A stretch of DNA of 12,576 nucleotides from Candidatus Kaiserbacteria bacterium (GTDB taxonomy: Bacteria > Patescibacteriota > Minisyncoccia > Phycocordibacterales > UBA2100): NCBI GenBank assembly GCA_016204805.1, contig JACQKA010000004.1, forward strand, positions 1 through 12,576, read 5' to 3'. Under the pieces are notes generated by a model, which had not been told where the DNA came from, ran no database searches, and worked only from the letters and a program-made list of their open reading frames with translations. The first letter of the stretch is position 1, and each line of letters starts with the position of its first letter. The position numbers and the translations under genes were made by a program. This document shows positions 1 through 12,576 of the stretch, one piece after another.

Positions 1-480
1 GACTTTAACCTTTCCACGCGCTTCGTCAAGTTCTCCCACCTTGCCCTCGAGATCCTTGAACGGCCCGTCGATGATGAGTACCGCGTCGTCAATCGAAAGG
101 TCGATGGTGTGTTTCGGCATGCCTTCGTTCATCTGCGCAAAAATGCCGTCCACTTCCGCCTTGGTGAGCGGCACTGCCTGATTCGCGGTGCCGACGAAAC
201 CGGTGACCTGCGGCGTGTTGCGCACGACGCTCCATGCGTCATCCGTAGGCACCATGTCGACAAGCACGTATCCGGAGAGTATTTTTTCGCGGATCTCCGC
301 CTTGCGGCCGCCTTTCACTTTTATTTTTTTCTCGACAGGCACGACAACGTCAAAGATCCTTTCCTTCATACCGAACGATTCGATGCGCTGACGCAGATTA
401 CGCGCGACCGCATCTTCGTATCCGGAATACGTATGCACTGCATACCATCCGCGCTGTGCTCCGTGTACTTGTTTAGCCAT
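1..480 (-). CDS. nusG: Transcription termination/antitermination factor NusG (C-terminal end runs off the window)
   Basis: Absent from the ORF track because it is open at the window edge. Hand translation from the ATG (cat 478-480) gives MAKQVHGAQRGWYAVHTYSGYEDAVARNLRQRIESFGMKERIFDVVVPVEKKIKVKGGRKAEIREKILSGYVLVDM...IIDGPFKDLEGKVGELDE. This shows the NGN-domain pattern (WY.V.T.SG.E) and the start of a KOW motif. It begins 3 nt after the secE stop, which is the conserved secE-nusG order. Confidence 0.85.
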   Translation of the reverse strand, partial: MAKQVHGAQRGWYAVHTYSGYEDAVARNLRQRIESFGMKERIFDVVVPVEKKIKVKGGRKAEIREKILSGYVLVDMVPTDDAWSVVRNTPQVTGFVGTANQAVPLTKAEVDGIFAQMNEGMPKHTIDLSIDDAVLIIDGPFKDLEGKVGELDEARGKVKV

Positions 481-483
481 AGT

Positions 484-813
484 TTATTGCGCTTGAGGCG
501 CCGGTGCCGTACCCTTCGGCGCCGGTTCATTCGTAAAGACCGGCATGCTGTTGTTCGCCCCCGGCACTACAGTGAAGTCCGGAGTCGGGGTCGCCGGCGG
601 CGTTGTTACTACAGGAGCCGACAAACCTTCGGTGCCCAGGAACGTCTGCAATCCGCGCGTGAAGAAGAAGTCAAAGAAGCCGATGTATAGCGCGACAGCG
701 ATCGAAATGCCGATCACGAGCACCGTGTATACGATGGTCTGCATCTGCGTCGGCCATGCGACATGCTTGAGCTCGACACGGGTGTCTTGGATGTATTTAC
801 CAAATGCACTCAT
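484..813 (-). CDS. secE: Preprotein translocase subunit SecE, with a ~50-aa Pro/Thr/Ala-rich C-terminal tail
   Basis: The 109-aa ORF carries the SecE signature ELKHVAWPT followed by a single TM segment (TIVYTVLVIGISIAVALYIGFFDFFF). It lies immediately upstream of nusG. The tail is GTEGLSAPVVTTPPATPTPDFTVVPG...APKGTAPAPQAQ. Confidence 0.8.
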   Translation of the reverse strand: MSAFGKYIQDTRVELKHVAWPTQMQTIVYTVLVIGISIAVALYIGFFDFFFTRGLQTFLGTEGLSAPVVTTPPATPTPDFTVVPGANNSMPVFTNEPAPKGTAPAPQAQ

Positions 814-835
814 ACTATTTAATCTTCATTTTAAA

Positions 836-851
836 ACGCCCTTTCGGGCGC
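836..851 (-). terminator. Short GC hairpin with a GAAA tetraloop followed by UUUU (terminator or 5' UTR stem-loop)
   Basis: The minus strand reads GCGCCC-GAAA-GGGCGU followed by UUUAAAAUG. It lies ~22 nt upstream of the secE ATG and just downstream of the predicted promoter at 865-893. Confidence 0.35.
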
Positions 852-864
852 TCAATATATGGGC

Positions 865-893
865 ATACTACTCCCGCCGCGAGAGAAAGTCAA
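865..893 (-). promoter_or_regulatory. Sigma-70-like promoter candidate for secE-nusG
   Basis: On the minus strand, TTGACT (888-893) is followed by a 17-nt spacer and TAGTAT (865-870). It sits ~50 nt upstream of the secE ATG. Confidence 0.4.
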
Positions 894-901
894 GAGCCGA
901 A

Positions 902-1018
902 GTTTGTTGAAAATCGATGCAATGCGAGGCGCGGACGAGGAGCGAACCGACCCGTATTAACAATACGGTGAGGGAGCACCGGAGTCCGCAACGAAGCAGA
1001 GCGCGATTTTCAGCAAAC
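902..1018. repeat. 117-bp intergenic element bounded by 15-bp inverted repeats, with internal hairpins
   Basis: GTTTGTTGAAAATCG (902-916) and CGATTTTCAGCAAAC (1004-1018) are complementary at 14/15 positions. Inside are GCGGAC (931-936) / GTCCGC (984-989) and a central 7-bp hairpin CCGTATT-AAC-AATACGG (952-968). Confidence 0.6.
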
Positions 1019-1189
1019 TTATTTCATCCGAACGCCTTTGAATGTCTTGCCCTTGCGCGCCATTTGATCCATGAAGCGACCAGTTTTGTTGTCGACTTTC
1101 GTCCAGCGTTTGTTACGTGGAGAAAGCACTTGGGAGCGCTTTGATACTTTCCCCGACCGCCCGTGACCCTTTGGTCCATTCTTCGCCAT
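1019..1189 (-). CDS. Hypothetical small, highly basic protein (56 aa)
   Basis: The ORF is probably missing from the track because it is short. Hand translation gives MAKNGPKGHGRSGKVSKRSQVLSPRNKRWTKVDNKTGRFMDQMARKGKTFKGVRMK, stopping at TAA (1019-1021). An extended -10 box sits 6 nt upstream of its ATG. I recognise no family, and it is not L33. Confidence 0.45.
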   Translation of the reverse strand: MAKNGPKGHGRSGKVSKRSQVLSPRNKRWTKVDNKTGRFMDQMARKGKTFKGVRMK

Positions 1190-1195
1190 GTGTCT

Positions 1196-1204
1196 ATTAT
1201 ACCA
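1196..1204 (-). promoter_or_regulatory. Extended -10 element TGgTATAAT, 6 nt upstream of the small-ORF ATG
   Basis: The minus strand reads TGG-TATAAT-agacac-ATG. The -35 region (AATCTT) is poor, as expected for extended -10 promoters. Confidence 0.35.
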
Positions 1205-1223
1205 ACGCTACAACGCGCAAGAT

Positions 1224-2924
1224 TCATTCTGTTAATATCCGTGCGAGTTTCAGATCGTCGAATGAATAGACTCCCTTGAGTGCTTGGTGCACGGGGGTAA
1301 GCCGCTCGGTACCGTACCGTTTGAACGCGGCTTCGATGTGCGGAAGCGCTTTTTTGAGTGCGGGTGAAATCATGCGCGCGATCTGCTCTCGAGTGACTTC
1401 GTCTTTCATATACAGCTGTGTGATGTGATCGATAATCGTGCTCTGTTTGAGACCCCGCTCTTTCGCAATCTCTGCGATACTCTTCCCTGCCTGCGCAAGC
1501 GAAAGCGTCGATGCGTGCGAATCACCTTTTTTGGCAGTGCGTTGTGTTCTCTTTTTTGGTGCAACACCGCCCGCGATCGATCCTCCTGCAGCTTTGATGA
1601 AGCGATGGACGTGTTCAGTGTGATCGATACTATTCATCATGCCGAAATGACCGCGCGCATCGGCGGAACGGCGTTTGAATTCCATATCGTGTTCCTGCAC
1701 CTCGGGATGCGTTTCAAGCGCGCGATCGTTCCATCCGAGCACATGGAGTCCCGATAGATTGCGCACGCGCGACAGCGCCACATATCCTTGCCCGTATTCA
1801 AATGCTTCGCGCAGATCGATAACCGCCTCGTCGAGCGTCATGCCCTGCGATTTGTGCACGGTGATAGCCCACGCGAGTCGGAGCGGTAGCTGGGTAATGC
1901 GGCCCAAGATACGGCCGCTATCACCAATGACCCATTCCGCCGGCTCGACGCTGATAGTGCTTCCTCGCAAGGTGCGCACGGTGGGCACACCATCAGCCGC
2001 AATCGCCGTGACCTCTCCTAAGGTTCCGTTTGCAAACGCGCCACCTGAAAGGTCGTTCTTGGTGAACATGACGCGGGCGCCTTGTTTGAGCGTGAGCGTC
2101 TCGGGCGAAAGGCATCCCCGTTTTAGGTTCGCGATTATGCTTTCCGGTCCGTGCGACGTCATCGTATACGCATGGGGTTTCCCCGCCATCGACTGGAGAC
2201 GTTTCGTATTCAAATGGTCGACATCTTTGTTGTGCGAGAACAGCCGCGGCGCATCCGCGGGCGCATCGCCTTCGCGTACCGAACGGGATTTGAGCGTCTG
2301 TTTCGCTTTTTCTACGTCGCCCCCACGGCGGATAGCACTCAATAGATGCACGAATGCCGCGTCCGATTGCCGATGCTGTTCGGAAAGATAACAGACGATC
2401 GGGTTGAGCTTGGCCCATGCGCGCGAGCGGAATGCGAACGGTGACTCGCTTTCATCGTAATCAATGGTGGGCTCGGCGTTCCTCCGTACGATGGGAGGCA
2501 ATTGAAAGAAATCCCCCACGACGACGACCTGCATACCCCCGAACGGCTCGGTGCGTTCGCGCGCGGCGCGCAATACCATGTCCACCATCTCGAGCACATT
2601 GCCCGAGAGCATCGACACCTCGTCGATTATCAAAACTTCCGTGCCGCGTGCGCGGCGCTTCACGTTGCTTTTGTCGGCGATCTCCGCAACGTCCCATTCG
2701 GTCAGGTGATCGCGTATGCCGATGCCGCTCCATGAATGGATGGTCATGCCGCCTATGTGCGTCGCCGCAATGCCCGTCGATGCGGTTATCGCCGGTTCGA
2801 TACCGTGTTCGCGTAGCCATCGCACATAGCTATTGATGGTGTATGTCTTGCCGCTTCCTGGCTCGCCCGTGAGGAAAACATTCGCACCTGTTTTCAGAAC
2901 TTTGAGCGCTTCGTCCTGTGTCAT
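1224..2924 (-). CDS. PIF1/RecD-like superfamily 1 DNA helicase with a C-terminal helix-turn-helix domain
   Basis: The 566-aa ORF carries Walker A GEPGSGKT, motif II LIIDEVSM, the PIF1/RecD-type motif VVVGDFFQLPPI and the late motif ITVHKSQG. A C-terminal HTH-like segment reads LSLAQAGKSIAEIAKERGLKQSTIIDHI. Confidence 0.9.
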   Translation of the reverse strand: MTQDEALKVLKTGANVFLTGEPGSGKTYTINSYVRWLREHGIEPAITASTGIAATHIGGMTIHSWSGIGIRDHLTEWDVAEIADKSNVKRRARGTEVLIIDEVSMLSGNVLEMVDMVLRAARERTEPFGGMQVVVVGDFFQLPPIVRRNAEPTIDYDESESPFAFRSRAWAKLNPIVCYLSEQHRQSDAAFVHLLSAIRRGGDVEKAKQTLKSRSVREGDAPADAPRLFSHNKDVDHLNTKRLQSMAGKPHAYTMTSHGPESIIANLKRGCLSPETLTLKQGARVMFTKNDLSGGAFANGTLGEVTAIAADGVPTVRTLRGSTISVEPAEWVIGDSGRILGRITQLPLRLAWAITVHKSQGMTLDEAVIDLREAFEYGQGYVALSRVRNLSGLHVLGWNDRALETHPEVQEHDMEFKRRSADARGHFGMMNSIDHTEHVHRFIKAAGGSIAGGVAPKKRTQRTAKKGDSHASTLSLAQAGKSIAEIAKERGLKQSTIIDHITQLYMKDEVTREQIARMISPALKKALPHIEAAFKRYGTERLTPVHQALKGVYSFDDLKLARILTE

Positions 2925-3065
2925 ACCCGCACACCCATTCGCACCTTGCGGCTTCGCCGCGGCGCGCTATGAATAAAGCAACGTTTTGCAAAAAAAGCAC
3001 TCGCGAAACCACTGCCAAGAGGTTGTTTGGAAATATGCCTAGGTGCGAATGGGTGTGCGGGCATG
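2922..3065. repeat. 144-bp unit made of 24-bp inverted repeats (23/24 match, inner 20 perfect) flanking a 96-bp spacer and overlapping the helicase start codon
   Basis: Positions 2922-2945 read CATACCCGCACACCCATTCGCACC. Positions 3042-3065 read GGTGCGAATGGGTGTGCGGGCATG, whose reverse complement differs only at position 4 (A vs G). The CAT at 2922-2924 is the helicase ATG. Confidence 0.8.
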
Positions 3066-3096
3066 GACGGATTGTACACTACTGTCGTCCCTAACC

Positions 3097-3130
3097 AAAA
3101 ACCGCGCACGTTTGAGCGTGCGCGGTTTTT
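3097..3130 (-). terminator. Rho-independent, symmetric (bidirectional-type) terminator after the SIMPL gene
   Basis: AAAAA-CCGCGCACG-tttgag-CGTGCGCGG-TTTTT forms a 9-bp GC-rich stem with a 6-nt loop and has A/T runs on both sides. It starts 10 nt beyond the stop at 3140. Confidence 0.7.
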
Positions 3131-3139
3131 GCAGCCACT

Positions 3140-3952
3140 CTATCGAATCTCGTACGTAATGGTCACGTTTGAGGTAATCTTGTTCTCCCCGGTGGGCACA
3201 CTCGGTGCCATCGCGGGGACTGCACTGCCGTAACCAGAATCCGCGCTCATGAGCGCTTCGCGTTTCATATAGATCGGGTACCCGCCACTGTTTTCGTTGA
3301 AGCCGACAATGCGCACGAGCGATACGCCAAGCTGGTTCGCGAGTTCTTTCGCTTTGCCTTCTGCATCGGCGATTGCCTTTGCACGGGCATCAGCATTGAG
3401 TTTGTCTTCCTGATCAATGGTGAACGAAAGTCCGCTTACGCTGTTCACGCCGAGTTTGCCGACGCCCGAAAGCAGGTCGCCTGCCTGTGCCGTGTCGCGC
3501 ACTTTGACTTCAACCGTTTGCGATACTTCGAATCCATCCATCACCTGTTTTCCTGGAGGGCAGCGATTCGCAGTACAGGTTTCCTGTATCCATTCGTATT
3601 TCGGGTTCACGTTGTAGGAGGTCGTCTTGATGTCTTTCTCCTCTATGCCTTGCGCCTTGAGGTAATCGACGATGGCATTGCTCTTCTTGGTCGCTACCGT
3701 CTGCGCATCTTTCACTTCTTTTGCCTCTTCCAAAACAGTGACACTGAATGTCGCAAGGTCCGGCACAGCAAAGATTTCACCCTCGCCGGAAACGGTGATG
3801 GTGTTTGTCGCCGTGGTGCCCGAACCCACGAACCTGAATTCTTTGAACGTCTTGATGGCGCTGGCCGCTCCCCATAGAGCGAACGTGACGAGCGCTATGG
3901 TCGCCGCCTTCATAACCATCTCCGGCGGCACGATGTGTACTTCCTGTGGCAT
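3140..3952 (-). CDS. SIMPL/DUF541-family secreted or membrane-anchored protein
   Basis: The 270-aa ORF has an N-terminal TM/signal segment (KAATIALVTFALWGAASA). The pattern VSGEGEIFAVPDLATFSVTV, followed by alternating beta/alpha segments, is typical of SIMPL-type periplasmic proteins. The start could instead be the internal Met at 3919. Confidence 0.7.
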   Translation of the reverse strand: MPQEVHIVPPEMVMKAATIALVTFALWGAASAIKTFKEFRFVGSGTTATNTITVSGEGEIFAVPDLATFSVTVLEEAKEVKDAQTVATKKSNAIVDYLKAQGIEEKDIKTTSYNVNPKYEWIQETCTANRCPPGKQVMDGFEVSQTVEVKVRDTAQAGDLLSGVGKLGVNSVSGLSFTIDQEDKLNADARAKAIADAEGKAKELANQLGVSLVRIVGFNENSGGYPIYMKREALMSADSGYGSAVPAMAPSVPTGENKITSNVTITYEIR

Positions 3953-4038
3953 ATCAAATATGAAAAATGCTAATAACTAATACTCTTATAATACTACGAC
4001 GGTGCAGTAGCGCTGTTTCTTACCAACAGCAGTGCTTT

Positions 4039-4115
4039 TGGGGTGGCTGATGGGGCTCGAACCCACGACCGCCTGGACCACAACCAGGAGCTCTACCAGC
4101 TGAGCTACAGCCACC
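4039..4115 (-). tRNA. tRNA-His (anticodon GTG) with encoded G-1 and CCA
   Basis: Hand fold: G(-1) GTGGCTG TA GCTC AGCTGGTA GAGC T CCTGG TTGTGGT CCAGG CGGTC GTGGG TTCGAGC CCCAT CAGCCAC C CCA. The G-1:C73 pair is the bacterial tRNA-His hallmark. Confidence 0.9.
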
Positions 4116-4200
4116 ATACTACTTATGAGATTTCGGCTTAAGCAAGTCCTTCTCTCGTCCTATATCATAATGATGAACTAGAAAATGGCAATTGTGTAGG

Positions 4201-4755
4201 CTATTTATACTCCGGCGGGGTTTCGGTGATGTCGACGCGGGCGTTTGCCAAACGCGCGAGGGCGTACAGAAGCGACGAAAGCCGATTCAGATACGCACGG
4301 GTGTGATCGGCAATGGGACGCTGTCCTTCGTCGTGCACAGCGACCACTCGCCGCTCTGCACGCCGCGCAAGCGTGCGCGCAACGTCAAACCAAGCCGAAA
4401 GCTCCGTCGCGCCAGAAATGAGGAAACTTCTGATGGGCGGCAATTCCTTTTCGATCGCGTTTATGAGCGCTTCCATACTCTTCACACTGGCCTCCGGCAC
4501 GCGCTTCTCTGCCCCAGCCATTTCTGCCTGCACCGTGAACAGATGATCCTGCACATCGTGTATCAAATCCGCGACAGAACGCCCTTCTGCGGAAAAAGAA
4601 TCGCGGCGTGCAAACATTTTGCACAACCCGAGGAAAGAATTGCATTCATCGAGTGAACCCAACGCCTCGGCTATGCTCGAGCTCTTGGACATCTTTTGAT
4701 TGCAGCCGAATAGCCCCGTTTTCCCGCCATCGCCTTTCCCAGTGAAGAGAGCCAT
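4201..4755 (-). CDS. PduO-type ATP:cob(I)alamin adenosyltransferase
   Basis: The N-terminal motif FTGKGDGGKTGL matches the T.xGDxGxT signature, and the rest is a ~180-aa helical-bundle-length protein. The track starts at GTG (4761), but the ATG at 4755 is more likely. Confidence 0.8.
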   Translation of the reverse strand: MALFTGKGDGGKTGLFGCNQKMSKSSSIAEALGSLDECNSFLGLCKMFARRDSFSAEGRSVADLIHDVQDHLFTVQAEMAGAEKRVPEASVKSMEALINAIEKELPPIRSFLISGATELSAWFDVARTLARRAERRVVAVHDEGQRPIADHTRAYLNRLSSLLYALARLANARVDITETPPEYK

Positions 4756-4761
4756 ATGCAC

Positions 4762-4767
4762 AGTATA
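4762..4767 (-). promoter_or_regulatory. -10-like TATACT, 6 nt upstream of the adenosyltransferase ATG
   Basis: The minus strand reads gcaTATACT-gtgcat-ATGGCT. There is no GGAGG-type SD. Confidence 0.35.
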
Positions 4768-4777
4768 TGCCAGAAGA

Positions 4778-6156
4778 CTATGTATTTAATTTCTTTTCCC
4801 ACCTGTCTGCGATTGCTTTCGCTTTCTTGGCGGCAATACCCGTATACAGTTCAGACGAACCGAGCGCAGCACGCTGTGTCCGCGTCATTTTTTTAAGATA
4901 GTTTTTCATATCCGGATCATTCTTAATGACCTCTTCGAGAGCTTGCTGTCTCCGTTCCGCCTCAAGCGTAAGCAATCGTACTTTTTCATGTGCGTCAGGA
5001 TGTCCGAGAGAAGCGAGAATGATGTAGAGCGGCTCGGCAATGATCATTCCTTTTTGCAGTGCGAAATTCCGCCTTAGGTTACTTCGATCAACACTCAGTT
5101 TCCTCATCGCGCCTTCGAGTCGTTTTATCGTGACCACTGTATACCCGATCATTTCGCCATATGTTCGCGCGGAGGCGGAATTAGTCAGATCACGCTGGTG
5201 TTCGCTTATCTGATCCATGAACACAGTGATGAGGCGAGGCATGACGACTTTCCACATACTTTTCACATTCTCGAAATTGATAGGGTTACGCTTGTGCGGC
5301 ATGGTTGATGATCCAACCTGATTTGACGCAAACATCTCCCCCACTTCTCCTATTTCTGTCCGTTGGAGGTGTCGCATGTCATCGGCAAGATTTGCAAGGA
5401 TGCCCATCACTATCGTTACTTCGCACAACAGTCGCGCAAGCGGCTCTGGCGGCGCTATCTGAGTCGAGTGTTCAGCCGGAGTCAGCCCGAGTTCGACAAG
5501 CACCTCTGCTTCAAAGGATTCAGGATTCTTGAAAAACAGTGTCGATGCGTTATACGCACCAACGGCTCCAGAAAATTTCCCCGTCATAGTAATCGCGCGC
5601 GCTTCCAGCTCCTCAATGGATGTACCTAAACGGCTCACATAACCCGCAAGCGCAAAGCCGAATGTAATGGGCACCGCATGCTGACCATGTGTCCTGCCGA
5701 CTTGTACGGTCTCTGCTTCTCTGCGAACGATCCTAATGAGCATTTTTCTAATTTAGTAAGTGCTAGGGTGAGGACATGTTGAACCACTTCCTTAAAACGT
5801 AGCGCATTGGCCGAGTCGATGATGTCATAAGAGGTAGCCGTCATATGCACATACGGCTTTGCCGCATCGCTCACTTTGGACCGGATAACATTCACGAGCG
5901 CACGGATGTCGTGCCGGATCCGCTCTTCTTCTTTATATACTTCTTCAGGGGTCACTATCCTGCATGCGTGTTCGATTTCTCGAGCAATGCTTTTCGAACA
6001 GAGCCCCCGCCGATGCAAAACTTTGACGAGTGTTTTTTCGACAAGAAGTTTGTAGCGCAAAAATCCTTCTTCAGAAAGGTATTCCGCAACTTCTTTGTCC
6101 CAGTACCGATAGTCGATCGGTGAAATGCTCTCGAATTGGTTTCGTTTTTTCTTCAA
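4778..6156 (-). pseudogene. purB: Adenylosuccinate lyase interrupted by a 1-nt frameshift at an A5 run
   Basis: The N-terminal part (frame of ORF 5635-6336) reads ISPIDYRYWDKEVAEYLSEEGFLRYKL...HMTATSYDIIDSANALRF...LTKLEK. The C-terminal part (ORF 4778-5743) reads MLIRIVRREAETVQVGRTHGQHAVPITFG...SSTMPHKRNPINFEN, which carries the fumarate-lyase signature. The two parts abut at minus-strand GAAAAATG (plus T5, 5743-5747), and one extra A would fuse them. The only in-frame start after the tRNA is TTG at 6156. Confidence 0.8.
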
Positions 6157-6157
6157 G

Positions 6158-6241
6158 TGCGCAGGAGAGGACTTGAACCTCCACGCCCTTACGGGCACAG
6201 CCACCTCAAGGCTGCGCGGATACCAATTTCGCCACCTGCGC
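6158..6241 (-). tRNA. tRNA-Leu (anticodon GAG), long variable arm, no encoded CCA
   Basis: Hand fold: GCGCAGG TG GCGAAATTGGTATCCGC G CAGCC TTGAGGT GGCTG TGCCCGTAAGGGCGT GGAGG TTCAAGT CCTCT CCTGCGC A (84 nt). Confidence 0.9.
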
Positions 6242-6272
6242 AGGTGTTTGTCAAGAGCCGCATCCGATTCAG

Positions 6273-6935
6273 CTAAAGACGTTCCCCTACTATACCCAAG
6301 AATTTCTCTACTTTCAACCGCTTCCGCGAAAGACATACAACTTTCCGTGAATAATACATCTTGCGTAAAATTTTGAGGGAATCTGCCTTGGCATATTTCA
6401 GTTGTTCGGTTATCCCTCTTCCGTCCCGTGTAACGTGCCCCAAAATGTTAAGCCGCTTGAAAATTTCACTTTGCAACCATTTGATGTGTACGTGGCTTGC
6501 CGAAACGAAGGTCGTGTAAAACATGAAGCTAGATCTCCATCGAGGATCCCAATATGCATACGAGCAGCCATCTCCATCGTAAGAGCCCCTCAAAAAATCC
6601 CAAAACAGTCTCTTTGGGATCTTGAGTGAGCCTATTGTTTTTGATTTTGCCGGTGTCAAACCAATCGAGAAAAGAAACTCATAAAAAAGTGCGTTTTTGA
6701 ACTGCACGCGATAGGCTGTCTTTCCATCGCCGTTCGACTTCACTCCGATTTTTAAGGGGACGCCGAGACACTTCGAAAAATTTCTGAGCTGCTCCTGGTC
6801 TTTAGACGTAAGATCAATCAGATGAAAATATGGCGTCATGCACCCATCAGAAGCAAGCAAGCCGATGGCATACGCGAGCTCAGGCGTCCACTCCGTTGAA
6901 AAAATCTTCTTTGGCTTTGGACCTCTCTTCCCCAT
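6273..6935 (-). CDS. Free-standing double-motif LAGLIDADG homing endonuclease-like protein
   Basis: The 220-aa ORF has two LAGLIDADG-type motifs, LAYAIGLLASDGC and FLRGSYDGDGC, about 100 aa apart. GC content is visibly lower than in the flanking genes. Confidence 0.85.
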   Translation of the reverse strand: MGKRGPKPKKIFSTEWTPELAYAIGLLASDGCMTPYFHLIDLTSKDQEQLRNFSKCLGVPLKIGVKSNGDGKTAYRVQFKNALFYEFLFSIGLTPAKSKTIGSLKIPKRLFWDFLRGSYDGDGCSYAYWDPRWRSSFMFYTTFVSASHVHIKWLQSEIFKRLNILGHVTRDGRGITEQLKYAKADSLKILRKMYYSRKVVCLSRKRLKVEKFLGIVGERL

Positions 6936-7015
6936 TTCTTAACGATAACATATCCTCAAGGTAATAGCGTCTACCAATTGTGGATAAATAGAAAATCACA
7001 CCTATGTGACGTGTG

Positions 7016-7456
7016 TTACTCCTTTTTGTCTTCTGCTCCAACAGCGACTTCTTCTGCCGAGGCTTCAGCGGAAACTTCTGCAGTATCTGCAGTGGATACG
7101 CCCATCTCAGACATGCGGCGGAGGGCGCGCTTTGCTTCGCGAGCGACTTTTTCACGTACGTAGTAGAGCTTGGCGCGACGGACTTTCGAGCGGCGCACGA
7201 TCTCGAGACTGTCGATCATCGGCGAGTACAGCGGGAATGTGCGTTCCACGCCGACACCGCTTGCGACTTTGCGTACGGTACATGTAGCCCCCGCTTCGCG
7301 CCCGTGCTTTACCGAAAGCACGAGGCCTTCAAATAACTGCAGGCGGGTCTTGCCTTTTTCCTGAATCTTTTGCGAGACACGCACAATGTCACCCGCGCGG
7401 ATACCGAGTTCCGCTCGTGTTTTCATGTTGACCGGTGAAATCACAACCCCTTTCAT
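7016..7456 (-). CDS. rplS: 50S ribosomal protein L19 (bL19) with an acidic/Ala-rich C-terminal tail
   Basis: The 146-aa ORF reads GDIVRVSQKIQEKGKTRLQLFEGLVLSVKHGREAGATCTVRKVASGVGVERTFPLYSPMIDSLEIV, typical of bL19. The tail reads MSEMGVSTADTAEVSAEASAEEVAVGAEDKKE. Confidence 0.9.
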   Translation of the reverse strand: MKGVVISPVNMKTRAELGIRAGDIVRVSQKIQEKGKTRLQLFEGLVLSVKHGREAGATCTVRKVASGVGVERTFPLYSPMIDSLEIVRRSKVRRAKLYYVREKVAREAKRALRRMSEMGVSTADTAEVSAEASAEEVAVGAEDKKE

Positions 7457-7464
7457 AGGTGCGC

Positions 7465-7493
7465 ACTGTAACAGACGAAATCCGATTCTGCAA
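7465..7493 (-). promoter_or_regulatory. Sigma-70-like promoter whose -10 lies 8 nt upstream of the rplS ATG
   Basis: On the minus strand, TTGCAG (7488-7493) is followed by a 17-nt spacer, TACAGT (7465-7470), gcgcacct and then the ATG. Confidence 0.45.
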
Positions 7494-7526
7494 CTCGAGT
7501 TGACCTCGTTTGCGTTACTGAAAGTA

Positions 7527-7545
7527 GCCGCGTTTACGACGCGGC
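7527..7545. terminator. GC hairpin overlapping the pseudouridine synthase stop codon
   Basis: GCCGCG-tttacga-CGCGGC, with the stop codon in the loop. On the plus strand it is followed by GTTTTGTTG. On the minus strand it is followed by CUACUUUCAG, a weaker U tract. It sits between the rluA-family gene and the rplS promoter. Confidence 0.35.
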
Positions 7546-8298
7546 GTTTTGTTGTAACTTTGAAAACTCCGGGGGAGTTGGCGCGGTGAATGTTTTTTTC
7601 TCACCGGACGGCAGTGTGAGCGTGAGCGAACGCGCGTGAAGCGCCGGCCGCGTAAATCCTAAGAAGCACACTCTTCCTTCTGCATACAGATGATCACACA
7701 CTATGGGATGATGAATCGCTTTTAAGTGCACACGGATCTGGTGGGTGCGTCCCGTTTTCGGACGTACTTCTATGTGCGTAATTTTTTCTCCCGTTTCCGG
7801 ATCGACACCACGCGCGAGCACGTTCCACTCGGTGATGGCCACGCGCAATTTCCCTTTCTTCCCGTATTGCGCAGACCATCTGCGCGGATCGGTTTTCGTT
7901 CTCCCTATTTCCATTTCGATGACGCCACTGTCTTCTTTCGGATGCCCGTATACGATCGCATCGTATACTTTTTCTATCGTTCTCCCTTGGAACTGTTGTT
8001 TTAAGAATTCATGCGCTTCCGGCGTCTTCGCGACGATCATCACGCCTGATGTCGTGCGATCCAAACGGTGTACGATCCCGGGGCGCGGAACGACTTCGCC
8101 TTGCGGCGACGTCCACGGTTCACCGACATCTTTGAGTGCCGGATATTTCTCCAGAATCCATTCGACAACGGATGGCTCTTTCGTACGCCCGTCGGAATGT
8201 ACGATGAGTCCGGCAGGTTTATTGACCACGAGCACGCCGCTGTCTTCGTACAACACTACAGGCTCGTTAGGCTCCCATTCTGCGCTCGCGTTGTTCAT
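7534..8298 (-). CDS. RluA-family pseudouridine synthase (catalytic domain only, no S4 domain)
   Basis: The motifs are VVNKPAGLIVH, HRLDRTTSGVMIVAK (catalytic Asp) and PKTGRTHQIRVHL. The track ORF extends to 8763, but that part lies in an alternative frame inside uppS. The first plausible start is the ATG at 8298 (MNNASAEWEPNEPVVLYED), which overlaps the uppS 3' end by 32 nt. Confidence 0.85.
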   Translation of the reverse strand: MNNASAEWEPNEPVVLYEDSGVLVVNKPAGLIVHSDGRTKEPSVVEWILEKYPALKDVGEPWTSPQGEVVPRPGIVHRLDRTTSGVMIVAKTPEAHEFLKQQFQGRTIEKVYDAIVYGHPKEDSGVIEMEIGRTKTDPRRWSAQYGKKGKLRVAITEWNVLARGVDPETGEKITHIEVRPKTGRTHQIRVHLKAIHHPIVCDHLYAEGRVCFLGFTRPALHARSLTLTLPSGEKKTFTAPTPPEFSKLQQNAAS

Positions 8299-9013
8299 AT
8301 TCGGTAAGTATAGAGTCGAGTATCGATTCGCTGAAATCCGGCCAATACTGGTCGATGAAGAACAGTTCGGAATAGATGGATTGCCACGTGAGAAATCCTG
8401 AAAGACGTTTCTCGCCGCCGGTACGGATGATGATGTCGGGGTCCGACATGCCCCCACACCAATCACATAAAGTTCTGTTTCGCTCGTCAGCCTTTCTTCC
8501 ACACTTCGGACATGCCGATTGGTGTGGGGGCATGCCCGCGGTCCACAGTTGCGCACCGATACTTTCTTCGGTGATATTCCCCGCCGCACGTGCCGCAGCG
8601 GCGATCTCGGTGCGACCGCCGTATGACAGGCACACCCACAGCGTGAGCGCAGTATTCTTTTCGCTTTCCTTTTCGATGCGTTCCATTGACGCTCGCATAT
8701 CGGCATCGAAACGTTTACGCTCCCCCACGAATCGTATCCGTATATTCTCTTTTGCGAGCTCAATAAAATGAGTTTCTACGATGTCACGAAAAAGCTTCAT
8801 CAGGTACGAAACTTCTTCCGCCGCGCGATTCCAATTTTCAGTTGAGAAAGCGTACACTGCGAGGTGCTTCACGCCGCGGTCGCGCACCCATCGCACAGTG
8901 TCGCGTAGTCGTTCGGCACCCTGCCGATGCCCTTCTAGAGTCGGCAATCCGTGCTCTTTCGCCCACCGGCGATTACCGTCGAGAATGATGCCGATACATG
9001 CAGGAGTTTTCAT
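8267..9013 (-). CDS. uppS: Undecaprenyl (isoprenyl) diphosphate synthase carrying a 28-aa in-frame insertion
   Basis: The cis-prenyltransferase motifs are GIILDGNRRWA, FSTENWNR and IIRTGGEKRLSGFLTWQSIYSELFF..WPDF. The insertion PPHQSACPKCGRKADERNRTLCDWCGGM interrupts LWTAGM|SDPDIIIRTGGE. Confidence 0.9.
   Translation of the reverse strand: MKTPACIGIILDGNRRWAKEHGLPTLEGHRQGAERLRDTVRWVRDRGVKHLAVYAFSTENWNRAAEEVSYLMKLFRDIVETHFIELAKENIRIRFVGERKRFDADMRASMERIEKESEKNTALTLWVCLSYGGRTEIAAAARAAGNITEESIGAQLWTAGMPPHQSACPKCGRKADERNRTLCDWCGGMSDPDIIIRTGGEKRLSGFLTWQSIYSELFFIDQYWPDFSESILDSILTEYEQRERRMGA
8447..8534. repeat. Perfect 18-bp inverted repeats flanking 52 bp, forming an 84-bp in-frame insertion in uppS
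   Basis: CATGCCCCCACACCAATC (8447-8464) and GATTGGTGTGGGGGCATG (8517-8534) are exact reverse complements. CATGCCC occurs as a direct repeat at 8447-8453 and 8531-8537. Deleting 8451-8534 (84 nt) restores the canonical UppS sequence. Confidence 0.8.
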
Positions 9014-9017
9014 AGTG

Positions 9018-9290
9018 TTAGAAAATGATTTTGAAACCGTCGAATGATTGTGTCGGTTCTTGCCACTCTACGCGCACATCGTCGACACGCGCAAGCAGTG
9101 GTCCCTTGCGTAATTTTTCTACAAGCCGTTCCAAGTCTTCTTTATTTCCTTGCGCGACGACCTCGACCGTCCCGTTGTCGAGATTGCGCACGATGCCAGC
9201 AAGTCGCAACCCACGCGCCTTACGCTGTACAAAATCGCGATACATCACCATCTGCACGCGGCCCTTTACGATGCAGTGAATTTCTTGCAT
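9018..9290 (-). CDS. acyP: Acylphosphatase
   Basis: The 90-aa ORF carries VKGRVQMVMYRDFV (V.G.VQGV.FR motif), GIVRNLDNGTVEVVAQG and GPLLARV. Confidence 0.85.
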   Translation of the reverse strand: MQEIHCIVKGRVQMVMYRDFVQRKARGLRLAGIVRNLDNGTVEVVAQGNKEDLERLVEKLRKGPLLARVDDVRVEWQEPTQSFDGFKIIF

Positions 9291-9296
9291 AGATAT

Positions 9297-9304
9297 AGTA
9301 TACT
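9297..9304. promoter_or_regulatory. Palindromic AGTATACT giving a TATACT -10-like hexamer on both strands
   Basis: The minus-strand TATACT (9297-9302) lies 6 nt upstream of the acyP ATG. The plus-strand TATACT (9299-9304) lies 8 nt upstream of tRNA-Val position +1. The -35 regions are weak on both sides. Confidence 0.3.
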
Positions 9305-9312
9305 CGCGACGA

Positions 9313-9388
9313 GGGCGGTTAGCTCAGCTGGTAGAGCAATTCGTTTACACCGAAAAGGTCGCGGGTTCGAGTCCTGCACCGCCCACCA
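9313..9388 (+). tRNA. tRNA-Val (anticodon TAC) with encoded CCA
   Basis: Hand fold: GGGCGGT TA GCTC AGCTGGTA GAGC A ATTCG TTTACAC CGAAA AGGTC GCGGG TTCGAGT CCTGC ACCGCCC A CCA. It is the only plus-strand gene in the window. Confidence 0.9.
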
Positions 9389-9400
9389 AAATATTTTGTG

Positions 9401-9472
9401 TGCCCTCGGTTGGAATCGAACCAACATCAACGGCTTAGAAGTCCGACGCACTATCCATTGTGCTACGAGGGC
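9401..9472 (-). tRNA. tRNA-Arg (anticodon TCT) with a weak anticodon stem and no encoded CCA
   Basis: Hand fold: GCCCTCG TA GCAC AATGGATA GTGC G TCGGA CTTCTAA GCCGT TGAT GTTGG TTCGATT CCAAC CGAGGGC A. The acceptor, D and T arms are canonical. The anticodon stem has only 3 Watson-Crick pairs, with T27/T43 and A31/G39 mismatched. Confidence 0.65.
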
Positions 9473-9481
9473 GTGTGCCTA

Positions 9482-10018
9482 TTATACGCGTCTCCCTTTG
9501 CCTTGGGGATATACAGCCGCCATCCAGCGGATAATCATGTTGTCTTTGTGTTCAATCCAGTCGGTTGTGAAATCAAACCACACGCGGAAAAAATGCCTGC
9601 GCGAGACGGTGCGCAGGTGTCCGATCTCTGGGTCCTGTAGATAAATGTTTTCGTCATCGAGACCAACCACAATAGAATAGTGTCCGTCGGGCATCTCGTC
9701 TTCCGCAGACCCTTCCGGCCCCGGCGAGAACCAATCGACAACAACTGGTATCTTTTTATCGAGCCATTCCTGGACATCTTCGTATGTTGCGTGATCTTTC
9801 ACTATGGCCTCAAGACCGAATTGCTTCAATTCTTTAAGAAATGTTTCGTTGGTGGTGCCGAGATCCGGGTCCGTACCCAAAACAGTTGCGAGTTCAAGAT
9901 CGGTCTTTTCCTGCCCCGGCAGATTCCAGAACATGAGTAGCATTTTGAGCGTCGCCGGAGCGCACAAGCTCTGGTTGAGATACGTCTCTTGAAACGGTTG
10001 TACGGGGAGAAGTTCCAT
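9482..10018 (-). CDS. Peptidase C39-like (papain-fold) cysteine peptidase domain protein
   Basis: The 178-aa ORF has a candidate nucleophile in QSLCAPATLKMLLMFW, a candidate His in DGHYSIVVGLD and a following IYLQDP. This layout resembles standalone C39-like domains. There is no signal peptide. Confidence 0.65.
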   Translation of the reverse strand: MELLPVQPFQETYLNQSLCAPATLKMLLMFWNLPGQEKTDLELATVLGTDPDLGTTNETFLKELKQFGLEAIVKDHATYEDVQEWLDKKIPVVVDWFSPGPEGSAEDEMPDGHYSIVVGLDDENIYLQDPEIGHLRTVSRRHFFRVWFDFTTDWIEHKDNMIIRWMAAVYPQGKGRRV

Positions 10019-10025
10019 GGGACGC

Positions 10026-10054
10026 AGTATAAAACACCCTTATAAATAAGGCAA
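10026..10054 (-). promoter_or_regulatory. Sigma-70-like promoter whose -10 lies 7 nt upstream of the C39-like peptidase ATG
   Basis: On the minus strand, TTGCCT (10049-10054) is followed by a 17-nt spacer, TATACT (10026-10031), gcgtccc and then the ATG. Confidence 0.45.
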
Positions 10055-10074
10055 GTTGGGAATTTTGGAATAAA

Positions 10075-10395
10075 TTACGCGGGGTCGGCAACACGCACCG
10101 GCTCGCTTTTCGCTTTTTCAAACTGCAATTTCCGCTGTTCATACAAATCGAGCACGGCCTGGATTTGTTCGCGGCGCAACGTATCAACACTATCTTGCGA
10201 AACGGCCGCCGGATTCGCTTCCGGTTCCCAGGGCGATACGATAGACCACAGTGCGAATGCAACAGCCGATATCAGTACGATCCCGCACAGTGAAAGCAAG
10301 AGATCCCAGTAGCGCTCCATAAGTGCCCGCTCGCACCCCGGATCATGCCGTGCGTGCCATTGCCACATCATGACGTTCAAAAAAGGTATTCTCAT
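10075..10395 (-). CDS. Hypothetical single-pass membrane protein, fourth gene of the pilMNO cluster
   Basis: The start at 10395 (MRIPFLNVMM...) gives a TAG-T-ATG junction with pilO, matching the TGA-T-ATG junctions of pilM/pilN and pilN/pilO. The TM segment is YWDLLLSLCGIVLISAVAFALWSIV. The start is uncertain, and the ATG at 10320 is an alternative. Confidence 0.5.
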   Translation of the reverse strand: MRIPFLNVMMWQWHARHDPGCERALMERYWDLLLSLCGIVLISAVAFALWSIVSPWEPEANPAAVSQDSVDTLRREQIQAVLDLYEQRKLQFEKAKSEPVRVADPA

Positions 10396-10396
10396 A

Positions 10397-10924
10397 CTAA
10401 CTATTTTCTGCATCAGCGTAGACGCGCACGGTCATACTCATATTCCATGTCTTTTCCACTTTCTCCAAACGGAATTGTTCGATATGCGAAGGCAGTGGCA
10501 GTGTTTCTAAAAGTGTGATGAATTGATACAGCCGTTCGAACAATCCGACTGCGGCGAGGTTGACCGAATATGATGAGAGTGTTGGATCTTCGGATGCAGG
10601 GGAACCCGGCGTCACCGCATTCACCGTAACAGTGACACGTGCACTGCGTCCCGCGTCTTCGATGACGCGGATGACTTCCACCGGGTCGTATCCGCTCGTG
10701 ATGCTGTTCAGCTGTTCCCTATCCGTGCCAATGTCCCGCAGGAGTGCGCGCACCGATGACGTGTATGCCTGGCGCTGTGCGGCTTCGTTGTACGAATATT
10801 GGAGTTCGGACAACGCGCTCCGGTCACTATACATCTGATATGCGAGATACCCCACAGCGCCTACAGCAACACCCGCAAGCAGTATCGTGATGAGCGTCAA
10901 GGAATATGGGTAGCGTAATCGCAT
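10397..10924 (-). CDS. pilO: PilO-like type IV pilus assembly protein
   Basis: The 175-aa ORF has an N-terminal TM segment (LTLITILLAGVAVGAVGYLAY), then a coiled-coil-like region and a ferredoxin-like C-terminal part. The call rests mainly on position after pilM-pilN and on topology. Confidence 0.6.
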   Translation of the reverse strand: MRLRYPYSLTLITILLAGVAVGAVGYLAYQMYSDRSALSELQYSYNEAAQRQAYTSSVRALLRDIGTDREQLNSITSGYDPVEVIRVIEDAGRSARVTVTVNAVTPGSPASEDPTLSSYSVNLAAVGLFERLYQFITLLETLPLPSHIEQFRLEKVEKTWNMSMTVRVYADAENS

Positions 10925-10925
10925 A

Positions 10926-11456
10926 TCAAAATGATCCGCTCGCGGTTATCGTGAACGCGCCGCCTTCGATATTCGCAAGCGAGGTCAGTGGTACGGTGAC
11001 TTTGTCGATGGGTGCTTTGCCCTTGAGCGCCTCTGAATATGCCCTGAATGCCGAAGGATCGGATGCGGCACCTGAAACCGAGAGTGTTGACGCGCCGTCT
11101 TTGCGTCCATATACGAACGTGCGCAGTGCGACACCTTTCGGACGGTTGCTCAGCAACATCGAAAATGCCACTGAAAGTTCTGCCTTCTTGCCTATGGTGC
11201 CGAGAGCCGCCGTGCGCTTGCGCATAGCAAGCAGTATTTCACGATCCGACCGATCGTTGTCTTTGGCACTCTGTAACGCCGCGAGTGCTTCGGCTTTCGC
11301 AATGCGTTCGGTATGAGCGCGCATATATGCGGGTACGAGACCGAATATCACAGCGATCGAGGCGAAGAAACATAGGAGCGCACCTGTGAGAACGGCACGC
11401 CCCACCATCGCACGGCTCTGCGTCTTCAGCTGTTCTTGTGGAATGAGATTTGCCAT
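10926..11456 (-). CDS. pilN: PilN-like type IV pilus assembly protein
   Basis: The true start is the ATG at 11456 (MANLIPQEQLK), which gives the N-terminal NL(I/L)P motif that binds PilM, followed by a single TM segment. The track ORF extension to 11591 overlaps pilM. Confidence 0.7.
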   Translation of the reverse strand: MANLIPQEQLKTQSRAMVGRAVLTGALLCFFASIAVIFGLVPAYMRAHTERIAKAEALAALQSAKDNDRSDREILLAMRKRTAALGTIGKKAELSVAFSMLLSNRPKGVALRTFVYGRKDGASTLSVSGAASDPSAFRAYSEALKGKAPIDKVTVPLTSLANIEGGAFTITASGSF

Positions 11457-11457
11457 A

Positions 11458-12549
11458 TCAAATGCCGCGTAACGCGAGACCGATCGCGGTCGAGAGACCG
11501 AGCGCGTGATGTGAATCCACCGGCGGGATGTACTCTTCGAATGAGCAAACGTTCTGCCATACGTGCGCGTGGCTTGTCGGTGCACGCACACGCCCCGCTA
11601 TGTATTCGTCGAGTCCTTTCAGGTTCGAACTACCGCCAGTCAAGATGACACGCGACACCGGCGTTACGCGATTACCATGTTCATCGCGACGGGTGTCCCA
11701 GTATGAAAAGTGGCGGGCGACTTCATCTGCCAGAGCGCTTGCCGTACCGCTGATAGCTTCGACGACCTGCTTGTCGCCATCACGCGCGATGCCGTGTTCG
11801 TTCTTGAACTCTTCGGCTTTGTCGGCATCAACTTTCATCGTATCCATAATGACTTTTGTCATGGTGTCACCTCCGACTGACACCGTCGAAGTGAAGATGG
11901 GGATGCCTCTGTTCACGATGATGATACCCGTGCGGGCGCGGCCGAAATCCGCTATGAGCGCAACGTCTTTGCTCTGCGTGGGTAACACCGCCCGTGCAAT
12001 TGAACTGGCCTCGATTTCAAGCGAGAGCGGATCCGTACCCGCCACCTTGAATGCCTGCATATAGTCTTCGATCACTGTTTTCGGGAAGACTGACACGCTA
12101 ATCTCTGCGCCTTCATCGCCCCCATGCACATTCACGATGTCGTAATCATAGATTACACTGTCGGTTGGAAGCGGCACATGATCCTCGAGTTCAAATTCGA
12201 TCATGCGCATCACTTGCTCGCGATTATCGATCCCGAGCACGTGCATGGTGAACACGAAGCCAGTTTCTTCGGGAAGCGCTGCATGCACATAGGGAACAGC
12301 ATGCGCCGCGTCGCGAAGACCCGCGATGATTTTTCCCAGACGTTCGGAATCCTGCACGAGACCTTCGACGACGATACCCGGTTCGAGAGACGCTTGCGTA
12401 AAAGCCTCCACCTTCAACCCATGCGTCGACGGGGCGAGCGAGAGCCATTTGACAGAACTGTCAGAAATATCAACGCCGGCGGCATGCGGCGCAAGCATGT
12501 TTGGTAACGGGAACCATCGCTCCAAGAACCCCCGTGCATGCGGAGCCAT
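11458..12549 (-). CDS. pilM: Type IV pilus assembly ATPase-fold protein PilM
   Basis: The 363-aa actin-like fold shows GVDISDSSVKW, IADFGRARTGIIIV, VSVGGDTMT and VILTGGSSNLKGL. The start may be the internal Met at 12498. Confidence 0.85.
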   Translation of the reverse strand: MAPHARGFLERWFPLPNMLAPHAAGVDISDSSVKWLSLAPSTHGLKVEAFTQASLEPGIVVEGLVQDSERLGKIIAGLRDAAHAVPYVHAALPEETGFVFTMHVLGIDNREQVMRMIEFELEDHVPLPTDSVIYDYDIVNVHGGDEGAEISVSVFPKTVIEDYMQAFKVAGTDPLSLEIEASSIARAVLPTQSKDVALIADFGRARTGIIIVNRGIPIFTSTVSVGGDTMTKVIMDTMKVDADKAEEFKNEHGIARDGDKQVVEAISGTASALADEVARHFSYWDTRRDEHGNRVTPVSRVILTGGSSNLKGLDEYIAGRVRAPTSHAHVWQNVCSFEEYIPPVDSHHALGLSTAIGLALRGI

Positions 12550-12576
12550 CGGCTCACACCGATACGAGACTTCTGA

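Follow-up and report, generated by a model that had tools for sequence, protein, structure and literature searches.

Bacterial MITEs are short non-autonomous transposons, and the elements described here share with them a small size (80-148 bp), ends formed by terminal inverted repeats, the duplication of a short target site, many dispersed copies devoid of a transposase ORF and, in relatives, both filled and empty sites. Nested and clustered copies are a further common trait. They differ in that no autonomous partner was found within the approximately 2 Mb of loci searched; the MITE label does not require such a partner. The Correia elements of Neisseria (synonyms: CREE, nemis) offer a second comparison, as they have a similar size (100-150 bp), repeats longer than 20 bp and a position immediately upstream of genes. 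When the two are compared by description only, the ends of Correia bear no relation to those found here, and neither does the Correia TA duplication: the present ends read CCCGCACAC... (CCC...GGG), and the duplicated target has 4 bp (YNNR, with TATG the commonest form) and in many cases holds a start codon. In Neisseria, a Correia end and its flank can together form promoter elements, and the transcribed stems constitute double-stranded RNA (PMC10969869). By analogy, our element may resemble Correia in its possible mode of action, without being a member of that family. The Rickettsia palindromic elements (RPEs) are comparable to one of the copies described below, which is palindromic and lies in frame within a conserved enzyme whose ORF it leaves unbroken. 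The host phylum is different, however, and in-frame insertion predominates among the RPEs, whereas here about 5 of 117 listed copies are situated within an ORF that remains open through 50 codons or more to either side, most copies being located at gene boundaries.

To our knowledge, the mobile elements of the Patescibacteria (CPR) have barely been described, and the tiny genomes of these bacteria are usually regarded as repeat-poor. A literature search revealed no description of MITEs in CPR/Patescibacteria, nor of the terminal sequence reported here. We analyze an inverted repeat at the start of a helicase gene of a Candidatus Kaiserbacteria bacterium, within a 12.6-kb window (the whole stretch of DNA analyzed, 12,576 nucleotides).

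Anatomy of the inverted repeat and its empty site

The gene in question (1224-2924, minus strand) encodes a PIF1-like helicase of 566 aa with a C-terminal HTH_40 domain and is intact over its full length. Its N-terminus, MTQDEALKVL, agrees with those of its orthologues; hence the start call is right, and the ATG (2924 to 2922) does coincide with the end of the proximal repeat arm, as a sequence-only reading of this DNA had proposed. The repeat itself is equally real and is one base pair longer than first described: a repeat search gave arms of 25 nt (2922-2946 and 3041-3065) that are 96% complementary, with a single mismatch, and are separated by 94 nt. Its 21-nt core has just two sites in the window, even when up to 3 mismatches are allowed; 0.01 were expected from shuffled sequences.

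Each arm consists of a terminal inverted repeat of 21 bp (CCCGCACACC...) and a 4-bp target-site duplication, and the duplications flank an element of 136 bp. On the gene strand the proximal duplication (2922-2925) reads TATG and holds the helicase start codon; it is followed by the proximal terminal repeat (2926-2946, CCCGCACACCCATTCGCACCT on the plus strand), delimited by the sharp fall in arm complementarity that the family displays after position 21. The interior (2947-3040, 94 nt) contains no transposase-sized ORF and is unlike the interiors of other copies. Beyond it lie the distal terminal repeat (3041-3061), located by the repeat search, and the distal duplication (3062-3065, minus strand), which reads CATG and whose ATG (3064 to 3062) occupies the native start position behind the putative native promoter. 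Thus perfect 21-bp repeats surround a short non-coding element, as in a MITE; we count against this assignment that the two copies of the duplication differ (CATG versus TATG). We consider it very probable that the inverted repeat represents the two ends of a 136-bp MITE inserted on the helicase start codon. The sequence-only reading had suggested a MITE-like unit that donated the start region; the insertion stands, but the start was not donated, the native one having been duplicated within the 4-bp target site.

Comparison with relatives points in the same direction. In none of 67 helicase orthologues was the hairpin or the element present. The closest of these, that of L003, is a distant relative (67% identity), and 14 nt (GTAGTGTACAATCC) are identical in L003 and in the distal flank of the window. 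In L003 this stretch is followed by 4 nt (CCGC) and then directly by the helicase ATG; in the window it is followed by 4 nt (GTCC) and then by the distal ATG and the element. Judged from this alignment of flanks, the L003 locus is an empty site that lacks the 140 bp. A presence/absence polymorphism is therefore found in distant relatives at two loci, the helicase of L003 and the uppS gene of L013 (45% identity).

The repeat folds into a long helix, as the sequence-only reading had predicted, and that reading took the single mismatch, a G.U wobble in sense RNA and an A.C clash in the other strand, as a sign of selection at the RNA level. Such selection would mean that the hairpin evolved as a cis-regulatory RNA in the leader of the helicase, where it represses translation or serves as an RNase III target. 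The helix does take in the AUG, and transcribed MITE stems are cleaved by RNase III in Neisseria (PMC10969869), so that processing as a side effect is plausible. But the two strands fold equally well, the gene strand reaching -81.3 kcal/mol (z -7.6) and its opposite -81.6 kcal/mol (z -6.8), and the element's ends recur at unrelated genes and within a coding sequence. No helicase orthologue carries the hairpin, an outcome that the sequence-only reading had itself named as speaking against a function at the RNA level. Moreover, the mismatch (2925/3062) falls in the duplication and outside the 21-bp repeat proper, and a YATG duplicated as a direct repeat yields a sense-strand G.U automatically. 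The repeat arms are Watson-Crick paired without an excess of wobbles: the sense-strand repeat mismatches of the 34 listed copies at ORF starts comprise 5 G.U and 9 A.C. When the whole window was compared with Rfam at gathering scores, just tRNAs passed; with permissive E-values the best match in 2850-3150 was to the hairpin model of a plant microRNA, a generic long stem, and its 29.7 bits fell well short of the gathering score of 85. A regulatory origin of the hairpin thus appears very improbable; the repeat at the helicase start is an insertion scar, not an evolved RNA switch.

Inverted repeats that flank about 100 bp upstream of a gene also fit the layout of an invertible switch, in which a site-specific recombinase would act on the 21-25-bp repeats and flip the segment between them, and Correia elements have been reported to invert (PMC10969869). 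A domain search of the ORFs in the 12.6-kb window nevertheless revealed no recombinase gene. Exact-protein look-ups with the helicase led to just two Logan contigs, both short and identical, whereas those with UppS, PilM and SecE led to no contig at all; a single orientation is present in the window and in these two independent assemblies. Neither orientation of the spacer offers a promoter recognizable by scan or by eye, and transposition accounts both for the flanking duplications and for more than 100 dispersed copies. The inverton reading, which had been raised from the sequence alone, seems to us very improbable.

A dispersed family of elements at gene boundaries

The window holds 2 copies of the element. 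Another 2 are found in L008, L007 has one that is decayed, and further copies occur in at least 120 metagenome contigs; a metagenome scan for the termini yielded at least 117 non-redundant elements of about 121-148 bp, and a family profile gave 142 matches in 117 listed loci. One of the L008 copies adjoins the ATG of ftsZ with an identical GTGTGCGGGTATG junction, and the GTGTGCGGG-TATG junction of the proximal end recurs there and in about 30 metagenome copies among the matches listed. As a point against the assignment, what the helicase copy has in common with the main family is limited to the terminal 10-13 nt, the repeat length, the size and the register of the flanks; the interiors of the window copies are unique, and an nhmmer search with the family profile misses these copies.

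The boundaries of the element are sharply defined by the family as a whole. Among 115 listed copies, complementarity between the arms is 84-100% at positions 1-21 and 10-38% from position 22 inward. Sequence conservation is confined to roughly the outer 12 nt of the repeat; at positions 13-21 the bases differ from copy to copy yet co-vary, remaining 84-97% Watson-Crick paired before the fall at position 22. Both flanks could be read in 114 listed copies, and the longest exact flanking repeat was of 4 bp in 68 and of 5 bp in 6 of them, against a match rate of 6% between the flanks of different elements. Target duplications of 4-5 bp and ends beginning CC or CCC are characteristic of the IS1380 family (and of the eukaryotic piggyBac group). 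This likeness is a lead only, as no transposase with the present ends was found in the approximately 2 Mb of loci. Pairs of ends 0.5-8 kb apart with matching flanks, such as an autonomous partner would have, were absent from these loci, and a search for family ends 0.2-8 kb from each other, regardless of whether their flanks matched, led to just neighboring, tandem or nested MITEs. Viral contigs gave 0 matches for the termini. Elements of the REP / IS200-IS605 type produce no target-site duplication and have subterminal hairpins in place of terminal inverted repeats; membership in that group is contradicted by the clear 4-bp duplication and the true terminal repeats.

The Patescibacteria and environmental metagenomes harbor a large and apparently undescribed MITE family of more than 100 copies. 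These are positioned precisely at gene boundaries, where some have duplicated a start codon and others lie directly against a stop codon; now and then a copy adds a peptide in frame. Of the listed copies, 34 abut an ORF start; the empty sites of 32 were rebuilt, and in 9 of these the frame upstream is open over 85 codons or more, which means that these 9 may be insertions at an internal Met rather than at a start codon. The duplicated ATGs, MPAH mini-ORFs and 28-residue inserts that such elements generate will mislead gene callers.

Leaderless promoter geometry and expression of the helicase gene

A TAnnnT hexamer is located exactly 6 nt before the ATG in 34 of the 67 helicase orthologues, and SD-like motifs are rare upstream of this same set; the TAnnnT-6 nt-ATG peak also appears host-wide and at other genes of the window. 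The presence of a -10-like hexamer at exactly this distance argues that the helicase gene is natively leaderless. In the window, the putative native promoter (3071-3098, minus strand) can be read from the sequence upstream of the distal arm with the geometry of the orthologues: a -35-like TTGGTT (3098 to 3093), a 16-nt spacer, a -10-like TACAAT (3076 to 3071) and 6 nt to the distal ATG. Its score is 8/12, below the 9/12 threshold at which a sigma-70 scan of both strands of 2700-3300 listed nothing, and the spacer between the arms contains no promoter-like site. The sequence-only reading had envisaged silenced read-through from the upstream SIMPL gene and a productive promoter within the spacer. 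This was partly apt: a bidirectional hairpin resembling an intrinsic terminator (3096-3131; 15-bp perfect stem, 6-nt loop, an A-run and a T-run at its sides) separates SIMPL from the distal arm, but the candidate promoter is upstream of that arm and not in the spacer.

A plausible sequence of events is that the MITE inserted at a CATG holding the start codon of a natively leaderless gene, whose mRNA would begin at the AUG located 6 nt after the -10 box. The insertion would have duplicated the start codon, leaving a distal ATG (3064) that retains the native promoter, and at which transcription presumably starts, and a proximal one at the helicase ORF. The distal ATG opens a bridging ORF of 47 codons through the whole element (2921-3064, minus strand), whose TGA stop (2923 to 2921) overlaps the proximal ATG as ATGA. 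If the bridging ORF is translated, the helicase would most likely still be produced by termination-reinitiation, and the ribosomes would melt the hairpin as well, a hairpin that would be a by-product of the transposon ends and not a selected regulator. Such an open 47-codon frame ending in ATGA could also be due to chance, with a probability roughly estimated by hand as 0.1-0.2 (frame) x 0.25 (A). Among 8 comparable ORF-start copies, two of which are near-identical, 6 keep the bridging frame free of stops over 40 codons or more, versus 11 of 57 controls (Fisher p=0.003). In the minimum-energy fold the AUG with which the leaderless transcript is predicted to begin is paired, a possible obstacle to initiation if translation is not co-transcriptional. 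Taken as a whole, a MITE on a leaderless helicase start, with a duplicated ATG and reinitiation, is our best explanation and a probable one; the specific route, in which transcription begins at 3064, the bridging ORF is translated and ribosomes reinitiate, is held by itself with slightly less than even confidence.

Expression could instead have been lost. A 25-bp helix that buries the AUG and the weak GGUG would silence or strongly reduce the helicase, the ORF being intact because the insertion is recent; the perfect 21-bp repeats do suggest a young copy, the helix is very stable, the spacer is devoid of promoter-like sites and the window copy has GGGTGT in place of the -10-like TAGTGT hexamer found 6 nt before the ATG at most family ends. 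We nonetheless judge silencing rather unlikely: the full-length helicase ORF aligns end to end with its orthologues, the bridging ORF terminates precisely in ATGA, and the read-through copies at ORF starts keep their frame open more often than the controls.

Alternatively, an outward promoter within the element, as in Correia, could give rise to a transcript lacking the distal arm, on which the proximal ATG would be free. In the main type of the family, repeat and duplication read TAGTGT-GCGGGT-ATG and so reproduce the TAnnnT-6 nt-ATG geometry of the host. Among the listed copies TAGTGT occurs at 29 of 34 ORF-proximal ends versus 110 of 162 other ends (p=0.06), and one subfamily has an 8:0 orientation bias relative to the adjacent ORF start; MITE promoters have also been documented (PMC10969869). 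The helicase copy, however, lacks the hexamer, no TAnnnT could be read by eye in the last 60 nt before its ATG, and the sigma-70 scan was empty on both strands. For this copy an outward promoter is distinctly improbable. The conserved interior motif of the biased subfamily, TTCATAAGAGGC, was considered as a gene-facing -35 box and rejected, since the ORF starts abut the opposite end (8:0).

We raise only tentatively, and regard as somewhat doubtful, the idea that the family is adapted to leaderless genes, its 4-bp duplication preferentially holding the start codon and its ends serving as a portable start site in CPR bacteria. The commonest end (…TTAGTGTGCGGG + TATG) would then rebuild TAnnnT, 6 nt and ATG, while variants that have lost the -10 mimic and the TAA of the repeat (the CACACC type, as in the window) would survive because their frame stays open and thereby links the old start with the new. 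If this were true, the element would furnish the gene anew with a -10 box at just the required spacing and could shift or rewire the points where transcription begins, and the family would amount to a portable start-site module of compact size. The copies are in any case natural experiments on the tolerance of leaderless genes for 140 bp between promoter and ORF.

The second copy of the window, within uppS

A shorter copy of the family, with matching termini, is found in uppS (8447-8534, minus strand). This 80-bp element (8451-8530) has 14-bp inverted repeats (CCCCCACACCAATC) and is flanked by CATG duplications at 8447-8450 and 8531-8534. The insertion amounts to 84 nt and is in frame, so that it adds 28 residues (PPHQSACPKCGRKADERNRTLCDWCGGM) to an essential enzyme. 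The alignment of UppS with a PDB entry was too gappy to place the insert, which was positioned by the orthologue alignment: the distant UppS of L013 has a 28-residue gap exactly at this point. With its insert, UppS still matches the Prenyltransf profile from end to end.

A mobile element at the helicase start

The inverted repeat that the sequence-only reading had described at the start of the PIF1-like helicase (566 aa, with a C-terminal HTH_40 domain; minus strand, ATG at 2924->2922) is real and slightly longer than noted: a repeat search gives two 25-nt arms, at 2922-2946 and 3041-3065, that carry one mismatch, lie 94 nt apart and of which the proximal one ends in the helicase ATG. The N-terminus of the helicase agrees with its orthologues. 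A search of the window that tolerated three mismatches found no occurrence of the 21-nt core outside the two arms (0.01 matches expected). Upstream lies the SIMPL gene (3140-3952) and, between it and the distal arm, a hairpin (3096-3131) with a perfect stem of 15 bp, bordered on each side by A- and T-runs and resembling a bidirectional terminator. An 11-mer from the inner part of the repeat, AGGTGCGAATG, recurs at 2879-2889 within the helicase coding sequence as codons for TGAN that are conserved in the closest orthologue (locus L003); with a rough estimate of ~0.1 local matches expected, this recurrence is probably due to chance.

The relatives of the helicase all come from Patescibacteria MAGs, the closest at 64-67% identity, and in the 1.26 Mb searched around them paired termini occur only in the window and in one other locus, L008. 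There one copy borders the start codon of ftsZ, its junction, GTGTGCGGG-TATG, being identical to that at the helicase, and a second copy flanked by CAAA/CAAA stands in tandem with it, the tandem copies upstream of ftsZ spanning L008 20818-21126; another relative's locus, L007, holds a decayed copy. A metagenome scan for the termini with a 95-125-nt gap matched at least 120 contigs, and at least 117 non-redundant elements result when the window and L008 copies are included. Their length is 121-148 bp among the matches listed, two short copies left out, and the contigs that bear them range from 30 to 63% in GC.

The search pattern itself dictated or limited arm positions 1-12. In the copies listed, positions 13-21 are variable in sequence (entropy up to 1.9 bits) and yet 84-97% Watson-Crick paired, with all four pair types present; complementarity collapses at position 22 and G.T pairs contribute almost nothing. 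The arms of the family are DNA-level terminal inverted repeats of 21 bp. Hence the 25-bp repeat of the window is a 21-bp terminal repeat (2926-2946 and 3041-3061) plus a 4-bp target-site duplication (2922-2925, TATG; 3062-3065, CATG), which lengthens the stem because CATG is palindromic. From copy to copy the inner 9 bp of the arms diverge strongly, yet within any one copy the two arms still pair by Watson-Crick rules; this might stem from a diversity of transposase specificities, from correction of one arm by the other in a hairpin or from a constraint on structure.

Both flanks can be read in 114 of the copies listed: in 68 of these the exact direct repeat at the flanks reaches 4 bp, in 6 it reaches 5 bp, and in a further 25 three of the four flanking bases agree; the flanks of different elements, taken as a control, match at only 6%. 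The family is large and bears the marks of transposition. The commonest duplications in the matches listed are TATG/CATA, TAAA/TTTA, CTTG/CAAG, CATG, TCAA/TTGA and TATA, approximately YNNR. Among the matches listed whose two duplication copies disagree at the outer base, C stands 5' of the element and T 3' of it in 7 cases against 1, and at ORF starts it is always the distal copy that reads CATG and the proximal one TATG, as in the window.

This anatomy removes the ground for the proposal that the asymmetry of the single mismatch, G.U in one RNA strand and A.C in the other, reflects selection on a leader RNA: the mismatch lies in the duplication and not in the repeat. The flank mismatches listed do have a large G.U excess (44 vs 1), but this is automatic because YATG is duplicated as a direct repeat; within the repeats, the sense-strand mismatches of the 34 listed copies that abut an ORF start are 5 G.U against 9 A.C. 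Furthermore, the long helix folds as well on the opposite strand (-81.6 kcal/mol, z -6.8) as on the gene strand (-81.3 kcal/mol, z -7.6), so the fold gives no preference for gene-strand RNA, and the hairpin is present in none of the helicase orthologues, an outcome named beforehand as counting against RNA-level function. Cutting of the transcribed stem by RNase III is possible as a side effect, by analogy with Correia elements, whose transcribed stems this enzyme cleaves (PMC10969869). An invertible segment is improbable and likewise unsupported: no transposase or recombinase domain occurs among the window ORFs, and a single orientation is seen in the window and two assemblies.

The element at the helicase start is in kind a MITE; it shows each testable defining feature of that class but one, an autonomous partner, and the ~2 Mb of loci searched yielded no autonomous element bounded by these ends. 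The 4-5-bp duplications and CC... ends presumably recall IS1380-type elements. Correia elements are partly alike in their working, being gene-proximal, with possible junction promoters and double-stranded RNA stems, and the family copy within uppS works like a Rickettsia palindromic element; the window family belongs to neither group. In the literature searched we found no account of MITEs in Patescibacteria or of this terminal sequence, and the taxa listed with MITEs in a 2024 review do not include Patescibacteria (PMC10969869).

Some copies are clustered. In locus L201 (67-335) one is nested in another, and L110 5723-7564 (the same region as L126) holds at least three in ~2 kb that lacks ORFs of at least 80 aa. 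L137, a contig crowded with overlapping ORFs, carries two copies (2431-2560 and 7852-7981) at a distance of 5.4 kb; they have identical 21-nt arms and near-identical flanks and may be a segmental duplication or a composite structure.

Insertion sites and leaderless starts

In 34 of the 117 copies, among the matches listed, flank bases 2-4 are an ATG, TTG or GTG that opens an ORF (80 codons or more, or 25 or more where the contig ends first), and the start-codon frame is open on 50 of the element sides listed vs 16 and 19 for the other two frames. Empty sites could be rebuilt for 32 start-abutting copies: in 23 a stop lies no more than 53 codons upstream, as true N-termini should show, and in 9 the upstream frame is open for 85 codons or more, so these may be insertions at internal Met codons. 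A stop codon falls in the duplication on 14 sides, and a TAA within the repeat (CCC GCA CAC TAA) ends the incoming ORF on 6, both among the matches listed; the copy at gatA in locus L087 exemplifies those adjoining a stop codon. For about five of the copies listed, among them the one in uppS, the surrounding ORF continues open for 50 codons or more to either side.

The insertion has unusually tidy consequences for a leaderless gene. Of 67 helicase orthologues, 34 have a TAnnnT hexamer upstream of the ATG at a distance of exactly 6 nt (background 1-2 per position), and Shine-Dalgarno-like motifs are rare before these starts; such a geometry marks a leaderless gene, one whose transcript starts at the A of AUG. 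The same peak is found host-wide: it occurs at 143 of 1000 putative starts of genes from the genome loci and at 90 of 627 from the MITE-bearing contigs, 71 of the 90 not being MITE-derived. On the minus strand of the window, too, TATACT precedes the ATG by 6-7 nt in the acylphosphatase gene (9290), a peptidase_C39-like ORF (10018) and the cobalamin adenosyltransferase gene (4755-4761), for which an ATG 6 nt inside the listed GTG is probably the real start. In the window's genome, leaderless starts appear to be frequent.

The closest orthologue reads GTAGTGTACAATCC-CCGC-ATG-ATG-CAG..., and in the window GTAGTGTACAATCC-GTCC-ATG is followed by the element and this by T-ATG-ACA-CAG...; hence the distal arm is where the native -10 box (TACAAT, 3076->3071, minus strand) and the original start position lie. 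The element inserted into the CATG that held the helicase start codon. Since C occupies -1 in all close orthologues, the proximal TATG would most simply have arisen by a later C-to-T change.

In the main family type the repeat end and duplication read TAGTGT-GCGGGT-ATG, which is exactly the host's TAnnnT-6 nt-ATG geometry. Among the matches listed, TAGTGT occurs at 29 of 34 ORF-proximal ends vs 110 of 162 other ends (p=0.06), and in one subfamily the orientation towards the adjacent ORF start is biased 8:0. From these findings we infer, with considerable doubt, that the ends may double as a portable -10 box for leaderless starts.

A bridging frame across the helicase element

An insertion of 140 nt puts the two ATGs in different frames. 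The ORF that begins at the distal ATG (3064) runs for 47 codons through the whole element to a TGA (2923-2921) that forms ATGA together with the helicase ATG, an overlap classically associated with termination-reinitiation. The helicase would then be expressed by termination-reinitiation from this bridging ORF, and the ribosomes translating it would also unwind the helix. Most of the copies listed carry a CACACT-type end, from which the distal ATG opens just ATG CCC GCA CAC TAA; the window copy is of the CACACC type, which removes this early stop. Among the matches listed, the frame from CACACC ends stays open over 40 codons or more in 6 of the 8 copies with the far end at an ORF start vs 11 of 57 others (Fisher p=0.003), and the open frames stop at or shortly before the ORF's start codon or fuse to the ORF, a pattern that suggests selection for a bridging frame. 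The proximal end of the window copy reads GGGTGT, that of most copies listed TAGTGT. With no TAnnnT in the last 60 nt before its proximal ATG and no promoter-like site in its spacer, the window copy appears to offer no visible alternative to the bridging-ORF route.

The copy in uppS and other features of the window

The window-wide repeat search revealed a further inverted repeat (8447-8464 / 8517-8534), and this second family copy (8447-8534) lies within uppS (undecaprenyl-diphosphate synthase; 8267-9013, minus strand). The arms of the two window copies start nearly alike (CATGCCCCCACACCAATC vs CATGCCCGCACACCCATTCG), and a 14-mer common to both has 4 matches in the window vs 0.14 expected. 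An 80-bp element and one CATG copy make up the 84 nt inserted, which keep the reading frame and encode the extra PPHQSACPKCGRKADERNRTLCDWCGGM between ...WTAGM and SDPDIIIRT.... The alignment with the UppS orthologue of locus L013 spans the site with a 28-residue gap exactly at the insert, and UppS with the insert still fits the family profile end to end. UppS is an essential-type enzyme, and the copy has entered it in frame. The 28 added residues contain CPKC-x13-CDWC, a zinc-ribbon-like cysteine spacing that derives in part from the GTGTG motif of the repeat.

Elsewhere in the window the adenylosuccinate lyase gene (purB, 4778-6336, minus strand) is split between two reading frames. Its N-terminal part (...SISPIDYRYW...VHMTATSYDIIDSANALRF...) is in ORF 5635-6336 and the remainder (GRTHGQHAVPITFG...) in ORF 4778-5743, both minus. 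Around 5743-5760, at an A-run, one frame gives way to the other; a frameshift, a pseudogene and an assembly error are all conceivable. A free-standing LAGLIDADG_3 ORF (6273-6935, minus) stands immediately upstream of tRNA-Leu(GAG) (6157-6241, minus).

Follow-up and report, generated by a model that had tools for sequence, protein, structure and literature searches.

The closest known analogue of the repeats considered here is the Ssn nuclease with its NTS/SRM hairpin repeats, reported in 2025 by authors who pointed out its IS-like repeat-gene-repeat architecture (Chenal et al. 2025, PMC11893778). REP/REPIN-RAYT systems also combine dispersed short palindromic repeats with a single-copy enzyme gene between inverted copies, and their doublets form long hairpins; REPs are extragenic. 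Rickettsia palindromic elements (RPEs) are reported to be inserted in frame and translated as extra peptide segments (Ogata et al. 2000). MITEs such as the Correia elements of Neisseria are small, lie beside genes, affect transcripts, and have terminal inverted repeats with a short flanking duplication. Finally, non-intron GIY-YIG inserts occur in the rRNA genes of CPR bacteria (Patescibacteria) at scattered, poorly conserved sites (Tsurumaki et al. 2024, PMC11270868), and the main text of that study makes no mention of inverted repeats, palindromes or hairpins.

The CPR repeat family described here shares features with these systems. As with Ssn, a single-domain GIY-YIG gene of ~90 residues is bracketed by a hairpin-forming repeat that is also dispersed genome-wide. 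However, the CPR repeat is a split foldback with 0-285 nt of cargo, whereas the Ssn repeat is a compact hairpin of ~28 nt. CPR copies also differ in having 4-nt flanking direct repeats and clear presence/absence polymorphism, in residing in genes, a tRNA end and rRNA, and in their CPR hosts, which Chenal et al. do not mention; mobility is better documented for the CPR family. The SRM pattern HGTCWYN(0-2)YYVSBRHN(0-5)WNVSBRGN(0-2)RNCYNB had no match in the window (the whole 12,576-nt stretch of DNA that was analysed) and none in seven GIY-YIG loci, while shuffles of the window averaged 0.16 matches. A REP/REPIN-RAYT system was considered and rejected, as the enzyme flanked by CPR repeats is a GIY-YIG nuclease rather than an IS200-like Y1 transposase; the CPR elements differ further in entering coding sequence and rRNA. 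The family resembles RPEs in that small palindromic elements lie in frame in conserved protein genes (UppS, aldolase, Dus) and appear to be translated, but its hosts belong to another phylum, and it is also found at start codons and is associated with a candidate partner enzyme.

A first-pass annotation of the window had proposed that a repeat within uppS and another preceding a helicase gene share an arm, matching at 15 of 18 positions and 13 of the first 14, and that four arms of this motif are present. Both statements held. Searching the window for CATGCCCSCACACC with at most 2 mismatches returned four matches (2922+, 3052-, 8447+ and 8521-), compared to 0.14 expected from shuffles of the window. 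None of 200 shuffles reached four. The four arms make up two foldback units at 2922-3065 (144 nt) and 8447-8534 (88 nt). Inverted repeat I1 joins arms of 25 nt (2922-2946 and 3041-3065; 96% complementary), and I5 joins arms of 18 nt (8447-8464 and 8517-8534; 100% complementary). Folding of both units, whether as single-stranded DNA (ssDNA) or RNA, was much stronger than that of shuffles (z -6.5 to -7.8). Across the family, the conserved terminus is CCCSCACACC(A/C/T)A, i.e. CCC(C/G)CACACC(A/C/T)A. The shared CATG-bounded ends claimed by the annotation were confirmed with one refinement: the outer CATG acts as a 4-nt flanking repeat, outside the inverted repeat proper. Rfam covariance models detected only four tRNAs in the window at gathering score, and no intron or curated RNA family over the repeats.

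The annotation had further interpreted the repeats as a small non-autonomous mobile or recombinogenic family, which was supported by additional copies in many other CPR genomes and metagenomes and by presence/absence polymorphism of both window copies between relatives. The same termini occur as inverted pairs in ~35 further elements from Saccharibacteria, Paceibacterota, Nomurabacteria, Moraniibacteriota and groundwater metagenomes, in some cases with several on one contig (2-3 nearby in L018, L122, L123, L129 and L133). A scan of a genome collection returned at least 117 loci; among these 117, paired arms were present in 11 of 12 CPR loci, and a convincing pair in none of the 105 other loci. 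A metagenome scan returned 17 loci. Because the scans demanded CATG on one arm, the flank statistics given below are biased. Short members span 36-150 nt with unrelated filler inside, and one of them, L089, is just a 36-bp perfect palindrome without cargo. What is shown is that the family exists, that the window repeats are genuine members of it, and that both of them are insertions.

The copy in uppS, element B, has the following features.

8447-8534, minus strand: element B, 88-nt C-variant foldback (CCCCCACACC) located within uppS; ssDNA fold z -7.2
8517-8534, minus strand: left arm of element B, CATGCCCCCACACCAATC, coding for M161-PPHQS
8447-8464, minus strand: right arm of element B, GATTGGTGTGGGGGCATG, coding for DWCGGM
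8447-8530, minus strand: the inserted 84 nt, UppS residues 162-189, PPHQSACPKCGRKADERNRTLCDWCGGM, zinc-ribbon-like CPxCG-x11-CxWCG
8267-9013, minus strand: uppS, undecaprenyl-diphosphate synthase, host of element B (Pfam PF01255, 2.6e-73)

Element B consists of an 80-nt core with CATG on both sides, which makes for a net gain of 84 nt (28 codons). Its terminal ATG encodes UppS Met189 (...CDWCGGM-SDPD). None of the close UppS homologues, which have 220-227 residues, contains the 28 residues. The empty site reads GGCATGCCCGAT in the DNA of L118-L120, and the filled site reads GGCATG(80 nt + CATG). A homologous insert occupies the same site in UppS of L134/L137.

One rival explanation is that the insert is a lineage-specific zinc-ribbon loop whose likeness to the helicase-leader repeat is coincidental. 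In its favor, protein-level conservation of the insert is seen in two distant UppS proteins, whose CPKCGRKA codons differ by 5 synonymous and 0 non-synonymous changes, and no other family member encodes four cysteines. However, the 18-nt arms of element B match the family core, and an intergenic element of a Nomurabacteria genome (L042) has exactly the same arms. The L134 insert has a C-to-G arm variant with compensation in both arms, the insert is missing from the nearest relatives of both proteins that contain it, and chance is excluded within the window. This rival is all but excluded as stated. All that remains of it is the idea of an element copy later retained as a protein loop, which is likely and forms part of our best explanation. 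Judging from its sequence, the 28-residue four-cysteine loop is likely translated and seemingly under purifying selection.

The second window copy, element A, lies between the helicase promoter and coding sequence.

2922-3065, minus strand: element A, a 144-nt foldback of the G-variant (CCCGCACACC) without a nuclease ORF
3041-3065, minus strand: left arm of element A, CATGCCCGCACACCCATTCGCACCT, its ATG (3062-3064) 6 nt past a -10-like hexamer
2922-2946, minus strand: right arm of element A, AGGTGCGAATGGGTGTGCGGGTATG, its terminal ATG (2922-2924) serving as the helicase start codon
3071-3078, minus strand: extended -10-like box TGTACAAT, followed by CCGTCC and the left-arm ATG; promoter role inferred
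2921-3064, minus strand: 47-codon open frame from the left-arm ATG through all of element A; proposed coupling uORF, inferred
1224-2924, minus strand: PIF1-like helicase with C-terminal HTH_40, 566 aa, host of element A (Pfam PF05970, 1e-33; PF14493, 1.2e-18)

Element A has CATG at its left boundary and TATG at its right, and its predicted folds are stable both as ssDNA (-42.5 kcal/mol, z -6.5) and RNA (-76.5 kcal/mol, z -7.8). Helicase homologues in Patescibacteria range from 92% to 52% identity. The element is present in L162-L167 and missing from L168 and L169; the relatives without the 144-nt unit have 83% and 74% identity, and the 92% relative has it. Relative to the orthologous copy L162A, two compensated arm pairs differ and the interior is identical at 75 of 94 positions. 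The element-free relatives have TATACT-CTCCCA-ATG and TAGAAT-GCGCCT-ATG right at the helicase start, and other genes in the window have equal -10-to-ATG spacing and no Shine-Dalgarno sequence. A two-hexamer promoter scan did not find a full sigma-70 site. The TGA of the 47-codon frame overlaps the helicase ATG (GTATGA), and comparable frames exist in L060 (ATGA overlap), L018-2 and L162A. The helicase gene thus looks leaderless, with element A exactly on its start codon, but the promoter, the leaderless start and the translational coupling are inferred from sequence and comparison only.

Copies elsewhere occupy sites of several kinds. The annotation had identified the terminal ATG as the initiator Met of the helicase and the GGM Met of UppS, and had suggested that element ends supply start codons or in-frame peptide segments; all of this held. 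At no fewer than seven independent sites, the gene downstream of the element starts with the terminal ATG; among these genes are ftsZ, map, gpmI, dus, and genes for an ABC ATPase and an LTD-domain protein. Elements are read through in frame in UppS (two lineages), class I aldolase (~26 extra residues) and Dus (extra residues at the element). Another element is on the 3' end of a tRNA-Gly gene. In L174-L176, a GIY-YIG ORF sits within the 16S rRNA gene without being an intron, exactly as in the inserts of Tsurumaki et al.

We next considered the flanks and arms of the elements. Perfect 4-nt direct repeats flank 13 of 34 elements. Seven of these are CATG/CATG and six are non-palindromic (TTTG, CTTG, CCTG, TTGA, CCAA and TTAT; P = 4e-9 for these six alone), and the L170 element is flanked by CCTA too. 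In G-variant copies, which occupy five different sites, the left tetramer is always CATG and the right one always TATG, and the left and right tetramers of about a dozen C-variant copies are unrelated. A simple 4-bp target duplication explains neither pattern. The arms co-vary: in a set of 33 elements, 90% of the cells are paired and both sides vary in 13 of 20 pairs, giving a covariation score of 0.439 (reached by 0 of 500 shuffles) versus 0.12 for shuffles and at most 0.11 with the partner slid. G.U pairs are few among the 660 cells, suggesting that pairing is Watson-Crick, as in DNA. The inner arm sequence is copy-specific, differing between copies on one contig and pairing within each copy. 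It is possible that the compensated changes in orthologous copies reflect a host-selected RNA or DNA hairpin, which they fit as well.

Full-length members of the family measure ~306-318 nt and contain a single ORF between the arms, which encodes a single-domain GIY-YIG nuclease of 84-97 residues. The only domain matched by the 86-aa ORF of L112 was PF01541, and its 270 homologues, of 84-97 aa, are mostly from Patescibacteria. Among solved structures, those of the UPF0213 proteins 1zg2 and 1ywl come nearest. Arms were present at 7 of 7 distinct GIY-YIG loci examined, with the gene between the arms in six (L112, L159/160, L161, L139, L170 and L174) and directly beside an arm pair in L149. This ties the GIY-YIG gene to the arms, as shown at related loci only; no GIY-YIG gene is present in the 12,576 nt of the window, which does not cover the rest of the source genome. 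The nuclease's role, including ssDNA cleavage at the hairpin, is inferred by analogy with Ssn. GIY-YIG-bearing copies were found at two different start codons, an mscS 3' end, a tRNA-Gly 3' end and 16S rRNA, and these unrelated sites do not fit a homing endonuclease gene with one conserved target. The small elements showed no recognizable nuclease remnant and no similarity to the GIY-YIG ORFs, and their interiors, unrelated by eye, had nothing in common. Only the termini therefore support a relation of parent to derivative. The GIY-YIG link, along with the 4-nt flanking direct repeats and the leaderless-promoter context, goes beyond what the first-pass annotation had claimed.

A second rival holds that the repeats are host regulatory or structural hairpins (5'-UTR translation gates, mRNA-stabilizing stems or RNase III sites) that are not mobile, and that GIY-YIG genes are separate selfish genes homing into palindrome centers. 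Supporting this view, the right arm overlaps the start codons of many genes, orthologous copies stay paired via compensated changes, the RNA folds are very stable, the bare palindrome of L089 could be an 'empty' site, and the nuclease genes looked up were at one locus per genome. However, a common regulatory role is implausible for arms in coding sequence, 16S rRNA and a tRNA 3' end. Units are also precisely missing in close relatives, many copies have non-palindromic 4-nt direct repeats, and the scarcity of G.U pairs points to DNA-like pairing. Moreover, the stop codon of the nuclease ORF lies within the inner right arm, which suggests one co-evolved unit. We consider this rival unlikely.

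Less likely still is that the repeats are ordinary MITEs from a conventional DDE insertion sequence with a 4-bp target duplication, wherein the GIY-YIG ORF is a passenger. Terminal inverted repeats (arms of 18-25 nt), 4-nt direct repeats and presence/absence polymorphism are the classic signature of such elements. However, every ORF found inside these termini (six independent loci) is the GIY-YIG gene of 84-97 aa, and no transposase was found between the arms or elsewhere in the loci examined. Copy-specific inner arms are not expected if a transposase-binding sequence is conserved, and the interiors share nothing. The CPR family differs from MITEs on these same points, no DDE parent having been found.

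On balance, we lean toward the window repeats being nuclease-less copies of a very small CPR foldback insertion family. Under this explanation, the nuclease would recognize the arm hairpin in single-stranded DNA, as Ssn nucleases do their repeats, and would either move or maintain the elements. CPR genomes are gene-dense, and copies would persist only where the host gene still functions. Element A would have inserted at the CATG of a leaderless start, such that the host promoter now begins at the left ATG and the 47-codon frame is translated through the hairpin, halting at the TGA that overlaps the regenerated helicase ATG. In uppS, the 84-nt insert would be translated in frame and retained as a small four-cysteine loop.

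A bolder reading, which we find easier to doubt than to accept, is that of a self-contained transposon of ~310 bp comprising a GIY-YIG single-strand nuclease gene and the hairpin it recognizes. This transposon would move within and between CPR genomes, leave 4-nt duplications, survive preferentially on the CATG of leaderless starts, take over the host promoter to express its own ORF, and return the ribosome to the host gene via an overlapping stop-start. To our knowledge, no insertion sequence smaller than ~310 bp has been described. If this reading is true, short derivatives would be a source of new protein segments, such as the UppS zinc ribbon, as well as of rRNA intervening sequences. As a separate observation, the uppS site, filled in two lineages, is the sole recurrent insertion site that we saw.

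The first-pass annotation had reported that an arm in uppS and an arm ahead of the helicase gene match at 15 of 18 positions, including 13 of the first 14. Both identities were correct when checked on the sequence, and coincidence, which it had named as the alternative, was not supported by shuffling. Allowing two or fewer mismatches, CATGCCCSCACACC matched the window four times, compared with 0.14 times expected from shuffles, and none of 200 shuffles reached four. The four sites form two inverted repeats, each within or at a host gene:

1224-2924, (-) strand: helicase gene (PIF1-HTH), host of element A
2922-2946 and 3041-3065: arms of element A, 25 nt, 96% complementary, 94 nt between arms
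8267-9013, (-) strand: uppS, host of element B, with protein reading ...LWTAGM-PPHQSACPKCGRKADERNRTLCDWCGGM-SDPDIIIRTGGE
8447-8464 and 8517-8534: arms of element B, 18 nt, 100% complementary, 52 nt between arms

Both elements folded far more stably than their shuffles, with z-scores of -6.5 as single-stranded DNA and -7.8 as RNA for element A, and of -7.2 and -6.7, respectively, for element B. Outside the termini, the interiors of the two elements had nothing in common. A separate 18-nt perfect inverted repeat, I4 (4090-4107 / 9320-9337), was rejected as a family member, being the D-arm region common to tRNA-His (-) and tRNA-Val (+).

Comparison with relatives showed that both elements are insertions. 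At the helicase start, a relative with 92% identity (loci L162-L167) carries an element at the same position, while relatives without one read TATACT-CTCCCA-ATGACC (L168, 83%) or TAGAAT-GCGCCT-ATGACA (L169, 74%). The order in the window is TGTACAAT-CCGTCC-ATG[CCCGCACACC...GCGGGT]ATG-ACACAGGAC. In UppS, 28 residues are absent from all 13 aligned homologues of other genomes, even the top-scoring ones, which are 78-68% identical and 220-225 aa long, and homologues lacking the insert read ...LWTAGMPDPDIIIRTGGE at the site. The empty site in the relative with 78% identity is TGGACCGCAGGCATGCCCGATCCGGAC, and the filled site in the window is GCGGGCATG[CCCCCACACC...GGTGTGGGGGCATG]TCGGAC, so the 84-nt insertion is made up of an 80-nt core and one additional CATG. 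Empty and filled sites for both copies support the annotated reading of a mobile repeat, and its proposal of a dispersed palindromic family held, as paired arms occur in further genomes and metagenomes of CPR bacteria (Patescibacteria). Both window units belong to a family of miniature foldback insertion elements that spans the CPR.

To delimit the family, one genome per species was scanned with the pattern CATGCCCSCACACCMAT, giving at least 117 loci, most of which were single matches, as chance predicts. Twelve matches belonged to CPR bacteria, from Saccharibacteria, Paceibacterota, Nomurabacteria, Moraniibacteriota, and BMS3Abin15, and 11 of these had an inverted partner arm nearby. None of the 105 non-CPR loci had a convincing arm pair. 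Two loci were left out: L136 (72% GC), which appears to match by chance within the signal peptide of a lipoprotein, and L094, which had no partner arm. A paired-arm pattern applied to metagenomes found 17 loci, about 12 of them distinct and several from Hainich groundwater. The same pattern found no paired arms in viral contigs, hence there is no sign of phage origin. These scans demanded CATG on one arm. As far as seen, the family is restricted to CPR bacteria. Looser searches of individual loci revealed extra copies (two each in L018, L129, and L133, two in L123, and three in L122), so copies can lie as densely as one per few kb. Host GC content ranged from 33% to 60%, yet the GC-rich terminus was kept.

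The conserved terminus is CCC(C/G)CACACC(A/C/T)A, with position 4 (C or G) always mirrored in the partner arm. Past about 14-16 nt, the arm sequence is specific to each copy, even within one contig, and pairs within that copy. Across 33 aligned arm pairs, 90% of cells paired and 13 of 20 pairs changed on both sides. The covariation score was 0.439, compared with 0.12 in shuffles (0 of 500) and 0.11 or less with the partner slid. The pairing appears to be Watson-Crick because G.U pairs were rare. An RNA-only structure for the arms was set aside because of this rarity and because copies lie in DNA settings flanked by direct repeats. The arms of element A and its orthologue L162A are distinguished by exactly two compensated pairs, one changed from C:G to T:A and the other from A:T to G:C, and the interiors are identical at 75 of 94 positions. 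The smallest form was L089, a bare 36-bp perfect palindrome without cargo.

Elements are often flanked, immediately outside the core, by a 4-nt direct repeat. Among 34 elements, six had non-palindromic repeats (TTTG, CTTG, CCTG, TTGA, CCAA, and TTAT), which alone give P = 4e-9, and seven had CATG/CATG; CCTA is a further flanking repeat, at L170. Without exception, G-variant copies were flanked by CATG at the left end and TATG at the right, and many C-variant copies had unrelated tetramers at the two sides. In C-variant copies at L126, L129 (two copies), and L004, TTGACA, TTGCAT, or TTGCTT directly follows the G-run of one arm, with a -10-like box about 17 nt on. Judging from sequence alone, such elements may abut or help form a promoter.

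Longer family members tie the arms to a mini GIY-YIG nuclease gene. In the Saccharibacteria locus L112, the arms enclose 285 nt encoding an 86-residue protein that matches only the GIY-YIG catalytic domain. This protein had 270 homologues of 84-97 residues, mostly from Patescibacteria, and arms were found in six of six cases where the DNA around further homologues was fetched:

L159/L160, protein P0124: gene between arms
L161, P0131: gene between arms, inserted at the 3' end of an mscS-type gene
L139, P0140: as L161
L170, P0164: gene between arms, left arm overlapping the last 7 nt of tRNA-Gly(GCC)
L174-L176, P0230: gene between arms, inside a 16S rRNA gene
L149, P0188: 146-nt nuclease-less element directly after the gene

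Full-length units span 306-318 nt, with the stop codon of the open reading frame (ORF) in the inner right arm. The association of arms and gene is shown, and nuclease action is inferred. No GIY-YIG gene was found in the window, and searching with GIY-YIG proteins (tblastn) returned no significant nuclease remnant in the short elements or the window. L159/L160 share samples with L163/L167, from a close relative of the window organism.

At L170 (1410-1800), CCTA lies after the right arm and precedes a lone second copy of the left-arm region. The 3' end of the tRNA may thus have been regenerated, as in integrative elements, or the elements may be in tandem. At L174 (843-2645), an arm-flanked GIY-YIG element of about 318 nt interrupts a 16S rRNA gene (about 1.8 kb) between the 341 and 515 primer-site regions. 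The arm helix of the element would make a natural RNase III substrate.

The first-pass annotation had further suggested that the element ends supply start codons or in-frame peptides, which also held. The terminal ATG is the verified gene start at ftsZ, map, gpmI, dus, and the genes for an ABC ATPase and an LTD-domain protein. Translation runs in frame through the copies in UppS, Dus, and a class I aldolase, the last having about 26 extra residues relative to solved aldolases. The tRNA-dihydrouridine synthase gene at L133 carries two elements, one at the start codon (450-555) and one in frame in the C-terminal third (1259-1328).

Operon-first genes in the window have no Shine-Dalgarno sequence and instead have a -10-like TAnnnT box 6-8 nt 5' of the ATG, including:

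10019-10035: C39 peptidase gene start, TATACT-GCGTCCC-ATG
4756-4770: PduO-type ATR gene start, TATACT-GTGCAT-ATG
7457-7475: rplS start, TACAGT-GCGCACCT-ATG

The element-free helicase genes of relatives have the same arrangement. This layout is a hallmark of leaderless mRNAs and suggests that they are widespread in the window organism, although this is inferred rather than observed. At element A, the host's -10-like box now lies 5' of the left-arm ATG, and the helicase ATG is newly provided by the right arm. The left-arm ATG opens a 47-codon frame through the entire hairpin, ending in a TGA that overlaps the helicase ATG (GTATGA). The same ATGA overlap occurs at map (L060), whereas the 42-codon frames at ftsZ (L018-2) and L162A stop 11-14 nt short of the ATG. 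At L159, the nuclease ORF itself begins at the left ATG. Since the host box precedes the left ATG and the through-frame stops at or near the host ATG, we propose that the element would capture the promoter, followed by termination-reinitiation at the host gene. Both promoter use and coupling remain inferences. A two-hexamer promoter scan around element A had no match, and the helicase promoter call is based on the extended -10 box and comparison with relatives.

At the position of element B, another UppS (L134/L137) also contains an insert, PAHQSECPKCGRKANNYTRQACAWCAGM, which is homologous but has arms of the G-variant. When the two inserts are compared, all five changes in CPKCGRKA are synonymous, the stretch separating the cysteine pairs varies freely, and the substitution in one arm is matched in the other (PPH to PAH, CGG to CAG). 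These patterns imply that the insert is likely a translated, constrained four-cysteine knuckle, for which zinc binding is only inferred. The two hosts are only about 65% identical and each has closer insert-free relatives, so the insert was either transferred between uppS alleles or repeatedly lost. No other family member found encodes the four-cysteine peptide. A search of 1.84 billion representatives with the insert peptide (33 residues) revealed no donor protein family, only eight weak, generic multi-zinc-ribbon matches. AlphaFold modeled the UppS core confidently but was uninformative for the insert (pLDDT of about 48).

The nearest described system is Ssn (Chenal et al. 2025, PMC11893778), comprising single-domain GIY-YIG ssDNA nucleases of about 94 residues encoded between hairpin repeats that are also dispersed, an architecture its authors term IS-like. 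They also compared the number of SRM copies per genome with the presence of ssnA. Membership of our nuclease in that clade is not established, and the Ssn SRM repeat pattern had no match in the window or in seven GIY-YIG loci. That a mini GIY-YIG gene bracketed by repeats acts as mobile DNA is merely a hypothesis for Ssn; here it is suggested by the empty and filled sites together with the flanking repeats. Tsurumaki et al. (PMC11270868) described GIY-YIG ORFs at scattered sites in non-intron inserts of CPR rRNA genes; "inverted repeat", "palindrom", and "hairpin" had no match in their main text. The insert at L174-L176 is of this kind, here with family arms, and the family offers a possible account of such inserts. 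MITEs similarly have terminal inverted repeats and duplications, but no DDE parent was seen for this family. The in-frame copies resemble Rickettsia palindromic elements, and the arrangement of repeat, gene, and repeat is reminiscent of REP/RAYT.

CPR genomes are tiny and gene-dense, and no repeat or mobile elements turned up in the literature searched; this family documents mobile repeats that cross CPR classes. Its copies show how insertions survive in essential genes, through leaderless start regeneration, in-frame read-through, and the zinc-ribbon-like loop of UppS. Nucleases with a defined hairpin target could serve as sequence-specific ssDNA cutters.

The gene content of the window (PilM, C39 peptidase, L19, UppS, SIMPL protein, and PIF1-HTH helicase) looks like that of a CPR genome of the Parcubacteria/Paceibacteria type, and homologues of its proteins are named Parcubacteria, Kaiserbacteria, Zambryskibacteria, and Paceibacterota. 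A 2.1-kb Logan contig is identical to window DNA. A LAGLIDADG-like ORF (6273-6935; PF14528, 23.1 bits) lies within a low-GC stretch (6273-6954; 0.44-0.47) that L118, a close relative, lacks; there, the tRNA-Leu region follows rplS almost directly. The stretch resembles, tentatively, a free-standing insertion of the homing-endonuclease type, located in an intergenic spacer rather than in rRNA. The adenylosuccinate lyase gene purB (4778-6336) has a frameshift near 5740, leaving ORFs 5635-6336 and 4778-5743 overlapping in different frames; its orthologue in L118 is unbroken. The frameshift could reflect either a pseudogene or an assembly error. Finally, gene content between uppS and rplS was swapped between these close relatives, with an RluA-type pseudouridine synthase gene in the window (7534-8300) and two reverse-strand genes, for a 223-aa protein and an AAA_28 protein, in L118 (3919-5805).

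Follow-up and report, generated by a model that had tools for sequence, protein, structure and literature searches.

A palindromic insertion in uppS of a Candidatus Kaiserbacteria genome is probably a copy of a MITE-like element family spread through CPR bacteria

The essential cell-wall gene uppS of a Candidatus Kaiserbacteria genome carries an in-frame block that is very likely a copy of a small, non-coding, hairpin-forming and MITE-like family of mobile elements spread through the CPR/Patescibacteria. The block is an insertion flanked by a short duplication, its termini are those of the family, and further family copies lie in frame in other genes. An earlier note on this DNA had suggested a mobile palindrome resembling Rickettsia palindromic elements (RPE), and this suggestion is supported by an empty site with a single CATG in relatives, a related copy in the same DNA, a family with over 150 copies and the in-frame copies elsewhere. 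The whole stretch of DNA analysed, here called the window, is 12,576 nt long. The element in uppS is termed e1, and the features of the gene and its insertion are listed below.

8267..9013, minus strand: uppS (undecaprenyl-diphosphate synthase / cis-prenyltransferase), an intact, insert-bearing ORF of 248 aa
8444..8527, minus strand: 28 extra codons compared with homologues, residues 163-190, PHQSACPKCGRKADERNRTLCDWCGGMS, from the protein alignment
8444..8446, minus strand: junction codon TCG (Ser190), a position held by Pro in homologues (CCC in the nearest relative, L001); an unexplained substitution adjoining the duplication
8447..8450, no strand assigned: CATG, one of the two 4-nt units of the flanking duplication; in relatives the empty site, GCAGGCATGCCCGAT, has CATG once
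8451..8530, no strand assigned: e1 core of 80 nt, CCCCCACACCAATC...GATTGGTGTGGGGG, with family consensus boundaries; absent from L001 and two further relatives, L003 and L004
8451..8464, no strand assigned: terminal inverted repeat arm of e1 adjoining the 3' part of uppS, encoding D-W-C-G-G on the coding strand
8517..8530, no strand assigned: terminal inverted repeat arm of e1 adjoining the 5' part of uppS, from the inverted repeat and family comparison
8531..8534, no strand assigned: CATG, second copy of the duplication, holding the Met161 codon of UppS

The perfect inverted repeat that first drew attention to this region was recovered exactly, with 18-nt arms (8447-8464 and 8517-8534) that are 100% complementary and enclose 52 nt of uppS. 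Each arm consists of a 14-nt element terminus and the palindromic CATG. Folding of the 102-nt region containing e1 yields -28.2 kcal/mol compared to -13.7 +/- 2.5 kcal/mol in 200 dinucleotide shuffles (z -5.9), and the 18-mer pattern, allowing up to 3 mismatches, has 3 matches in the window versus 0.01 expected. The boundaries of e1 were taken from the family consensus; there, the identical flanks of 4 nt start just outside CCCCC/GGGGG. The 7-bp direct repeat CATGCCC described earlier does occur, at plus-strand positions 8447-8453 and 8531-8537, but the duplication comprises the 4-nt CATG only; the repeat extends over 7 nt because the element starts with CCC and the host reads GGGCATG, making 3 nt coincidental. 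The 80-nt element together with the duplicated CATG adds 84 nt, equivalent to 28 codons. Since blastn-short searches found no relative of the e1 interior among about 1 Mb of fetched loci, the termini alone define the family. Rfam models at gathering thresholds identified tRNAs only in the window and 12 loci.

Comparison with relatives reveals the site before insertion. A protein search returned about 8000 UppS relatives from a large protein collection, the best of which belong to Parcubacteria/Paceibacterota-type MAGs and are 220-227 aa long. All 16 nearest homologues (66-88% identity) read WTAGMPDPDIIIRTGGE and lack the insert; among the aligned relatives, the 28 residues were found elsewhere only in a 100%-identical fragment (P0001). 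The nearest relative, L001, is syntenic with window positions 5314-12028 at about 80% nucleotide identity (about 74-86%) and carries the empty site GCAGGCATGCCC|GATCCGGAC with a single CATG; L003 and L004 also have a single CATG there. Its blastn segments against the window differ by a net of exactly 84 nt at this site, confirming, together with the homologues, the in-frame insert of 28 codons that the earlier note had described. That the insert could be an assembly artefact, or an ordinary lineage-specific loop extension without any mobile DNA, is very improbable. The data are metagenome-assembled and one other contig contains the insert; against this reading stand the precise in-frame insertion, the duplicated CATG, the canonical family termini and the more than 150 family copies elsewhere. 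That other contig, a Logan contig assembled from SRR12113384, matches the window without a difference along a 2096-nt stretch that contains the insert. This speaks against a chimera, with the qualification that the contig's reads are possibly shared with the window's assembly.

The insert-bearing gene encodes a protein with the hallmarks of an intact UppS. The product matches Pfam PF01255 (Prenyltransf) at 2.6e-73 in a profile search and PDB entry 1f75 at 5e-52, and all of the 54 columns that are invariant over 17 homologues, including DGNRRWA, FSTENWNR and IRTGGE.R.S, are preserved. Around the insert, the translated ORF (8267-9013) reads ...LWTAGMPPHQSACPKCGRKADERNRTLCDWCGGMSDPDIIIRTGGE..., and its translation would yield peptides such as TLCDWCGGMSDPDIIIR. 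The coding strand across the insert, ...GGC ATG CCC CCA CAC CAA TCG ... TGT GAT TGG TGT GGG GGC ATG TCG GAC CCC GAC..., translates to ...WTAGMPPHQSACPKCGRKADERNRTLCDWCGGMSDPDIIIRTGGE.... At the upstream junction, the CCC contributed by the element re-forms Met-Pro. The downstream junction is Met-Ser compared to Met-Pro in all 16 homologues, a difference that the duplication model can accommodate only with one or two later substitutions or with a different event at the junction. Deleting the insert leaves a gap-free alignment with homologues, as previously claimed, but the conserved sequence is GMPDPD and not the GMSDPD (TCG Ser) that remains here. The ten bases CATGTCGGAC at this downstream junction also follow a family copy in locus L018.

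An AlphaFold2 model based on the 17-sequence alignment retains the UPPS fold with a mean pLDDT of 77 and a Foldseek match to 4q9o at a TM-score of 0.76. In this model the insert is positioned between helix 149-153 and strand 194-197, agreeing with the location ahead of the IRTGGE strand that had been anticipated from the sequence. The catalytic Arg of IRTGGE follows the insert by 8 residues. This proximity, together with the Ser that replaces an invariant Pro after Met at the downstream junction, could indicate that uppS was recently inactivated and that another cis-prenyltransferase in the genome substitutes for it. We consider such a pseudogene unlikely given the open reading frame, the 54 of 54 invariant columns kept and the Met-Pro re-formed at the left junction; in-frame inserts in many other essential genes of related organisms likewise argue for tolerance. 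The insert is presumably translated and UppS still active.

Under the favored mobile-element interpretation, the 80-nt element would have inserted at the CATG within the Gly-Met-Pro codons of UppS and duplicated it, and a transposase making a 4-bp staggered cut would have moved the element. The gene would then encode 28 additional residues in a loop just before the IRTGGE strand. The reading frame of uppS stayed open because 80 + 4 is divisible by three and the frame used by the element is without a stop codon. The insert now most likely represents a tolerated surface loop that is largely unstructured or loosely structured. If so, it would provide a natural experiment on how much change a cis-prenyltransferase loop beside the IPP-binding strand tolerates.

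A search for other copies, as the earlier note had proposed, identified a related element, e2, in the same window at a distance of 5.4 kb from e1.

2922..2925, no strand assigned: CATA flank of e2, read as TATG on the minus strand, where it supplies the ATG start codon for a PIF1-like helicase gene (1224-2924)
2926..3061, no strand assigned: e2 core of 136 nt, CCCGCACACCCATTCGCACCT...AGGTGCGAATGGGTGTGCGGG, intergenic, with 25-nt arms that are 96% complementary and a fold z-score of -5.8
3062..3065, no strand assigned: CATG flank of e2, with one mismatch to the opposite flank

Including its flanks, the e2 inverted repeat spans 2922-2946 and 3041-3065 with 94 nt in between, and its terminus resembles that of e1 (CATGCCCGCACACCCAT compared with CATGCCCCCACACCAAT). 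On one side of the element is a terminator-like hairpin (3096-3131), and on the other the PIF1-like helicase gene begins. The two copies seen in the source organism come from the 12.6 kb available. The e2 arm motif AGGTGCGAAT presumably resembles an IS5 terminal repeat, yet it is internal and oppositely oriented.

The terminus motif CCCCCACACCnAT...ATnGGTGTGGGGG is common to e1, e2 and a wider family. Searching a genome collection (one genome per GTDB species) with the pattern GCCCNCACACCNAT-N39-69-ATNGGTGTGNGGGC yielded 29 loci, 25 of which are labelled Patescibacteria and represent Saccharibacteria, Nomura-, Kaiser-, Uhr-, Falkow- and Wildermuthbacteria as well as Paceibacterota. Fewer than 0.1 matches would be expected by chance, calculated from 24 specified bases, 31 gap lengths and 596 Gb at uniform base composition. 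At least 120 metagenome stretches and zero viral contigs match a pattern with unconstrained flanks. The search patterns fix terminus positions 1-10 and 12-13, and conservation at these positions is therefore by construction, which does not apply to taxonomic breadth or copy number. Family termini consist of CCCCCACACCWAT followed by about 8 variable paired positions. Most cores measure 61-87 nt, the commonest length being 68-69 nt, and the interiors are not conserved across the family. Alike interiors were observed at differing flanks across different Saccharibacteria genomes. Within a copy, the two arms agree in their variant at the variable positions, 11 and 14-21; at position 14, for instance, the fraction of copies that agree is 0.79 compared to 0.36 with permuted partners, while agreement drops to background level at position 22. 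The agreement of arm variants up to position 21 indicates an effective inverted repeat of about 21 nt.

Family copies are bordered by direct repeats 4 nt long. Of 152 unique copies, 72 (47%) have the same 4-nt sequence on both sides and 27 have flanks that differ by one mismatch, while a control shifted by 4 nt gave identity in 1 of 152; the signal is sharp and specific to length 4. The duplicated 4-mers vary and include CAAG/CTTG (24), TAAA/TTTA (16), TCAA/TTGA (8), TATA (6), CAGG (3), CATG (2), CGCG and others, with an outward consensus of T/C-W-W-A/G. Certain unequal flank pairs recur in unrelated copies, namely TTCA/TAAA (11) and TACA/TAAA (6), and do not fit simple decay of a duplication. 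TAAA very often forms one flank while the other varies (TTCA, TACA, TATA, TTTA), which might instead reflect a single-strand HUH/Y1 route, like that of IS200/IS605 or REP-RAYT, in place of a DDE transposase. Of the two flanking tetranucleotides, one would then be part of the element and the other the target that is recognized. Such a route would still give a net insertion of core + 4, as the in-frame copies require, and would be in keeping with hairpins in which the two arms covary over about 21 nt. It nevertheless appears rather improbable, as identical flanks of many different sequences are found in 47% of copies and TAAA/TAAA (16) far outnumbers TTTA/TAAA (3). Moreover, IS200/IS605 ends contain two separate subterminal hairpins compared to the single long terminal inverted repeat found here, and no Y1 gene was seen nearby.

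Returning to the transposase route, a scan of about 1 Mb of fetched loci turned up no autonomous copy with a transposase gene inside the same termini. Terminus pairs spaced 200-4000 nt apart represent either neighboring small copies, one pair of which flanks recA in locus L105, or variants of 281 and 309 nt. These 281- and 309-nt units are the only long terminus pairs with matching flanks, and none of the pairs 200-4000 nt apart encloses a transposase-sized unit.

Four other classes of sequence were considered and rejected. Solo termini are rare and flank duplications are present, excluding a DNA-uptake sequence. Integron attC sites end an imperfect palindrome with core sites of the consensus RYYYAAC ... 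GTTRRRY, and the termini CCCCCACACC / GGTGTGGGGG do not contain AAC/GTT cores. An intein was dismissed given that 28 aa are too short and intein blocks are absent, and an intron given that there is no sign of excision.

Copies of the family are mostly intergenic, while real genes with Pfam domains to either side of the insert hold at least 12 copies in frame. A frame open for at least 30 codons on each side is present in 32 of 169 copies. Ten ORFs were checked, and in all of them Pfam domains flank or span the insert in the same frame. The in-frame host genes are as follows.

Mur ligase (two loci)
PriA (two loci)
ABC ATPase
HAD hydrolase
Family-2 glycosyltransferase (GT2)
ATP synthase gamma (AtpG)
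GT1/GT4 glycosyltransferase
ComEC-type membrane protein (ComEC-N)
PheT, between the B3_4 and B5 domains
TypA/BipA, inside domain II

For several genic copies the Pfam-matched stretch is longer than the profile by about the size of the insert, and core + 4 is divisible by three in uppS and every genic copy checked. Two reading frames of the termini are in use, encoding PPH(Q/L)...(W/R)CGG, the frame used in uppS, and xPHT(N/Y)...IGVGV. Stop codons are absent from 339 of the 894 frames in 149 unique copies, compared to 274 +/- 10.5 stop-free frames in dinucleotide-preserving shuffles of the interiors (200 shuffles, maximum 313 open frames). This excess of stop-free frames over shuffles indicates that the family is unusually compatible with translation.

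A broader reading, which we put forward tentatively and hold somewhat less probable than its negation, is that CPR/Patescibacteria harbor an undescribed and superphylum-wide class of 'protein-coding palindromes', a second independent counterpart of RPE that is stop-free and recurrent in essential proteins, start codons and signal peptides, with the uppS copy giving rise to a de novo four-cysteine metal-binding loop. If true, in-frame colonization of essential genes by tiny mobile hairpins would recur in reduced, host-dependent genomes, and some puzzling insertions in CPR proteins might be explained. The 13-nt signature would let annotators flag such inserts as well as altered start codons and leader peptides. 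It also raises the question of which enzyme moves an element whose terminus spans so many CPR classes.

The peptide encoded by the insert contains the pattern CPKCG-x10-CDWCG, two CxxC knuckles at zinc-ribbon spacing, which had been described as a mini zinc-ribbon; the pattern is indeed in the sequence, but Pfam, PDB and AlphaFold2 comparisons give no support for a zinc ribbon. CDWCG is encoded by the conserved element terminus (TGT GAT TGG TGT GGG GG, where TGG TGT GGG GG specifies W-C-G-G), and the same peptide end is found in translated non-genic copies (L096, L116 and L128). CPKCG is the sole knuckle originating from the unique e1 interior. Among 105 stop-free family translations in the same frame, one contains two CxxC motifs, and this is the uppS copy; as a single instance, this rare arrangement does not distinguish chance from selection. 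The other genic copies in the uppS frame contain one or two Cys only. Pfam zinc-ribbon models gave no match at threshold, the best being DZR at 18.3 bits compared to a cut-off of 27.3 bits. In a PDB search the best match spanning the insert had an E-value of 0.28, while the lowest E-value, 0.006 (2i13, Aart), arose from short repeated CPxCG stretches, none of which passes alone. The peptide shows weak, sub-threshold likeness to the ribbons of bL32, RpoM and eL37 and to Pfam DZR. In the AlphaFold2 model, pLDDT within the insert is about 41-51 and falls below 50 at residues 163-167 and 175-190, which represents weak evidence given the shallow alignment there.

These data bear on the possibility that the mobile-element insert has been exapted and now functions as a four-cysteine zinc knuckle or ribbon, stabilizing the loop or adding an interaction surface to UppS. 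The spacing of the cysteines, the weak ribbon likenesses, the two CxxC motifs unique to the uppS copy and the intact ORF and arms are all compatible with exaptation. We nevertheless regard it as improbable: one of the knuckles is dictated by terminus DNA and recurs outside genes, the family and PDB matches all remain sub-threshold with low pLDDT, the insert is absent from homologues and hence offers no conservation as a sign of selection, and other genic copies in the same frame have just one or two cysteines. The domesticated metal-binding module offered as one of two explanations in the earlier note is not supported, given the terminus-encoded CDWCG, the DZR score and the pLDDT of the insert. 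Zinc binding by the insert may be possible but is unsupported. Zinc ribbons of the bL32 / RpoM / DZR type share the CPxCG ... CxxCG arrangement and the 10-residue spacer, but they constitute a domain family, while the uppS insert derives from transposon DNA, has no significant match to them and lacks a confident predicted structure.

Several known systems resemble the CPR family. REP/BIME elements with RAYT and the IS200/IS605-derived PATEs are likewise hairpin-forming extragenic repeats for which the tetranucleotide adjoining the hairpin matters. They do not generate target duplications and consist of separate short hairpins, whereas copies of the CPR family form one long inverted repeat and commonly have identical 4-nt flanks.

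With bacterial MITEs such as Correia, ERIC, Nezha and RUP (PMC10969869, PMC3184786) the family shares small size, terminal inverted repeats, direct-repeat flanks, the lack of a transposase ORF, dispersed copies and occasional in-frame fusions. Of the characteristics by which MITEs are recognized, small size, terminal inverted repeats, a target-site duplication with an empty site and multiple dispersed copies were found. Unlike described MITEs, the CPR family has a 13-nt terminus core that spans many CPR classes (Saccharibacteria, Paceibacteria-type, Uhr-, Falkow- and Wildermuthbacteria) and shows family-wide depletion of stop codons, and no parent IS was found for it. To our knowledge, a described MITE family usually stays within one genus or species. 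No published description was found in searches for MITE or palindromic elements of Patescibacteria, CPR or Saccharibacteria or for the terminus string, with most subscription journals outside the search. A 2024 review of MITEs does not mention CPR (PMC10969869).

The closest parallel is provided by RPE, for which in-frame insertion in genes is summarized in the same review after Ogata 2000 and 2002 (PMC10969869), and the title of Ogata et al. 2002, as listed there, presents protein-coding palindromes as a peculiarity of Rickettsia. As far as these accounts describe them, both groups are short palindromes in a reduced-genome lineage that insert in frame in unrelated housekeeping genes, keep the ORF open while adding a peptide, and have many intergenic copies (Ogata et al. 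2000 Science 290:347; Ogata et al. 2002 Genome Res 12:808; PMC10969869). They differ in host (Rickettsia compared to CPR), in size (about 100-150 nt compared to 61-87 nt) and presumably in their termini, which would be unrelated. The genic fraction is about 12 of 118 copies in an unbiased set of the CPR family compared to nearly half for three RPE families. In contrast to RPE, interiors of the CPR family are not conserved and there is consequently no family peptide beyond the two pairs of terminus-encoded ends, and its 4-nt flank duplications are clear. By host and size class, the CPR family would thus be best viewed as an analogue of RPE and not as a member.

At locus L093 a type IV pilin-like gene carries a copy of the palindromic element family (2522-2601) at its 5' end; L094 and L126 are further cases. 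The original ATG of the L093 gene (MKKG...) now meets a stop within the element and the pilin frame is opened by an ATG inside the element, resulting in a leader that reads MNMIQTNRPNQRLHTGSKLVWG followed by FTIIEL and whose final residues are encoded by the element terminus. At L018 a copy with CATG on both sides (5676-5760) is located immediately upstream of a gene of about 1030 aa, which sits in a 1162-aa stop-to-stop ORF that is listed from an upstream GTG. The start codon of this gene is probably supplied by the downstream CATG (ATG TCG GAC ACC...). Ten bases that follow this copy, CATGTCGGAC, are identical to those at the downstream junction of the window uppS. The second family copy of the window, e2, also adjoins a gene start:

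2922-3065, e2 including its flanks, adjoining the PIF1-like helicase gene at 1224-2924

The TATG flank of e2 is the start codon of the helicase gene. L017, a Kaiserbacteria relative with ca. 70% nucleotide identity, lacks this 1.7-kb gene and carries a CATG-flanked family copy (2544-2673) at the position equivalent to that of e2, beside the SIMPL gene. The arms of the two copies are unlike each other yet complementary within each copy. This points to orthologous copies that underwent compensatory change or to a hotspot of insertion. The right terminus of the L017 copy is broken at 2640-2669 by a 16-nt mini-hairpin (GGTGTG-AGCTCGCAAAGCGAGC-GGGGG).

CTTG-flanked copies at loci L005-L033 (for example L012 2487-2556, L017 620-689 and L031 3961-4042) have a preferred orientation. 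For about 15 of the 17, the end reading GGGGG-CTTGC(A/T)T or GGGGG-CTTGAC points to the start of the next gene, at a distance of 30-220 nt. The duplicated CTTG may coincide with the upstream boundary of a -35-like hexamer and the promoter would therefore outlast the insertion. TTGA, TATA and TAAA targets fit the idea of a surviving promoter.

Unequal flank pairs recur in unrelated copies from metagenome loci, with TTCA before and TAAA after the element in 11 copies and TACA and TAAA in six (for example L047, L071, L090, L131, L132 and L142). This recurrence is not accounted for by a 4-bp duplication decaying at random. Two copies in L052 (414-482 and 1711-1779), 1.3 kb apart, share the same flanks on either side (TTCA ... 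TTTCacgtgaaaca), suggesting an element-bounded tandem segmental duplication.

Two further features of the window were compared with L001, a syntenic relative without the uppS insertion:

6273-6935, minus strand, LAGLIDADG-type ORF of 220 aa (Pfam LAGLIDADG_3, 9e-5)
4778-6100, minus strand, purB (adenylosuccinate lyase), apparently interrupted by a frameshift near 5700-5745

The LAGLIDADG-type ORF, between tRNA-Leu (6157-6241) and rplS, is located in a stretch of lower GC content. L001 has no counterpart to about 595 nt here (6360-6954), which look like the insertion of a free-standing homing-endonuclease gene. The N-terminal part of purB (…ISPIDYRYW…HMTATSYDIID…) shares its frame with ORF 5635-6336, and the C-terminal part corresponds to ORF 4778-5743, where the Lyase_1 match starts at profile position 148. 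L001 contains purB as a single continuous called gene. The apparent split means either that purB is a pseudogene here or that the sequence contains an error.

Of the 29 genome hits, three (L007, L013 and L030) lie in metagenome-assembled genomes labelled as Nitrospinota in two cases, whose element interiors are similar, and as Gammaproteobacteria in one, an 886-kb chromosome. These could be mislabelled or misbinned CPR-like genomes or represent real spread of the family beyond Patescibacteria.
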